A DNA stretch of 64,000 bases from Deltaproteobacteria bacterium (GTDB lineage Bacteria > Myxococcota_A > Polyangia > Polyangiales > Houyiibacteriaceae). Position 1 is the first letter of the stretch. The number at the start of each line of letters is the position of its first letter. Under the pieces are notes generated by a model. That model ran no database searches, was not told the DNA's origin, and saw only the letters and a list, made by a program, of their open reading frames with translations. The position numbers and the translations under genes were made by a program. Of this stretch, positions 1 through 64,000 are shown piece by piece. Location of the stretch: assembly GCA_034670305.1 (NCBI GenBank), contig JAXMNT010000013.1:1-64000 (forward strand), written 5' to 3'.

Positions 1-73
1 CGAACGGGCTCTCGCCCACCTCGAGCAGGTCGTCGCGATGCTCGTCGCGCTGATCAAGCGATCTGACCGCTGA
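1..73 (+). CDS. 3' end of a gene truncated by the window edge, possibly a four-helix-bundle (IVP-like) protein
   Basis: Frame +2 reads ERALAHLEQVVAMLVALIKRSDR-stop (TGA 71-73). The amphipathic 'L..VVAML..L' end resembles four-helix-bundle proteins, but only 23 codons are visible. Confidence 0.4.
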   Translation, partial: ERALAHLEQVVAMLVALIKRSDR

Positions 74-117
74 TCCGCGGGCAAGGGCAAAGGCAAGGGC
101 AGGGGCAAGGGGCAGGC
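72..117. repeat. (GGGCAA/GGGCAG)-type hexamer array
   Basis: gatccgcgggcaagggcaaaggcaagggcaggggcaaggggcagg; the same leading motif recurs at about 60209. Confidence 0.8.
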
Positions 118-174
118 TGCGAGAACCGAATCCGTTTCCGAGGCGGGGACGATGGTCTATGTTGCCCGTTCACC

Positions 175-1596
175 GTGGAGCAGCTCTCAGGACTCGATGC
201 GGCGTTCCTCTACCTCGAGACGCCCCAGATGCACATGCATGTCGCGCTCTGCGCGGTCATGGAAGGCGATACGATCCCGGAGGGCGAACGCTTCGGCGGG
301 GTGGAATCTCTGATCCGCGACCGGCTGCACCTGCTGCCTCCGTTCCGCCGCAAGCTCTTCGAGGATCCGCTCGGGCTCGACCATCCCTACTGGGTCGACG
401 ACCCCGACTTCGATCTCTTGCACCACATGCGCCACGTGCGCTGCGCCGCGCCCGGAGGCCCGAAAGAACTCGGCGACCTGGTGGGCCGCATCAACAGCCG
501 TGCGCTTCCGCGCGACCGGCCGCTCTGGGAGCTCTGGGTCATCGAAGGCCTCGAGAAGAACCGCTTCGCGATCGTCGCCAAGGTGCACCACTGCGCGGTC
601 GACGGGATGATGGGCGCCGGCATGATGGTGCACCTCTTCTCCATGCAGCCAGACGCGCCCGCGCCTCCGCCACCGCCTGCGACCGAAGACGAAGCGGTGC
701 CGTCGGATCTCGAGATGTTGCGCGGCGCCGCGATGACCCGCCTCAGTCAACCACGACGCTTGCTGGAGCTCGCGCGGCGCACCGCGCAGCGGGTCGGGGA
801 AGTGCTCGAGCGGCGACGCGATCCAGACGAGCCGTTCAAGGGTGCGGTGCCGCTCACCGCGCCGCGCACGCGCTTCAACCACACCATCGGCGCCCAGCGG
901 GACGTCGCGTTCGCGCGCTTGCCGCTCGCGGGGCTCAAGGCGATCAAGCACCGCCACGAAGGGGCCAAACTCAACGACGTCATCCTGGCCGTGGTCGCGG
1001 GTGCGCTGCGCCGGTACCTCACCCGTCACGGGGACTTGCCTGCGGTGCCGCTCGTGGCGACCTGTCCGGTGGCGACCAGCCGCGCGCGGGGCAGCAACCA
1101 GGTCTCTGCCATGTGGGTGCCGCTCCCCACCCATCTGGATGATCCGACCGAACGCATGCGCGCGATCCGCGCCTCGAGCCGCGGCGCCAAAGCAGACCAC
1201 CAGATGCTGGGCGGCGGGGAGCTGCTCGGCGATTGGGCGGAGCTCGCGCCGAGCACGACGATGCACCTGGCGACGAACTTCTACACGCGCCTCAAACTCG
1301 CGGAGCACCACCGGCCGTTTCACAACCTGGTCGTCTCCAACGTGCCGGGTCCGCCCTTCCCCATCTACCTGGCGGGCGCCAAACTCGTCGCGGCGTATCC
1401 CATGGGGCCGGTCATGGATGGCGCCGGGCTCAACGTGACCGTCATGAGCTACTGCAACGACGTCGATGTGGGGTTCATGGTGGCGCGCTCTGCGATGCCG
1501 GATGTCTGGCAACTCTGCGAGGATCTCCAGGCGAGCTACGACGAGCTCGACGCCGCCGGCGCGACGCCTGAGGTGCTGGTGCGGGAGAGTCCGTAG
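175..1596 (+). CDS. wax ester synthase / diacylglycerol acyltransferase (WS/DGAT)
   Basis: N-terminal LSGLDAAFLYLE, PLWE motif, catalytic HHCAVDG (HHxxxDG), C-terminal SNVPGP. Confidence 0.95.
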   Translation: MEQLSGLDAAFLYLETPQMHMHVALCAVMEGDTIPEGERFGGVESLIRDRLHLLPPFRRKLFEDPLGLDHPYWVDDPDFDLLHHMRHVRCAAPGGPKELGDLVGRINSRALPRDRPLWELWVIEGLEKNRFAIVAKVHHCAVDGMMGAGMMVHLFSMQPDAPAPPPPPATEDEAVPSDLEMLRGAAMTRLSQPRRLLELARRTAQRVGEVLERRRDPDEPFKGAVPLTAPRTRFNHTIGAQRDVAFARLPLAGLKAIKHRHEGAKLNDVILAVVAGALRRYLTRHGDLPAVPLVATCPVATSRARGSNQVSAMWVPLPTHLDDPTERMRAIRASSRGAKADHQMLGGGELLGDWAELAPSTTMHLATNFYTRLKLAEHHRPFHNLVVSNVPGPPFPIYLAGAKLVAAYPMGPVMDGAGLNVTVMSYCNDVDVGFMVARSAMPDVWQLCEDLQASYDELDAAGATPEVLVRESP

Positions 1597-2600
1597 TGCC
1601 GAACAGGGAAGCCCTGCAGGGACGCGTCGTCCTGGTGACCGGCGCGAGCAGCGGCATCGGGCTCGAGACCGCGAAGGCGCTGGCCGCGATGGGCGCGCAC
1701 CTGCTGTTCGTGGGCCGCAGTGCCGAACGCACCGAGGCGGCGCGGGTCGCGATCGACGCCGCCGGCTCGGGGCGCGTGCACGCGATCCGCGGCGACTTCT
1801 CCTCACTGGAGGAAGTGCGCCGGGTGGCGGACGACGTGCTCGCGTTCGACATGCCGCTGCACGTCGTCGTGCACAACGCTGGGCTCTGGCATCAGGAACG
1901 CACCCCGAGCCAAGATGGGTTCGAGGACACGTTCGCTGTGAACCACCTCGCCCCGTTTCTGCTGACGCACTTGCTGCTTCCGCGGATGCTGAAAAGCGAT
2001 GGCGACCGCCGCCTCGTGCACGTGTCGTCCCGCCTGCACGAACAAGCCGGCAACACCCGCACCGCGAGCGGCCGCGCGATCCACGCGATGAACGTGCTCG
2101 GCGTGCGGCTTCCGCCACCGAAGAGTCATCGATTCGACTTCGACGACTTGGCCTGCGCGAACGGGTTCCGCGGGCTCGAAGCCTACGCGCGAAGCAAACT
2201 CGCACAGCTGCTCTTCTCGGCCGAACTGGCGCGCCGGCTTCCCGAGGACGTGACCAGCAACGGCGTGCATCCGGGTTCGGTCAACACCTCGGTGACCCGC
2301 GACAACGCGGTGCTCAGCGTGGCCATCCGATTGGCGGGGCCGCTCTTGAAGACGCCCGCACAGGGAGCGCGGACCTCAGTGCACGTGGCCAGCGACGTGT
2401 CGCTTCGCGGCGTGACGGGCCGGTACTTCGAGAGCAGCCGCGAGGCGACGCCTTCACCGGCCGTCGCACACGAGGCCGACGCGCTGCGACTCTGGGATCT
2501 GAGCCTCTCGATGGTCGGCCTGAGCGCGCAGGACCTTGCGCCGGCGGTGCGGCAACGGCGCGTGCGCGCCCAGGCAACCGAGGGTATGGCTAGGGCATGA
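1596..2600 (+). CDS. short-chain dehydrogenase/reductase (retinol dehydrogenase-like)
   Basis: TGASSGIG, HNAG, YARSK (YxxxK), HPG motifs; overlaps the upstream stop by 1 nt. Confidence 0.93.
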   Translation: MPNREALQGRVVLVTGASSGIGLETAKALAAMGAHLLFVGRSAERTEAARVAIDAAGSGRVHAIRGDFSSLEEVRRVADDVLAFDMPLHVVVHNAGLWHQERTPSQDGFEDTFAVNHLAPFLLTHLLLPRMLKSDGDRRLVHVSSRLHEQAGNTRTASGRAIHAMNVLGVRLPPPKSHRFDFDDLACANGFRGLEAYARSKLAQLLFSAELARRLPEDVTSNGVHPGSVNTSVTRDNAVLSVAIRLAGPLLKTPAQGARTSVHVASDVSLRGVTGRYFESSREATPSPAVAHEADALRLWDLSLSMVGLSAQDLAPAVRQRRVRAQATEGMARA

Positions 2601-3100
2601 ACGACCTGGTCGATCCGAAGGGCTTCAAAGCCGCCATGCGTGCGTGGGCGAGCGGCGTCACCGTGCTGACCTCGCACGCGAACGACGAAGTCCACGGCAT
2701 GACGGTGTCCGCGTTCTCGAGCGTGTCCGCGGCGCCGCCGCTGGTGCTCGTGTGCGCGAACTCCACCTCGACCACGCACAGCGTCATCCAGGCGGGTGGC
2801 GTCTTCGCGGTGAACATCCTTGCGAGCGACCAGGAGCGGCTCTCGAACCAGTTCGCGTTCGCCGAAGCGGTGGACCGGTTCACCGACGTCACCTGGCACG
2901 CGGGAGAGACGGGGGCGCCGCTCCTCGACGGATGCGCCGCGCAGCTCGAATGCCGAGTGCGCTCTGCCCACCTCGAAGGCACCCACAGCATCTACATCGG
3001 CGAGGTGCTGAACACGTTCGTGACGGACAAGGAGCCGCTGCTCTACTTCGACGGCGGCTACCGCAGCCTCGCCCCGGCACCGACGCTTCCCTCCAAGTAG
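2597..3100 (+). CDS. flavin reductase family protein
   Basis: GVTVLT, GMTVSAFSSVS..PPLVLVC, GTHSIYIGEV, PLLYF..GY; ATGA overlap. Confidence 0.93.
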   Translation: MNDLVDPKGFKAAMRAWASGVTVLTSHANDEVHGMTVSAFSSVSAAPPLVLVCANSTSTTHSVIQAGGVFAVNILASDQERLSNQFAFAEAVDRFTDVTWHAGETGAPLLDGCAAQLECRVRSAHLEGTHSIYIGEVLNTFVTDKEPLLYFDGGYRSLAPAPTLPSK

Positions 3101-3216
3101 CGCGAGACAACTTCGCTCCCACGTCGCCCGAGTCGGGTGGACGGGCCGAGCCGGGTGATCGCGTGACCGAGTGCGTGACCGCCCTGCAGCTTCTGCCCCC
3201 ATGCTAGATCGTCGCG

Positions 3217-3597
3217 GTGCTTCGCATCGAAGAGCGTGGGGCCCTCTTGTTCATCGAGGCCCGGGGGGCGATCTCTGTCGAGGAGATGGAAGCGCACTTC
3301 CGTGAACTGCAGGCGATCGCCGAGCGCACCACCGGCGACGTCGCCACCGTCATCGATGCACGCACGGTGGATCTGAAGAGCCTTCGGGGCGCGCACCGCG
3401 ACTGCGCCGTGGACAACCTCCGGCGCTTGAAACCGCTGGTCGCGCACCGCTACGTCGCGCAAGCGATGGTGCTCTCGACCGCGTGGGGCCGGGGGCTGAC
3501 GCGCATGCTCCACCTCTTCGTGAAACCCGCCCAGCACACGAAGGCGTTCGCGTCCGTCCTCCCCGCCGAAGCCTGGGCCCGGTCGCATCTGCGCTAG
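3217..3597 (+). CDS. small STAS/SEC14-like hypothetical protein
   Basis: 126 aa alpha/beta pattern (VIDAR...AMVLS...F....AEAW) typical of myxobacterial SpoIIAA-like proteins. Confidence 0.55.
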   Translation: MLRIEERGALLFIEARGAISVEEMEAHFRELQAIAERTTGDVATVIDARTVDLKSLRGAHRDCAVDNLRRLKPLVAHRYVAQAMVLSTAWGRGLTRMLHLFVKPAQHTKAFASVLPAEAWARSHLR

Positions 3598-3609
3598 CGC
3601 GGAAGTCGG

Positions 3610-5799
3610 CTACGCGAGGGGGAGTTGGACGCGAACTTCGCAGCCGGGTCCCGACTCGGGCGCGCCCACCGACACGGTGCCGCCCTGCGCCTCGGTCAGT
3701 TCGAGCACGAGGGCCAGCCCGATGCCGGTGCCGGGCAGGTGATCTTCGCCTGTGCGCACCACGCGGTGAAACCGTTCGAAGATCTTCGACCGTTCGGCGG
3801 CCGGCACGCCCGCGCCGCGATCTCGGACCACGAGCCGCGCCATCGGTCCCTCCCGCGAGACGGAGACGGTGATGCGGCGCTCCTCGCCGGCGCCGTACTT
3901 GGACGCGTTGTCGAGCAGGTTCAGAACGATGAGATCCAGCGCCTGGGCGTCGAAGCGCGCCAGCAACGGGCCGCCTTCTTCCACCGGATCGACTTCGAAC
4001 CCGCGACGTTCGAGAAACGCGCGCTGCGACTCCACCAGCGAGGTGAGGTGCGCGCGAAGATCCGCGTCCTGAAGCCGAAGCGTGTGGGCGCCCTCTTCGA
4101 GCCGCGACAACTCGAGCACGTTCTCGATCAACTGACCGAGACGCACCGATTCCTGCACGAGCTCTCCGTACACCTTCGCGCGCCGGCCCTCGACCACCAT
4201 GCCTTCGTCGAGCATCTCCGCGTGCATGCGCAGGGTGGTCAGTGGGGTGCGCAACTCGTGGCTGACCGCGGAGACGAACGCGCTCTTCTGCCGCGAGAGT
4301 TCGTCGACCCGCTTCGCCGCGCGCACGACCAGCAGACCGACGAGTGAGAGCAGCAACAAGACCCCGAGCAGCACTCCGATGTGGAGCTGCCCTTCCCGCT
4401 CGAGACCCGCGAGCGCGGGCGCGAGCTGGGCGTTGGTGTAGCAGAGGTCGAGGTGGAGCAGCTCGCTGCTCGGCGCCCGCACCGCGCAGTCGGCCTGCTC
4501 GTCGCGCGGCACCAACTCGGGCGTCACGGTCTGCAGCCCCACCGGCGCCTCGCCGTACCGCTCGACGAGTCCAGGGATCCACGCGTCGCGCAGGTGGGCG
4601 TGGTCGACCAGCGCGCCCTGCACCACCGACGCTCCGTCGTGACTGACGAGGCGGTGCAGTACGAGGGTTCCGTCGATCATGCGCCAACGCATCGGCGTGT
4701 ACCCCACGTCCGCCTCGCGCTGGCTCAGAAGCGCTTGGGGCGCCGGGGCACACCCGAACTCGTCCGGTGCGTCGCACTGCAAGAGCGAGGGGTCGAGAGG
4801 CGACGGCAGGTCGGGCGGCGCCGTCGCGGCCACGCGCGGCCGCCGGACCATCCGGCTGGGGCGCGTGGACATCGATCCCGTGGACGCGGCCGCCATCTCG
4901 GCAACTGGAGCCATCTCGGCAACCGGCGCCATCTCCGTGGCCGTGGCCAGAGCGACCTGGGTTGTCCCTTGAGTCGTCCCTTCGGATTCGGTCTCGGTCC
5001 AGGCCACGTCGTTGCGGCGGGTCCGCGGCATCTGGCGGCCGCGGGCCTGAAGGCGTTGGTTGGCGACGAGGCTGCCGCGCTGGGCCGCTTCGATCTCGGC
5101 GACCACGGTGTTGCTCCACTGCTCGAGCCCCACCGCCAAGGGACCGTCCGGCGTCTCCGCTTCGAGCGCCGCTTCTTCGCCCTGCTCGGGCTGTGCCACC
5201 TCGACGTTTCGCGCGAGGACTTCAGGCTCGGCCGCCTGTGCCATCCCCCGGCGAATCCGCGCCGGACGAGGCGGCGGCTCCTCTACCGTCTCGGCGCGAA
5301 ACGCGTCCGTCGAAGGAGGCAGCGAGCTCAAGAGGTTCATGCCCAGGCCGCTCGCGATCAACGCCTTGAGGGTGCCGAAGGCAGGGTGCGCGAGGCGGCC
5401 GAGCACTCGGTCCGTTCGCACACTGCGCGGCGCCCGCTCCCGGTCGTACGGGGTGCGGACGTTCCCGTCTGGATCGATCTGGAAGTGACCGATGAGCCGG
5501 GGGTCTTCGGGATTGGTCGCGAGTGGCGTCACCGCCACCGGGTCGCTCACCGCCAGCACGTCCGGCGGACTGAAGTAGTGGTGGTAGTGGTAGAAGGGCC
5601 GTCGGTCTTCCCGCGCGCGAAGCTCTTCCAGGGACTCGTCGATCGCGGCCCGCACCCCGCCGGCGGTCCGTCGCAGGCCTGCCCGGAGCTCCGCCTCGCG
5701 CGCACGACGTTCGGCGCCGGCCGCCGCCCACCAACCGAACGCGAGCAGCGCGGTGAGCGCGACGACGAAGATGCTGAAGAGTCGAAGGTGGCGCGTCAC
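3610..5799 (-). CDS. membrane sensor histidine kinase
   Basis: H-box VSHELRTPLT, N-box NLLDNASKY, DRGAGV and GTGIGL boxes, two TM segments. Start re-called at GTG 5799, overlapping the regulator stop (GTGA). Confidence 0.92.
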   Translation of the reverse strand: MTRHLRLFSIFVVALTALLAFGWWAAAGAERRAREAELRAGLRRTAGGVRAAIDESLEELRAREDRRPFYHYHHYFSPPDVLAVSDPVAVTPLATNPEDPRLIGHFQIDPDGNVRTPYDRERAPRSVRTDRVLGRLAHPAFGTLKALIASGLGMNLLSSLPPSTDAFRAETVEEPPPRPARIRRGMAQAAEPEVLARNVEVAQPEQGEEAALEAETPDGPLAVGLEQWSNTVVAEIEAAQRGSLVANQRLQARGRQMPRTRRNDVAWTETESEGTTQGTTQVALATATEMAPVAEMAPVAEMAAASTGSMSTRPSRMVRRPRVAATAPPDLPSPLDPSLLQCDAPDEFGCAPAPQALLSQREADVGYTPMRWRMIDGTLVLHRLVSHDGASVVQGALVDHAHLRDAWIPGLVERYGEAPVGLQTVTPELVPRDEQADCAVRAPSSELLHLDLCYTNAQLAPALAGLEREGQLHIGVLLGVLLLLSLVGLLVVRAAKRVDELSRQKSAFVSAVSHELRTPLTTLRMHAEMLDEGMVVEGRRAKVYGELVQESVRLGQLIENVLELSRLEEGAHTLRLQDADLRAHLTSLVESQRAFLERRGFEVDPVEEGGPLLARFDAQALDLIVLNLLDNASKYGAGEERRITVSVSREGPMARLVVRDRGAGVPAAERSKIFERFHRVVRTGEDHLPGTGIGLALVLELTEAQGGTVSVGAPESGPGCEVRVQLPLA

Positions 5800-6503
5800 G
5801 TCTCGAGGCGTCCACCGAACCGGTAGCCCTTGCCGCGCACCGTTTCGATCCAGTCCGACCCTTCGGGCACCGACTTGAGCTTCGCGCGCAGCTGTTGGAT
5901 GTGCACGTCGATGGTCCGCGTGCGGATGGACCCATCGCGGTAGCCCCACACCTCGACGAGCAACTCGGCGCGTTCGACGATGCGGTGGGCACGCATCGCG
6001 AGGAACTCCAGGAGCGCCGCCTCGCGCGCGGTGAGACGCACAGTCTCTTGGTCGCTGCGCACCTCATGGGTTCCGAGATCGAGGACCGCTGGACCCACCT
6101 GGAGCACCCGCGGCGCCGCGGTCTCGGTGGGCTTGCGGCGAATCAACCCGCGCGCCCGCGCGACGAGCTCCTTCACCCCGAACGGCTTGGTGACGTAGTC
6201 GTCGGCGCCCGCTTCCAACCCGGCGACGATGTCGTCTTCCGCGCCACGCGCGGTGAGCACGACCACCGGGGTGGGATCGCCGGCGGCGCGCAACCGGCGC
6301 AATACGTCGAGACCGGGCAGCGATGGGATCATGAGGTCGAGCACGATCAGGTCCCACGCGCTTCCAGACGCCCGCTCGAGCCCCAGCGCCCCGTCGCCGA
6401 CGCCCTCGACCTCGAACCCCTGCGCCTCGAACAGCGCCACCAGTCCGTCTCGGATCGGGGGCTCGTCCTCGACGATCAGGATGCGGCCGAGTGGAGACTC
6501 CAT
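5796..6503 (-). CDS. OmpR/PhoB-family response regulator
   Basis: ILIVEDE, LDLMIP phospho-Asp, TA, KPF, and a C-terminal wHTH (DVHIQQLRAKL, TVRGKGY). Confidence 0.96.
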   Translation of the reverse strand: MESPLGRILIVEDEPPIRDGLVALFEAQGFEVEGVGDGALGLERASGSAWDLIVLDLMIPSLPGLDVLRRLRAAGDPTPVVVLTARGAEDDIVAGLEAGADDYVTKPFGVKELVARARGLIRRKPTETAAPRVLQVGPAVLDLGTHEVRSDQETVRLTAREAALLEFLAMRAHRIVERAELLVEVWGYRDGSIRTRTIDVHIQQLRAKLKSVPEGSDWIETVRGKGYRFGGRLET

Positions 6504-6552
6504 GGACGCAGTATGGATCGAACCGGCCCCGCCGCGGCTCTGATCCCCAGGG

Positions 6553-6569
6553 CTTTACGAAACGTTAAC
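6553..6569 (-). promoter_or_regulatory. possible OmpR-type tandem binding site (GTTAA-N6-GTAAA on the minus strand)
   Basis: AT-rich 11-bp-period direct repeat about 50 nt upstream of the regulator start, in a GC-rich background. Confidence 0.35.
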
Positions 6570-6575
6570 CTGGGC

Positions 6576-6711
6576 GTCAGCGCTGCGATTCCCGAAGTCA
6601 GCGCTGCGATTCCCGAAGTCAGCGCTGCGATTCCCGAAGTCAGCGCTGCGATTCCCGAAGTCAGCGCTGCGATTCCCGAAGTCAGCGCTGCGATTCCCGA
6701 AGTCAGCGCTG
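6576..6711. repeat. 21-bp perfect tandem repeat (VNTR), 6 copies plus 10 nt
   Basis: Unit gtcagcgctgcgattcccgaa starting at 6576, 6597, 6618, 6639, 6660, 6681, with a partial copy at 6702. Confidence 0.98.
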
Positions 6712-7659
6712 GGTCGCGGCGGCTTTGAGGATCTTGGTGAGGTTCTGCTTCTCCCAGGCCTCGGCTTGGTCGTGGTAGACGAACGCCCGCTCGCGGGTCC
6801 GAAAGTCTTTGCCGTGGTACACGCGCCGACCCCCGACCCGTTTGGCCGGGATCGCGTGGTGGAGCATCTCGTGGAACACCACCGAGGCCACGTAGTAGTC
6901 CGGCACCCACGCCTGATCGAGCACCGGGTGCACTCGGATCAGCTTCTCGTCCGGCAGGTAGGTCCCGAGTTGAATGGTGCGCTGGCGGCGACGCTTTCGT
7001 TTGCCCCACGCGCCCCACGTGATGCGGCAGTCGGCCATCGGCTCCGGAAAGAGCGGCGCGAGCTGCGCGAACATCGCCGCGAGGTCGTGACAGGCACCCA
7101 GCGTGCGGATCCGGACGCGCCGCTTCGGAGGCACCGGCGGAAGCTGTTCCAAGCGATCCGCGATGAACTGATCGAGCACGACGCCCGCCGCGCGGTTGCG
7201 CCGCCCGACGTACCGCCCGAGGGCGCCGAGCACGGCGTCGGGCGCATCGAGGAACATCCGGTGCAGCCGCACCTCCTGGCGCCCCCGACGTCGTCGCGTG
7301 CTGATCATCACCGTGCGGTTGTCCGTGATCTCGAGGTCCACCGGATCGCCCAACGCATCGTGCAACACCACTGCGATTTGCCGGATGGTGTTGCGGTGTG
7401 CACGCGGCTCTGCGGGCGCGCTCTCGTCGTCGACCCCGTCGTGGCGACTCCGGTCGTCGACACTTCCGTCGTCGAGGCCCGCGTCGAGGCCCCCGTCGAA
7501 ACACGGGGTGGTCGGAAGCGCATCCGCCTCCGAGCCGGGTTCTGCGGCGGCGCGCGGTGGCGTCACGCGAGGCTCGGTCGCCACCTTCTCAGACGACGCC
7601 GGAACGGCGGGCTCCGGATCGAACCCGACGTCGAACGCAAACGCGAGCTGCTTCGCCAA
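6703..7659 (-). CDS. SprT/M48-like zinc metallopeptidase domain protein
   Basis: ITWG...LGTY...IRVHPVLD...FHEMLHH...H..F (HExxH); N-terminal region is disordered and the start is uncertain. Confidence 0.85.
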   Translation of the reverse strand: MAKQLAFAFDVGFDPEPAVPASSEKVATEPRVTPPRAAAEPGSEADALPTTPCFDGGLDAGLDDGSVDDRSRHDGVDDESAPAEPRAHRNTIRQIAVVLHDALGDPVDLEITDNRTVMISTRRRRGRQEVRLHRMFLDAPDAVLGALGRYVGRRNRAAGVVLDQFIADRLEQLPPVPPKRRVRIRTLGACHDLAAMFAQLAPLFPEPMADCRITWGAWGKRKRRRQRTIQLGTYLPDEKLIRVHPVLDQAWVPDYYVASVVFHEMLHHAIPAKRVGGRRVYHGKDFRTRERAFVYHDQAEAWEKQNLTKILKAAATQR

Positions 7660-7660
7660 C

Positions 7661-9811
7661 CTAGCGCGGGATGGGCTTGAGGTTCAGTCCGCCGGCGTAG
7701 GCGTAGCTCACGAACGCATCGAAGCCGTACACCACGATGCCCACCGGCAAGTTGCTCAGGACGCTGTGCACGCCGTCGTTCTGCTCGCCGTCCCGAACGC
7801 CTTCGCCCGGGTCTTCGCAGTCCGGATCCGTCTCCGGATCGCAGAGGCGTCCGACTTCGGGGAACGAGAGCTGGCAGCGGTACACGACCTGCTCGGCGGG
7901 CGGGTCGCCGGGCATGCGATCGATGCCATCGGCCGGACCCATGTCGCAGCGGCCCATGACGGACTCGCCATCGAGCCGAACGTCGGCATCTCGGTCCGCG
8001 GTGATGACCACGAAGTCGAACGCGTACTGGTCCGGCGTGAGGAACACGTACTCGCGGCGGTACTGCTCGATGGGCGGCACCGCGACGATGGCCGGGTCAC
8101 CACCCGGGTAGTGGTTCGGAATGCCGAGGGCCTGCTGCGAGGGAAGCGCTTGGAGCACCGCGATCGGTTTTCCGCCCGCGGAGTTCATCAGGAAGTCGGA
8201 GCCGGCGCGCAGGATCACCGAGTCGCCCTGGTTCATCACGACCTGATCGTCGGGCGGGGGAAGCGTCGTGGTGACGATGGTCTCGCCAGGTGCCACCGCG
8301 ACCACGCGGACCCACTCCGGCTCGTTCACTTCGGCGACCGAGTCCACGAACGGGTCGAGGAATGCCCCGTTGAGGGCCCGGGTGCGGGGCGGCATGCGCG
8401 CGATGATGAACGACGAGCCGAGCACGTCGTCGCTGAAGAGCTGGTCTTCGAGGTGGTCGGCGCAGCAGAGTCGCGTCGCATAGGTGTCGAAGCGCGGCGC
8501 ATCCGACGCCTCACTGCCCACGAAGACCGCCACCGGCGCCGTCGCTTCGACGCGGGTACCGGTGAAGTCGCCGTTGAGTCCGTCGGTCTCGAGGTTGAGC
8601 ACGTCGAAGGGTCCGAGCTCCACGGTGTACGTGTCGCCCTCCCCCATCATCGGAATGCTCTGGGCGGGGTTGCCGACGACCTGCACGACCAGGCGGCCCA
8701 TGGTGAGGTTGACGGTGGCCCGCTCGGGTCCACCGAGCACGGTCATGAACGCGCGCAAGTCCTCGTCGTCCACGCTCGGGTCGAAGTCCACCGCGCGGCA
8801 GGCGGGTTGTTCGGGATCACAATCCGCGTCCGCGATGGTCTGCGGCCAGCCCACGACGGTGTAGGTGTCCCCGAGCGCGCTGGTCGGAAGGAGCAGCGAG
8901 GCGTCGTTCGAGAACACACCGACGTTGTCGAGCGGGTTGAACTGGTAGGCGATGATCGGAAACTGCGAGCGCACCCGGTAGGCTTGGGCGCTGAGCGCGG
9001 AGTGGGTGCCGTCGTTCTGCCCCGTGGCGTCGATGCTGTTGCGGCAGAAGCAGATCGGGCCGCCGCCACCACCACAGGCGCACACTTCGTCGCCGGGACA
9101 GTCGTCGTCCGGCGCGGCGCAGAGCACGTTGCTGCTCGCGCCGTCGACCTCGCGGCGCGGAAGCGCGAACACTTCGAGGTCGCCGGGAACCAGCAACGCC
9201 GTGGCTACTTCGCGGATGATGGGTTCTTCCCCGAACGGCGCGTCGTTCACTTCCACGACCACTTCGGTGGTCAGCGGGCTCGGGTTCGAGACCACGATCG
9301 CGTACTGCTGACTCGATGCGTCGCGCCCGGCGCCGAGCGCTGCGTTGTCGAGGTCCGCGCCGTAGAACTCACAGCCCTGGTAGCTGCGGTCTTCGATCGC
9401 CACTTCGCAGAGGTTGCGGCACTGGCCATCGCGGCAGACGTCGCCTTCTTCGAGCAAGCACTCCTCGACGAGGGTGAAGTCGTCGCCCTCCGAGTTGCAC
9501 ATGACCACGTCGTTGTCGCGGCAGAAGACCCGGTCCGGCCGGCAGATGGTGCAGCCGATCTCCGGTACACACATCTCTTCGGGATCGTGGAGCGAGCAGT
9601 CGTCCGGGTTCGCGGCCAGGAACTCACCGTCCTCGACGCACGTGTACCAAGTGTTCCCGAGGCACGCCTGGGAGTTGGGGGTGAAACACACGAACCCACC
9701 GTCCACGATGGGGTTGGGTTCCCCTGCATCGAGGCGCGAGACGTCGTCGTCGCCGCATGCGGCCAGGACGAGGAGGACGGAGGAGAAACAAAGGAAGCGA
9801 ATGGAGTCCAT
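7661..9811 (-). CDS. Cys-rich lipoprotein with IgGFc-binding-like domain
   Basis: Lipobox LAAC-GDDD, SYQGCEFY, AYQFNPL..SNDASLLLP, DHLEDQL, GDPA, C-terminal YGFD..SYAYAGG. Confidence 0.85.
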   Translation of the reverse strand: MDSIRFLCFSSVLLVLAACGDDDVSRLDAGEPNPIVDGGFVCFTPNSQACLGNTWYTCVEDGEFLAANPDDCSLHDPEEMCVPEIGCTICRPDRVFCRDNDVVMCNSEGDDFTLVEECLLEEGDVCRDGQCRNLCEVAIEDRSYQGCEFYGADLDNAALGAGRDASSQQYAIVVSNPSPLTTEVVVEVNDAPFGEEPIIREVATALLVPGDLEVFALPRREVDGASSNVLCAAPDDDCPGDEVCACGGGGGPICFCRNSIDATGQNDGTHSALSAQAYRVRSQFPIIAYQFNPLDNVGVFSNDASLLLPTSALGDTYTVVGWPQTIADADCDPEQPACRAVDFDPSVDDEDLRAFMTVLGGPERATVNLTMGRLVVQVVGNPAQSIPMMGEGDTYTVELGPFDVLNLETDGLNGDFTGTRVEATAPVAVFVGSEASDAPRFDTYATRLCCADHLEDQLFSDDVLGSSFIIARMPPRTRALNGAFLDPFVDSVAEVNEPEWVRVVAVAPGETIVTTTLPPPDDQVVMNQGDSVILRAGSDFLMNSAGGKPIAVLQALPSQQALGIPNHYPGGDPAIVAVPPIEQYRREYVFLTPDQYAFDFVVITADRDADVRLDGESVMGRCDMGPADGIDRMPGDPPAEQVVYRCQLSFPEVGRLCDPETDPDCEDPGEGVRDGEQNDGVHSVLSNLPVGIVVYGFDAFVSYAYAGGLNLKPIPR

Positions 9812-9901
9812 GAAGTCCGAGGCTGTCTGCGGGAATGGCGGTGTCGCCGGGAGGTGCGATGGGATCGCGCCTGTTGAATCAGAAAGGTGCCGAGTCGGCG
9901 T

Positions 9902-12010
9902 TCAGCGCTGGGCGAGATAGATGTCGAGCGCCCAGGCACTCCATCGACGCTGGCTCAGATCGGCGTACGTGACTTCGTTGAAGTCGAAGCCGGGAATGGC
10001 GATCGCGTAAACGGCCCAGGTCACGAAACCCGTCGAGATGTCGGTGATTTCCGGAATCGTGGACAAGTTCGGGATCGGTGCGGACGTCTGGCTGCCGGGG
10101 ACGAACATGCGCCAGGCCGGGTTCCCGTCGCCGCCGATCATGAGCACCAGGTGCAGATCGGGCGGTGCGCCGCCGTCGGCTTCCCAACGGAGCACGCGGT
10201 CGGAGGGCAGTCGCTCGCCGTACGCGGGGGCGGTGGCGGTCGGAATGCCGAGGAAGCCGTTCGCGAGCACTTCGGTGTCGACGTCGCGCAGTCCGCGACG
10301 GACCACGTGGGTCGACGGGTCCGCGTCGAAGTCTCCGGTCACCCAGGACGCCTCGACCCGGTAGCGCCCGTCGCTGAGCGCGCCGAGCAGAGCCGGCTGC
10401 GCGAAGAAGCGGAAGGGTCGTTCGTTGCTGCGGCTGCGGCTGACGTCGATGCGCTCGGTGGCCACGCGGCGGACGATGAGTCCCTCGCCACCAAGGTCGA
10501 TGTCGGCGCCGGCCACGAAGCGATCGGGGCCCGAACGTCCGGGGCCGGGAATCTCGTCGAGGCGCACATCGAGGAAGTGGTCGAGCGGGATGTTCATGAT
10601 GATCTCCACGCCAGTCACTTCTTCGCTTGGACCGGCGAGGATGTTGCGGGCGACGCCCATCGCGTAGGGAAGGAACTCGCCGGTCGACCGGTTCTCGAGG
10701 CCCGCCATCGCATAGATGGCGAACGCCTCGGGACGGACGAAGATCCGATACGGGTAGCCGCGGTCTCCGAGGGGTGCTTCGAGCACGCGCGGCTGACCAC
10801 CGGCCAGGCCGGGATCCGGGTTGCGGCATCCGAAGCTGTCGCCGGCGCAGCGCTGCGTCGTGTAGACGTACGCCGCGCGTTCCCAACCCTCGCGTGCCGG
10901 CGGGATGATCTCCCACGGGTTCGGCGCGAGCTCGTTCGGACCGAGGAACACGAGCTCCCCTGAGACGAACGCGCCGTTGCGGCCGGGCCCGGGCGGGGGC
11001 GGGTCGCCGGGATCGCCGCACATCGGGTCCATCCACGGCACCAGGAAGATGGTCACGTCGCGGGCGTCGAAGGCCACGAACGAGGTCTTCTCGTAGCAGT
11101 GTTTGGCGGCGTGCACGGTCTCCGGCGGCGCGACGTCCGGACCACTGAACGTGATCTGGCCCATCAGGTTCGTGAGCCCCTGGTGCTCCGTCGTCAGGTC
11201 TTCGCCGAGAAGGACGAACGCGCCGTCCACGGGCGCGCCGGTCGTGGCGTCGATGACGTTGATGTTGAGGGTGCCCTCGATGGGGCCACCGCCGAGTCCG
11301 CCGTTGAAGGGGTCGCTCGACTCGTAGTACTCGAAGCCGTCTTCGACGGTCGTCGCGCTGTCGTCCGCTGCTCGAACCAGCGTCACGTCCACCGAGCCCA
11401 CCACCGCGGCGGGGGTGCGACAGGTCATGCGGGTTCCGCTCACCACGACCACGTCGGTGCAGGGGCGCACGCCGAACATGACGGTGTCTCCGTCGGCGAA
11501 GGGTTCGCCCACACCGAGGATGTTCACGAAGGTTCCGCCGGACGTCGCGCCGCGGTTCGGCTCCACGTAGAACGTGTCGTAGAGGTAGCCGTCCTCGAGC
11601 GTGGCTTCGACGTCGCCCACCTGGACCGTCACATCCGCGCGGCCGGGTTCACCGGGCGGCAGGACGATCGCGATCCGGTTGTTGTCGAGGCGGCGGGTGT
11701 CCGCCGGCTGAACCAAACGTCCGCCGACCGAGACCACCGAGGCGTCGGTGAAGCCGCCGCCGCGCACGATGGCGCTGTTGCCGCCCACGAACGGACCGTG
11801 GCCAGGCACGACGCGCGTGACCACGAGGTCGCCGGACGAGATGCCCGAGTCTGGGAAATCGATCCCGGTGTCTTCGCGCGGGCCCGAGTCCACTTCGCCG
11901 CTCGGCGCAGGCGGAGGGGTCAACGCACTGAAGTCGCAGGCGACCATACAGAGCAGGGCCAAGGTGCCGAGTCGGTTGGTGACTGGGCTGGTACGGAATC
12001 GAGAAGTCAT
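9902..12010 (-). CDS. IPT/TIG-domain surface lipoprotein
   Basis: Lipobox-like MVAC, two IPT/TIG repeats (P.HGP..GG...V.G.GF; P.RG..SGGT.V.I.G), then a carboxypeptidase-regulatory-like beta domain. Start re-called at ATG 12010. Confidence 0.78.
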   Translation of the reverse strand: MTSRFRTSPVTNRLGTLALLCMVACDFSALTPPPAPSGEVDSGPREDTGIDFPDSGISSGDLVVTRVVPGHGPFVGGNSAIVRGGGFTDASVVSVGGRLVQPADTRRLDNNRIAIVLPPGEPGRADVTVQVGDVEATLEDGYLYDTFYVEPNRGATSGGTFVNILGVGEPFADGDTVMFGVRPCTDVVVVSGTRMTCRTPAAVVGSVDVTLVRAADDSATTVEDGFEYYESSDPFNGGLGGGPIEGTLNINVIDATTGAPVDGAFVLLGEDLTTEHQGLTNLMGQITFSGPDVAPPETVHAAKHCYEKTSFVAFDARDVTIFLVPWMDPMCGDPGDPPPPGPGRNGAFVSGELVFLGPNELAPNPWEIIPPAREGWERAAYVYTTQRCAGDSFGCRNPDPGLAGGQPRVLEAPLGDRGYPYRIFVRPEAFAIYAMAGLENRSTGEFLPYAMGVARNILAGPSEEVTGVEIIMNIPLDHFLDVRLDEIPGPGRSGPDRFVAGADIDLGGEGLIVRRVATERIDVSRSRSNERPFRFFAQPALLGALSDGRYRVEASWVTGDFDADPSTHVVRRGLRDVDTEVLANGFLGIPTATAPAYGERLPSDRVLRWEADGGAPPDLHLVLMIGGDGNPAWRMFVPGSQTSAPIPNLSTIPEITDISTGFVTWAVYAIAIPGFDFNEVTYADLSQRRWSAWALDIYLAQR

Positions 12011-12183
12011 GGAGCCCCTGGGTGAGAGCCGTCCGCTGCGGAACAAAAACGCAAGAAAACCGGACGGAACCCGACAGGGTGAAGTATCGGTGGCCACCGT
12101 GGGAAGTCAAGCGGCCGCGCCCTGCAAACGCCCGCATCGGGTGGGGGATTACGCATTTCCCGGGAGGGAACTAGACTCGGTCG

Positions 12184-13227
12184 ATGTTGTTCCGCCAGCT
12201 CTTCGATGCCGAGTCCGCCACCTACACCTACCTGCTGGCCGACCGGGAACGCAGCCAGGCGGTGCTGATCGACCCGGTGTTCGAGCAGCATCGACGGGAT
12301 TTGGCGCTGCTGCGGGAGCTGGACCTGGAGCTCACCCACACCCTCGACACCCACCTGCACGCCGACCACGTGACTGGGGCCTGGCTGATGAAGGAGGCGA
12401 CCGGCAGCAAGATCGTGCTCTCCGCACGCTGCGGCGCGACCGGGGTCGATGTGCCCATCGATCACGGACACCGGGTCGCGTTTGGCGATCTGGTGCTCGA
12501 AGCGCGGGCCACCCCCGGGCACACCAACGGCTGCATCAGCTTCGTCATCGACGATCGGGTCTTCACCGGAGACGCCCTCCTCATCCGGGGCGCCGGCCGG
12601 ACCGACTTCCAGGCCGGGGACGCCCGGACCCTGTTCCGCTCCATCCAGGAACAGGTCTTCACGCTGCCACCGGAGACCTTGATCTACCCAGCCCACGACT
12701 ACGCCGGGCGAACCGTGAGCAGCGTGGCCGAAGAGGCGACCCACAACCCGAGGGTCGGCGGCCAGGCCAGCGAAGACGACTTCCTGGGGTACATGACCAA
12801 CCTCGGACTCTCCCACCCGAAGAAGATCGACGCGGCCCTCCCCGCCAACGCGCAGTGCGGCAAACCCGACGAGCCGCTGCCCGTCCTCGCCGATTGGGGC
12901 CCGGTCTACTCGACCTACGCCGGTGTCCTCGAGCTCGACGCGCGCTGGGTCTCGGAACACCGCAGCGAAGTCGCGTTGCTCGACGTCCGCCGAACCGAAG
13001 AGCTGACCGGCGACCTCGGCGCACTCGACGGCATCGTGCACATCCCACTCGACGACCTCCGGGACCGCCTCGCCGAAGTCCCCCGCGACCGCCCTGTCGT
13101 CACCCTCTGCCGCTCCGGCCGACGCTCCGCCATGGCGACCCAGATCCTGCGCGCCGACGGCATCGAGGGCGTGAACCTGGCCGGTGGCATGCTCCGCTGG
13201 CGCGACCTCTCCCTCACCGCGACCTGA
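12184..13227 (+). CDS. persulfide dioxygenase (ETHE1-like MBL fold) fused to rhodanese
   Basis: THLHADHVTG, TPGHT, GRTDFQ, YPAHDY, PAN..CG; C-terminal rhodanese LDVR...CRSGRRS...LAGGM..W. Confidence 0.92.
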   Translation: MLFRQLFDAESATYTYLLADRERSQAVLIDPVFEQHRRDLALLRELDLELTHTLDTHLHADHVTGAWLMKEATGSKIVLSARCGATGVDVPIDHGHRVAFGDLVLEARATPGHTNGCISFVIDDRVFTGDALLIRGAGRTDFQAGDARTLFRSIQEQVFTLPPETLIYPAHDYAGRTVSSVAEEATHNPRVGGQASEDDFLGYMTNLGLSHPKKIDAALPANAQCGKPDEPLPVLADWGPVYSTYAGVLELDARWVSEHRSEVALLDVRRTEELTGDLGALDGIVHIPLDDLRDRLAEVPRDRPVVTLCRSGRRSAMATQILRADGIEGVNLAGGMLRWRDLSLTAT

Positions 13228-13339
13228 CGGTTCGGCCGCGTTCTGCGATGGAACCTTGGTGGAGGCCGCGTACTTCGCTCGCTGCCCTCCGTTGATCTGC
13301 CACGACCGTTTTCGAAGTTGGTCTGGCTCCGGGTCGTGC

Positions 13340-14425
13340 TCAGAGCGCTTCGATGAACGCGCGGAGCAGCATCCGACCCTCGTCGTCCACGACTTCGCTC
13401 CCGAGCGGCGGCATGCCGAGATCGCCGCGCAGGCCCGTGCGCACGTAGAGCTGCGATCGATCCGGTTCGCCCGCGACGAGGAGGGTCATCGTGCCGCCGA
13501 TCTCATGCAGCGCGGGCTGTCCGAGCGCGGTCTGGACGAACGGCGTCTCTGCGACCGACGCGGTGTCGAAGAGAAGCCGCGCGCGCAGCGAACGCACGCC
13601 TCCGACCGGCGACGCGTCGGCGTGACAGCAGCCGCAGTTGCCGTGGAGGTACCCGAGTCCAGCCCGCGCGACCTCGTCGCCCGGCGGCTCCGCCAACATC
13701 GCGTCCGGTGGAAACAGGTCCTCGGCCAGCATCGCGTCGAAGTCCGCCTGCGCCAGTTCGAAGGCGCTCACGCCGAGCACGAAGTCGCGGCTGCCCCGGT
13801 GACAGGTGATGCACTGGGCGGTGCTTGGCACGTCGTGGTCCGTGCCGCGCGCGTCGACCTGACCTTCCGGCGCGACGTCGGCGTCTGTCTCGTCGTCTCG
13901 CCAGACGTAGGCGACATGCGTCCACGCCTCCGGTCCGGTCTTGTGCAAGAGCCGGGTCTCCACCCGCACGCCCCCCACCCGAAACTCTTTCCAGAGTTTG
14001 GTGCCGATGGGGAAGTTCCAGTGATCGGGTACGAGGGTTCGAATCGCGGTGCCGGGCGGCAGCCAGAGAAAACGCTGCTTCTCGGCGCCGTCGCTCCAGA
14101 GCGGGTAGCGCACATCGAAGGTGCGCACGCCGTCGGACAGCGTCTCTCCGTCCGCTTCGTACAGCCCGGTCTCCGACAGCCGGGGTTCGAAGATGGGACC
14201 AGCGTCTGGATCGACCGCCACGTCGGCCAGCGGTGCGTCCGACGAAGGAGCGTCCGGTGCCGCGTCGAACTCGAACCCGGCATCCAGCACTGCGTCGCCA
14301 GCATCCAGCACTGCGTCGCCAGCATCCAGCACTGCGTCGCCAGCATCCAGCACTGCGTCGTCGTCCCCGCAGCCCATCGAGATCGCGCACCCGAGCGCAA
14401 GCAGCCTCATGCAGAGCCGCGTCAT
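13340..14425 (-). CDS. putative diheme c-type cytochrome lipoprotein
   Basis: Lipobox SMGC-GDDD, LSETGLY, PLWSDGAEKQR, FP.GT.LWKEF, ETRL, two CxxCH motifs (CITCH, CGCCH), MPPLG. Start at ATG 14425. Confidence 0.8.
   Translation of the reverse strand: MTRLCMRLLALGCAISMGCGDDDAVLDAGDAVLDAGDAVLDAGDAVLDAGFEFDAAPDAPSSDAPLADVAVDPDAGPIFEPRLSETGLYEADGETLSDGVRTFDVRYPLWSDGAEKQRFLWLPPGTAIRTLVPDHWNFPIGTKLWKEFRVGGVRVETRLLHKTGPEAWTHVAYVWRDDETDADVAPEGQVDARGTDHDVPSTAQCITCHRGSRDFVLGVSAFELAQADFDAMLAEDLFPPDAMLAEPPGDEVARAGLGYLHGNCGCCHADASPVGGVRSLRARLLFDTASVAETPFVQTALGQPALHEIGGTMTLLVAGEPDRSQLYVRTGLRGDLGMPPLGSEVVDDEGRMLLRAFIEAL
14280..14360. repeat. 21-bp in-frame tandem repeat encoding DAVLDAG, about 4 copies
   Basis: gcatccagcactgcgtcgcca at 14280, 14301, 14322 and a partial copy at 14343. 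Confidence 0.95.
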
Positions 14426-14841
14426 CGCTCTACGCGCTCCACGCGCACCGTCAGCGAAGCGGTGCCTTCGGCCGACTCGCATCGATCCTCAGCATCGCAC
14501 TCGAAACTTCGCACCCGCGCCCGCACCACCCCGTGTCCAGCGGCGCGCGCAGCCACCGGCACTTCGAACCGGAGTGGGCTCGCCTCGGGATCCACCGCGT
14601 CCGAGCGAAGCAAGCGCCCGCGGACGACTTCGACGGTCGCCCCGTCCGATTCGGGCGTCACGAGCACCGGCATGCCCGGAGGCACATCCGCCACCAGCAC
14701 GAGGCGCGCCCGATCCCCCACCTGCAAGAGCGGCGGGGCTTCGAACCGCGCGACGATGGTGTCCGCCGCCGCGATCCCCGCGAACGCCGCGATGGCCGCG
14801 AACGCGAGTGCCTTCAGTCGGCGTACGGGACGACTTCGCAT
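14422..14841 (-). CDS. small secreted beta-sandwich hypothetical protein
   Basis: Signal peptide (MRSRPVRRLKALAFAAIAAFAGIAAA), Cys pair C-x5-C near the C-terminus; overlaps both neighbours. Confidence 0.65.
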   Translation of the reverse strand: MRSRPVRRLKALAFAAIAAFAGIAAADTIVARFEAPPLLQVGDRARLVLVADVPPGMPVLVTPESDGATVEVVRGRLLRSDAVDPEASPLRFEVPVAARAAGHGVVRARVRSFECDAEDRCESAEGTASLTVRVERVER

Positions 14842-15917
14842 GGTTGCCTCATACCGTACCAGCGCATGAGGCGCGTTCTCGGTCGGCCGTCGTCGTCGTA
14901 CTCGATCACCGCGTAGGTGAGCCCGCTGTCCTGACCGAGGTACTGCAGGTCGAGGTTGATCATCTTGACCCAAGTGCCGGTGTTCACGAGGGTCTTGCCG
15001 TTCGGGAGCTGGATGTAGCGCGGCCCGTGGCTGTGCCCGACGATGAGGGTGTGGGCGCCGCGCATGCGGTTGAGTTCCCGCATCGCGTTCTCGTCGTAGC
15101 CGCCGGTCAGCGTGAGGATCTCTTGTTTGACCAAGCGCGGGATGGTGCGCAGGCGCTCCCGCCACGCGCTGATCTTGAAGATGCGGTGCTTCAAGAAGTT
15201 GCCCGACGAGTACCAGAAGAACCGGATCACGAAGCCCGGGTCGAGAAAGGTGGACCACCACATGAAACGGCCGAGCGGCTGGATGCGGTCGATGTGGCTC
15301 CGGAAGTACTTGAGCGGGTTGAGCACTTCGAGGATCCACAGGCTGCCCCACGGCAACCACAAGATCTCGCGCCCATCGGCGAGCTTGCGCGTCATCTTGC
15401 GGTAGTCGACGCGGTGGATGCGTTCGAGCTGGTGCCCGTGTTTCACCTGGATGCCGTCCGGCAGATAGTAGGTGTCGCTGCTCGTCACGAACGCGACCCG
15501 CTCGCCCGAATCCGGCGCGATGTACCGGCGGAGCAGGTCCTGCGGGCCCTTGAACCACATGTCCAGATCGTGGTTGCCCGGCAGGTACGTGATCCGGTTG
15601 CGCGGGTCCGACATGAACGTCTTGAGCGCGCGAACGAAGGTCGGGTGTCCGTCCAGACAGCGGCGGAGTTTCTCCGTCGCGACCTCGTCGGTGATCTCGA
15701 TCGGCCACTTGTCGGCGATCTTCACCTTGAGCAGGTCGAAGATGTCGCCGTTGAGGATGAGCTCGATCCCCGCGTCGTCCCCCGCCCGTTCGGCGTAGTG
15801 CTCGAGCAACTCCGCGAACCGGTCGTCGTGGAAGAAGTCTTCCATGAGGTTCATCTCGCCGGGCGGACTCCCGCTGCCGAGATGAAGGTCACTGAGGACG
15901 AGGCGGAGAAGCTTCAC
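14814..15917 (-). CDS. calcineurin-like metallophosphoesterase
   Basis: SDLHLG, NGDIFD, GNHD, HGH, GHSH, NTGTW. Confidence 0.9.
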   Translation of the reverse strand: MKLLRLVLSDLHLGSGSPPGEMNLMEDFFHDDRFAELLEHYAERAGDDAGIELILNGDIFDLLKVKIADKWPIEITDEVATEKLRRCLDGHPTFVRALKTFMSDPRNRITYLPGNHDLDMWFKGPQDLLRRYIAPDSGERVAFVTSSDTYYLPDGIQVKHGHQLERIHRVDYRKMTRKLADGREILWLPWGSLWILEVLNPLKYFRSHIDRIQPLGRFMWWSTFLDPGFVIRFFWYSSGNFLKHRIFKISAWRERLRTIPRLVKQEILTLTGGYDENAMRELNRMRGAHTLIVGHSHGPRYIQLPNGKTLVNTGTWVKMINLDLQYLGQDSGLTYAVIEYDDDGRPRTRLMRWYGMRQPCEVVPYAD

Positions 15918-16073
15918 GGTGATTTACAGAGTTCGGGCAAACCGATGGGATGGAAGACGGACGCGTCCCCCACCCCACGATATGGCATGCGACCCCACCG
16001 CCACCAACCTGTTCGTCGTCGACTGCGGATCCCGACCAGGGACTTTGGCACCACCTGCTAGCATCCCGCTCCG

Positions 16074-17015
16074 ATGGACCGCCTCACCTTTCCGTCGCCG
16101 AGTGGGCCGCTTGCCGGCTACCTCTGGCCCAAACAAGACCCGAGAGCCGTGCTCCAGATCGTGCACGGCATGGCGGAGCACGCGGCGCGCTATGGCTACG
16201 TCGCGAAGGCATTCGTCGAGCGCGGTTTCGCCGTCGTCGCCCACGACCACCGCGGACACGGAGAGACCGCGGAACCAGCCGCCAAGGGCGCACAGCGCGA
16301 CTTCGAGGGCGCTTTGCTCGGCCACATGGGCGACGACGACTCGTGGACCCGGGCGGTCGAAGACGTGCACTTCGTACGCCGCCAGATCGGCGAACGGTTT
16401 CCAAAGGTGCCCGTGGTCCAGCTGGCCCACTCGATGGGCTCGTTCATGGCCCAGCAGCAGCTCTACCAATACCCCGGCGACTACGCGGCGGTCGCGCTCA
16501 GCGGGAGCAATGGCAAGCCGCCGGCCATCGCGGCGCTGGGGCGCGGGGTGACCCGCATCGAACGCATGCGTCTCGGCAAGCGCAAACCGAGCGCGCTCCT
16601 GCAGAAGCTCTCGTTCGGCGACTTCAACAAGGGGTTCGAAGGGCGGACGGACTTCGACTGGCTCTCGCGCGAGCCGGGCCAAGTGGACGCCTACGTCGCG
16701 GATCCGCACTGCGGGTTCGCGCTGACCGTCCAGAGCTGGGTCGACATGTTGGACGCGCTCGGCGAGCTGACCAAACCACGAAACTTGGCGTCGATGCGAA
16801 TGGACCTCCCGATCTACCTGCTCGCTGGCTCCGACGATCCGGTTGGCGAGCGCGGCAAAGGCGTCGAACGCCTGCGGGATGCGTACCGGGGCGCCGGCGT
16901 GACAAACGTCACACTCAAGCTCTGGGATGGCGGACGACACGAGATCCTGAACGAGACCAACCGGGACCAGGTCATCAACGAACTGCTGTCGTTCTACGAA
17001 ACCGCGCTCGCGTAG
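16074..17015 (+). CDS. alpha/beta hydrolase, lysophospholipase/monoacylglycerol lipase-like
   Basis: HGMAEH, DHRGHG, AHSMG nucleophile elbow, G..DPV, RHEILNE. Confidence 0.92.
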   Translation: MDRLTFPSPSGPLAGYLWPKQDPRAVLQIVHGMAEHAARYGYVAKAFVERGFAVVAHDHRGHGETAEPAAKGAQRDFEGALLGHMGDDDSWTRAVEDVHFVRRQIGERFPKVPVVQLAHSMGSFMAQQQLYQYPGDYAAVALSGSNGKPPAIAALGRGVTRIERMRLGKRKPSALLQKLSFGDFNKGFEGRTDFDWLSREPGQVDAYVADPHCGFALTVQSWVDMLDALGELTKPRNLASMRMDLPIYLLAGSDDPVGERGKGVERLRDAYRGAGVTNVTLKLWDGGRHEILNETNRDQVINELLSFYETALA

Positions 17016-17055
17016 GTCCGACGCCCCGGCTCCGGGGACCGGGACGGCTCGTTGC

Positions 17056-17069
17056 TGCAACGCGTTGCA
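17056..17069. promoter_or_regulatory. 14-bp perfect palindrome, possible operator
   Basis: tgcaacgcgttgca, 18 nt upstream of the ATG at 17087. Confidence 0.4.
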
Positions 17070-17086
17070 ACTGCTACACGCCGGCC

Positions 17087-18025
17087 ATGCGGATGGGGAT
17101 TTGGCGAACACTCGCCCTGGTTGGGCTCGCGCTTGCGCTGGCATGTGGCGACGACGACTCCACGGTGGACGCAGGTCCCGGAGACACAGGTGCGGAAGAC
17201 GCCGGCCCGCCGGACACCGGCCCGCCGCCGCCGAGCACGTTCCTCGGACCGTGTGTCGTGGACGAACAGTGCCCCGGTGAGGGTGCGTTCTGCCGGCGCT
17301 CGGAAGAAGGGTTCACGCTCGGCCAGTGCAGCCGCACCTGCGAGGACCGCGCGCAATGCGACGACGGGATCGTCTTCAACCACTGCTTCGATGACGAAGT
17401 GCGCGGCGGCACCAGCTGCTTCGGCCGCTGCCTGAACGCACAGGACTGTGGCCGCGAGAACTACGTCTGCCTCGGCGGTACCGGCGGCGTGTGTGTGGGC
17501 TACTGCCAGAACGACGAGCAGTGCGGTCCGAACGCCGACTGCAACGTGCACTCCGCGCGCTGCGTGCCCGTGGGCTCGGTCCCCACGGACGGAGCCACCA
17601 CTGGCGAAGCGTGCGGCAGCGACGACGAGTGCCTCAGCGGCAACTGCATTCCCGAGACCAACGGCGGCCCGACCGGATTCAACGGCGGCTACTGCATCGG
17701 CAACTGCATCCTGCCGGTCGGCTACAACACGAACACCTTCTTCTTCGAAGATGCGTACCCGACCGAGCAGTGCCCCGACGCCCACGTGTGTTACCCGAAC
17801 GGGAGCCTGGCGCGCGGCAACGCGGGCATCTGCCTCCACGTTTGTGTCGAGGACTCGGACTGCCGCGAAGACGACGGGTTCTTCTGCAGCCGGACCGTGC
17901 AGCTCTCGAGTGGCAGCAAGACGTTCGACAACGGCGTCTGCCTCCCGATCGACTGTGCGACCCGGATGTGCCCGGCTGGTCTGACCTGCCGAAGGGTCGG
18001 CGAAGACTCGGTGTGCGCTCGCTGA
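17087..18025 (+). CDS. Cys-rich lipoprotein
   Basis: MRMGIWRTLALVGLALALAC-GDDD lipobox followed by repeated C..D.(Q/E/D)C modules. Confidence 0.85.
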   Translation: MRMGIWRTLALVGLALALACGDDDSTVDAGPGDTGAEDAGPPDTGPPPPSTFLGPCVVDEQCPGEGAFCRRSEEGFTLGQCSRTCEDRAQCDDGIVFNHCFDDEVRGGTSCFGRCLNAQDCGRENYVCLGGTGGVCVGYCQNDEQCGPNADCNVHSARCVPVGSVPTDGATTGEACGSDDECLSGNCIPETNGGPTGFNGGYCIGNCILPVGYNTNTFFFEDAYPTEQCPDAHVCYPNGSLARGNAGICLHVCVEDSDCREDDGFFCSRTVQLSSGSKTFDNGVCLPIDCATRMCPAGLTCRRVGEDSVCAR

Positions 18026-18162
18026 CAGTCTGTCCGGCGTCGCAGGGCGCCGGCGGGTCAGCCGTGGTATGAACGTGAAGGTGTTTGGTTGCGGCTGTGT
18101 GGGGCCCCAGCTCGAGTGACAAAACTTTTCCCCGGATTGCTCGGGGTGTGGTGGTGAAGACG

Positions 18163-18807
18163 ATGAACCGATCGATGTTGGTGTGTGTGTTGGCCCTGAC
18201 GCTTGGCGTCTTTGGCTGTGATGAAGACCCCGTCGTGGGCACGGACGCTGGTCCGGGCGACGACGCAGGCGGCGGCGAAGACGCGGGCGGCGGCGAAGAC
18301 GCGGGCGAAGAGCTGCTCTGCGGCTACCCCTCCGGTCCGTACGGCACCTCGACCGGTCGACTCTTCGAACCGTTCACGCTCCAGGCGTGTGACGGCAGCG
18401 ACTACGAGTTCCTCAACGAGGAGTTCTGCAGCCCCGACCACAGGCTGACGATCATCAGCATCGCGGCCGAGTGGTGCAACCCATGCCGCGTCGAGTCCGC
18501 GCAGTTCGAAGAGCAGATCAACCAGCGCTACGCCGGCCAGGGCGTGCGCCTCATTCAGATCATGACCCAGAACATCGACTTCGGTGAGCCGACGCTCGAA
18601 CTCTGCAACCGCTGGGTCCGCATGTACGGGCTGACCAACGTCGAGGTCATCGACCCGGCGCAGATCACGAACATCTACTTCCCGGACAACTCGCTCCCGT
18701 CGACCATCATCGTGGACGAGACCGGCACGATCCGCTTCCGTGAGAACGGCGCGACCGACGGGCTGATCTCGCTCCGCGCGAAGATCGAAGAGCTCCTGGC
18801 AGAGTGA
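18163..18807 (+). CDS. TlpA/redoxin-family thioredoxin-fold lipoprotein
   Basis: Lipobox VFGC, WCNPC active site, cis-Pro motif LPSTIIVD. Confidence 0.88.
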   Translation: MNRSMLVCVLALTLGVFGCDEDPVVGTDAGPGDDAGGGEDAGGGEDAGEELLCGYPSGPYGTSTGRLFEPFTLQACDGSDYEFLNEEFCSPDHRLTIISIAAEWCNPCRVESAQFEEQINQRYAGQGVRLIQIMTQNIDFGEPTLELCNRWVRMYGLTNVEVIDPAQITNIYFPDNSLPSTIIVDETGTIRFRENGATDGLISLRAKIEELLAE

Positions 18808-20783
18808 TGTCGAGCGTGCGGGCCATCGCCCGCGCGCGACAGGTCGGAAGAGGGCGGGTCGTGTGGCCTGCCCTTTTTCACACCTGCCGTGCGTGGATCG
18901 TCGTCGGGCTCTGGGCCTGGAGCGTCGGGGTGAGCGCGCAGCCGGTGGCCGCGGAAGCCGAAGCCGAAGCCGAAGCCGACGCCGAAGCCGAAGCCGAAGC
19001 CGACGCCGAATCCGAAGCCGAAGCCGAAGCCGAAGCCGACGCCGAAGCCGAAGCCGTCACCGACGTGGACGGGCATCCGGAGATCGATGCGGCGATCGAT
19101 GCGGCCGGGGACGACTTTGACTTCTTCGCGGCCGCGGATGCGGCGATCGCGGACGAAGAAGACGAGTCGTTCTGGGACCGGATCACGTACACCGTCACCA
19201 GCACCACCGTCGCGCAGTACCGGCTCGACAACTTCAACTCGTTCTCGCACGACGACAACTACCTGACGCTCTGGGAGCGGCTCGAGGGCGCGGTGCAGGC
19301 GGATGGCCTGCGGCTCAGCGTGCGGCTCGATGGGGTCGCCGCGGTCTTCGAGGACCCCTGTCCCGAGGGGTTCCCCGACGACGACTGCGTGGGCAACGAC
19401 CTGCGGGTGGAGCGCTTCACCGCGCACTGGGAACACCAGGGCCTGAAGCTCGACGCGGTGGACAGCTACGCGGTGCTCGGGCGCGGCATCGCGCTCTCGA
19501 TGCGCCGGGTCGACATTCTCGGCGTCGACACCGCGCTGCGGGGCGGCCAAGCGGCGTACCAACACGAGGGCTTCTACATGAAGCTTCTCGGTGGCAACGC
19601 GAACCCGCAAAACCTCGATCCGCAGACGTTGACGCTCCGGCGCCAACCGGTCGACCGACCGCGCGGCGGGCTCTTCACCTCACCTGAGGTGCGCGACTGG
19701 ATCGTGGGCGGAGAAGCGGGGGTGCGGCTCGGGCCCCACCAAGAACTGGAAGTCGGGTTTCACGCGCTCAAGGTCTGGTTCGCCGACACCGGCGCTGGCG
19801 CCGTGCCGCAGAGTGTCGACGTGCAGGTCGGTGGGTTCCATCTGAGCGCACCCGCACTCATCGACGGCAAACTCATCCTCTATGGCGAGGTGAACATTGC
19901 GGAACGCTACGTCGATCGACTCAGCGATTTCGCGGAGGACGACCTGCGCTCCGGCTACGCGATCTACGGTTCCGCGCAGCTCCGGCTCGGCTCGCTCGCG
20001 GTCTTGCTCGAGTGGAAGGACTACTCCGACTACATGGTCGCGCAGAGCCCGACCACCGGCGAGGTGCACCGCATCTACAGCGCCGCGCCGACCCTGGAGC
20101 TGGACATGGAGCGGCCCCGCGCCCTCCACAACGCGCGCGGTGGCCGGCTGCAAGTCGACTACGGGTTTGCGCCGAGCGCGTGGAGCGCGAGTTTCAACGC
20201 GCTGGTCTACGCCCACGCGGAAGAAGAGGCGGGCGAGCTGCCGGACCCGTTCGACGGCATCCTCGTGACCCACGGCTACGCGCGCATTCAGAAGATCAAC
20301 GACACGGTCGGCGCCGGCAAGATCGGCTGGACCTTCGATCTCGTCCTCGGGGCTCGGCGCGAGACCGCGCTGCACGAAGGCGTGCTCTCGCCGGGCCAAG
20401 GCGAACTGGACTGGCGCGTCTACCACGGCCAGATCGACGCGGGCATCGTGATCGGCCAGCACTCGCTCGAGCTGACGATCATCCACCGCTCCGAACACAT
20501 GTACAGCGGTGGCCGCTACGTGGACTTCGTGCGCGGCACCAGCAGCTTGACCTGGAGCTACGCCGGCCGGTTCCGGCTGAGCCCCACCCTGAACTGGAAC
20601 ACCGAGAACTCGACCAACCCGAGCCTCTATCCGGGCGCCGAAGCGCGGGTCGATTTTCTCGAAGGCAGCTTCGTCCGGGTCTTTGGTGGCCGCACGCCCG
20701 GTGGCCGCGTGTGTAGCGGCGGGGTGTGTCGCGACGTACCACCTTTCGAAGGCCTGCTCGCCGAAGTCGTGCTTCGTCTCTGA
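18804..20783 (+). CDS. putative outer-membrane beta-barrel with C-terminal CxGGxCR motif (DUF6029-like)
   Basis: Alternating amphipathic beta strands; C-terminus GGRVCSGGVCRDVPPFEG...VLRL; poly-EA stretch after the signal region. Family name recalled, not searched; start uncertain. Confidence 0.7.
   Translation: MMSSVRAIARARQVGRGRVVWPALFHTCRAWIVVGLWAWSVGVSAQPVAAEAEAEAEADAEAEAEADAESEAEAEAEADAEAEAVTDVDGHPEIDAAIDAAGDDFDFFAAADAAIADEEDESFWDRITYTVTSTTVAQYRLDNFNSFSHDDNYLTLWERLEGAVQADGLRLSVRLDGVAAVFEDPCPEGFPDDDCVGNDLRVERFTAHWEHQGLKLDAVDSYAVLGRGIALSMRRVDILGVDTALRGGQAAYQHEGFYMKLLGGNANPQNLDPQTLTLRRQPVDRPRGGLFTSPEVRDWIVGGEAGVRLGPHQELEVGFHALKVWFADTGAGAVPQSVDVQVGGFHLSAPALIDGKLILYGEVNIAERYVDRLSDFAEDDLRSGYAIYGSAQLRLGSLAVLLEWKDYSDYMVAQSPTTGEVHRIYSAAPTLELDMERPRALHNARGGRLQVDYGFAPSAWSASFNALVYAHAEEEAGELPDPFDGILVTHGYARIQKINDTVGAGKIGWTFDLVLGARRETALHEGVLSPGQGELDWRVYHGQIDAGIVIGQHSLELTIIHRSEHMYSGGRYVDFVRGTSSLTWSYAGRFRLSPTLNWNTENSTNPSLYPGAEARVDFLEGSFVRVFGGRTPGGRVCSGGVCRDVPPFEGLLAEVVLRL
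18954..19055. repeat. (GAAGCC)n hexamer array encoding poly-(Glu-Ala)
   Basis: 17 hexamers gaagcc/gacgcc/gaatcc in frame. Confidence 0.92.
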
Positions 20784-20855
20784 ACCCTGATCGAACTCCG
20801 CGTTGAACAAGTGTTCGACCTGCCCCGTCTCTACCGCGTCACCCTCTGGATCCCC

Positions 20856-21389
20856 ATGCGCAGCTTGTACAAACTCCTCTCCACCGTCGCCCTCGCCTGC
20901 CTCTGCGCCACCGTCGTGGTGCCGCCGAACGCCGAAGCCCGCGTGGGCGCCAGGCCGCCCGCATTCAGCCTGCCCTCGATCCCAGGTGGACCGGTGCCCG
21001 GCACCTTTCGACTCGGAGAGCACCTCGGCAACAGCCCAGTGGTCATCATCTTCTGGGCGAGCTGGTGCGACCCCTGCAAACAGCAGATGCCGATCTACCA
21101 AGCCTTGTACGAGCAGTACCGCGAACAGGGCCTGAAGGTCGTCGCGATCAGCATGGACGGCCCGGAGTCCGTTGCCCGCACCGGTCCCATCACGTCCCGC
21201 CTCGGACTGACCTACCCGGTCGTGAGCGACCTCGACACCTCGGTGACCGCCCGGCTGAACCCCCGACGCGGCGCGCCGTTCACGGTGTGGATCGATCGCA
21301 GTGGCCGCATCGTCTACGAACGCGAAGGCTTCACGCTCGCCGAGGGCGACGACATCCGACGCGGCATCGGCGCGCTGATGCGCCGCTGA
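20856..21389 (+). CDS. TlpA-family protein disulfide reductase
   Basis: Signal peptide, FWASWCDPC, cis-Pro motif APFTVWID; alternative GTG start at 20811. Confidence 0.92.
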   Translation: MRSLYKLLSTVALACLCATVVVPPNAEARVGARPPAFSLPSIPGGPVPGTFRLGEHLGNSPVVIIFWASWCDPCKQQMPIYQALYEQYREQGLKVVAISMDGPESVARTGPITSRLGLTYPVVSDLDTSVTARLNPRRGAPFTVWIDRSGRIVYEREGFTLAEGDDIRRGIGALMRR

Positions 21390-21486
21390 CGGCGGCCTCG
21401 AACCCATCCCGGGACCTTCGGTTGGCCTCGTCGTCACCTATTCGACGGCCAAAGCACCCGCGGGCACACCGAGCTACCCTCGGTCC

Positions 21487-22371
21487 ATGACCGAACCGGC
21501 AGAGGATTCGAAACCGCCATCGCGGCTCTCGACTGAGCTCGGCCACGGGCCGCTGCGCAGCGAACACGAACGGCTGCTTCGGACCGCGTTGCGGCGCGGC
21601 GACAAAGATCCCGAGGGCGCGCTCGCGGCCGGGTCCCTCGAAGGCACCTACGACGAGGGCGCGCTGCGCATCGCACGCAACACGTGGAGCGCCCGCATGG
21701 TCCACGAGCACCACAGCGCCGCCGTGTTCAGCCGGCTCTTGCCCCAGCTGATTGCGGCCGGGGCCACGCTCGAGTTCAAGACCTGCGTGCTCCGCATGTC
21801 CATGGACGAGTTGCGGCACGCGGCTTTGTGCGCCGGGGTTTCGAAGCTGCTCGGGGGCGACGGCACCGCCACGGCCGACCTGCGCACCGATTCCCTGCCC
21901 ACCCACGACGACGCGACCCCGCTCGAGGCCGCGCTTCGCAACGTGATGTTCGTGGGGTGCCTGAGCGAGACGGTCTCGGTCTCACTGCTCACCGAGGAGC
22001 GCGAGCTGACGAGCGAACCGGTGATCCAGCGGGTGGTGGATCAGCTCGCGAGCGACGAGGTGCTCCACGCCAAGCTCGGTTGGTCGTTCCTGGCGGACAC
22101 CTGGCCACGGCTCGACGACGAAGCCCGCGCGCGTACCAACGCGTACCTGCCCATCGCGCTGGGTTTCCTAGAAACGAAGATGTGGGCCGCGATGCCACTT
22201 GGCCCAGTGCCACCGGAGCCGATTCGAGCCCAACTGGAAGCGCTCGGATGCCTCGACCCAAGGGACGCGCGCGAACTCTTCGCCGCGACGGTGGAAGAGG
22301 TGATCGTACCGCGGCTCGTGGACCACGGGCTCGATGCGCGACGCGCCTGGACGGAGCGACAGCGCGGGTAG
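21487..22371 (+). CDS. ferritin-like (diiron four-helix) domain protein
   Basis: W...EHHSAAVF, DELRH, SETVS, DEVLH: paired E / ExxH carboxylate-His ligands. Confidence 0.82.
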   Translation: MTEPAEDSKPPSRLSTELGHGPLRSEHERLLRTALRRGDKDPEGALAAGSLEGTYDEGALRIARNTWSARMVHEHHSAAVFSRLLPQLIAAGATLEFKTCVLRMSMDELRHAALCAGVSKLLGGDGTATADLRTDSLPTHDDATPLEAALRNVMFVGCLSETVSVSLLTEERELTSEPVIQRVVDQLASDEVLHAKLGWSFLADTWPRLDDEARARTNAYLPIALGFLETKMWAAMPLGPVPPEPIRAQLEALGCLDPRDARELFAATVEEVIVPRLVDHGLDARRAWTERQRG

Positions 22372-22418
22372 AGACGCGGGACGGACGTCAGCGTCTCAGG
22401 TCATCTTCTCAGGCGGTC

Positions 22419-22715
22419 TCAGGCGGTCATCGACGGCGGCACGAACGGGCCCGGTACCGCGACGTAGCAGCGGCCTTCTTCGGCATCCCAGTACCCGCCG
22501 GGTTCGAGTTCGCAGCACGCCTGGTTGGGCGGAGGATCGGGACAGACTTCGTGGCCACCATCGGTGCCGCTGTCCGCGACCAGCGCGTCGCTCATCCCAG
22601 CGTCCGTGTGAACCTCTTGGCTGCTGCCGCAGCCGCCGGTGGCGGCCATAGAGAAGCCAAGGGTCACGACCTGGGCTGCACGGAGGGCTCTGCGTCTTGC
22701 GGTCTTGCGGTCCAT
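22419..22715 (-). CDS. small (98 aa) secreted/lipoprotein-like peptide with Cys-rich core and GPFVPP tail
   Basis: MDRKTARRRALRAAQVVTLGFSMAATGGC...CPDPPPNQACCELEPGGYWDAEEGRCYVAVPGPFVPPSMTA; DAG/DSG linker like the other lipoproteins here. Confidence 0.75.
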   Translation of the reverse strand: MDRKTARRRALRAAQVVTLGFSMAATGGCGSSQEVHTDAGMSDALVADSGTDGGHEVCPDPPPNQACCELEPGGYWDAEEGRCYVAVPGPFVPPSMTA

Positions 22716-22858
22716 GGTCGGAGTGTAGAGCAAGTTCCGTGCTGAGCGCCAAGTCGTAGATCCTTGGGGTTTTGGCAGACTCCGGCTGTGCCACCACGTG
22801 CCAGTGCGCCGAGCGAACGGCGGCGGGCGCACGGTCCGCAAATGCGCCAGGGTGGCGG

Positions 22859-23761
22859 ATGAACGAAGGTGTCTTCCGCATTCTCCGCGCGCTCCAGGAC
22901 GGCGCGGTCCATCCCCGGACCCAAGTCATCCGGGCCTCGGGCGAATCGCACTCGGTGCTCGCAGCGCTGGAGCTCGACAAGGGCAAGTGGTTCGAGCGAC
23001 GTGGACCCGACGTGCAGTTGACCGAAGCCGGTCAGAAAGCCCACGCGTACGAAGCCGACGCGCGCACGCCGAAGATGACGCTCGCGCAGCTGTGCGACGC
23101 CATGCGCGAGAAGAGCCGCGGCCGTCCGGGTCCCAAACGCGAACTCGACCAGGTCCACGCCACCCTCGAGACCACCGCCAAACGGGCGATGCACCTGATG
23201 CGACACGGCGAGACCCAGCGCGGACTCTTGTTTCTCGGCGACGACGATCTGACCTCGCTCGCGGTGGCCCTGCTGCTCGATCAGACCGACGCGGAGCGCA
23301 AAGTGCGGGTGCTGGATCTGGACCCGGAGCTGATCGGGTTCCTCGGAGCGCATCCACGCATCGACGCCCAGGTGCACGACGTGCGCGAACCGCTGCCCCG
23401 CGCGCTCCACGGCAAGTCCGGCTGCGTGTTCACCGACCCCCCCTACGCGCCCGCGGGGTTTGCGCTCTTCATCAGCCGCGCCGCCACCGCCCTCAAAGAC
23501 GATGGCCGACTCTACGTCTCGTTCGGCCAGAGCCGGCGCGCGTCCGAGCGTGGCCTCGCCAAGCAACGCTTGCTCGCCGACCTCGGGGTGCTGGTCGAAC
23601 ACGTCTACACCGAGTTCAACGAATACGAAGGCGCGGAGTCGATCGGATCGCGCAGCGCGCTCTGGGTCGCACGCCGCACGCCCCAGACGAAGCCGCTCAC
23701 GCTCGACCCAGAAGCCCCGCTCTACACGCGGGATGCACCCGCCGAAACGACCACCGACTGA
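22859..23761 (+). CDS. bpsA: BpsA-like N4-bis(aminopropyl)spermidine synthase family (DUF43)
   Basis: ELDQ..AT.ET, LFLGDDDLTSLA, LDLD.ELI, HDVREPLP, FTDPPY, LFISR, FNEY.GA. Start re-called at ATG 22859. Confidence 0.78.
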   Translation: MNEGVFRILRALQDGAVHPRTQVIRASGESHSVLAALELDKGKWFERRGPDVQLTEAGQKAHAYEADARTPKMTLAQLCDAMREKSRGRPGPKRELDQVHATLETTAKRAMHLMRHGETQRGLLFLGDDDLTSLAVALLLDQTDAERKVRVLDLDPELIGFLGAHPRIDAQVHDVREPLPRALHGKSGCVFTDPPYAPAGFALFISRAATALKDDGRLYVSFGQSRRASERGLAKQRLLADLGVLVEHVYTEFNEYEGAESIGSRSALWVARRTPQTKPLTLDPEAPLYTRDAPAETTTD

Positions 23762-23829
23762 CCCCGCTCGTGGGCCCGCGGACCGATGCTTCTTTTGTTG
23801 GGCGGCGGGGTGAGATACGGTCCGGCGCG

Positions 23830-25137
23830 ATGCGAAGGCTGTTCGCAATTGGAGTGACCCTGCTCGCGTCTGCGTCCATCGCGCAGGCGTCGCCACCGGA
23901 TGTGTTTGGCTACGGCCCGCACACCCAGGCGATGGGGAACACCGGCGTGGCCTACTCGAGCAACTACGAGGCGGCCTTCCACAACCCAGCCGGCCTCGCA
24001 GCCGCCGAACACGGTGGCTTCACCCTCGGGCTCCAGGGCGGCAGCTTCAACCTGGAGCTCGACGAAGAGAACTACCCGATCGACGGGTACCAGGGCACGA
24101 CCCTCGGCTTCCACATCCCGCTCCCCTTCGGCGGAGTGCTCGAGGACACGCTCGTCATCGCCGCGGCGTTCTACACGCCCATCGCCACGGTGCTGCGCAC
24201 CGACATCATCTTCCCCGAAGTGCCCAACTACGTGCTGCTCGGCCGCACCCAGTCGGTGCACGTGATGCTTGGACTCGGCATCAACCTCGACCGCCTCGTG
24301 AAGGGGCTGCGCATCGGCATCGGGGCGACCATCCTGGCCAACATCGGCGGCCAGTTGCTGGTGGGACTCGACGAAGCCAACCAGTTCTTCTCGCAAACCG
24401 AGACCCAGCTGCTCGCCGGGTTTCACCCGAGCGTAGGCGTGCAGTACGACGCAACCGATGAGCTGACGTTCGGGCTCGTGTACCGGTCGAAGGTCCAGTC
24501 GGACATCGAGATCGTCATCCGGAGCCGCGATCTTCTGCCAGATGGGCTCGAACTGCCGACCATCACGATCACCGCCACCCCGCAGTACGATCCCCACACC
24601 CTCGCGTTCGAAGGCGCGTGGAGCCCCGGCGATCACTGGCTCTTCAGTCTGCAAGCCCAGTGGCGGCGCTGGTCCGCCTTCGAAGGGGTCGTCGGTCGCA
24701 GCACCGCCAACAGCAACCTTCCCCCGCACCCCGGCTTCCGCGACACGATCACCCCGCGCCTCGGCGTCGAGTACTCCGCGACGCGGCGTCAAACGACCGC
24801 CAGCCTCCGGGCGGGATACGCCTTCGAGCCGACCCCCACCCGGCCCGCGCGAGAAGCACCGCTGCGCGACTTCGAGGGGAACAACATCGTCGGGCCCGGC
24901 GACCGGCTCACCCTGCGACCGCTCCGATACATCGACAACCACCGGCACCTGATGAGCGCCGGCATCGGCATTCGCTGGGAGACCAGCACCGGCGCAGCCA
25001 TCGAGCTCGACACGTTCGCGCAAGTGCACGTGCTGCAGAAGCGCGACCACGACATTCCTCAGGTCGGGTCCATGGATCCCATGGTCTCGAACGGCTGGAT
25101 CGCCATCGGCGGTTGGTCTCTGGTGTTCGAATGGTGA
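23830..25137 (+). CDS. FadL/OmpP1-like outer-membrane transporter
   Basis: Signal peptide, G.G....AMG, NPAGL hatch motif, beta strands, RAGYAFEP, terminal W. Confidence 0.82.
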   Translation: MRRLFAIGVTLLASASIAQASPPDVFGYGPHTQAMGNTGVAYSSNYEAAFHNPAGLAAAEHGGFTLGLQGGSFNLELDEENYPIDGYQGTTLGFHIPLPFGGVLEDTLVIAAAFYTPIATVLRTDIIFPEVPNYVLLGRTQSVHVMLGLGINLDRLVKGLRIGIGATILANIGGQLLVGLDEANQFFSQTETQLLAGFHPSVGVQYDATDELTFGLVYRSKVQSDIEIVIRSRDLLPDGLELPTITITATPQYDPHTLAFEGAWSPGDHWLFSLQAQWRRWSAFEGVVGRSTANSNLPPHPGFRDTITPRLGVEYSATRRQTTASLRAGYAFEPTPTRPAREAPLRDFEGNNIVGPGDRLTLRPLRYIDNHRHLMSAGIGIRWETSTGAAIELDTFAQVHVLQKRDHDIPQVGSMDPMVSNGWIAIGGWSLVFEW

Positions 25138-26465
25138 ACCGAAACACATTCGTTGCATTGGGGGCCCTGCTCGCGTTCGCGTTCGCGACGCCTCCCACGG
25201 CGCATGCGACACCGCCCGACACCTACGGCTTCGGCAACCGCTCGACGGCGCTCGCCGGTGCGGTCGGCGCCGATGTGAACGACGGCTCGTCGAACTACCA
25301 CAACCCCGCGGGGCTCGCGATGAGCCGCGGCCTGCACATCGACATCGACTACATCTCGTCGAGCCCCAACTTCGAGATCAACGGCGAGCGGTCCAGCGTG
25401 GAGCGTTTCGGCGCGCTGCAACTCGGACTCGTCGTACCGGTCCAAATCGAAGGCGTCACGTTCGCCTTCGGGCTCGGGCTCGTGTTGCCCGACCAGCGGC
25501 TCGCCCGCACGCGGTCGACGATCGTGGAGCGTCCGCGGTGGGAGCTCTTCGACACCCGGAGCCACCGCGTCTTCTTGGCGTCGCATCTCGCGTTCAGCCC
25601 CGTCGACTGGCTCAGCTTGGGCATCGGCATCGCGTTCCAGGCGCCGTCCGAGCTGACGCTCGACATCCGCGGCGATCTCTCGCTGACCGACCCGGAGGGG
25701 GCGTCGCGCCTCGAACACCAGTTCAAGGGCGACCTGACCTCCATCCGTTACTTCCAAGCGGGCCTCCAGCTGCACCCGCACGAGATGTTCTCGTTCGGCG
25801 TCACCTACCGGGGCGAGTACACGCTGGCCAACCGCATCATCGCCACCGCGGATGTGCGGGTCGCGCGCATCGCGGACCTGATCTTCTCGCTCGACACGTT
25901 CTCTACGAGCCTCTTTGGGCCACAGCAGATCTCGATCAGCACCGCGTTCCGCCCGACCGATCGTCTGCGCATCGGACTCGAACTCACTTGGTTCGACTGG
26001 TCGAAACACCCGAGCTTGATCCCCACCGAACAGATCATTCTCACGCTCGACCCGGCCATCGTCGAAGTCCCCGGCGAGATCGGGGGCCGCAGCGCGATCG
26101 ACCTCGAACTGCACGACACCTTCGTGCCGCGCATCGGCATCGAGTACACGGCCGTGAAGACCGAGGCGATCGAACTCGACCTGCGGGTCGGCTATGTCTA
26201 CGAGAACTCGCCCTTCCCGACCCAGCGCGGCATCACCAACTTCGTGGACGCCGACCGACATACGACCACGCTCGGCTTCGGCATCCGGTTCACCGATCTC
26301 GAACCGACGCTGCCGGGCCACATCGGCTTCGACGCCTACTTCCTCTACTCGCAGCTGGTCGAACGCACCCACGAGAAGGACTCGCTCGTGGACGCCGTCG
26401 GCGACTACGTGGCCGGTGGGCGCATCTTCGGGGCCGGGGTCGGCGTGGAGATCTCGTTCGAATGA
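25131..26465 (+). CDS. FadL/OmpP1-like outer-membrane transporter (second copy)
   Basis: Signal peptide, G.G.RS.ALAGA, NPAGL, LRVGY.YE.SP, NFVD.DRH. Confidence 0.82.
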   Translation: MVNRNTFVALGALLAFAFATPPTAHATPPDTYGFGNRSTALAGAVGADVNDGSSNYHNPAGLAMSRGLHIDIDYISSSPNFEINGERSSVERFGALQLGLVVPVQIEGVTFAFGLGLVLPDQRLARTRSTIVERPRWELFDTRSHRVFLASHLAFSPVDWLSLGIGIAFQAPSELTLDIRGDLSLTDPEGASRLEHQFKGDLTSIRYFQAGLQLHPHEMFSFGVTYRGEYTLANRIIATADVRVARIADLIFSLDTFSTSLFGPQQISISTAFRPTDRLRIGLELTWFDWSKHPSLIPTEQIILTLDPAIVEVPGEIGGRSAIDLELHDTFVPRIGIEYTAVKTEAIELDLRVGYVYENSPFPTQRGITNFVDADRHTTTLGFGIRFTDLEPTLPGHIGFDAYFLYSQLVERTHEKDSLVDAVGDYVAGGRIFGAGVGVEISFE

Positions 26466-27529
26466 CTGCGGTTCGAACCACCGGGGGCCTTTGGCGGCAG
26501 GGCGCATGGGCGCTGCAGTGCGCGCTCGTTATGAGTTGCGCGACGCTCGGCGCCGACGCGGACTTCCCCGACCCGGTGCAGACCAGCGGCGTCGGCCCGT
26601 TTCGATTGCTCGACGCGGTCGAGACGGGGCTCGAGGGCGAGCCGCTCGGCCGGGTGATGGACGCGACCGGCGCGACCGGCGGCGGCATGTTCGTCGAGGG
26701 GTTCGTATTCCACGTGCACGCCGAACCCTTGGCCGCACCGCCCGAACGGGACCCCGCGCTCGCAGCCTACGAGGTCGACTGGGCGCGCTTCGAACCGCGC
26801 ACCATCCGCCGAAGTGCCGCGAACGCGAACACGTTTGGGGCGGCGACCGGCGAGGTCGTGTTGCAAGCCTCCGAGGCCTGGGAAGGCGACGCGGTGTTCG
26901 ACCCCTGGGCGGTCGTGCTCGCCGACGGAACCCACCGGGTCTACTACGCCGCCGAGGGCGGCCTCGGGATCGCAGAAGGACCGGCCGGCGGTGCGCTGAC
27001 GAAGGTCGCCGGACCCATTGCGGGTCCCGTGGCCGGCGCACGTTCGCCCAGCGTCGTCGTCGCGGACGACGGTTCGTTCCTCCTCTTCTACGAGGCCGCG
27101 GGCGTGCTGCGTTCGATGAGCTCCAGCGACGGGCTCGCGTTCAGCGAAGATGCAGCCGTGCCGCTCATGGACCCCGAGACCCCGTTTGAAGCGGGCGAGG
27201 TCAGCCACCATCGGCCGGGCGCCGTCTACGCGACCATGCCCTCGGGTCGCCGGGTGCTGCGGGTGTACTTCGAGGTCCGGCTCGACGACGACACCCAGTT
27301 GGTGACGGTGGCCGCGGCGGCGGCGGACGACCTCACACGTTTCGAACGACTCAGCGACGCGGTCTGGCCGGGCGACGAGTTCGGCGGCGCACCGATGCCG
27401 TTCCTCGACGACGAAGGGCGCACCCGGCTCTACTTCACGCTGTCGACCGTGGACCCGGACGAGGAACCGACCCGCACCTTCGTCGTGGGTCTCGCGCCCG
27501 CGTTCGAACGCCTCGTCCCGCTGCCGTGA
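26462..27529 (+). CDS. lipoprotein with five-bladed beta-propeller (glycoside hydrolase-like) repeats
   Basis: VMSC lipobox-like site; repeated blades (DPWAV...YY, SPSVV...LFY...SSDG..F, PGAV...YF, P.PF...LYF). Confidence 0.6.
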   Translation: MTAVRTTGGLWRQGAWALQCALVMSCATLGADADFPDPVQTSGVGPFRLLDAVETGLEGEPLGRVMDATGATGGGMFVEGFVFHVHAEPLAAPPERDPALAAYEVDWARFEPRTIRRSAANANTFGAATGEVVLQASEAWEGDAVFDPWAVVLADGTHRVYYAAEGGLGIAEGPAGGALTKVAGPIAGPVAGARSPSVVVADDGSFLLFYEAAGVLRSMSSSDGLAFSEDAAVPLMDPETPFEAGEVSHHRPGAVYATMPSGRRVLRVYFEVRLDDDTQLVTVAAAAADDLTRFERLSDAVWPGDEFGGAPMPFLDDEGRTRLYFTLSTVDPDEEPTRTFVVGLAPAFERLVPLP

Positions 27530-27578
27530 ACCCGTGCGCCTTGAGCCCGTGCGCTTTCAACCCGTGCGCTTTCAACCC
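27527..27578. repeat. 15-bp imperfect tandem repeat, 3.5 copies
   Basis: tgaacccgtgcgcct / tgagcccgtgcgctt / tcaacccgtgcgctt / tcaaccc, beginning at the stop codon. Confidence 0.85.
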
Positions 27579-27598
27579 AGGGCTGTGAGCCGGGTGCT

Positions 27599-28510
27599 GT
27601 GAGCCACGCGTCGCGCGTGATCGCCTTCGACGGTCCGCTCGAGCTCAAGCACACGCTCGGCGGCGCCGTGCTCGCGGGCGACCCGACCCGGCATACCGAA
27701 GCCGGCGCCGAGGGCGGCACCCACTGGCGGGCGACCTGGACACCCGAAGGGTCCGCGACCGTCCGCGTTCGGAAGCGCGATCAAAGCGTGTCGGCCGACG
27801 CGTGGGGAGACGGCGCCTCGTGGGTGCTGGCCCGCACGCCGGCTTGGCTCGGACTCGACCGGCCGTGGATCCCGACGCCCGACGTGCACCCCACCATCAC
27901 CGAACTCGCGCGACGCTTCGATGGGATCCGCATCGGACGCACCTTCGATCTGCACGCCGACACCGTGCAGACCATCCTCGGTCAGAAGGTCACCGCCCCC
28001 GACGCCGCCCACGCGAAACGGGCGCTGGCCCAACGCTTCGGGTGCGACGCGCCCGGACCCGACGAGGGGCCCGCCCTGCGACTGCTGCCCACCGCGCAGA
28101 CGCTTGCGAAGCTCGCGTACTTCGAGCTGCACCCATGCCGAATCGAACGCAAACGAGCCGAGATCATCCGGACCGTGTCCAAACGCGGTCGCCGGTTCTG
28201 GGCGCTGCGCGAACAGCCGCCCGCGCAAGCCACCACGGCGCTTCAATCGCTGCGCGGCATCGGTCCGTGGACCGTCGGGGTGCTGAACGCCGCGCTCGGC
28301 GACGAGGACGCGCTCGTGCCCGGCGACTACCACTTGCCGAACCTCGTCGCGTGGATGTTGGCGGGCGAAGAACGCGCCGACGACGCGCGTATGATCGAAC
28401 TGCTCGAACCCTTCCGCCCGGTGCGGCACCGGGTGCTCTTGTTGCTGCACGCGTCGGGGCAACACGCGCCCCGCTACGGGCCGAAGATGACCCGCCTCGC
28501 GTGGCGGTGA
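27599..28510 (+). CDS. HhH-GPD DNA glycosylase (AlkA-like)
   Basis: ILGQKV, HhH motif LRGIGPWT, downstream PGDYHL, LEPFRP.R. Confidence 0.85.
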   Translation: MSHASRVIAFDGPLELKHTLGGAVLAGDPTRHTEAGAEGGTHWRATWTPEGSATVRVRKRDQSVSADAWGDGASWVLARTPAWLGLDRPWIPTPDVHPTITELARRFDGIRIGRTFDLHADTVQTILGQKVTAPDAAHAKRALAQRFGCDAPGPDEGPALRLLPTAQTLAKLAYFELHPCRIERKRAEIIRTVSKRGRRFWALREQPPAQATTALQSLRGIGPWTVGVLNAALGDEDALVPGDYHLPNLVAWMLAGEERADDARMIELLEPFRPVRHRVLLLLHASGQHAPRYGPKMTRLAWR

Positions 28511-28534
28511 TCGAGAGCCGTTGGCCGGTGATCG

Positions 28535-29134
28535 CTACGGATCGAATTGGGGGCTGAGCAGGTCGAACGCTTCGCGACCGAGCTGCGCCAGATCCGCTTG
28601 CGCGCCACCTTCGAGCCAACTCCGAAGCACCACGCGCACCATGCCGAGAATGGACCCTGCCAAGAGCGCCGCCCGCCTGCGACCGACGGCGGTGTTCGGC
28701 TCGTCGCGCTGGAACGCCTGCTCGAGCGCCTGCTCGTACGCCCGGTCGAGCTGAAGCTCGCGTCCCATGAGCGAGGGTTCGCTCTGGATGATCGACCACT
28801 GGATCATCAGACGCTTGCGGTCGCGGCCGTAGCCGTCGGACATCGCCAGGCACGCCCGCCGAACCGTCTCGAAGGCCGACTCGTTCGGTCGTGGCTCGAG
28901 CAGCTGCTCAAAGGCCACCAGGCGGTCGTCGCGCTCCGGGAAGATCAGGGCCTCCTTGGTCGGGAAGTAGCGGAACGCGGTGCGGCGGGAGACGTCTGCC
29001 CGTTCGGCGATGTCGTCCATCGTGGTCGCGCCGAATCCATCGGCTGCGAACAACTCGTAGGCGGCCTCGATCAACGCAGCTCGGGTCGCCGACTTGCGCC
29101 GCTCACGCCGGCCCGGCGTCGTTTGGGTCTCCAT
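28535..29134 (-). CDS. TetR-family transcriptional regulator
   Basis: RRERRK..TR, GF.ATT.DDIA..ADVSRRT.FRYF.TKE. Confidence 0.95.
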   Translation of the reverse strand: METQTTPGRRERRKSATRAALIEAAYELFAADGFGATTMDDIAERADVSRRTAFRYFPTKEALIFPERDDRLVAFEQLLEPRPNESAFETVRRACLAMSDGYGRDRKRLMIQWSIIQSEPSLMGRELQLDRAYEQALEQAFQRDEPNTAVGRRRAALLAGSILGMVRVVLRSWLEGGAQADLAQLGREAFDLLSPQFDP

Positions 29135-29148
29135 GGCGCGAAGCTACA

Positions 29149-29163
29149 TGACACCGAGTGTCA
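29149..29163. promoter_or_regulatory. inverted repeat TGACAC-N3-GTGTCA, probable operator of the leftward TetR
   Basis: tgacaccgagtgtca, 15 nt upstream of the ATG at 29134. Confidence 0.65.
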
Positions 29164-29203
29164 AATGCCGGACAAAGGAGAGTTTTCTCACCCCACACAG
29201 TTG

Positions 29204-29221
29204 TAATCAAACGTTTGATTA
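29204..29221. promoter_or_regulatory. 18-bp perfect palindrome, probable operator of the rightward TetR
   Basis: taatcaaacgtttgatta, 15 nt upstream of the ATG at 29236. Confidence 0.75.
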
Positions 29222-29235
29222 GTTACAGAGTGGGC

Positions 29236-29877
29236 ATGGCCAGGCCCGTGAACGCGAACGCTGAAGAGACCCGACTGCGTATCCTCGAGAGCGCGACCCT
29301 CCTCTTCTCGGAGACCGGGCCGCAGGCCTCGGTCCGCCAGGTGGCCAAGGGTGCAGACGTCAGCGTCGGCATGGTCCACCACTACTTCGGCTCGAAGGAT
29401 GAACTCTACCAAGCGTGTGTGGACGCCATGTACGTCGAGCTCGGCACACTCCGGGCAGAGATCGCAGAGCAGCTCGGCAAGACCGCCGGCGAGGGTCTGC
29501 GCGAAGTCGTCGCAGGCGCCATCCGGGTCGGATTCCGCTTCGCCCGCGCCCGCCAGCGCGCCATGCGATTGATGATGCGGCAAGTCGTCGCGACCGGCGC
29601 GCTCGACACCGGGCGGGTCGACGAGTTCTTGCTCCCCTTCCTCGACCAAGCGTCCAAGATCCTGGCCCCTCTGCTCGGCGCCGAACCGTCCGCGCTCCGC
29701 CTGCCGCTTCAGTCCCACGTCTTTCTCAACGGCCGCTACGCCATCGCCGACGACCACGAACTCATGCTCGTCACCGGTGCGAAGTCGACCGAAGCCGCGC
29801 TGGTGCTCGTGGAAGACCACCTCGTCGAACAACTCTTCGCGACCCTCGGTTTCCCCGAGGCCCGCGCCCACGCCTGA
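29236..29877 (+). CDS. TetR-family transcriptional regulator
   Basis: MARP...RILESA..LF...SVRQVAKGADVSVGMVHHYFGSKDEL. Confidence 0.93.
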   Translation: MARPVNANAEETRLRILESATLLFSETGPQASVRQVAKGADVSVGMVHHYFGSKDELYQACVDAMYVELGTLRAEIAEQLGKTAGEGLREVVAGAIRVGFRFARARQRAMRLMMRQVVATGALDTGRVDEFLLPFLDQASKILAPLLGAEPSALRLPLQSHVFLNGRYAIADDHELMLVTGAKSTEAALVLVEDHLVEQLFATLGFPEARAHA

Positions 29878-29937
29878 CCCCAACCCCGACTCCGCGCGAC
29901 CTGGTCGCGCCCGAACCGCCAGAAAGAACCCGCCACC

Positions 29938-30885
29938 ATGATGACCGCGACCCACCGCAGCAGCGCGCCCGTGCCCTCCCCTGCCACGATGGAACTTCTC
30001 CAAAGTCCTCCGGCCGCTGTCGTGACCGAGACCGATCGACGCGAGGCGCTCTCGCTGCCGCTGAGCACGCGCTTCACGCTCGGCGATCGGATCACGCCCG
30101 TGCAGCAGGCCTTCCTCGACGAACACGGCTACCTGGTGTTCGGCGGCGTCGCCACGAAAGACGAAGTCGCGCGCATCCTCAGCGAGATCGACGACATGCA
30201 GACCCAGTGGCTGCAAGAGGGCCGCACCGAGGTGCACGGCATCCCGGTCTTCGTCGGCAAGGACGCGGACGGGAAGCCGTTCATCCAGCGCTTCGCGTTC
30301 ACCTCGCTGTTCAGCGACTACATGTACAAGTTCGTGCGGGACGAGCGGTTCGCGCCGATCCGGAGCCTGGTCGGCACCGAGACCCGCGTCGGCGACCACG
30401 AGAAGGACGGCCTCGTCTTCAACCGGAACCTCAACGTGCCGGGCTCGGCCTACCCGCGCCTCGGTTGGCACACGGACGGTCTTCGCGACCTGTTCATCAA
30501 CCGCGAAGTTCCCGGACCGATGCTCAACGTCGGCATGCACTTCGATCGCATCAAGAAGTCGGACGGCGGACTGCGCATCATCCCGGGGAGCCACCGTCAG
30601 GGCTTCTGGGACATGCTCACCCGCAAGCCGTACTTCGTCTCCCACGACGTGGACCCAGACGAGATCGCGGTCGAGACGGAGCCCGGCGACTTGACCGTGC
30701 ACGACGGCCGCACCTGGCACCGCGTCGAGCGCTCGCCCTACACCGGTCCGCGCAGCCTGCGCCGCACGATGTACGTGCCCTACGTCACCGACGCCTACGC
30801 ACCGAAGGACCAGACCTCCAAGACGCCCTTCTACCACCGCCTCGGCAAGGTGGCCCGCGACCTCCGGGTGAAGCTCAACCGCTGA
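29938..30885 (+). CDS. phytanoyl-CoA dioxygenase (PhyH) family Fe/2OG oxygenase
   Basis: F..HGYLV, WHTD (HxD), GGLRIIPGSH, PGD..VH....WH, conserved RR. Confidence 0.9.
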   Translation: MMTATHRSSAPVPSPATMELLQSPPAAVVTETDRREALSLPLSTRFTLGDRITPVQQAFLDEHGYLVFGGVATKDEVARILSEIDDMQTQWLQEGRTEVHGIPVFVGKDADGKPFIQRFAFTSLFSDYMYKFVRDERFAPIRSLVGTETRVGDHEKDGLVFNRNLNVPGSAYPRLGWHTDGLRDLFINREVPGPMLNVGMHFDRIKKSDGGLRIIPGSHRQGFWDMLTRKPYFVSHDVDPDEIAVETEPGDLTVHDGRTWHRVERSPYTGPRSLRRTMYVPYVTDAYAPKDQTSKTPFYHRLGKVARDLRVKLNR

Positions 30886-31009
30886 GCCGCCAGTCTCGCG
30901 AAGCGAGCCAGGCCCGTGGTGGCAGGAGACTTGGTACCGACCAGTGCACCTGCGCAGGCCGCAGGGCCGCCAGTCTCGCGAAGCGAGCCAGGCCCGTGGT
31001 GGCAGGAGA
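30886..31009. repeat. two identical 44-bp direct repeats separated by 36 bp (REP-like)
   Basis: gccgccagtctcgcgaagcgagccaggcccgtggtggcaggaga at 30886-30929 and 30966-31009, with an internal ctcgc-gaa-gcgag hairpin. Confidence 0.92.
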
Positions 31010-31028
31010 TATAGTACGGTCGGCGAGG

Positions 31029-32153
31029 ATGGCGACGTCGCGGGGAGTGATTGGGTACGGGGTGCTGAAGGCCGTCGCCATGGCGGTGGGTCTGCCCTTG
31101 TGCGTCGTGGTGCTGATGTCGATCGTCGGGGCGTTCACCGACAGCGGCTGGGCGCGCCTCGGCGGTGCGCTCGTGGTGGCGCTCGGACTGCCGCTCCTGC
31201 TCGCCGATCGACTGCTCCCGGACGGCGACCCCCAAGCCGGCCGCGGCATCCCCACCGACGTGATGGCGGTGTTCTGGCTGCTGGTGCCGCTCCTGGCGAT
31301 CGGTCCGGCCCATGGGATCACGGGTCCCTGGATGTTCGCCGAAGGCATGCGTCTCGCGGAGGACGGCGTGCCGAACCTCGGCGCGTGGACCGTCGCGCTC
31401 GGCTCCGAACCCACCGAGGACGAAGCGCCCTCCGAAGACGCGTCCGACGAGCCCTCCGTCGACGCTGGGGTGGCGACGGATGCACCCCCGGCCGATGCGC
31501 CGACACCCGATGCCGGGCCGCCGCCCGAGGTGGCGGACGAAGATCTCTCCCCGGCCGAGCTGTTCTCGACCTGGTCTCCGAGTGTGGTGACGATCGCGAT
31601 CAGCGGTTCCGGGGGCACCGGGTTCGTGCTCGATCGGATGGGCACCATCGCGACCAACCAGCACGTCGTCCGCGGCGCGACGCGCATCGGCGTCAAGTTC
31701 GTCGACGGGACCTGGGCAGACCGGGTGGAGGTCTTGATGGAGGACGACGATCTCGACCTCGCGCTCCTGCGGGTGCAAACGCGCGCGGCGCTGCAACCCG
31801 TGCTGCTCGGAGACTCTGAGGCGGTCCGGGTCGGAGAACGCGCGGTCTCCATCGGCAACCCACTCGGCCTCGAGCACACCCTGACCGACGGGCTGGTCTC
31901 GGCTCGACGCATGTACCGGGGCCGACAGATGATCCAGATGTCCACGCCGGTGTCGCCCGGCAACTCTGGCGGGCCGCTCTTCAACCTGCGCGGACAGGTC
32001 GTCGGGGTCACCACCATGGTGGTCGGCATGGGCATGGCGCAGAACCTCAACCTCGCCATCCCGGTCGACGTGTTGAAGGAGCAGATCAAAGAGGAGTACC
32101 CCGACCGCCGGTCCGCGGGCGGCGGTCCCATCGATGGGCTCGGCACATGGTGA
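31029..32153 (+). CDS. membrane-anchored trypsin-like (HtrA-type, PDZ-less) serine protease
   Basis: N-terminal TM helices, triad TNQHV / DLALL / PGNSGGP. Confidence 0.9.
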   Translation: MATSRGVIGYGVLKAVAMAVGLPLCVVVLMSIVGAFTDSGWARLGGALVVALGLPLLLADRLLPDGDPQAGRGIPTDVMAVFWLLVPLLAIGPAHGITGPWMFAEGMRLAEDGVPNLGAWTVALGSEPTEDEAPSEDASDEPSVDAGVATDAPPADAPTPDAGPPPEVADEDLSPAELFSTWSPSVVTIAISGSGGTGFVLDRMGTIATNQHVVRGATRIGVKFVDGTWADRVEVLMEDDDLDLALLRVQTRAALQPVLLGDSEAVRVGERAVSIGNPLGLEHTLTDGLVSARRMYRGRQMIQMSTPVSPGNSGGPLFNLRGQVVGVTTMVVGMGMAQNLNLAIPVDVLKEQIKEEYPDRRSAGGGPIDGLGTW

Positions 32154-32166
32154 AGCGGAGGCGCGC

Positions 32167-33627
32167 GTGAACAAACGCCAGCGGCTCATGCTCGTGCTGC
32201 TCCCGGCGCTCCTCGGCGGACTGGGCTTCTTCGCGTACCTGCGCCTCGACGGGGCGACCGTGCCCGATCTGAGCGCCGTCGCCGCGGCTGCCGAAGTCGC
32301 CGAACGCGAGGCGGACGGCGAAGGCGGCGAAGCGACCGACACGACCGAGGTCGCCGGTACCGACACGCCGGTGCCCCCTGGGGTCGACGGCGGCCCGCCC
32401 GTGGATGCCGGCGCCCCGGTGGAACTCACCCAGCTTCGCGTCGTGGGTCTCGGCGCCGATTCGCTCGCCCCCGGCATCCTCGCCAACGGCGGCCGCGAAG
32501 GCGGCCCGGAGAGTCGGTTCACCGCCGCGGGTCTCTCGGCAACCTTTCGCGCTTCAGACGACGCCTCAGCGGTGGAACGCGCGCTGGCGCTCGGTGGCGA
32601 TGCCGAAGATGGCGCCCACCTCATCGTCTTGCCGCTCCCCACCTTCGTCGCGTCGTACGAACGGCTCAAGGCGCTCGACCCGCGCATCGTCGGTGTCGCC
32701 GCCTGGTCCAGCGGACGGGACGCGTTCTACGGTCCGTCCCGGGACAGCCTGGCCGAACGAAGGCGCGGGAACGTGCGCCTGTGCGGACCACGCAGCGGCC
32801 CCGCCACCTTCCTCTCCCTCTACCTGCTCGAACTCTCCGGAACCGGACTCGACGCCATCACAGTGGCTGAGAACAACTGCGTGAGCGAGTACCTCTCGGT
32901 GGACCGCGGGGGCAGCACCGAAGGCAACGCGTCGAGGCTGGTCGCGACCACCGCGGATGCGTCCACGCTGATTCCGTGGGTCTTCGTCGCACCGGAAGCG
33001 ATGGTCGAAGGCGAGGCGGAGCGTGGTGTCTTGGCCCGCTGGATGAAGGTCTGGTTCGAAGGGGTCTCCACGCTGCGCTCGGACGTACCCGGCGGCGCCC
33101 GCACGATCGCAGGCGAGACCAGCGCGGACCCGGTCTCGTTGCTTCAAAGGCTCGGACAGGTCGAGATCGCGGACCTCGCGCAGAACGCGGCGGCGTTCGG
33201 ACTCTCCGGGAGGGACTCGGTGACGATCGGCAGCCTGTTCGGCGAGACCTGGCGGGTCTGGCGCACCACCGGCGTGCTCGCGACGCCAGCGCCGGAGTCC
33301 GTGCCGCTCGACACCCGGGTGGTCGCAGCGGCGGTCCGCGCGAGCTCGGCGCGTCCGGAAGCGCCCAGTCGAAGTGCGCCCTCGTTCGACACCCACGTCC
33401 TGCTCAGCCATCGGCTCAGCGCCGAGGAGCGGGCCGACGTCGTGCATCGGATCGGCTGGCTCGCGGGTCTCTTCCCCCGGTCGGGGATCGAACTGCGCTC
33501 GAGCCAGAACGAAGGCCGCCGCAACGCGATCGTGCAAGAAGCCCGAGCCCGGTTCGGGCTGTCGGAAGAACGGGTTCGAGCGCGACGCGGGCGGCAGGAC
33601 ACGCTCGTCGTCTACGCCGTTCAGTAA
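32167..33627 (+). CDS. membrane-anchored protein with probable periplasmic-binding fold
   Basis: N-terminal TM, G..ANGG, WSSGRDA and A.....N...FGL motifs reminiscent of NMT1/THI5-like binding proteins. Confidence 0.55.
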   Translation: MNKRQRLMLVLLPALLGGLGFFAYLRLDGATVPDLSAVAAAAEVAEREADGEGGEATDTTEVAGTDTPVPPGVDGGPPVDAGAPVELTQLRVVGLGADSLAPGILANGGREGGPESRFTAAGLSATFRASDDASAVERALALGGDAEDGAHLIVLPLPTFVASYERLKALDPRIVGVAAWSSGRDAFYGPSRDSLAERRRGNVRLCGPRSGPATFLSLYLLELSGTGLDAITVAENNCVSEYLSVDRGGSTEGNASRLVATTADASTLIPWVFVAPEAMVEGEAERGVLARWMKVWFEGVSTLRSDVPGGARTIAGETSADPVSLLQRLGQVEIADLAQNAAAFGLSGRDSVTIGSLFGETWRVWRTTGVLATPAPESVPLDTRVVAAAVRASSARPEAPSRSAPSFDTHVLLSHRLSAEERADVVHRIGWLAGLFPRSGIELRSSQNEGRRNAIVQEARARFGLSEERVRARRGRQDTLVVYAVQ

Positions 33628-33724
33628 GTCCCGGGCGACGGAACACGAACAGCCGCTCCACAAGGCATGTGGGCGGCTGCTTGGCGAGGACCTCGGGCGA
33701 CGACGCCCGGAGGTCGAGGAAGTA

Positions 33725-34018
33725 CTATTTGGCTCGGAAGACGATCATGCCGTGGCTGAGATCGTAGGGGCTCAAGGCCACCGTCACGCGATCGCCGAGA
33801 ATGACGCGGATGCGGAACTTGCGCATGCGGCCGCAGAGCTGGGCCCGCACCTTGGCACCGTTGTCCGTCTCGATCTCGAACTGTCCGCCAGCGAAGACGT
33901 TGATCACCGTGCCATCAAGTTTGATGTGGTCATCACGCTTCTCCATCTGGGTGAAATCGCGGCGTTTTTTCTTCTTGCCGCCGCCCCGCCTGGGGGGCCT
34001 TCGCTTCCTGGTCGCCAA
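33725..34018 (-). CDS. infA: translation initiation factor IF-1 with probable basic N-terminal extension
   Basis: G.V...F.I..DNG..V.A...GRMR..RIR...GDRVTVALSPYDL..G.I.FR. TTG start with AGAGGA RBS; alternative ATG at 33946. Confidence 0.9.
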   Translation of the reverse strand: MATRKRRPPRRGGGKKKKRRDFTQMEKRDDHIKLDGTVINVFAGGQFEIETDNGAKVRAQLCGRMRKFRIRVILGDRVTVALSPYDLSHGMIVFRAK

Positions 34019-34184
34019 AATTCCTCTATTCGTTTCTGGGGGTGTGGAGTCGACTTCAAAAGCTGAAGCCGCGGGCACCCTAATGCCGGACGGGTGCACT
34101 TGCCACCGCCCGGGACGGGAGATAGCAGATCATCGAACCGGCGCTAATCGCCGGCCCCGATGTGTTCCTGGGATATTCGACGCG

Positions 34185-34360
34185 GCGAAGCCGAGCGAAG
34201 CGAGCAAGCCGTGTCACCGGGACGGGGTTTGGGGGCTGTGCCCCCAAGAATATCGTCTCTCGCGAGGGAGGCTCTGCTTCAGAGCCGTTTCCCAGGGCCC
34301 CAAGAAAGCCGAAGGCGTCTGGGCCCGCAGGAACCCCGCGAGAGACCAGCAATATTGGGG
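34185..34360. other. multi-hairpin structured intergenic element (REP/MITE-like or ncRNA)
   Basis: Stems ttgggggc/gcccccaa (34229-34247) and gtctctcgcg/cgcgagagac (34255-34346), the latter enclosing ggctctg/cagagcc and gggccc...gggccc. Confidence 0.6.
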
Positions 34361-34370
34361 CGGTCGACCC

Positions 34371-37300
34371 CTATGGGCAGAGGGTGCCTGCCCCGGTGTT
34401 GGCGTCGCCCCAGCCCTGCTCGAGCACGCCGCTCGGGCTCGCGCCCCAAGCGGTGAGCGCGGCGCAGGGGTCGAGGACGAAGGCATCCGTCCCGAAGTTG
34501 GCCCGCTCGTCGAAGGTGCCCGAGCCGGTCGGGTTGCCGTAGAGCAGCGGGTGGACGGGCGTGAATGCGTCGTACATCTCCCACTGGTCGACGACTTCGC
34601 TGGTCGTCCCATTGTCCACGATGACGTATACGATCGGGTTCACCCCTCGGTAGTCGACGGCGAACCCGAAGGTGGCGCTCATGTTGGTGTACGGGGTGAT
34701 GTAGATGATGTTCTGCCACATGCCGCCGCTCGTGTTGATCGAGATGCTGGGCGGGACGTTGTCGGCGCTGTAGGGGTTGAGGTCCCCGTCCCAGATCGCG
34801 ACGCCGCCGCCCTGGTTCACGGTGCCCCCGAGGCGGGTGAGCTCGTAGTACCAGAACTCGCCGTAGAGCCCTTGGTTGGCGCGGATGCCCATCTTGTCGA
34901 CGGCCACCCACTGCGCGCTGCGCGCGTCGCCGCTGAGCACGATGCCGGCCCCGCGGTTCGGGTCGGTGAGATCGAGCTCGACCGGATCGAACTGCGGAAG
35001 CGTGCCGGTCACGGTGACGAGCACGATCGCCTGTCGGCGTCCGCCGTCCGAATCGGTGATGGTCGCCCGAAGCGGATGCAGACCGAGCTGGGTGGGGGTC
35101 ACGGTGAACGATCCCCCTGAGCCGGAGACCCGCTCGTTGTACACGGTCGCCATGTCCTCCCACTGAATCATGGAGGTCAGCGTTCCGTCCTCGGCGTCGG
35201 AGGCGGTCGCGGTGACGGTCACCGGAGAGCCGAGCGCGATGGACTGGTCGGAGCTCACACTCAGCGTCGGCCGCGTGTTCAGCGTGCCCATGCCGGTGTC
35301 GCCGAAGCCCAGCACGAGGTTGTCGGCCACCTCCTCCAGCGGGTCCGAAGCGCTCGGATCGTCGGCCCGCAGGATCGCCTCCGGGTCGTAGTAGAACGGC
35401 CGGTTGGTCGTGTCGTTGCCGAAGTTGATCGACGCCTCCGGACCGACCTTGCGGCGGGCGCCCGTCAACATCACGTGCAGCGGCGCCGTCATCATGTTCA
35501 TCGTCACGCTGGCTTCCACGATGGGCGTTCCGTAGTTGTCGACGATCATATGCACGATCGGGTTCGCGCCGCGGTAGTCGACGACGAACCCGTAGGTGTC
35601 GGTGGAGTAGCGATCGAAGCCGCCGAGGTACCCGCCGTTGTAGAAGTAGGACCCCCCGGTGTCGGTGGAGAAACCGTCTCCGTCTTGGCCCGGGAACGAG
35701 TGGAAGGCGATCGTGGTTCCGCCAACGCCGATGTTCATCAACCCGAGCGGCGTGTTCACACACCCTTCGGGCGCTTCGGTTGCGTCGCAGTCGTGCGGAC
35801 GGATGGTGCCTTCGAAGTAGTAGACCTCGGTCCCACCGCTCGCGACGGAGCAGTCGGAGCGCACGCCCGATGCGTTCAAAGAGTTCCACTCGATCGATTG
35901 GCCGTCCGCGCTGACGACGAGGTCCGTGTCCGGGCTCTTGTCGGTGCGGCTGAGCTCGCAATGGAAGGTGCCCGGGGCGGTGGTGACCACCATGTCCATC
36001 GCGATGTCCGTGAACCCATTGGCGTCCGTGACCCGCTGCCGGACCGTGTACGTGCCCGCGTCGGTGTACGTGTGCGCGGTCGCCGCCGCGAACCCGCCGC
36101 CCTCGCCGAAGTCGTAGTGCGTCTGCGTGATCGCCGCGTCTCCCGCGGTGGCCATGCTCGACACCGTGACCATGACTGGCGTCGTGCCACTCGTCGGTGT
36201 GACCGTGAACGCCGCCGTCGGTCCGATGACGCAGGTGTTGCCCACGCAGCCGTCGGTGGCGCAGTCGCCCGCACCCACGCACATGTCGCCGCGTGCACAG
36301 CCGGGGCAGCTGCTGCCGCAGTCGGTGTCGGTCTCGGTCCCGTTCATGATCCCGTCGGAACACGAGGGGCCCTGGCAGACCATGCCGGTGCAGACGCCGC
36401 TGTCGCAGTCCGCGCCGATGCCGCACGCGTCGCCGGGCATACACGCGGAGCAGCTGCCGCCACAGTCGTTGTCGGTCTCGTCGCCGTTGAGCACTCCGTC
36501 GGTGCAGCTCGGCGCCGCGCACGTCATGCCCATGCACACGCCGCTCGTGCAGTCGGTCCCGCCGACACACATGTCGCCCACGCCGCAGTCGGCACAGGTG
36601 CCACCACCGCAATCGTCGTCGGTCTCGTCGCCGTTCGTCACACCGTCCGAACACGTCGGGGTCTGGCAGATCATGCCGCTGCAGACGCTGCTCGCGCAGT
36701 CGGCCGCCCCGCCACAGGCGCCACCGTCCGCGCATCCCATGCAGCCGCCGCCGCAGTCGACGCCGGTCTCGGCGCCGTTCATGACGCCATCGGTGCAGCT
36801 CGCGGAGCACATCATCGCGGTGCACGCTCCGGTGACGCAGTCGCTGCCGCGCTCACATCCGGCGCCGAGCGAACACGCATCGCAACCGCCGCCGCAATCG
36901 GTGTCGGTCTCACTTCCGTTGCGGACTCCGTCGTCACAGGCGGGCGACGCACAGAACCCGCCGGTGCACACGGCCGAGATGCAGTCCATGCCGTCGCCGC
37001 AGCGCTGCCCGACCCCACACACACCACAGCTGCCGCCACAGTCGACGTCGGTCTCGTCGCCGTTCCGCACGCCGTCGCCGCAGCCGGCCGCCACACACAT
37101 GCCGTCGATGCTGCACACCGAGGTGCTGCAGTCGCCACCCACCGCGCAGCCCTCGCCGAGCCCGCACGTGCCGCAGCGCGTGCCGCCACAGTCCACGTCC
37201 GTCTCGCCACCGTTCTGGGCTCCGTCGCTGCAGGTTGCGGCCACACAGAATCCGCCGCTGCAGACCGACTCGACGCAGTCGGTGCCGCCGCCACAGCGCT

Positions 37301-38837
37301 GACCCACCGCGCAGGCGCCGCAGCTGCCGCCGCAATCGACATCGGACTCGTCGCCGTTGCGCACGCCGTCCGTACACGCGGCCATCGCGCAGACGAGACC
37401 CACGCACGTCCCGGTCGAACAATCGCCACCCAGCACACACATGTCGCCGAGTCCGCACGGGTCGCATCGGCCGCCGCCGCAGTCCACGTCGGTCTCCGCG
37501 CCGTTGCGTTCCCCATCAGCGCACGACGGGCTCGCGCAGAACCCATCGGTGCAGACCGTGGTCACGCAATCCATGCCTTCGCCGCAGCGTTGGCCCACCG
37601 AACAATCGGCGCAGCTGCCGCCGCAGTCCACGTCGGTCTCGTCTCCGTTGCGCACGCGGTCCCCGCAGCCCGAGGCCACGCAGACGTCCGCGGCACACAC
37701 GCCACTGCGGCAGTCGGCACCGACATCGCAGCCCTCGGCGTCGTCGCAGGGGTCGCAGCGACCACCGCAGTCCACGTCGGTCTCTCCCCCGTTCTGCACC
37801 GCGTCGGTGCAAGTCGCCGTTTGACAGACCACGTCGCACACCCCGCTCGCGCAGTCCGCGGCCACGCCGCACGCGCGATCGACCGGACAGACGCTGCAGC
37901 TGCCGCCACAGTCGACATCGGACTCGTCGCCGTTCTGACGCCCATCGGCACAACTCGCGCTCACACAGACCGCGAGGCTGCAGACCCCACTGCCGCAGTC
38001 GGTCGGTGCGTCGCAGTTGGATCCATCCGAGCACACGGGACACGACCCACCGCAATCGATGTCGCTCTCGTCCCCGTTGCGGATGCTGTCGGAACAGGAG
38101 GGCGCGGCGCAGACGCTGCCTTCACAGATCCGACTCTCGCAATCGTCGGGGACCTCGCACGCCAGGCCCACACCGCACGCGCCGCAGTCGGGCCCACCGC
38201 AATCGGTCGCGGTCTCGTCGCCGTTCTGGGTTCCGTCGCCGCAGGAGGCGAGCACGCAAATGCTGTCCTGACACACGCCGCTCGCGCAATCGGTGCCGCC
38301 CATGCACATCGCGTCGACCGAACAACCATCGCAGGGGCCACCACAGTCGACGTCCGATTCGGTCCCGTTCTGGACACCGTCCGCGCAGGACGCGGTGGCG
38401 CAGGTGCCCGCATCGCAGACGCCGCTCGCGCAGTCGGTGCGGCTGTCACAGGACAGGCCGTCGGCGCAAGCGCCGCAGTCCGGACCGCCGCAGTCGACAT
38501 CGGTCTCCGAACCACTGCGCGTTCCATCGGCGCAGCCCGCGCCGCCGCAGCGACCGTCCACACAGAGCCCGCTCATGCAGTCCGGCCCCATCGCGCACTC
38601 CTGCCCCTCGACACACGCCAGACAGCTCCCCCCGCAGTCCAGGTCGGTCTCGTCGCCGTTCCGGATTCCGTCGTCGCACTCGGCCGGGACACACGTCCCA
38701 TCCGTGCACCGCTCGCCGGTCGCGCAGTCCGTCGCGACGACGCACTCGGGCCCCGACGCGTCGTCGTCGCCACATGCGAGCACGAACACCAGACCAAGAG
38801 ACAAGAAAACACGTGAAGACGCGGCTGTAGTGCGCAA
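34371..38837 (-). CDS. giant Cys-rich surface lipoprotein: 17 CxDGxxNGxETDVDCGG repeats, PKD, two SPRY-like domains and an Ig-like domain
   Basis: Lipobox VLAC-GDDD; repeats counted in the translation; PKD YDFGEG...HTY...GTY; duplicated LS/VS.D...G.R...YY.E...GF.VDYRG.NPIV...NFG. Start re-called at TTG 38837 with GGAGG RBS. Confidence 0.88.
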   Translation of the reverse strand: MRTTAASSRVFLSLGLVFVLACGDDDASGPECVVATDCATGERCTDGTCVPAECDDGIRNGDETDLDCGGSCLACVEGQECAMGPDCMSGLCVDGRCGGAGCADGTRSGSETDVDCGGPDCGACADGLSCDSRTDCASGVCDAGTCATASCADGVQNGTESDVDCGGPCDGCSVDAMCMGGTDCASGVCQDSICVLASCGDGTQNGDETATDCGGPDCGACGVGLACEVPDDCESRICEGSVCAAPSCSDSIRNGDESDIDCGGSCPVCSDGSNCDAPTDCGSGVCSLAVCVSASCADGRQNGDESDVDCGGSCSVCPVDRACGVAADCASGVCDVVCQTATCTDAVQNGGETDVDCGGRCDPCDDAEGCDVGADCRSGVCAADVCVASGCGDRVRNGDETDVDCGGSCADCSVGQRCGEGMDCVTTVCTDGFCASPSCADGERNGAETDVDCGGGRCDPCGLGDMCVLGGDCSTGTCVGLVCAMAACTDGVRNGDESDVDCGGSCGACAVGQRCGGGTDCVESVCSGGFCVAATCSDGAQNGGETDVDCGGTRCGTCGLGEGCAVGGDCSTSVCSIDGMCVAAGCGDGVRNGDETDVDCGGSCGVCGVGQRCGDGMDCISAVCTGGFCASPACDDGVRNGSETDTDCGGGCDACSLGAGCERGSDCVTGACTAMMCSASCTDGVMNGAETGVDCGGGCMGCADGGACGGAADCASSVCSGMICQTPTCSDGVTNGDETDDDCGGGTCADCGVGDMCVGGTDCTSGVCMGMTCAAPSCTDGVLNGDETDNDCGGSCSACMPGDACGIGADCDSGVCTGMVCQGPSCSDGIMNGTETDTDCGSSCPGCARGDMCVGAGDCATDGCVGNTCVIGPTAAFTVTPTSGTTPVMVTVSSMATAGDAAITQTHYDFGEGGGFAAATAHTYTDAGTYTVRQRVTDANGFTDIAMDMVVTTAPGTFHCELSRTDKSPDTDLVVSADGQSIEWNSLNASGVRSDCSVASGGTEVYYFEGTIRPHDCDATEAPEGCVNTPLGLMNIGVGGTTIAFHSFPGQDGDGFSTDTGGSYFYNGGYLGGFDRYSTDTYGFVVDYRGANPIVHMIVDNYGTPIVEASVTMNMMTAPLHVMLTGARRKVGPEASINFGNDTTNRPFYYDPEAILRADDPSASDPLEEVADNLVLGFGDTGMGTLNTRPTLSVSSDQSIALGSPVTVTATASDAEDGTLTSMIQWEDMATVYNERVSGSGGSFTVTPTQLGLHPLRATITDSDGGRRQAIVLVTVTGTLPQFDPVELDLTDPNRGAGIVLSGDARSAQWVAVDKMGIRANQGLYGEFWYYELTRLGGTVNQGGGVAIWDGDLNPYSADNVPPSISINTSGGMWQNIIYITPYTNMSATFGFAVDYRGVNPIVYVIVDNGTTSEVVDQWEMYDAFTPVHPLLYGNPTGSGTFDERANFGTDAFVLDPCAALTAWGASPSGVLEQGWGDANTGAGTLCP

Positions 38838-38987
38838 GAAAACCCCTCCGATAGGCTCGGAGTATACGCAGAAATCGCACGCTTGCCCCTGTTCATGCCC
38901 GCAGCGCGCCAGGCTCGCCTCGCGACCTCTCGCGAGGTTTCTGGGAAACACGTTGACGCGTCGGGCGGAAACGCCCAGCGTTTGGGC

Positions 38988-39980
38988 ATGCTCGACATCG
39001 CCCGCCTGCAGCGGATTCGGTTGAGTTCGCGCCCAACCATTCAGCGGGCCGTGGCGATGGGGTGGTTGTGGCCGACCTACAACCTCCCCGGTCGGCGCGT
39101 GAAGATTCGATTCGAGGACTTCGATCGCGTGCCGGACGAGCCGGTCATCTACGCGATGAACCACACGGACCGGTTCAACTACTGGCCGTTTCAGTATCGT
39201 TTGTTCCGGAAGCACGACCGCTACACCGCGACCTGGGTGAAGGGGAAGTACTACGAGAGCCAGGGGGTCGGGAAGTTCATGGAACTGACCAACAACCTCC
39301 CGACCGTCTCGCGCGGGTACCTGATCGCCAAGGACTTCACCCGGACGATCGGGCGGCGACCGTCGGACGAGGAGTACACCGCGATGCGCGACGCCATCGA
39401 CGCGGCGTCTCGCGGGCAACAGGCCACCGATTCGATTCTCCCGCGCGCGCTGCACACCACGCCACGGGACATGCTCGGGCGGGCGTTCGATCCGGCCCGC
39501 GAATCGTGGGCAGAAGCCATCAACGAACTGTTCGCCGTAATGATGCGGCGGTTCGTCGAGCTGCACGACGAGGTCTTCGAAAACGGGCTCGATCTGTTGA
39601 TCTTCCCGCAAGGCACCCGATCGATTCGGCTCAGTGCCGGGCGCATCGGCATCGCGCAGATCGCGATGAAGTACCGAAAAACCATCGTGCCGATTGGCTG
39701 CAACGGCTCTGAAGTCCTCTACCCAGGCGGCAACCCGCTCGCCCGGGGCGGCGAAGTGACCTACCGGTTTGGCCACCCGATCCGCCCCGCGGACTACGCC
39801 GATGTGCAGGTGGATGGGTTCACCCCCTTCCACCCACCGGACGAACACACCCACCGTCCACAGTTTCAGGCGCTCGTCGATCGTGTGATGACCGCCATCG
39901 ACGGATTGCTCGACCCGCGCTATCGCTTTGGGGACGACCCGTCCGCAGACGGTGTGTCCGGCACCGACCGATTCCTATGA
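38988..39980 (+). CDS. PlsC-like lysophospholipid acyltransferase
   Basis: AMNHTDRFN, IFPQGTRS, IVPIG, FG.PI; start re-called at ATG 38988. Confidence 0.82.
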   Translation: MLDIARLQRIRLSSRPTIQRAVAMGWLWPTYNLPGRRVKIRFEDFDRVPDEPVIYAMNHTDRFNYWPFQYRLFRKHDRYTATWVKGKYYESQGVGKFMELTNNLPTVSRGYLIAKDFTRTIGRRPSDEEYTAMRDAIDAASRGQQATDSILPRALHTTPRDMLGRAFDPARESWAEAINELFAVMMRRFVELHDEVFENGLDLLIFPQGTRSIRLSAGRIGIAQIAMKYRKTIVPIGCNGSEVLYPGGNPLARGGEVTYRFGHPIRPADYADVQVDGFTPFHPPDEHTHRPQFQALVDRVMTAIDGLLDPRYRFGDDPSADGVSGTDRFL

Positions 39981-40810
39981 ACATCTCCGACCCCAACCGC
40001 GAATCGCGTCCCGACGCGCTGACCACGAGCGCACCGCCCGTACCGGCGTCGTACCCCGCCAAGCTCTACGCCGCGGTGCACCGAGGCAACGACGGCGACC
40101 GCCGCTACTACCGACTGGCGTGCGCTGGGGCCCGCGACGTCCTCGAACTCGGCTGCGGGTTCGGCCGCATCGCACGCGCGCTGAGTGACGACGGACTGAA
40201 GGTGACCGGTGTCGACAGCGACCCCGACATGGTCGCGCTTGCACGCAAGGCGGTGCCGACCGGCCGATTCGAAGTCGCCGACATGCGCACCTTCTCGACC
40301 GAGGCGCGCTTCGACCGAGTGGTCATTCCGTACAACGGCATCTACTGCCTGCTCTCCCGCGAAGACGTGGTCCGAACCCTCCGTCTGGCCCGGCAGCACC
40401 TCGCGCCCGACGGGCTCGTCGTCTTCGACGGGTACAACGCAGAGGCGTTCCACCACGCGGGCGATGGCGATGGCGCGTGGGACGAGTCGTCGTACGTCAA
40501 GACGGTGAGTGCGCTCGGAGAGAGCTGGCGCGTCTACGAACGCAGCCGCTGGGACCGTGCGCAGCAGCGCATCGACGCGGTCTACACCCACGTGCCGGAC
40601 GGCCACCAGGCACGGAGCTTGGCGCCGGTGCCGGGCACCATCGAGGCCTGCATCCCGCAACGCTACTTGCTGGCGTCTCAAGTCGAAGGGCTCCTGGCCG
40701 ACGCAGACCTCGAGCTTCTCGCACTTCAGGGAGACTTCGACCAGAGCGCATGGGACGATGACTCGGCCGCGCTGGTCGTGGTCGCCCGAGCGGGTGGCGC
40801 GACCGCCTGA
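39977..40810 (+). CDS. class I SAM-dependent methyltransferase
   Basis: VLELGCGFGR, TGVD, ADMR, HL.PDG. Confidence 0.92.
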   Translation: MNISDPNRESRPDALTTSAPPVPASYPAKLYAAVHRGNDGDRRYYRLACAGARDVLELGCGFGRIARALSDDGLKVTGVDSDPDMVALARKAVPTGRFEVADMRTFSTEARFDRVVIPYNGIYCLLSREDVVRTLRLARQHLAPDGLVVFDGYNAEAFHHAGDGDGAWDESSYVKTVSALGESWRVYERSRWDRAQQRIDAVYTHVPDGHQARSLAPVPGTIEACIPQRYLLASQVEGLLADADLELLALQGDFDQSAWDDDSAALVVVARAGGATA

Positions 40811-40836
40811 ACGACCGTCGGGGGACGAGGGGAATC

Positions 40837-42129
40837 ATGCAGCATGTCGTAGCGATCGTCGGGGGAGCGGTTGCGGGATCCGAGGCCGCGGTGCTCTGCG
40901 CGGAACGCGGGATCTCCGCCGTCGTCTTCGAACAGGGCGACCGGCCCTACGGGAAGATCGAAGATGGTCTGCCGCGCTGGCACGACAAACTCCGCACCAA
41001 GGAGTACGCGAAGATCGACGAGAACCTCTCGCATCCGCTCGTGCGTTTCGTGCCGCGAACCCGGATCGGCACCGATCTCAGTTTCGAAGAACTGCGCAGC
41101 GCTGGCTTCAGCGCGCTGATCTTCGCGAGCGGCGCTTGGCGGGACCGGCCGCTCCCGATCGAGAACGAAGCGGACCTCGTCGGCCGCGGGCTGCTCTATC
41201 AGAACCCGCTCGTCGGCTGGTTCAACCACAGCCACGAAACCGGCGCGGAGCAGTGGGTCTTGCCCGAAGGCGCGCTCGTGGTCGGCGGCGGGCTGGCCTC
41301 GATCGACGTGGTGAAGATCCTCTCGCTCGAGACCCACGCGCGCGCGCTGCGGGCCAAGGGCATCGAGGTGGATGTGGTCGACCTCGAGCACAAAGGCATC
41401 CCACGCTTCTGCAGTGAAGCGGGCGTGGAGGTCGCGGACCTCGGCGTCGAGAAGCCGACGCTTCACTACCGCCGCACCATGGACGCGATGCCGCTCGCTT
41501 CCGCGCCGGAGGGGGCCACCGAAGCGCAGCAGGCCAAAGTGCGCGGGGCTCGGGTGAAGATCATGCAGCGGGTGATGGAGCGCTACTGCGTGGACTTCGC
41601 GCCCCTGAGCACTCCGGTGGGCGCGGTCGTGGAAGGCGGCCATCTGACCGGCCTGCAGATGGCCCGCACCGAGGTCGTCGACGGCCGGGTGAAGGTCACC
41701 GACGAGGTGGCGACCATCCGCACGCCGCTGGTCGTGGGTTCGATCGGGTCGGTCCCGGTCCCGATCCCAGGCATCCCGATGAAGGGGGAGCTGTACGACT
41801 ACGCGGACTGGAACACCGGGGAGATCCGTGGCCTGGAAGGCGTCTTCGGACTCGGCAACGTGCTCACCGGCAAAGGCAACATCAAGGACAGCCGCGCCAA
41901 CGCGCGGGAGATCACCCAGCTGCTCTTGTCGGGCCATCTGCGAGAAGCGGCGGCGCTCATGGACGAAGTGCACGCTGCGGCCCGGGCGGTGGCCGAGCCG
42001 GCGATCGACGCGGCGGCCGAGCGTGCCGCGGATGCCCCCGCGATCGATGCGCTGGTCGAAGCACGGTGGAAGGCGATCGGCTACCTCGGCAGCTACACCG
42101 CGTGGATGGAAACCCACCGCCCCGAGTAG
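40837..42129 (+). CDS. FAD-dependent oxidoreductase (ferredoxin-NADP+ reductase-like)
   Basis: IVGGAVAG, FE....PYGKIEDGLP, VVGGGLASIDV, YRR, SIGS. Confidence 0.8.
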   Translation: MQHVVAIVGGAVAGSEAAVLCAERGISAVVFEQGDRPYGKIEDGLPRWHDKLRTKEYAKIDENLSHPLVRFVPRTRIGTDLSFEELRSAGFSALIFASGAWRDRPLPIENEADLVGRGLLYQNPLVGWFNHSHETGAEQWVLPEGALVVGGGLASIDVVKILSLETHARALRAKGIEVDVVDLEHKGIPRFCSEAGVEVADLGVEKPTLHYRRTMDAMPLASAPEGATEAQQAKVRGARVKIMQRVMERYCVDFAPLSTPVGAVVEGGHLTGLQMARTEVVDGRVKVTDEVATIRTPLVVGSIGSVPVPIPGIPMKGELYDYADWNTGEIRGLEGVFGLGNVLTGKGNIKDSRANAREITQLLLSGHLREAAALMDEVHAAARAVAEPAIDAAAERAADAPAIDALVEARWKAIGYLGSYTAWMETHRPE

Positions 42130-42144
42130 GAGCTTGGCCCGTGG

Positions 42145-42190
42145 TCGCGGGACCGGAACCCATCGCGGGACCGGAACCCATCGGAACCTA
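42145..42190. repeat. 18-bp tandem repeat (2 copies plus a degenerate third)
   Basis: tcgcgggaccggaaccca x2, then tcggaaccta. Confidence 0.8.
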
Positions 42191-42592
42191 TGGGGCGGGT
42201 GTGACGGCGCGGCTCTCGAGTGGTTCGCGGCCGGGTTCTTCGCAGATGCAGGCGACGAACCACGTGGTTCGGTCGGACTGGACCCGGTCGGAGTTGGGAC
42301 CGATGCGGGCGGTCGAGTAGCCCGCTTCGGTGCAGGTCGCTTCGCAGTGCTTCGCGCGGGCCCGGTCACCCGCACCGACCGCTGCGAAAGTCACGCAGCT
42401 TCCGACGACGATCAGAAGAAACGAGAGCATCAGGAGTGCGCGGGGCAGGCTGCCGTGCACTCCCCGCATCAGCTCGCCGAGCACGCGGAACTGCGCGGAC
42501 TTGCGGACACCGCCATGGCCGAACAGCACGCCCGCAAAAAGGGGCGCGCCGAGGAAGAGCAAGACGGCCCCCGCGATCATCAACGGGGTCAC
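42188..42592 (-). CDS. small membrane protein with C-terminal Cys cluster
   Basis: Two TM helices, then C..TC...GY...CIC. Confidence 0.6.
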   Translation of the reverse strand: MTPLMIAGAVLLFLGAPLFAGVLFGHGGVRKSAQFRVLGELMRGVHGSLPRALLMLSFLLIVVGSCVTFAAVGAGDRARAKHCEATCTEAGYSTARIGPNSDRVQSDRTTWFVACICEEPGREPLESRAVTPAP

Positions 42593-42634
42593 AGATTCAC
42601 CATCGAAACGCTACGGGCGAGCGCAGCCAAGACG

Positions 42635-43894
42635 TCAGCCGCTGTCGCCGCCGAAGATGCGGTGCTCCAGGGTGTCGGCGTACTGACATGCCTGGAAGAT
42701 GAGGGCCGCGACGTCCATGTCCCGTACGCGCGAAAGCGGGAGGAATCCCTGCGTCACGATCTTGGGCATCTCTTTTTCGCTCTCGACCAAGGTCGCCCGG
42801 GCGTAGCGGTTGGCGGGAATGCCACTGAGCAACATCTGGCTGTTCACCACGCTGCTCAACTCACCCACGTCACACTCCACGCCGAGCACGAGTTCGCCTT
42901 CACAGAACGGCTCGGATGCATCGACGAGGAAGACGCGGGCGCGGTGCCAGCGTTTCTCACCGAGCGGAACGTCGAGGTCGACGCCGCCGTCGTCCTTCTT
43001 CGCGAGCTGCTTCGCACGGAGGATCGACACGACGCCCTCGAGCCGTTTGGGCAGGTCGCCCATGCGTCCGGCCGCCGCAGCGGAGGCCAACGGCGAATGC
43101 CGGATCTCGAGCGGCGCGGGCACCGGAGTGTCCGTCAACAGGTAACGGCGCAGCAGATCGTCGAGGTCCGTGTCGGACTCGTCTTTCGGCGTCAGGAAGT
43201 CCACCGCCCGATCGATCGTCACCGGTCGACCCCACCCGACCACGAGCGGTCCGCCACCGAGCGCGGCGCGCCAAGTACGCGAGCACGAGCCGGTGTAACA
43301 AGCCGCGAACACTACGAGCTTGAGCCCCGCGTGGACCTTGTCCGAGTCGATGTCGGCCGGCTGAACCGCGCCGCCATCGCTGCACTCGATCGCGCCGTCG
43401 TCGTGTCCGTGCGCGAGCCAGAACACACCGGCCGGCACGAGTCCCTCCACGCCCTCTGCGGTTCCGTAGACGGCGCCCGTGAAGTCGTCGTGCACCGCTT
43501 CTTCGTCGACCACGCAGGTGTAGCCCACCTTGCGGAGCTCCTCGACGTCGTCGTTGATGTGCTCGCGTGCTTCCCCGAAGAGGCGCCGGTCGTTCGGCGA
43601 GTGGATCTTCAGCCCGAACAGGAAGTGGAAGACCTTGCCGTCTCCGATGCCGGTTCCGCTCGGCGCGAGCACGGTGCGTTTGTCCGGGTTGTCCGAGCGC
43701 GCTCCATCGGACCACGCTTTCGCGCCCGACTTCTTCTTCTCTTCCCAGCCTTCGGGTTTCTTGAGTTCTTTTTTCTCCGGCTTGGCTTCCGCCTTGGCCT
43801 CGGCCGGCTTGGCTGCCTCGGCAGGCTTGTCGCCGTCCGTGGCTGCGCCATCCTTGCCAAAACCGCCCTTGCCTTCTTTGCTCCAGCTACTCAT
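42635..43894 (-). CDS. caspase/CHAT-like peptidase domain fused to a YbjN/CesT-like domain
   Basis: GVFWLAHG and LVVFAACYT (His-Gly and Ala-Cys dyad), VVGW..PV; C-terminal AD.LE.RIFGGD like the upstream gene. Start at ATG 43894. Confidence 0.7.
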   Translation of the reverse strand: MSSWSKEGKGGFGKDGAATDGDKPAEAAKPAEAKAEAKPEKKELKKPEGWEEKKKSGAKAWSDGARSDNPDKRTVLAPSGTGIGDGKVFHFLFGLKIHSPNDRRLFGEAREHINDDVEELRKVGYTCVVDEEAVHDDFTGAVYGTAEGVEGLVPAGVFWLAHGHDDGAIECSDGGAVQPADIDSDKVHAGLKLVVFAACYTGSCSRTWRAALGGGPLVVGWGRPVTIDRAVDFLTPKDESDTDLDDLLRRYLLTDTPVPAPLEIRHSPLASAAAAGRMGDLPKRLEGVVSILRAKQLAKKDDGGVDLDVPLGEKRWHRARVFLVDASEPFCEGELVLGVECDVGELSSVVNSQMLLSGIPANRYARATLVESEKEMPKIVTQGFLPLSRVRDMDVAALIFQACQYADTLEHRIFGGDSG

Positions 43895-43990
43895 CGCGGA
43901 TCCTCGCTTGTCGGTGGGGCGCGGAGCATATCGCACGCGTGGTGCCGTGGGAACGAAGCGTTTCGCAGGTCTGGCTGGGGACTGTTAACG

Positions 43991-44023
43991 AAAAAAGCGC
44001 CGACCGAAGTCGACGCTGTTTTC
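43991..44023 (-). terminator. intrinsic terminator
   Basis: Minus strand agcgtcgac-ttcg-gtcggcgct followed by a U-run; C(UUCG)G tetraloop. Confidence 0.88.
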
Positions 44024-44039
44024 GATTGGTGATCGTCTC

Positions 44040-44426
44040 TCAGAACTGGTCGGACGCGGCGAACTCTTGCTCGAGCTTGTCCGCGGTGCTCGCCACGACG
44101 TGAAGCGGAAGCTCGAACTCTTCCATATCCATCGTCGCCATCTGCACGCTGTAGCGCACGATGTAGATGTCCCGGTCGAGGCAGAGTGCACCAACGGCGA
44201 ACTGGAAGTTCTTCCGGAGGGCGACCTCGGGGTTCATCTGGTTGAGCTTGCAACAGGCGGAAGCGAAGTCACACCACTCACGGTTGAGTGCCTCGAACTT
44301 CGAGATGATGACCGCTTGCAGCCGCTTGTTCTGGTACTCGAAGACCAGCTTGAAGCTGTTATCCTTATCTTCCGCGAGCTTGTACTTGGAGCGCGCGTAT
44401 TCTTGAACTTCGGGCCAAGTCGGCAT
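44040..44426 (-). CDS. stand-alone YbjN/CesT-like (T3SS chaperone fold) protein
   Basis: MPTW..V..Y.RS.Y...R.Q.V...EW....S...AL..N.....GAL...EFE.PL.VVA.TAD.LE.....DQF; AGAGGG RBS. Confidence 0.75.
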   Translation of the reverse strand: MPTWPEVQEYARSKYKLAEDKDNSFKLVFEYQNKRLQAVIISKFEALNREWCDFASACCKLNQMNPEVALRKNFQFAVGALCLDRDIYIVRYSVQMATMDMEEFELPLHVVASTADKLEQEFAASDQF

Positions 44427-44580
44427 CGATGAACCCCTCTGCTGGTGGTTGAAGAAGCGGGACGATACCTGCGATCGACAGCGAGGCAAACCCCCTTCTT
44501 GCGACCGTGACGCCCCTCACGCCCCACAGGGCTCTTTTTGAGCGGTTCCGGCCAGGGATTGGGCCTGGACCTGGGGGCTT

Positions 44581-46161
44581 TTAGGACACCCGCCACCGCG
44601 CGCTGAGCAGCAGGTCGTCCCCATCCGGCATGGCGATCACGTGGGCGTCCTCGCACCCGATCAGCTCGAGCCCGCGCTCCAAGTACCCACAGATGCGGTC
44701 GGCGATGGCGGTCGGGAAAATCTGCCCCTCCCGGATGCGAAGCACGGCGGCGGTCTCGGTGATCTCGTCCACGAACCACTCCCCGACGTCGTAGTAGAGG
44801 CGGTAGATCTCGGCGGCCGTCGCGAGGAAGGGCGCCACCCCCTCACGCAATCCTTGCCGCCGGAACACATCGTACGGCCCTCCGTCGCCGAACGCGTAGT
44901 CCGCGCTCGCCGCACCGATGCGCACCGCCAAGGGCACTTCCTCCGGTTCCGCGAAGAGCTGCTGCGCCGCTTCGGTGAGCGCAAGCATCACCTCGCCGTC
45001 GTACCAGCTGGAGACGAGCACCGGTTTCGCCAGTGCAGCCTGAACGCGCTCGTTCGCGATCTCCACCACGCGAGCGAACCCCTCTTCGCCGTAGCAGGCC
45101 TGGATGTATTCGATGGTCGCTTTGATGGCGGCCCCTTTGACGTGCCACGTCCGCCCACGCCCGCCCTCGCGTGCGGTGCCAAGCGTGTCTTTCGCGTCGT
45201 CAAGCGCACGCGACCGTTCCAGTGCCTTCTCGATCATGCCGCGCCGCGCACGCCGCTCCCGTTCAAAGAACGACGCGGTGTAGTCGCCGACGTGAATGCG
45301 GCCCTCGTCCGCGGCGAGCGCATCCACGACCGCGCCGAGCCGATCGGCGACGAGACCCGCGGTCGGTGGGCGGGCCTCCGGTCGTTTCGCGAGGAGTTCG
45401 AAGAGGAGCTGGACCACATCCGGTGGCACGTCCTCTCGCTCGTCCATGATGTCCGCCGGGGGTTCGTGGAGGATGCGGCGCGCGCCCTCCGTCCCGTCCG
45501 ACCCATGGTAGAGGCGCCTGCCGGCGAGGCACTCCCAGAGGATGACCCCGAGCGCGAACAGGTCCGCCCGCCGGTCGGGTGGTTCGAAGCGCAGTTGTTC
45601 GGGCGCCATGTAGCCGACCTTGCCCTTGAGCATTCCGGTCGATGTCTCGCTGCGTCCCTCCATCGGATTGAGTGGCTTCGCGATTCCGAAATCGGCGATG
45701 CGTACGACGCCCGAGTAGTCGACGAGGATGTTCTGCGGCGACACGTCTCGGTGGACGACCAGCAGGCCACCTTGATCGTGGATCGCGTGGAGCCCAGCCG
45801 CGATTTGGCGCAGCGACTCCAGGCAGATCTGTACAGGCACCTCTTCGTCGAGCCGTTTGACCGCCGACACCAGTTCGGCGAGCGAGCATCCTTCGACGTA
45901 CTCCATCGCCAGGAAGGGCCCGTCTTCGTCCTCTCCGTTCTCGATCACCCGCAGCACGTTCGGATGTTCGACGTGCCCCGCGAGGGTCGCCTCCGCGCCG
46001 AGGGTCTGGCGCGCGCGTGCGTCCTCCCGCAGGTGCGGATGCAGCCGCTTGACCGCAAAGAGCGCCCCCGAGTCGTCGCCGCGCCGGACGGCGACGTAGA
46101 CGCGCCCCATGCCCCCACTGTTGATCTCGCAGAGGTGACGGTAGCCCCGAGCCTTGCCCAT
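44581..46161 (-). CDS. Hanks-type Ser/Thr protein kinase with a C-terminal myxobacterial DUF2378-like domain
   Basis: GGMGRVY, AVK, HRDVSPQN, DFG, YMAPE, D.FALG; C-terminal VKG......SSWY domain; no TM segment. Confidence 0.93.
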   Translation of the reverse strand: MGKARGYRHLCEINSGGMGRVYVAVRRGDDSGALFAVKRLHPHLREDARARQTLGAEATLAGHVEHPNVLRVIENGEDEDGPFLAMEYVEGCSLAELVSAVKRLDEEVPVQICLESLRQIAAGLHAIHDQGGLLVVHRDVSPQNILVDYSGVVRIADFGIAKPLNPMEGRSETSTGMLKGKVGYMAPEQLRFEPPDRRADLFALGVILWECLAGRRLYHGSDGTEGARRILHEPPADIMDEREDVPPDVVQLLFELLAKRPEARPPTAGLVADRLGAVVDALAADEGRIHVGDYTASFFERERRARRGMIEKALERSRALDDAKDTLGTAREGGRGRTWHVKGAAIKATIEYIQACYGEEGFARVVEIANERVQAALAKPVLVSSWYDGEVMLALTEAAQQLFAEPEEVPLAVRIGAASADYAFGDGGPYDVFRRQGLREGVAPFLATAAEIYRLYYDVGEWFVDEITETAAVLRIREGQIFPTAIADRICGYLERGLELIGCEDAHVIAMPDGDDLLLSARWRVS

Positions 46162-46212
46162 TCAGGCTACTGTATCGCGCGGCGCATCCAAATGCGCGCG
46201 CGACCTGGATGA

Positions 46213-47910
46213 GTGGGACTTGGGCATGGCATCGCGGTTAAGAAGATGGACATAGCGACAACCGGCGCAGAGGTGCACGAAGCCGTGTGCCGGGGCGCAC
46301 TTCGTGGGCTGGGCCGCGCGATCGCATCGCTGCAGCAAGACGGGTCCGAACTGGCGTCGGCATGGAGCGCGGCGATCGCGGGCGCGAGGGCGCTGGTCGA
46401 CGCCGAGGCCAAGCACCTGCCCGCCGACCTCGAGGCGCTGCGCGCGTTCGTCGGCGCACCCGTCGAAGTCCGGCGCGTGGCGTCGACTGCGTGCGTCCAC
46501 CTGGAGCGGGCGGCGCTCGTCGGATGGGACGCTGCGGAGTTGCGCGCGATCGCCGCCCTGCACCGCGAGCTGCTGGCCGCCGACAAGACACCAGACGGCC
46601 ACATCGAGCGGTCGGTGTCCCGGGTCGAGGCTTGGATCCAGTTGCTCGAAGGCGACGTCGCAGGGCTGGAGGCGATCGGCAAACGCATCTACGCCGAGGG
46701 CGCGTCGGCTCAGGATGCGTCGCTGGTCATCGACGCCACCCTCCTGCGCGCGATGGCGGCGCTCACCAAACGCGACGCCGACGACGCCAAGGCCCTTGCC
46801 CGCCGAGCCTCTCGCATGGCGCGCACCGAAGGCCTTCGGCCCGAGCGGTATCTGGCCAGCATCGTGCTGGCACGGGTTCGGCGCCGGGGCGCGCGCCCCC
46901 ACCTGGCCACCCGGATCCTCAGCGCCATCATTCCCATCGCACCGCCTCGCTGGCAGGGCTGGTTGCGCTGGGAGCGGCTGCTGGCGGGATGGCGGCCAGG
47001 CGTCTCGTCGTCGGCGTCCGAAGTGCGCGAGGCGTTGGCGCTCGCGCCGGACACGCCCTCGTCTCGGGCGGCGCGGGGACTCGTCGAATGGCTCGCCGCC
47101 GCGTCGGAAGGAAACGCTGCGGACGTCGCCGCCGCACGCGCCGGCGTGGCCAAGGAGACCGCGCAGTTCGACGACATGGCCCAAGAGCAGGTCGCGCTCG
47201 CGGCCTGCCTCGACCCATCGCTCGATGCGGATGGCTGCCCCGACGTGGTGGTGCCCTGGGTCGTCGGGGACGACGACGACACCCCGGCGGGCCTGCACGG
47301 CATCGTCGGCAACCCCGACGGTCCCGCCGACTCGACGATCGCATGCGTCGTCTGCCGACCCGACCGCAAGCCGAGGCGCATCCTGCGCATCGCGGTTCCG
47401 CTCATCGAGACGGAGACCGAGATCATTCGATTGCAACGCACGCGCCTGAGGCGCGGCCGCGTCGACACCGCGGTGGCCGCGCTCGCGCTCGCGGGCCCGG
47501 AGGGCTTGCCGGATCCAGAGCTCTTCGAGCGCGCGTACGAGTTCGAGTTCGTGCCCGCGCTGCACGCGGGCATCCTGGACGTCCTGGTGCACCGCATGCG
47601 GGCGCGCCTGGACACCGCCGCGACCGTGCACCGCAAGTCCGGCCGGCTGCGGCTCGAACCGCACGGCACCCTGGTGCTGCCCGATCCTCGGTGCGTGGAA
47701 CACGTGGAGGACCGGCTCCTGCGGGTGATCGCACGCCACGGCGGCGTGACGACGCGGCAAGCCGCCCAAGAACTCGACGTCTCGGTGCGCACCGCGCAGC
47801 TGGCGCTGCGGCGGCTTCTGGCTTCTGGAGACTGCGTGCTCAACCGCGATGGTCGCCGCGTGCAGTACATCGTCGAAGACACCACCTTCACCGAACCGAC
47901 GCGGTTCTGA
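46213..47910 (+). CDS. helical protein with C-terminal winged-helix/HTH domains, putative regulator
   Basis: Ala-rich helical N-terminus, LF...Y...LDVLVHRMRARL (OmpR-like wHTH), TTRQAAQELDVSVRTAQLAL (HTH); start uncertain. Confidence 0.65.
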   Translation: MGLGHGIAVKKMDIATTGAEVHEAVCRGALRGLGRAIASLQQDGSELASAWSAAIAGARALVDAEAKHLPADLEALRAFVGAPVEVRRVASTACVHLERAALVGWDAAELRAIAALHRELLAADKTPDGHIERSVSRVEAWIQLLEGDVAGLEAIGKRIYAEGASAQDASLVIDATLLRAMAALTKRDADDAKALARRASRMARTEGLRPERYLASIVLARVRRRGARPHLATRILSAIIPIAPPRWQGWLRWERLLAGWRPGVSSSASEVREALALAPDTPSSRAARGLVEWLAAASEGNAADVAAARAGVAKETAQFDDMAQEQVALAACLDPSLDADGCPDVVVPWVVGDDDDTPAGLHGIVGNPDGPADSTIACVVCRPDRKPRRILRIAVPLIETETEIIRLQRTRLRRGRVDTAVAALALAGPEGLPDPELFERAYEFEFVPALHAGILDVLVHRMRARLDTAATVHRKSGRLRLEPHGTLVLPDPRCVEHVEDRLLRVIARHGGVTTRQAAQELDVSVRTAQLALRRLLASGDCVLNRDGRRVQYIVEDTTFTEPTRF

Positions 47911-47925
47911 GGTCTGGGGGATGGC

Positions 47926-49761
47926 GTGCTGAAGCGGTTGAAGGACCTGGCCGGGGCGGTGGGGAGCGCCGCCATCGGCACCGCAGGCGACTTCGTGCGC
48001 GGCGTCTCCCGGGAGACCTACCGACAAGCCATTGCGAGCGAGCTCGCGCTCTTGCCTCGGCTCGCGACCGAGACCCTGCCCTGGCTCGTGCGTTCCACCC
48101 TCCGCGGCACCGTGCTCGACGCCGTCGTGCGCCACGCCGCCAAGACCCCCCATGCGCACGCGCTCCGCCAGGAGGACGCGCGCTGGACCTGGGCCGAACT
48201 CGACGCGTGCACTTCGCGTGTGGCGTGGACGCTCGAACGGCACGGGGTTCGGCGCGGCGATGTGGTCGCTCTGCTCGGCCCCAACGCGCCGGAGTACATC
48301 GGTTGGGTGCTCGGCTGCACCCGGATCGGCGCCACGTGCGCCCTGTTGAACACGCATCTCGAAGCCGGCCCGCTGGCGCACGCCATCCGAGCGTCCGCCG
48401 CACGGCTGACCATCGCGCACGACCGGTTCTCCAGCCGGGTGGAGGCGCTCGGTTTGGAGACGCCGACGCTCGTCTACGGCCGCGCCGAAGCGCCCTGGGC
48501 CGACGCACCGAGCGCGCCCTACCCGCCCGCCGTCGTCGACGCGGAAGCGGACTACGTCTACATCTTCACCTCCGGCACCACCGGCTTTCCCAAGCCATGC
48601 CGCATCTCGCACGGCCGAGCGCTCATGGCCGGCGCGGGGTTCGCGGCTCTGATGTTCCGCTACCAGCCGGGCGACGTGCTCTACAACGTGCTGCCGCTCT
48701 ACCACGCAAGCGGCTTGATGCTCGGCGCGGGCTCCGCGCTTCTGACGGGGACCGCGATGGCGATCCGCGACGGCTTCAGCGCGCGCAGCTTCTGGAGCGA
48801 TGTGCGCCGCTACGACGCGAGCGCCATCGTCTACATCGGTGAGCTCTGCCGGTACCTCGTCAACAACGACCCCCAGCCGGACGAACGATCGCACCGGGTG
48901 CGGGTCGCGGTGGGCAACGGGCTGCGATCCGATGTGTGGCCGACCTTCGAAGCGCGGTTCGGCATCCCGGAGATCCGCGAGTTCTACGGCGCGACCGAGG
49001 CGCCCGGCGCCATCATGAACCTCACCGGGCGGGTGGGATCGGTCGGGCGGGTGCCGGTGCGGCGGAGCGGCCAGATGGTGCTCGTCCGGTACGACGTGGA
49101 CCGCGACGAACACCTTCGCGATCCGAGCGGCCATTGCATCGAGTGCGAAGCGGACGAAGTCGGCGAGTTGCTCGTGCGGCTCGCCGCCCAGCCTCTGACG
49201 GCGGCAGGCGAGTACCGCGGCTACACCGACGCGGGCGCCACCCAGTCGAAAATCTTGGAGCACGTGTTCGCGCCCGGCGACAAGTACTTCCGGACCGGGG
49301 ATCTCCTGCGACGCGACGAAGACGACTACTTCTACTTCGTCGACCGGATCGGAGACACGTTCCGCTGGAAGGGCGAGAACGTCTCGACCGCAGAGGTCGC
49401 AGACACCGTGGCCCGCGTCCCCGGCGTCGCGGAGGCGACCATCGTCGGGGTCGAGGTTCCGGGCATGGACGGACGCGCCGGCCTCGCCGCGCTCGTGCTC
49501 GAACCGGATGCGGCGTTCGACGGAGGCGCCTTCTTCGCCGCGATCCAGGAACTGCCCGCGTATGCGCAGCCGGTGTTCGTCCGCTTGATCGGCGCGCTGG
49601 AGACGACCGGCACCTACAAGATCCAGAAGGGGCGCATCCGAAAAGACGGATGCGACCCGAGCGCCATCGAAGACAGCCTCTACGTGAGAACCGGTGACAC
49701 GTACGTCACGCTGGACACGGCGATGTACGCCCGGCTGCGCGCGGGCGAACTGCGGCTCTGA
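47926..49761 (+). CDS. long-chain acyl-CoA synthetase (FATP/FadD6-like)
   Basis: IFTSGTTGFPK, YIGELCRYL, EFYGATE, FRTGDL, DRIGDTFRWKGENVST. Confidence 0.95.
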   Translation: MLKRLKDLAGAVGSAAIGTAGDFVRGVSRETYRQAIASELALLPRLATETLPWLVRSTLRGTVLDAVVRHAAKTPHAHALRQEDARWTWAELDACTSRVAWTLERHGVRRGDVVALLGPNAPEYIGWVLGCTRIGATCALLNTHLEAGPLAHAIRASAARLTIAHDRFSSRVEALGLETPTLVYGRAEAPWADAPSAPYPPAVVDAEADYVYIFTSGTTGFPKPCRISHGRALMAGAGFAALMFRYQPGDVLYNVLPLYHASGLMLGAGSALLTGTAMAIRDGFSARSFWSDVRRYDASAIVYIGELCRYLVNNDPQPDERSHRVRVAVGNGLRSDVWPTFEARFGIPEIREFYGATEAPGAIMNLTGRVGSVGRVPVRRSGQMVLVRYDVDRDEHLRDPSGHCIECEADEVGELLVRLAAQPLTAAGEYRGYTDAGATQSKILEHVFAPGDKYFRTGDLLRRDEDDYFYFVDRIGDTFRWKGENVSTAEVADTVARVPGVAEATIVGVEVPGMDGRAGLAALVLEPDAAFDGGAFFAAIQELPAYAQPVFVRLIGALETTGTYKIQKGRIRKDGCDPSAIEDSLYVRTGDTYVTLDTAMYARLRAGELRL

Positions 49762-49767
49762 TTCGGG

Positions 49768-50208
49768 TTACCCCTTGGGCGCGCCAAGGGACCGTTTGTC
49801 GGGCGGCGGTATCGAGTAGGTCACGCTCGCGCGGGCCACCGGCCCGTCGACATCTGGGTGGTGCATGAGGACGTCTCCGACCGCGAGGCGTTTGCCGAGC
49901 TTGAGCATGCGGGCGGTGGCGGTGACCGCGCCGGCCGGCGGGCGCCGGAGGAAGTCGATGTTGAGGTTCGTCGTGACGGTCAATGCGACCGGCCCGATGA
50001 GGCTCAGGATCAGAAAGTAGAAAGCGGTGTCGGCCATCGTCATCAACACCGGTCCGCTGATGGTTCCGCCGGGCCGCAAATGGTTGCCGTCCGGGTCGTC
50101 GCCGAGTTCGATGGTGAGTTCACCATCGCCGAGGCGCACGACACCGGCGAACCCATGCGCCTGCGGAAACACCCGCTTCACGAACGCCTCGATGTCTTCG
50201 GCGGTCAT
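49768..50208 (-). CDS. PaaI-family thioesterase
   Basis: HLRPGGTISGP.LM.MAD, TTNLNIDFLR, KLGKRLAVG. Confidence 0.92.
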   Translation of the reverse strand: MTAEDIEAFVKRVFPQAHGFAGVVRLGDGELTIELGDDPDGNHLRPGGTISGPVLMTMADTAFYFLILSLIGPVALTVTTNLNIDFLRRPPAGAVTATARMLKLGKRLAVGDVLMHHPDVDGPVARASVTYSIPPPDKRSLGAPKG

Positions 50209-50225
50209 CACGTGTTGCCACGCCG

Positions 50226-52112
50226 TCAATGCCCGCCTCCGCCGGTCGACACCCCCGCCAACCCACTCACCGTCTCGTAGATGGCGAGGCCCGCGCCAGT
50301 GAGCGATTCGCCTGCGACGATGCCCGCGGCCAAGACGATCAAGAAGCGTTTGGTCCACTTGGAGGTCGCCTTGCCGAGACCGACCGCGATGAGTCCGCCG
50401 AGGCACATGCTGACCGCGTAGTTGGCCGGGATGCAGAACGCGAGGCCGATGGCGCTCGGGCTCGGAATCCACTTCGCCACGTGTTTGGGCACGACCTTCT
50501 CGACGATCGCGAGCACGACGCCGACCGCCGCACCGATCGCCATCGCGGTGCCTGCCATGGTCGGCATGTGTTCGATGCCGTCCCGGAAGAGCTCCGCGAC
50601 CGCCTTCCACTGCGCCACGGCGGGCGCGGCCCACTCGTCGGTCAACAGCTGCGTCGACGGATCGGGGATCATCACCAAGTACACCGCGCAGCCGACCGTC
50701 GCGCCGCCCATGACACCGAACATCTGCGCAATGGCTTGGAGCCGTGGCGCCGCGCCGATGAGCGCGCCGGTCTTCATGTCGTGGAGCAAGTCCGCGGTCT
50801 GGCTGGCGGCGCCGCCGGTGACGTTCGCCGCCATGAGGTTGGTGGTCACGCTGCCCGGCGCGATGAGTCCGAACGTCAGCTGCGTCACCTTGCCCATGGC
50901 GCCGACGGGCGTGATGCCGGTCTCGCCCGCCACGCGCCCGGCCACGATCGCGAGCAAGAACGTGAGGAGCACCGCCATCGCGCCGACCCAGATCGGAATG
51001 CCGAAGATGACGAACTGCGACACCGTGCCGAACACCAAGGTCACGAGCAGCGCCGCCACGAACAACTTCCGCGGCACGTCGCCGGCGCGCGACGGGTCCG
51101 AGTCTTCGTCCGTCCCTTCTTCACCCGCGGCGCTCTTCGCGCCCCGCAGGGCCGCGAGCACCGAGCGCCAGGAGAACGCGAACGAGGTCAGGGAGGAACT
51201 CACCATCATCGCGACGCCGGGCCACAACATCCACGGGACCAGCTGCCGGAACCAGCTCCCGTCAGGGTCTTCGAGCACCATCCAGCCGTTGTCGAGCACG
51301 ACCGGGCCCAGCATGCCCCAAGAGGCGATCGCGCCGATCACCATCGAGAGCCCCGCGCGCGGTCCGATGATCGCGCCCACCGCGACCATGAGCGGCGAGG
51401 GGTCGAGCGCGAACGTCAGGTTCTTGAGACTGTAGCCCGCGAGCCCCGACGCACTCCCGGGCGCGGCGGCGATCGAACCGGCGAAGCCGAGTTTGCCGAT
51501 CTCGCCGAACTTGATCGCGAGCTTCGCCCCGGCCCCGAGCGCTCCGCCCACGAGCAGCATGCGCAGCCGGCTCATCGCCTCGGTGCCCTTCGCGTACATC
51601 TGCTTGATCGTCTCGCCCGCCGCGATGCCGTTGGGGAACGGCAGCCGGTCGACGATCAGCATCTGTCGACGCAGGCCCACAGCGACGACGATGCCGATGA
51701 GGCTGACTGCGAACGTCCACAGCGCGAGCACCGGCCACGCGAGTTCTTCGCCGGTCAACATCGCGAGCGCCGGAATCGGTGCGACCAGACCCGCCGAAGA
51801 GATGTTGGCTCCGGCGGAGGCCGCCGTCTGGTTGATGTTGTTCTCGAGCATGCCGAGCGGGCGCGCGCCGGCTTTCTCGAGGCTCTTGAACAGCCCGAAG
51901 CCGATGAGCATCGCGGGGATCGACATGTTGAACCCCCAGCCGATCTTCAAACCCGTGTAGACATTGCAGATCGAGAGCGCGCCACCCAGCACCATACCGG
52001 TGAGGACCGCGCGCACGGTGAGCTGCGGGGCGGTGAGATCCGGGATCGGAAACTCGACCTCGGCTTCGTCGTCGCTGGAATCAGAGTCGGGAGTTTTGCT
52101 GGGTTCGCTCAT
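50226..52112 (-). CDS. OPT-family oligopeptide transporter
   Basis: QLTVRA, Y.GLKIG, LENNI.QT.AS, L.FPNG.A, DLLHD.KTG, AG..AGES; many TM helices. Confidence 0.95.
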   Translation of the reverse strand: MSEPSKTPDSDSSDDEAEVEFPIPDLTAPQLTVRAVLTGMVLGGALSICNVYTGLKIGWGFNMSIPAMLIGFGLFKSLEKAGARPLGMLENNINQTAASAGANISSAGLVAPIPALAMLTGEELAWPVLALWTFAVSLIGIVVAVGLRRQMLIVDRLPFPNGIAAGETIKQMYAKGTEAMSRLRMLLVGGALGAGAKLAIKFGEIGKLGFAGSIAAAPGSASGLAGYSLKNLTFALDPSPLMVAVGAIIGPRAGLSMVIGAIASWGMLGPVVLDNGWMVLEDPDGSWFRQLVPWMLWPGVAMMVSSSLTSFAFSWRSVLAALRGAKSAAGEEGTDEDSDPSRAGDVPRKLFVAALLVTLVFGTVSQFVIFGIPIWVGAMAVLLTFLLAIVAGRVAGETGITPVGAMGKVTQLTFGLIAPGSVTTNLMAANVTGGAASQTADLLHDMKTGALIGAAPRLQAIAQMFGVMGGATVGCAVYLVMIPDPSTQLLTDEWAAPAVAQWKAVAELFRDGIEHMPTMAGTAMAIGAAVGVVLAIVEKVVPKHVAKWIPSPSAIGLAFCIPANYAVSMCLGGLIAVGLGKATSKWTKRFLIVLAAGIVAGESLTGAGLAIYETVSGLAGVSTGGGGH

Positions 52113-52183
52113 CGCGCGGGCACGGAACCATGCCCGCCCCCGAGCGGCAAGTCACCGACGGCAGTTCGGTTCGACGGTCCGGC

Positions 52184-52825
52184 TCAGGGCGCGGCACGCA
52201 GACGCAGGGTCGTCGAATCCGCGTGCTCGATCTCGAACACCTCGGCCGGCTGCGCTCCAGGGTAACGCAGCGTCAGCGTGGTTCCGCGGATCGACCACGT
52301 GCCTTCTGCGGTGCCATGCCCGTCGTTGGGCGCGAGCACGTTGGTCTGGAAGGTGGCGTCCGAATCCTCGGTGCCGTCGTGGAACGTGAGCGCACGCCGG
52401 AACCGGGAGGGACCGAGGTCGCGGTCGGTGCGCACGAACGTGAGGCCGTCGCGCACGCTCTGGTCGTGTTGCCAGGCGCCGAGGATCACGACGTCGGCCG
52501 AGCAGGTGGGCGCCGGCGGGTTGGCCGGCCCGACGCAGTAGGTGTCCATCATGCATTCGGTCGCGCACGCACCGCCGCTCCAGCTACAGCCCGACTGGGC
52601 CAGGCAAGACTCGCAGTTCGTTTGCGAATCGCACCCACCAGCGTTCTCGGCAACGGCCGGTTCGGCGGCCGGCTCGGTGACCTCGGGTTCGGTGACCGGC
52701 GCGCTGGTGTTCGTCTGGGGTGAACCACAACCGACGACCAGGAAACAGAGGGTCGCGAGACTGCGTTTCGCAGAGACAGCACCGGCTTTCGAGAAACCAG
52801 CGCGGAGTTTCAGAGTGTTGCTCAT
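52184..52825 (-). CDS. lipoprotein with PSI-like Cys module and lipocalin-like C-terminal domain
   Basis: VVGC lipobox, C...C.SCL...C.W...C, then I.GAW...GTW. Confidence 0.65.
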
Positions 52826-53021
52826 GGGGGTTCGACCTCGGGGAAGCGGCACCCTTGGGAGGTGTCCCGCGTTTCGTGCAGGCGGCACCTGCGACGGTCT
52901 TGCGACGACCGCACGGGAGGGGTGCCGCGATTCGCGGGGAGCATGCCACAACGGACCGGACCCGCGCGGGTGACTGGACGGGGTTGACCCCGCGGCGCTC
53001 CGTGCGCACCAGTCCCGAATC

Positions 53022-53123
53022 ATGGTCCGCTCCTCGTCGCTCTCGATCACCGCCGCCACATGCACATGGGTGCACGTGGACGGCGAACCCGTGCTCGCGC
53101 CGCGACGTCACGCCCTCCCCTGA
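53022..53123 (+). CDS. putative leader peptide (33 aa) upstream of the EF-Tu paralogue
   Basis: ATG..TGA reading [33 protein letters not shown]; its stop sits in the first of several alternative hairpins. Confidence 0.45.
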
Positions 53124-53195
53124 TCCGTCCACCGGACGGGAGGGTCCCGGACCCACCCAACGCCCCGCGAACACGCGTTCGTGGGGCGTCTTCGC
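53113..53195 (+). promoter_or_regulatory. attenuator-like alternative hairpins
   Basis: ccgtcc/ggacgg (53125-53139) versus gggagggtc/gacccaccc (53138-53158), then a 13-bp stem acgccccgcgaac/gttcgtggggcgt (53160-53189). Confidence 0.55.
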
Positions 53196-53265
53196 ATGGT
53201 GCGGAGCCGTCCGTCGATCGCGCGTTCGTGGCCGAACCGCTCGTCTCATCGAGTGGAGAAGAACC

Positions 53266-54456
53266 ATGAACCAGTTGAAGAAAGACAAGACCCAGAAGCG
53301 CCACGTCAACGTGGGCACCATCGGACACGTCGACCACGGCAAGACCACCCTGACCGCCGCCTTGAGCGCGGTGATGGGTCATCGCCATGGCACGAAGGTT
53401 CACGCCTTCGGTGACATCGACCGTGCGCCCGAAGAGAAGCGGCGCGGCATCACGATCGTCGCGTCCCACGTTCGGTACGAGAGCGGCTCACGCATGTACG
53501 CCCACATCGACTGTCCGGGCCACGCCGACTTCATCAAGAACATGATCGTCGGTGCGTCCCAGATGGACGGCGCGATCTTGCTCGTCGACGGTTCGCAAGG
53601 ACCCCAGGAGCAGACCCGCGAGCACGTGCTCTTGGCGCGACAGCTCGGTGTCGAACACCTGGTGGTCTTCGTGAACAAGGCGGACATCGCCGACCCCGAG
53701 TTCCTCGAACTGGTGGAGCTCGAGATCCACGACCTGCTCGGCGCCCACGGCTACGATGGCGCGCCCATCCTCGTCGGCTCCGCGCTCGCTGCTTTGCAAG
53801 CGTGCGAGCGTGGGGCATTCGACGACGACGCGACGGCGTGCATCGACCACCTGGTCGAGACGCTCGACACGTTCATCCCCGACCCCGACCGGGACCGGGA
53901 AGGCCCCTTCCTCATGCCGATCGAGGGGGTGCACTCGATCAAGGGCCTCGGCACGGTCATCACTGGCTGCGTCGAGCGCGGGCTCTTGCGGGTCGGCGAC
54001 TCCGTCGAGCTCGTCGGCGGTACCGACGCGTCCCCGGTCGTCATCAAGGGCATCCAGGCGTTCCACGCCGACGTGCCTGCGGCGGAGGCCGGACTGAACG
54101 TCGGCATCTTGCTGCGCGGCGTCGACAAAGACGCCGTGCAGCGCGGTCAGGTCGCGGTGACGCCGGGTTCGGTCCGGCCTCATTCGGCTGCGGAGGCGGA
54201 GATCTTCTTGCTCGACGCCGCCGATGGCGGACGGCACACCCCGGTGCGCAGCGGCTACATGCCGCAGCTCTGGTTCGGTGCCACCGACGTCACGGCCAGT
54301 CTGGACCTCGGCGAAGGCGTGCTGCTCGACCCGGGCGCCCGCGGCACGGTGGAGCTCGTACTCCAGCGTGCGGTCGCGATGGAAGCGGGCATGCGCTTCG
54401 CCATTCGAGAAGGCAGCCGCACCGTCGGCGCCGGCATCGTTCAACGGGTCTGGTAG
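53266..54456 (+). CDS. tuf: divergent elongation factor Tu paralogue (Tuf3-like)
   Basis: [59 protein letters not shown]; no ribosomal operon context. Confidence 0.95.
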
Positions 54457-54466
54457 TTGGAGAGAG

Positions 54467-54503
54467 GAAGGCCGGGTGGAGCCACGCGCTCCGCCCGGCC
54501 TTC
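54467..54503 (+). terminator. 16-bp GC hairpin after tuf
   Basis: gaaggccgggtggagc-cacgc-gctccgcccggccttc; no clear U-tract. Confidence 0.5.
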
Positions 54504-54518
54504 GCTCCGTCCGGCGCC

Positions 54519-54620
54519 GCTTCTGCTTCTGCTTCTGCTTCTGCTTCTGCTTCTGCTTCTGCTTCTGCTTCTGCTTCTGCTCCTGCTTCTGCTTCTGCTT
54601 CTGCTTCTGCTTCTGCTTCG
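54519..54620. repeat. (GCTTCT)n hexamer microsatellite
   Basis: About 17 copies with one gctcct variant; intergenic. Confidence 0.95.
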
Positions 54621-54694
54621 GTATCCGCATCCGTTTCGCAGTCCGCTTCCAGTTCCATCTGGCGCGGACCGGACACGCGCGGCACATTCCCGGC

Positions 54695-55279
54695 ATGGGT
54701 GACTTGCAGGCTGTTCTCACCGCGATCGATGCACGCAATGCGGCCGACCCCCGAAGCGAGGTCGTGGACGGAGTGTCGCATCCGAAGGAGCTGCTCTACG
54801 GGCGGCGCATGAGTGCCCGCCTCGCGGACTTCGAGCCCGATGCATCCGAGCCGCTCCAGATCGCGGCGCGCGCCCAGCACGTGGAGCGTTGGACCGTGCC
54901 GCGGACCGACTTCCCAGAGGGCCGGGCCGGCTATCTGAAGTGGCGGCACCACCTCTACGGGGTGCACGCGGACATCGCGTGCGCGGTGATGCAAGCGCAC
55001 GGCTACGGCGGTCCGGACACCGACCGGGTCCAGACGTTGCTCCGGAAGAAGGGGCGCGCGCAGGACGCCGAGGTCCAGTCCCTCGAAGACGTCATCTGTC
55101 TCGTATTTCTCGAGTTCGAGTTCGCGCCCTTCGCTGCGAAACACCCCGAAGAGAAGGTCGTTGACATCCTTCGAAAGACGTGGCCGAAGATGAGCGCCCG
55201 CGGACACGAGGCGGCACTGGCGATCGACCTTGGTGAACTCGCACCGCTCGTTCAGACCGCCCTCGCATCCGCCGACTAG
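54695..55279 (+). CDS. DUF4202-family protein
   Basis: ID..NA.DP, ELLY..RM, AAR.QH..RW..PR..P.GR.GY..WR, Q.LEDV.CLVFL, W.KMS..G. Confidence 0.85.
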   Translation: MGDLQAVLTAIDARNAADPRSEVVDGVSHPKELLYGRRMSARLADFEPDASEPLQIAARAQHVERWTVPRTDFPEGRAGYLKWRHHLYGVHADIACAVMQAHGYGGPDTDRVQTLLRKKGRAQDAEVQSLEDVICLVFLEFEFAPFAAKHPEEKVVDILRKTWPKMSARGHEAALAIDLGELAPLVQTALASAD

Positions 55280-57207
55280 AGCGCGGGACAGTCGGTCGCC
55301 GACGAAGGCACGGTCGGGGTGCCGGTCGCCTGCAAGGTCTCGAGGAAGCAGCGGTACTGGGCTTTCGGGAGGTCGTTCTGGAACGCGACCTCGTGGCCAT
55401 CTTCGATTCCGTCTTCGAGGTGCTGGGTCACCACGCGGGTGACGGTGTCTTGGTTGCCGGCCGCCGGCAGCGACACCCGGTCGCCGAGGGAGTATGGGAG
55501 CACCGAATCCAGAGATCGAAACGCGTCGAGCCGCGCTTCGGCCGCGTCGAGCGATTCTCCGCCGAGGTCGAGGCCGAGCGAGACGCTGGTCGCGTTGGCC
55601 ATTGGCGGGAGAATGTAGGTGTCGACGATTCCTTGCAGCATCAGCACGTGCACGCCGTTGTCTCGAATCGCGTCGCCGAACACCGGCGGGTCCGCGGATT
55701 CCCCCGCCCATTGAAGCAACATCAAGGACGGGTCGTGTTCGTGCAGTTGGTGGCGGCCACTGATGCGCAGCAAGAGCTCCGCGATGGGCCGCACCGCGAG
55801 CGGGCTCTCCTTGTGCACGACGTTCGCGATCCAACTGCCGCCCGCACCGCTCAAGATCGCACCACGGAACTTCGGCTCCACCGCGAGCGCGAGCGGGGCG
55901 ATGGTGGCCCCCATCGAATGACCCATCAGCGTGAGGTTCGTGGTGTCGAACCGCGCCGCTTCTGCGCCGGACCCCTCGCACCCCGTCGCGTCGAGGACCA
56001 CATCGTCGAGCAGGTGCGCGGCGAGCACCAACTCGAGCGCGGACTGACGGATGTTGTCGAGCATCGCGGGCGGGTTGGTGAAGTTGAAGATGAGAAGCTG
56101 CTCGTCGGAACCGGCCGGGTTGCGGATGCCGCCGTGCGGTCCGTCGATGCTCGCGCCGGCCCAGCCGACGTCGGCGAACTCCCGCGCGGGACCGCTGCCC
56201 GCTTCCACTGGAACACCGGTCTCGTCGCGTACGCCACGGTCGATGAGCGGGCGATCGCCTCCGCCGCCGGTGCGGCTGAAGAGCACGACGGGGTACCCGC
56301 CGCCGGGCATGGCGGTTCGGGGGATCGTCACGAAGAAACGGGCCTGCTCTTCGCCCACGCGTTGCGGCACATCGTCGACGAACGCGATGCGGCCGCCCTC
56401 GGTGCTGAACGGTGGCTCGCCCGCTTGGTAGGTCGGCATCGCGACCGCACTCTCGTACACGCAGAAGTTCGAGTGGGTCTCGAGCAACTCGAACGACGCC
56501 ACCACAGGCCGCGGTTCTTCGAGCACCGCCGCCGCGAGCGCCCGCATGGGCGCGACCGGATCCTGGGTGCGAAACACCGTGAGCCCCGCGATGTCCGCGA
56601 TGCCGCGCGCTTCGAGCGTGGACAAGGCCGTCTCGAACATCGCACGCGCGTGTCCGGGCAGGCGCCCCGTGTCGCGCACGCTCGGGTGCACCGCCAAGGC
56701 ATGACCCTCGGCATCGAGGATGGAAGTGCGCAACACCGCCGCGTAGACCGCGTTCGGCGCGAGCGGACGTCCTTGGAGCGGCAGGATCGAGAGCAGGTTG
56801 TCTGCGCCGAACGGCCCGCCGTCCTCTCGGAACCGAACCTCGATCGGATGCGACGGGTCGGGCGCATCGATGCGGACCAACAAGACCGGCGCGTCTTCGG
56901 TCGACTCGTCGTAGGACTGCTCGACGTCCGGATGCAGGGGCGCGTCCGTGGTGAAGAAGATCGAAGAGGTCGTGCCGGCGCCGGTGGGCGCTTCGAGCAG
57001 GCCGAAGAGCGAGGTCATGAACCCTGCGCCGGTGGTCGGGAAGCCCACGACGGCGTGCGCGTCCCGGGCTTCGCTCGGGAGCGGGGCGGCGAAGAAGTCT
57101 TCGCCGACGAGATCGAACTCCATCCGAACCTGCGTGCCGGTCACGTCGTCACCGCACGAGACACCGAGCGCGGCGAGGATCAGAAGCACGGTGATCCTCG
57201 CGCGCAT
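55276..57207 (-). CDS. lipoprotein with N-terminal Ig-like region and alpha/beta hydrolase domain
   Basis: GVSC-GDD lipobox, FF.AP.PS, F.TQDP, MGHSMGA, G..D.Y, DGH. Confidence 0.8.
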   Translation of the reverse strand: MRARITVLLILAALGVSCGDDVTGTQVRMEFDLVGEDFFAAPLPSEARDAHAVVGFPTTGAGFMTSLFGLLEAPTGAGTTSSIFFTTDAPLHPDVEQSYDESTEDAPVLLVRIDAPDPSHPIEVRFREDGGPFGADNLLSILPLQGRPLAPNAVYAAVLRTSILDAEGHALAVHPSVRDTGRLPGHARAMFETALSTLEARGIADIAGLTVFRTQDPVAPMRALAAAVLEEPRPVVASFELLETHSNFCVYESAVAMPTYQAGEPPFSTEGGRIAFVDDVPQRVGEEQARFFVTIPRTAMPGGGYPVVLFSRTGGGGDRPLIDRGVRDETGVPVEAGSGPAREFADVGWAGASIDGPHGGIRNPAGSDEQLLIFNFTNPPAMLDNIRQSALELVLAAHLLDDVVLDATGCEGSGAEAARFDTTNLTLMGHSMGATIAPLALAVEPKFRGAILSGAGGSWIANVVHKESPLAVRPIAELLLRISGRHQLHEHDPSLMLLQWAGESADPPVFGDAIRDNGVHVLMLQGIVDTYILPPMANATSVSLGLDLGGESLDAAEARLDAFRSLDSVLPYSLGDRVSLPAAGNQDTVTRVVTQHLEDGIEDGHEVAFQNDLPKAQYRCFLETLQATGTPTVPSSATDCPAL

Positions 57208-57223
57208 GCGACGAGCGTGCACC

Positions 57224-57883
57224 CTACGAAGCCGCCCACGCAACCGACGCGCCCGCCCAGACGAACATCGCGAACGCGCGGTACAGAAGTCGCCGAACCG
57301 CCCGGCGTCCATCGAGCTTCAGGGGACCCTGCGCCAGGCCCACGGCTCGACCGGTTCGGTAGGGGCCGTCGGCTTGTTCTGGGATCGACACCCCACGCAG
57401 CGTAAGGGGGTCCCCGACCGCGCATCCGGTCGGCAACTCCGAGAGCGGAAAGGATCGGTCGTGGGTCGCGAGGACGAGCGCCCCCTCGCGCTCCACGATG
57501 TAGCCGGTGCTCCACCCGGAGAGGCGATGGGCCAGTAGCACGTGGACCAGCGCCCCCACCGCCGCCGCGATGGCGCCGACCCAGATCACGCCGCGGGCGC
57601 CGTGCCAGTCAAAGAACCAAGCCACGGGGAACGCCGCCCAAAAGAACCACACCGGACGGTACGTCAGCGCGACCAGACCGGACGCGGCGGTCACCAACCG
57701 GTAGAGCAGGAACAGCGCGACGAGCGCGAGCGGCGAGGCCACATAGCCGAGGCGCGCGACGATGAGCCAGGCGGCGGCGCCGATGGGCCAGAGTCCGAGG
57801 AAGTCGATCGCGAGAAGCAGCCGCCCGAGCTCGGTCTTGAGTTCCCGTCCCACGTCCACAGGGTGCCCAGCTGCACGCGACAT
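57224..57883 (-). CDS. hypothetical membrane protein
   Basis: Several hydrophobic helices and a GPYR motif; start uncertain. Confidence 0.55.
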   Translation of the reverse strand: MSRAAGHPVDVGRELKTELGRLLLAIDFLGLWPIGAAAWLIVARLGYVASPLALVALFLLYRLVTAASGLVALTYRPVWFFWAAFPVAWFFDWHGARGVIWVGAIAAAVGALVHVLLAHRLSGWSTGYIVEREGALVLATHDRSFPLSELPTGCAVGDPLTLRGVSIPEQADGPYRTGRAVGLAQGPLKLDGRRAVRRLLYRAFAMFVWAGASVAWAAS

Positions 57884-57953
57884 GGCCACAGAGAAGCGCG
57901 GCGAGGGAATGGTGGGGTCTCGGTGGGGCGTACATTGGGTCGATGAGGTCCCG

Positions 57954-58544
57954 ATGAACCGAGTGGTCGACGTGGTCTTCGGGCTGGGCGGCAGCGCCGC
58001 GTTCGCACCGGCCCAGGCGGTGATCGCGGCGCTCCTCGTGTTGGAGGACGGCGGGCCGGTGCTCTTCACCCAAGAGCGGGTGGGCCAGGGCCGGGTGCCC
58101 TTTCGGATCTACAAACTCCGCACCATGCGCGACGGGCAGGTCACGCGTGTGGGGCGCTGGCTCCGCAGCACTGGCATCGACGAGACGCTCCAGTTCTGGA
58201 ACGTGCTCCGAGGAGAGATGAGCTTCGTCGGCCCGCGGCCCCTCACCGAACCCGACATCGTGCGACTCGGCTACGACGTCGCCGGCAAGGATCAACGCTT
58301 CTCGGTGAAACCGGGAATCACTGGCCTGGCGCAGGTGGTTGGAGGTCGCAGTGCCCGCCACACCCGAGCCCTCGACGCGCTGTACGCGAGGCGCGCCTCC
58401 CTCCGACTCGACGTCGAGCTCGTGGCCATCTCCTTCGCGATGAACCTATTCGGCAAGAAGCGCGTGCGGGGATGGTTGTTCGAGCGAAGCGCTCGACCCG
58501 CACCTTCTGTTGCAACCGGGGCCGCTGCGGCCTCCACGAGATGA
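57954..58544 (+). CDS. bacterial sugar transferase (small monotopic phosphoglycosyl transferase)
   Basis: GPV.F.QERVG, KLRTM, IDE..Q.WNVL.GEMS.VGPRP, KPGITGLAQV. Confidence 0.92.
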   Translation: MNRVVDVVFGLGGSAAFAPAQAVIAALLVLEDGGPVLFTQERVGQGRVPFRIYKLRTMRDGQVTRVGRWLRSTGIDETLQFWNVLRGEMSFVGPRPLTEPDIVRLGYDVAGKDQRFSVKPGITGLAQVVGGRSARHTRALDALYARRASLRLDVELVAISFAMNLFGKKRVRGWLFERSARPAPSVATGAAAASTR

Positions 58545-60100
58545 CGATGATCGACTTCGACGCCCCATTCCGGGATCCGATCCGTACCCGCACCCTGCCC
58601 GCCGCGATGCGGGTACCCCCCGAGCTGCCCGCACTGCGCGGCGCACCTGTGCCTCGGAGCGCGTGGCTGATCAACCCGTTCTATCCCAAGGACCCCCACG
58701 CCAGTTTCGGCAAACATGTTCTGACGCCGACCCTCGCGTTGACGAGCGTCGCGGCCGCGACACCGGCGGACTGGGCCGTGCGGTATTGGGACGAGAACCT
58801 GCTGCTCGGGCAGCTCGAAGGCGAGACCCCGGCCGTGGTCGGGATCACCGTGCACCTCACGTTCGCGCGGCGTGCGTTCGAGCTCGCCGACCACTTCCGC
58901 GCGGCCGGCAGCAAGGTCGTGCTCGGTGGACTGCACGTGCTCTCGTGTCCGGACGAGTGTGCGCCGCACGCGGACGCGCTGGTGGTGGGCGAAGGCGTCG
59001 CGGTCTGGCCCACCGTGCTCGCCGACATGGAGGCGGGCGTGCTGAAGCCTCGATACCACGCGGACTTCGACGGCGCGTACCGCGAAGACCCCGCACCGCG
59101 GCGCGACCTCCTTCCGCGGAGGAGCTTTCTGACCACGACGAGCCTCAACGCGACCCGCGGTTGCCACAACCGGTGCGGGTTCTGCTACCTCGCCACCGAC
59201 GGATTGCGCATGCCCTACCGCATGCGCGACCCGCAGCAGATCGCGGCGGAGATCGAAGCGGACGGACAGCCCTACGTCGTCTTCACGGACAACAACCTCG
59301 GGTCGTCCAAGCGCTACCTCCATGCACTCTGCAAAGCGATCGAACCGCTCGACATCATCTGGAGCGCCGCGGTCACGATCGACGTGACCGATGATCCCGC
59401 GCTCGTGCTCGCCATGGCGCGGAGCGGATGCAGTGGGGTGTTCATCGGGTTCGAGTCGTTGACGGATGAGAACCTCGAAGACGCGCGCAAGAAGACGCCG
59501 CGGGTGGACGACTACGCGCGGCGCATCGCGCTCTTGCACGACCACGGCATCCAAGTGAACGGCAGCTTCGTGCTCGGCTTCGACCACGACCGCAAAGACG
59601 CGTTCGCCCGGCTCGCGGACTTCGTCGAGTCGCAGCGCATGGAGTGCGCGACCTACCACATCCTGACGCCCTACCCGGGCACGCCGCTCTTCCGCGAGAT
59701 GGCATCCGAAGGGCGGCTTCTCCACCGAGACTGGGAGAAGTACGACACCGCCCACGTCGTCTTTCGACCGAAACACATGACAGCCGAAGAGCTCGCCCGC
59801 GGGTACGCCTGGCTCTACCAGCGCACGTTCAGCAACGCCTCGATCTGGGCCCGCCGCCCGGACGACCTGCGCGCGCTCCCGCCCTACCTCGCGATGGCCT
59901 ACCTCTACAAACGCTCCAACCCGCTGTGGCAGATGCTCATCCAAAAGCGGCTCACCCAGTGGGCCTGGCGCCCGCTCGTAGAACTCACCCGCCTCCGCCA
60001 CCTCCGCTTCCGCCGCACCCTGCCGGACGCCCACGCGCCAGAAGCCGGCGCCAAGGCCGTGGCCAAGACCTCCCGCCTCCCAATCTACGCAAGCGTGTAG
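58541..60100 (+). CDS. B12-binding-domain radical SAM protein
   Basis: DEN, VVLGGLH...P.E, GEG, TRGCHNRCGFC (CxxxCxxC), F.D.N, IGFES, G.D.D, TPYPGTPL; ATGA overlap. Confidence 0.92.
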   Translation: MTMIDFDAPFRDPIRTRTLPAAMRVPPELPALRGAPVPRSAWLINPFYPKDPHASFGKHVLTPTLALTSVAAATPADWAVRYWDENLLLGQLEGETPAVVGITVHLTFARRAFELADHFRAAGSKVVLGGLHVLSCPDECAPHADALVVGEGVAVWPTVLADMEAGVLKPRYHADFDGAYREDPAPRRDLLPRRSFLTTTSLNATRGCHNRCGFCYLATDGLRMPYRMRDPQQIAAEIEADGQPYVVFTDNNLGSSKRYLHALCKAIEPLDIIWSAAVTIDVTDDPALVLAMARSGCSGVFIGFESLTDENLEDARKKTPRVDDYARRIALLHDHGIQVNGSFVLGFDHDRKDAFARLADFVESQRMECATYHILTPYPGTPLFREMASEGRLLHRDWEKYDTAHVVFRPKHMTAEELARGYAWLYQRTFSNASIWARRPDDLRALPPYLAMAYLYKRSNPLWQMLIQKRLTQWAWRPLVELTRLRHLRFRRTLPDAHAPEAGAKAVAKTSRLPIYASV

Positions 60101-60248
60101 CGGCGGAAGCGGAATCGGAAGCGGAAGCAGGATTCGGATTCGGATTCGGATTCGGATTCGGATTCGGCTTCGGATTCGGCTTCGGCTTCGGCTCTGGCGT
60201 CGGTTTCGGATCCGCGGGCAAGGGCAGGGGCAAGGGCAAGGGCAAGGG
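60101..60248. repeat. compound hexamer microsatellite (GGAAGC / GGATTC / GGCTTC / GGGCAA)
   Basis: Direct reading of the intergenic sequence after the rSAM stop. Confidence 0.92.
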
Positions 60249-60284
60249 ACCGTATGAATTCTGCTGGCTCTTCTTCGGCCCTCC

Positions 60285-60320
60285 CTACCATCTGGTAGAC
60301 AAACGGCGACCGTGCGGTAG
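60285..60320. promoter_or_regulatory. tandem CnACC-N4-GGTAG inverted repeats, probable TetR operators
   Basis: ctaccatctggtag (60285-60298) and cgaccgtgcggtag (60307-60320), just upstream of the TetR ATG. Confidence 0.6.
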
Positions 60321-60332
60321 GGTGCTCCGCAC

Positions 60333-61031
60333 ATGGACGTACGGACCACGATCCTCGACGAAGCCACCCGCCTCTTCGCCGCCCACGGCTTCGACGGCAC
60401 CTCCATCCAATCGATCGCAGACGCGGTGGGGGTGCGGAAGCCCAGCCTGCTCTACCACTTCCCATCCAAGGTCGATCTCCGCGAGTCGGTCCTGGAACGG
60501 CTCCTCTCGCACTGGAACGAGAGGTTGCCGGAGCTGCTGCTGGCCGCCGCCACCCCAACAGCGCCGGGCGCCCAGACGCCGCGCGACGGCCGGTTTGATC
60601 GCGTGCTCGACGCGCTGACCTCCTTCTTCCTCGAAGACCCCAACCGGGCACGGCTGCTCGTGCGCGAAGCGCTCGACCGACCGGACGAACTGCGAACGCT
60701 CTTGGTGAAGTACGTCAAACCTTGGATCGGCGTGGTCGCGGACCAACTCGCCACCGCGCGGGCCCAAGGGTTCGTACACGAAGACACGGACGTCGAAGCC
60801 TACGCATTGCACGTGACCCACATGGTCGTCGGCGGCGTCGCGGTGTTCGACACCCTCGGCGCGGTTCTGCCTGGCCGCGCCAGCGAACGCAGCGAGCGAC
60901 TCCGCGCGGAGCTGGTTCGGCTCGCGAAAGCCGGGCTCTTCCGCCGCGGCCAAACGGAGCGCCCCCCACCCCCATCCAAAGACGCTGCGGCCCGCACGCG
61001 CCACACGACTGCCGAGCCCAGCTCGAAGTGA
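60333..61031 (+). CDS. TetR-family transcriptional regulator
   Basis: IL..A..LFA..GF.GTS...IA..VGVRKPSL.YHF.SK. Confidence 0.95.
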   Translation: MDVRTTILDEATRLFAAHGFDGTSIQSIADAVGVRKPSLLYHFPSKVDLRESVLERLLSHWNERLPELLLAAATPTAPGAQTPRDGRFDRVLDALTSFFLEDPNRARLLVREALDRPDELRTLLVKYVKPWIGVVADQLATARAQGFVHEDTDVEAYALHVTHMVVGGVAVFDTLGAVLPGRASERSERLRAELVRLAKAGLFRRGQTERPPPPSKDAAARTRHTTAEPSSK

Positions 61032-61038
61032 GGACCCG

Positions 61039-62964
61039 ATGAGTACCAACTACTACAAAGACAACGAAGACCTCCGCTGGTACGTCGAACACGGCGTGGA
61101 GTGGGGTCCGCTGGTCGAGTTGACCGAACGTCGTTTCGTCGACCCGGACGGTCCCCAGTCCGTGGCCGAAGCGCTCGAGTCCTACCGAGACATCTTGGGC
61201 ATGGTCGGCGAGTTCGTCGCACAGCAGATCGCGCCGCACGTCGCAGCCATCGACGAGAAGAAGGTGCACTTGGTCGACGGAGAGGTCGTCGCACCTCCCG
61301 AGATGGACCGCATCTTCCAACAGATCGCCGAGCTCGGTCTTCACGGCCTGAGCGTGCCGCGCGAACTCGGGGGCATGAACGTGCCGCTGCTCGTCTACTT
61401 CATGAACAGCGAGGTCATGGGGCGCGCGGACGTGTCCGTCATGGCGCACCACGGGTTCCACGGCGGCATGGCGATGGCGGCGCTTGTCTTCTCGCTGCGC
61501 GAAGGCACCACCACGATCGATCCCGAGACCGGCCGGGTCACCGAGACCAAGTTCGCAGACGCCATCGCCGAGATCATCGAAGGCAAGGCGTGGGGCTGCA
61601 TGGACATCACCGAACCCGACGCCGGGTCCGACATGGCCGCGCTCCGGAGCCGCGGCGTGCAAGACGAAGACGGCCAGTGGTTCGTGACCGGCGAGAAGAT
61701 CTTCATCACCTCGGGACACGGCAAGTACCACTTCGTGATCGCGCGCACGGAAGACGTCGCCGACCCCAGCGATCCGATGTCGGGCCTGAAAGGCCTGAGC
61801 TTCTTCCTGGTGCCCACGTACGAAGACCTTCCGGACGGTTCGCGCCGCCGCATCGTCGAGATCACCCGGCTCGAAGAGAAGCTCGGACACAACGGGAGCG
61901 CGACCGCCGCGCTGCTCTTCGAACGCGCGCCGGCGGTGCTGCTCGGAGAACGCGGTCAGGGGTTCCAGCAGATGTTGATGCTGATGAACAACGCGCGCAT
62001 CGGCGTCGGCTTCGAATGCCTCGGCCTGTGCGAAGCCGCTTGGCGGAAGGCCCGCGACTACGCCGCCGAGCGCCGCTCGATGGGCAAGACGATCGACCGG
62101 CACGAACTCATCGCGGACATGCTCGACGAGATGGAAGCCGACATCGTCGCGATCCGTGCGATGGCGGTGGAGGCGGCCTACCACGAAGAGCTGTCGCAAA
62201 AGCTGCAGCTCGCGCTCGATCACTATGGGCATCTGAGCGAGAGCGAACGCGAAGAGGCCAAGCGCGAGATTCGGTGGCGGAAGAAGAAGGTGCGACGCAT
62301 CACACCGCTGCTCAAAGGCTTCGCGTCGGAGAAGGCCGTGGAGATGGCCCGGCGTTGCGTGCAGATCCACGGCGGCAACGGCTACATGAAAGAGTTCGGC
62401 GCCGAAAAGCTGCTGCGCGACGCGATGGTCATGCCCATCTACGAGGGCACGACGCAGATCCAGGGTCTGATGGCGATGAAGGACACGCTCACCGGCATCC
62501 TGAAGAACCCTCGGCGGTTCGCGCAGAAGAGCGCGCAGGCCCGATGGCGGAGTGTGCGATCGCGGGACCCACTCGAGCGGCGGGTCGCGAAGCTTCAGTC
62601 GCTCGCCTTCGGAGTACAGCGCGCGCTCTTGCTGCGCACCGCCGGCGACAAAGCGCGCGGGCTCGCAGGGCAGCCGATCTCGGAATGGCCGGACCGCTTC
62701 CTCAAGAACTGGGATCCGAAACGCGACTTCGCGTTCGCCATGCTCCACTCGACGCGGCTCGCGGAGCTGCTCACCTACGTGCTCACCTCCGAGCTCTTGC
62801 TCGAGCAGTCGACGAAACATCCGGAGCGGCGCGCGTTGCTCGAGCGGCACCTGGAACGGGCGGAGCTTCGTTGCCACGCGCTCGAGTTCGAGATCACCTC
62901 GAGCGGCGACCGGCTCCTCGAGAAACTCGAGTCGTCCAGCGCTGGGGCTGAAGCCGCCGAGTAG
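61039..62964 (+). CDS. acyl-CoA dehydrogenase
   Basis: TEPDAGSD, G.KIFITSG, EEKLG..GS.T, MNNARIGV, QIHGGNGY, IYEGTTQIQ. Confidence 0.95.
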   Translation: MSTNYYKDNEDLRWYVEHGVEWGPLVELTERRFVDPDGPQSVAEALESYRDILGMVGEFVAQQIAPHVAAIDEKKVHLVDGEVVAPPEMDRIFQQIAELGLHGLSVPRELGGMNVPLLVYFMNSEVMGRADVSVMAHHGFHGGMAMAALVFSLREGTTTIDPETGRVTETKFADAIAEIIEGKAWGCMDITEPDAGSDMAALRSRGVQDEDGQWFVTGEKIFITSGHGKYHFVIARTEDVADPSDPMSGLKGLSFFLVPTYEDLPDGSRRRIVEITRLEEKLGHNGSATAALLFERAPAVLLGERGQGFQQMLMLMNNARIGVGFECLGLCEAAWRKARDYAAERRSMGKTIDRHELIADMLDEMEADIVAIRAMAVEAAYHEELSQKLQLALDHYGHLSESEREEAKREIRWRKKKVRRITPLLKGFASEKAVEMARRCVQIHGGNGYMKEFGAEKLLRDAMVMPIYEGTTQIQGLMAMKDTLTGILKNPRRFAQKSAQARWRSVRSRDPLERRVAKLQSLAFGVQRALLLRTAGDKARGLAGQPISEWPDRFLKNWDPKRDFAFAMLHSTRLAELLTYVLTSELLLEQSTKHPERRALLERHLERAELRCHALEFEITSSGDRLLEKLESSSAGAEAAE

Positions 62965-62969
62965 AAACA

Positions 62970-63000
62970 CAAGAGCCCCCGCCATGGGCGGAGGCTCTTG
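62970..63000. terminator. hairpin between convergent genes, probable terminator
   Basis: caagagcc-cccgcc-atg-ggcgg-a-ggctcttg. Confidence 0.6.
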
Positions 63001-63018
63001 GAAGTGCGCAAGCGGGTG

Positions 63019-63690
63019 CTACTCGAAGACGTCGAGTTCCGCGACCGAAGCTTCGGCGGCCACACTCGGCACATCGACGAGTCGGAGCTGCTGAAGCATC
63101 GTGTTCAGATGGGCTTCTCCCCGGGTGGACCACACCTGGTAGACGCACTGCTGTCCACGAATCGCGATCGTCGCGGCGGCCACGCCTTCTTCTTCGCCCG
63201 CGAGATCCGCGGCGCTGCCATCGGCGAACGCCGGGCGGATCTCTTCGATCATCTCGTCGATGCCCATGGAGGTGCCAGCGATGCCAAACGTCGAGGGCTC
63301 CCCGTCCACGTCGAACTCGAACACCCAGCCACCATCGAGCGCGCTGCCGCGCACGGAGGATCCCTCCGTCGCATCGGGCGCGAGCGGCGCGCACCAGTCG
63401 CGGTTCTCCGCCCCACTCCACGTAGAGAGGAGGGTTCCCGGCACGCGGTTGGCCGCGAGCCGTGCGCCACTCCAGGGAGCGGCCGGAAGGTCCGCCAGTT
63501 CACTGGCGCTGAAGGCGGGCAACTCGGCATCGGGTGCTTCCCGCAGCGCCGGCGCCGGCGTCATCTCGAGTGCGGCCACCGATCCGCCGGTCGAGGTCTC
63601 CACTGCCGCGACGTCGCTCGTCGTGGCACCGGTCGAACATCCCACCATCGCGAACACGATCGCGAGCCCGTACATCTTCGTCTGTTTCAT
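63019..63690 (-). CDS. hypothetical lipoprotein
   Basis: MVGC lipobox; W..AENR..CAP and C.Y.VWS..GE.HL. Confidence 0.75.
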   Translation of the reverse strand: MKQTKMYGLAIVFAMVGCSTGATTSDVAAVETSTGGSVAALEMTPAPALREAPDAELPAFSASELADLPAAPWSGARLAANRVPGTLLSTWSGAENRDWCAPLAPDATEGSSVRGSALDGGWVFEFDVDGEPSTFGIAGTSMGIDEMIEEIRPAFADGSAADLAGEEEGVAAATIAIRGQQCVYQVWSTRGEAHLNTMLQQLRLVDVPSVAAEASVAELDVFE

Positions 63691-63864
63691 CTCTTCACCC
63701 TCCGGAACGCGCAGCTGTGCGCTGCGCCAAACACGCTGTGTGCCCAGGAGGACTCGCCCGTCCGCCCAGATCCCCCAGGTAGCCCGGCCGCGATCGCGCG
63801 GTCAAAAAAGTGCGCGGTTCCCAGGCCGCTTGCCGAGCACCGGTCCACGCGACATCACAGCGGG

Positions 63865-64000
63865 GTGAAGATTCAAAAGGCACTGGTCACCGGAGCGAGT
63901 GGATTCATCGGCGGACGGCTGCGCGATGCCCTGCTCGCGGACGGTGTCGACGTGGTGGCGATCCGCCGCGGCGGCTCTCCTGCGAGCTCCAAGGGGCGCT
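63865..64000 (+). CDS. NAD-dependent epimerase/dehydratase, 5' fragment (runs off the window)
   Basis: GTG start, ALVTGASGFIGGRL...L...G.DV.A..R. Confidence 0.85.
   Translation, partial: MKIQKALVTGASGFIGGRLRDALLADGVDVVAIRRGGSPASSKGR

Follow-up and report, generated by a model that had tools for sequence, protein, structure and literature searches.

The window, 64,000 nucleotides of contig JAXMNT010000013.1, contains two neighbouring genes on the minus strand that are considered here together. This DNA recurs in four sequencing runs from a single plastic-metagenome study, which may be its source; no RNA run is listed for it. The upstream gene, P0002 (44040..44426), encodes a free TY-chaperone-fold protein of 128 aa, identified by its translation, an AlphaFold2 model and structure matches; it starts at ATG 44426, preceded by the Shine-Dalgarno sequence GAGGGG, and stops at 44040-44042. 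The downstream gene, P0001 (42635..43894), encodes a 419-aa protease-TY fusion, delineated by translation, 129 homologues and an AlphaFold2 model. It starts at ATG 43894, with the Shine-Dalgarno sequence GAGGA 7 nt 5' of the start codon, and stops at 42635-42637; the start is supported by an alignment in which homologues begin at the same M-S/T-x-W. Both genes were found at the places and on the strand given in an earlier note on this DNA. The 145 nt between them contain a terminator-like hairpin (43986..44017, minus strand) with a 9-bp stem, a TTCG loop and a T6 run, located 23 nt past the small-gene stop. A scan of the region detected 3 such sites where 2.7 would be expected; the number by itself carries no significance, and the hairpin is notable by its position and quality only. 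Judged from the nucleotide sequence, it may allow the small gene to be transcribed independently of the protease gene, an arrangement under which the small protein would tend to be made in excess over the protease.

P0001 is composed of a disordered head, a clan-CD protease domain and a C-terminal TY-fold domain, and the AlphaFold2 model of the monomer has a pLDDT of 83.7. Pfam searches down to E ≤ 1, which covered the CHAT family (PF12770), and NCBIfam searches gave no match for P0001, and phmmer and profile searches against PDB sequences returned nothing relevant for either protein. The protease domain (residues 73-260; 43115..43678, minus strand) was recognized from VIA and Foldseek matches, the clan-CD structural matches spanning residues ~81-260 (83-260 in the fold searches overall). 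By VIA, the best structural match of the domain is the SAVED-CHAT chain 8tl0_D (Z 11.9, rmsd 3.0, 155 aligned, 17% identity); gingipain RgpB (4ief_D) matched at Z 9.5, legumains at Z 8.2-8.7 and caspases at Z 7.8-8.2. Foldseek assigned a probability of 1.00 to both 8tl0_D and 1m72_A. The putative catalytic residues are His162 in a His-Gly pair (codon 43409..43411, minus strand) and Cys199 in an Ala-Cys-Tyr triplet (codon 43298..43300, minus strand). All 33 aligned homologues retain H162, G163, C199 and Y200, and the four residues are invariant in all 121 family members, in which the residue before the Cys is Ala in 111 and Ser in 10. His162 follows the strand formed by residues 153-160 and Cys199 the strand formed by residues 193-197, which is the caspase-fold order; this placement is relative to the strands of the AlphaFold2 model, not a residue-level superposition on a solved enzyme. 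The caspase-hemoglobinase fold, the exact codons of the dyad and the strand order are all as the earlier note had proposed. Among the relatives, P0046 scored 16.5 bits against Peptidase_C14 (PF00656; cut-off 21.4 bits) and P0084 scored 13 bits against Peptidase_C25 (cut-off 23), and two database records among the P0001 homologues are labelled by their sources as "CHAT domain-containing" or "caspase family". Its predicted fold assigns P0001 to the clan-CD (CHAT/caspase-like) cysteine proteases, and its putative His/Cys dyad is intact.

The P0002 model has the topology alpha-beta4-alpha-beta2-alpha and a pLDDT of 92.9. When P0002 was compared with solved structures by VIA, the top 36 rows were all TY chaperones with Z scores of 9.3-13.3, and the next score was 6.1. 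Foldseek and VIA both matched it to ExsC, SycT, CesT, SycN-YscB, YbjN and 2plg. The name TY-chaperone superfamily is taken from Iyer et al. (Viruses 2022, PMC9503650); the TY-Chap families of that paper belong to ADP-ribosylglycohydrolase-centred systems and are not placed with proteases. P0002 has 98 close homologues, and its relatives form 996 clusters of 50% identity at E ≤ 1e-3. It has no Pfam or NCBIfam match, and none of 37 small-family members tested scored over any curated Pfam cut-off; sub-threshold scores were obtained for CesT_Tir_1 in 10 of the 37 (best E 0.0045), for CesT in 3, for YbjN in 3 and for TY-Chap1 in 2. The nearest Atlas cluster is auto-named Imm53 (score 0.95). This identity was not confirmed: Pfam Imm53 is absent at E ≤ 1 in the 37 members, and the P0002-family consensus has no PGW, an element of the Imm53 motif (W, WE, PGW, W) as set out by Zhang et al. 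2012 (PMC3482391). The small domain also occurs in the fusion proteins P0259, P0298, P0339, P0366 and P0367, all of which are without a protease domain.

The C-terminal domain of P0001 (residues 277-415; 42650..43066, minus strand) adopts the TY-chaperone fold in its model, with VIA Z scores of 9-12.4. The matches include PA14_16140 (Z 12.4), VecA (10.6), 2plg (10.5), CesT (10.0) and YbjN (9.4), and the SycN-YscB chain 1xkp_C is matched both by P0002 (Z 12.2) and by the TY domain of P0001 (Z 9.9). We define the TY fold as an alpha-beta-alpha sandwich made of a helix, a beta-meander, a short helix, a beta-hairpin and a long C-terminal helix, and all of these elements are present in the models of both domains. 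A terminal A-D-x-L-E ... G-D motif is also common to the two. Foldseek on both domains, the check that the earlier note had called for, yielded clan-CD matches for the protease and TY-chaperone matches. Then, are the two TY domains related by descent? A BLASTP comparison of P0001 with P0002 found nothing, and hhalign gave only a weak score with the narrow alignments built initially (E 0.034, probability 1.5%). Broad profiles of both TY domains, on the other hand, aligned over 110 columns with a probability of 94.6% and an E-value of 6.8e-8. With the broad small-family profile, hmmsearch detected 57 of the 121 protease-family members at E ≤ 1e-3, the match always lying at the extreme C-terminus, while the best of 242 reversed or shuffled control sequences reached E 5.8. 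P0001 itself scored only E 3, on its last helix, and the homology of its own TY domain is therefore by transitivity through its family. As judged from these profile comparisons, the TY domain of P0001 and P0002 are true homologues (paralogues), and the parallel that the earlier note drew between the C-terminal domain and the upstream protein is borne out by hhalign and by the Z scores.

The N-terminal head of P0001 (43715..43894, minus strand) comprises ~60 residues, is rich in Lys, Glu, Ala and Pro, has low complexity and is predicted to be disordered (pLDDT <50 for residues 1-55). The head varies across the protease family, and in some relatives SHOCT-like or FHA modules replace or precede it, as in P0064 (FHA, Pfam E 5.7e-10) and P0102 (SHOCT, E 4.8e-5, below the cut-off). 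A single longer fused form was found, P0371 (738 aa); it bears the Pfam label T2SSF and could be an artefact of gene calling that joined two genes. In P0105, known from a single contig, the similarity ends after residue 242 and the protein continues as FHA-GGDEF, probably as a result of a chimera or a frameshift. Directly after the head, the alignment and the model place the nearly invariant residues K59, R66, D68, D69, P70 and R73. Within the protease domain, the acidic residues D102 and D130 are invariant in the 121 family members. Asp102 would occupy the position at which caspases have their P1-binding Arg, and an acidic residue at this presumed S1 position hints at cleavage after basic residues. 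It is known that type III secretion effectors bind their chaperones via N-terminal extended segments. A corresponding reading is that the protease TY domain homodimerises and binds the Lys/Arg-rich head of its own protein as a pseudo-substrate, with relief by self-cleavage, or that it recruits the small protein for cleavage. The disordered head followed by a nearly invariant segment, the acidic residues that would suit basic P1 residues and the binding mode of the secretion effectors are in line with this idea. It is conjecture throughout, however, and the small protein is compact and confidently folded with no obvious exposed linker; we consider it quite unlikely.

The small gene lies within the flank of 54 of 58 protease loci, and three of the remaining four genomes have it further off or on another contig, so that 57 of the 58 protease genomes hold one. 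Among the 54 linked loci, the small gene is upstream on the same strand in 28 and downstream in convergent orientation in 26. In 16 of 16 actinomycete loci the stop codon of the small gene overlaps the start codon of the protease gene (TGATG), which implies coupled translation. Outside the actinomycetes, in myxobacterial and other loci, convergent orientation is frequent and the two genes can be separated by as much as ~5.6 kb within the flanks; in the L034 genome the distance is ~11 kb. No third gene is conserved beside the pair; the neighbours differ between clades and are mostly housekeeping genes specific to the locus, for example those for MetRS, Sua5, CopCD, an amylase and a CoA transferase. 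The adjoining Ser/Thr kinase (P0003), which the earlier note had pointed out directly upstream on the same strand, is not supported as a part of the system: it has an orthologue near the pair only in L001-L010, which are close kin; there it is mostly on the opposite strand and shares the strand only in L001. A P0003 orthologue is also found near a stand-alone small gene in G059, and the kinases near the pair in L021 and L073 are unrelated. The downstream ORF (42188-42592, P0004) was likewise dismissed as a part of the module, having no homologue in the 58 loci and no family match. Neighbourhood conservation, another check suggested at the outset, thus upholds the co-occurrence of the two genes elsewhere and leaves out the kinase, which was not found in protease loci beyond close kin.

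This linkage would suit an adaptor, in which the free TY protein and the protease TY domain form the two-subunit peptide clamp usual for this fold, which would hold an extended client and feed it to the neighbouring active site, the small protein being an activator or a specificity factor. Several of the matched TY chaperones were solved with extended effector peptides according to their entry titles (ExsC-ExsE, CesT-Tir, SycN-YscB-YopN and SycH-YopH), and the existence of the small protein independently of the protease implies that it has its own clients. Nearly every genome with the protease has the small gene too, as expected if the protease is useless alone, and coupled translation in all of the actinomycete loci suits an obligate 1:1 complex. 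No client is identifiable, however, no third gene is conserved beside the pair, and the patchy, loss-prone distribution of the protease is explained no better by an adaptor than by a brake. We regard the adaptor as possible but doubtful.

The distribution of the protease is rare and patchy. It is present in 4 of 301 genomes sampled from the phylum of the host and in 5 of 151 genomes of an actinomycete family, and the pair also occurs in Acidobacteriota and Gemmatimonadota MAGs. The small protein is much more widespread, often stands alone and is conserved by itself: its gene was found in 50 of the same 301 genomes and, as a stable and syntenic resident, in 17 of 17 sampled genomes of the host's own family. 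Since it is conserved, syntenic and present without the protease, the small protein is not simply a dedicated partner. Where the protease occurs, the two genes are inherited together. In the sample from the actinomycete family, an intact protease and a small-gene subtype at E~1e-45 coincide completely, both being present in the same four genomes only, with the subtype gene directly upstream of the protease in three and ~260 nt upstream in G380. A quick tree groups the pair-linked small proteins of actinomycetes apart from the stand-alone ones of actinomycetes, a grouping suggestive of a transfer of the pair. The small protein's pairwise distances correlate equally well with those of the two protease domains, at r 0.77 and 0.78 (partial r 0.30 and 0.34), and no domain-specific co-variation of the small protein with either domain was detected. 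In five other genomes (G191, G161, G251, G271 and G038) small-small paralogues stand in tandem, which shows a tendency of the small family to act in pairs of dissimilar subunits.

Rarity and patchiness within two phyla, the MAGs of two more and the transfer suggested by the tree would all agree with a mobile switch of the abortive-infection type, a special case of a brake in which the TY protein senses an invader polypeptide and unleashes the protease. P0002 has weak, partial matches in PADLOC-DB 2.0 (PDC-M13B, 4.4e-4; PDC-M13A, 7.5e-4; PDC-M10A, 3.2e-3), and an Eco57I-type methylase, a ResIII helicase or a PLD protein is encoded close to some of the loci. P0001, in contrast, is without a PADLOC match at E ≤ 1, a tblastn search against plasmids and phages gave no match, the neighbours are mostly housekeeping genes that differ by locus, and the small gene is a settled resident in the host's family. 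A role in anti-phage defence or conflict is accordingly one that we hold to be unlikely. A different reading starts from the fold of the small protein, which is that of class I type III secretion chaperones. SycT serves the cysteine protease YopT, and P0001 could by analogy be a secreted effector with P0002 as its chaperone; the small gene adjoins a protease with a disordered N-terminus, and the host genome has one FHIPEP (SctV/FlhA-type) export gene. This is highly improbable. The pair is translation-coupled in Gram-positive actinomycetes, and the reading is weakened by the actinomycete G301, which is without any FHIPEP gene; moreover, the presumed effector itself has a chaperone-fold domain, and no secretion genes are conserved nearby.

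How, then, might the two proteins work together? By analogy with the solved chaperones, it is fairly likely that P0001 and P0002 bind to each other through their TY domains, and this pairing probably controls when or what the protease cuts. Slightly more than half of the weight that we give to such binding goes to a net effect as a brake rather than to substrate delivery. Our preferred reading, which we put forward tentatively and short of an even chance, is a self-contained two-gene intracellular protease module in which the small TY protein is mainly a brake. The free TY protein would pair with the protease TY domain like the unlike subunits of SycN-YscB, and the heterodimer would keep the protease monomeric or occluded and block TY-mediated self-association. 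Self-association would join two caspase-like domains and lead to activation; caspase-fold proteases are activated by proximity. Release would occur when the free TY protein is captured by an extended-peptide client of its own or becomes scarce. The protease appears to have acquired its copy of the TY domain to plug into the small protein, which, being conserved without the protease, would have its own job. Both elements have precedents among the structural matches, namely the heterodimeric SycN-YscB (1xkp) and a CHAT protease that the title of 8tl0 calls an "activated filament". A small gene commoner than the protease is also the kind of imbalance typically seen between a dangerous enzyme and its keeper.

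Several observations argue against the brake. The linkage, with its convergent and distant arrangements, is looser than that of classical toxin-antidote pairs, and a small protein that persists in synteny by itself cannot be regarded as a dedicated antidote. An adaptor would account for this linkage equally well. The absence of domain-specific co-variation and the poor score of the P0001 TY domain against the small-family profile also count against a brake. Taken one step further, the brake would represent a new class of sensor. In this unlikely and speculative extension, a free peptide-binding chaperone would occupy the dimerisation face of the protease TY domain and hold the CHAT-like protease inactive, until an unfolded polypeptide derived from an invader or from stress captures the chaperone, the TY domains self-associate and the protease fires. 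The module would move between phyla as one unit, apparently from a myxobacterial origin into spore-forming actinomycetes, and would serve as a cell-fate or abortive-infection switch.

Comparison with known systems sets the pair apart in several respects. SAVED-CHAT (8tl0) has the same order of the His/Cys dyad as P0001 and likewise fuses the protease to a separate regulatory or oligomerising domain; here, however, neither SAVED nor any other nucleotide sensor is present, the context is not that of CRISPR, and the regulatory domain would be the C-terminal TY fold. Caspases, metacaspases, gingipains and legumains have in common with P0001 the caspase-hemoglobinase fold (Z ~8-9.5), with the His after strand 3 and the Cys after strand 4, whereas P0001 falls below the Pfam thresholds, has a minimal domain of ~190 residues and would carry an acidic rather than a basic residue at the presumed S1 position. 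Members of the TY superfamily (CesT, SycE, SycT, ExsC, YbjN, AmyR, DR_1245 and PA14_16140) have the same fold as P0002 (Z ≤ 13.3) and as the P0001 C-terminus (Z ≤ 12.4), but the domains described here have no match over a curated cut-off and have motifs of their own, and one copy is fused to a protease. In SycN-YscB, to which both domains match, two unlike TY-fold subunits make up one peptide-binding unit; in the present pair, which would be formed similarly, one subunit is covalently joined to an enzyme, and the involvement of a secretion system is not implied. Analogies for an enzyme with a keeper are offered by type II toxin-antitoxin pairs and by separase-securin. As in these, the small gene can be just upstream and translation-coupled, as it is in the 16 actinomycete loci, and the keeper is more widespread than the enzyme. 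In the window, the 145-nt gap with its hairpin separates the two genes. The present keeper differs from an antitoxin in being conserved and syntenic alone, convergent or distant arrangements are common in the non-actinomycete loci, and the enzyme would be only potentially harmful.

In the literature, we found no description of an architecture that combines a caspase/CHAT protease with a YbjN, CesT or secretion-chaperone domain, in agreement with the earlier note. The texts of PMC7159879 (eLife 2020, on conflict systems) and PMC3482391 (Biol Direct 2012, on polymorphic toxins) are without the terms YbjN, CesT, SycE and "secretion chaperone", although their supplementary files could list such architectures. 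The pairing of the protease with a free TY paralogue thus appears to be undescribed, while the fold families themselves are known. Bacterial caspase-fold proteases are emerging as executioners in immunity and development, and the systems differ in how the protease is restrained, be it by nucleotide sensors, TPR arms or CRISPR complexes. In the present pair, control would fall to a peptide-binding chaperone fold employed in two copies, one of them fused to the protease and the other free; proteolysis could in this way be coupled simply to whether a chaperone is folded or occupied. The large stand-alone YbjN-like family would, moreover, gain a first concrete partner and readout. The pair is directly testable because it is present in cultured actinomycetes, namely Catenuloplanes japonicus NRRL B-16061, Actinoplanes palleronii NBRC 14916 and Micromonospora gifhornensis NBRC 16317.

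The minus strand of the window carries, in succession, a Ser/Thr kinase gene (P0003, 44581-46161), a gene for a 128-aa protein (P0002, 44040-44426) and a gene for a 419-aa protein (P0001, 42635-43894). The latter two each have a good Shine-Dalgarno sequence ahead of the ATG, are spaced by 145 nt and occur in one copy each in the genome of the window. A TTCG-loop hairpin with a T6 run begins 23 nt past the stop of the small gene. Because the scan of the region saw 3 sites of this type against 2.7 expected, the hairpin is best taken as a lead rather than a result. Searched against Pfam and NCBIfam at E <= 1, P0001 and P0002 gave no match except a chance-level DUF3990, and neither matched a solved structure by sequence.

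A total of 129 relatives of P0001 were found at E <= 1e-3. Those with a source name are mostly Myxococcota MAGs and a few cultured actinomycetes, and two of the actinomycete records carry the source name 'CHAT domain-containing' or 'caspase family'. The family is too divergent for curated HMMs; the relative P0046 scored 16.5 bits on Peptidase_C14 versus a cut-off of 21.4. The earlier note had proposed a His/Cys dyad in a caspase/CHAT-like fold, and both parts of the proposal held. H162 and C199, together with G163 and Y200, vary neither in an alignment of 33 sequences nor in any of the 121 sequences of the family set, and D102 and D130 are present in each family sequence covering those positions. 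In the AlphaFold2 model of P0001 (mean pLDDT 83.7, pTM 0.78), a disordered head at residues 1-55 (pLDDT below 50) is followed by an alpha/beta domain at residues 73-260, with the His after the strand 153-160 and the Cys after the strand 193-197, and by a second domain at residues 277-415. VIA-align matched residues 83-260 to the CHAT domain of 8tl0_D, a SAVED-CHAT filament, with Z 11.9 (rmsd 3.0, 155 aligned), and also to gingipain RgpB (Z 9.5), legumains (Z 8.2-8.7) and caspases (Z about 8); Foldseek concurred with these matches. As modelled, the protease domain is of the clan-CD fold with its dyad intact.

The second domain and the small protein share the T3SS-chaperone/YbjN (TY) fold. For P0002 (model pLDDT 92.9), T3SS class I chaperones and YbjN-family proteins fill all of the 36 best PDB matches, with Z 9.3-13.3, and the next entry falls to Z 6.1; Foldseek also matched P0002 to this group. 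Residues 277-415 of P0001 match the same chaperone set with Z 9-12.4. P0001 is an apparently active clan-CD protease bearing a TY domain. The name "TY-chaperone superfamily" for this fold group is from Iyer et al. 2022 (PMC9503650), whose passages on the superfamily give ADP-ribose systems, rather than proteases, as its setting.

Are the two TY domains homologous, as had been claimed from motifs (R.Q / R.H, ADxLE...GD) that they share? BLASTP detected no similarity between P0001 and P0002, and narrow profiles of the two domains matched weakly. The broad comparison by hhalign, of 236 small-family sequences with the C-terminal 145 residues of the protease family, returned a collinear match of 110 columns with E 6.8e-8 and a probability of 94.6%, and the motifs claimed as parallel are those that the profiles align. 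The small-family HMM matched 18 of the 121 protease-family proteins at E <= 1e-5, 57 at 1e-3 and 80 at 0.01, in every case at the extreme C-terminus, while none of the 242 controls, reversed or shuffled, did better than E 5.8. Since P0001 itself scored only E 3, its TY domain is regarded as homologous to the small protein by transitivity through its family.

We then examined the linkage of the two genes in one genome per species, at 58 loci encoding the protease. The small gene lies within the 6-kb flanks at 54 of these, so that the pair does recur elsewhere. It is upstream on the same strand at 28 loci (close relatives of the window, one Nannocystaceae locus and all 16 actinomycete loci) and downstream and convergent at 26. 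Two of the four remaining loci are at truncated contigs; a whole-genome search found the small gene in three of these four genomes, once on the protease's own contig about 11 kb off, giving 57 of 58 genomes. At 16/16 actinomycete loci the stop of the small gene overlaps the protease start as TGATG. The frame was confirmed by script in 10 of the 16, and the database proteins P0113 and P0123 begin at this ATG. No third conserved gene accompanies the pair at the 58 loci, and its neighbours vary from MetRS, Sua5 and CopCD to a methylase or helicase. The kinase did not stand as a partner, as its orthologue is near the pair only in loci L001-L010 and mostly on the opposite strand. A 134-aa ORF with hydrophobic stretches downstream of the protease gene (42188-42592, minus strand) may not be a gene, as none of the 58 related loci holds a homologue and no family matched it.

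The small protein has a much wider distribution than the enzyme. In the window's phylum, the protease was found in 4 of 301 sampled genomes (1 of 17 others in the window's family) and the small protein in 50, including 17/17 of that family. No protease, protease-type TY domain or conserved neighbour was found around the stand-alone small genes. Within the window's family, the context of the small gene is AMP-ligase / HTH-protein / methyltransferase, with the protease present or absent, and a quick tree put the linked and stand-alone copies (12 and 8) in one group with support 99. In that family, the protease was gained or lost next to a stable small gene. A 565-aa protein (46213-47910, plus strand) and an AMP-dependent-ligase-like ORF (47926-49761, plus strand) flank the kinase gene. 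In relatives, the stand-alone small gene adjoins a protein of 571 aa whose C-terminus matches HTH_23 weakly (L070) or AMP-binding enzymes (L066, L067, L069), which marks a syntenic block.

Among 151 genomes of the actinomycete family of locus L037, the protease occurs in five, one of them with a fragment carrying a stop codon, and the small family in 23. An intact protease is present in four genomes, and these are also the only four to carry a distinct small subtype that is myxobacterial-like (E about 1e-45 vs about 1e-23 for the stand-alone type) and whose gene is directly upstream of the protease in three and about 260 nt upstream in G380. In the same tree, which is quick, short and unrooted, the linked actinomycete copies separate from the stand-alone actinomycete clade, consistent with the pair having been transferred as one unit. 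No matches lay on plasmids or phages. The fragment (G419:C1:959326-959946, profile positions 197-403, internal TAA) appears to be a decaying copy, and G419 has no small gene at E <= 1e-5.

TY chaperones work as dimers that clamp extended peptides, in some cases as heterodimers such as SycN-YscB (1xkp). Proximity is what activates caspase-fold proteases, and regulatory-domain fusions are a familiar theme among CHAT and caspase proteases. A free paralogue of its TY domain accompanies the protease almost without exception, and we infer that the free protein would pair with the fused domain. Such a heterodimer could act as a brake by blocking self-association of the protease. We favour the brake because the small protein is encoded first and translationally coupled in actinomycetes, is probably made in excess and has the wider distribution. 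An adaptor role for the small protein fits nearly as well; its distances correlate equally with both protease domains, which discriminates nothing. This architecture was not found in the literature searched (main texts). Both folds are well known. The pair is of interest mainly for its simplicity, its conservation across phyla and the chance to test it in cultured strains.

The N-terminus of the window's protease is a disordered, charged stretch, and many relatives have a SHOCT-like helix there (P0102, SHOCT 4.8e-5; P0046, DUF1707 2e-3; both below the respective cut-offs). One cluster (P0064) has a genuine FHA domain, the sole hint of a phospho-signalling input, in which the window's kinase is not involved. 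In that kinase, Pkinase covers residues 11-268, and the C-terminal domain of about 190 residues (340-526), has no Pfam or NCBIfam match; close relatives keep it together with the kinase, at 55-71% identity.

Tandem pairs of two unlike small paralogues occur in five other genomes (G191:C40:110830-111617, G161:C41:6976-7762, G271:C2:322652-323445, G251:C23:25926-26718 and G038:C170:23700-24496) and are possibly a free heterodimeric form of the family. Of the first three, which were inspected, G191 and G271 have a glutamine-synthetase-like gene nearby, and G161 and G271 a large Golvesin_C/Amidase_3 protein. In P0298, P0339, P0366 and P0367, a small TY domain stands behind acidic linkers after N-terminal regions of 140-240 residues that match no Pfam family; P0298 and P0339 have their N-terminal module in common. 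Elsewhere in the window, a 1827-aa ORF (34371-39854, minus strand) is made up of many Cys-rich repeats in tandem (...NG.E.D.DCGG.C..C...), with non-repeat domains at its C-terminal end, and resembles a large protein of the secreted or surface type.
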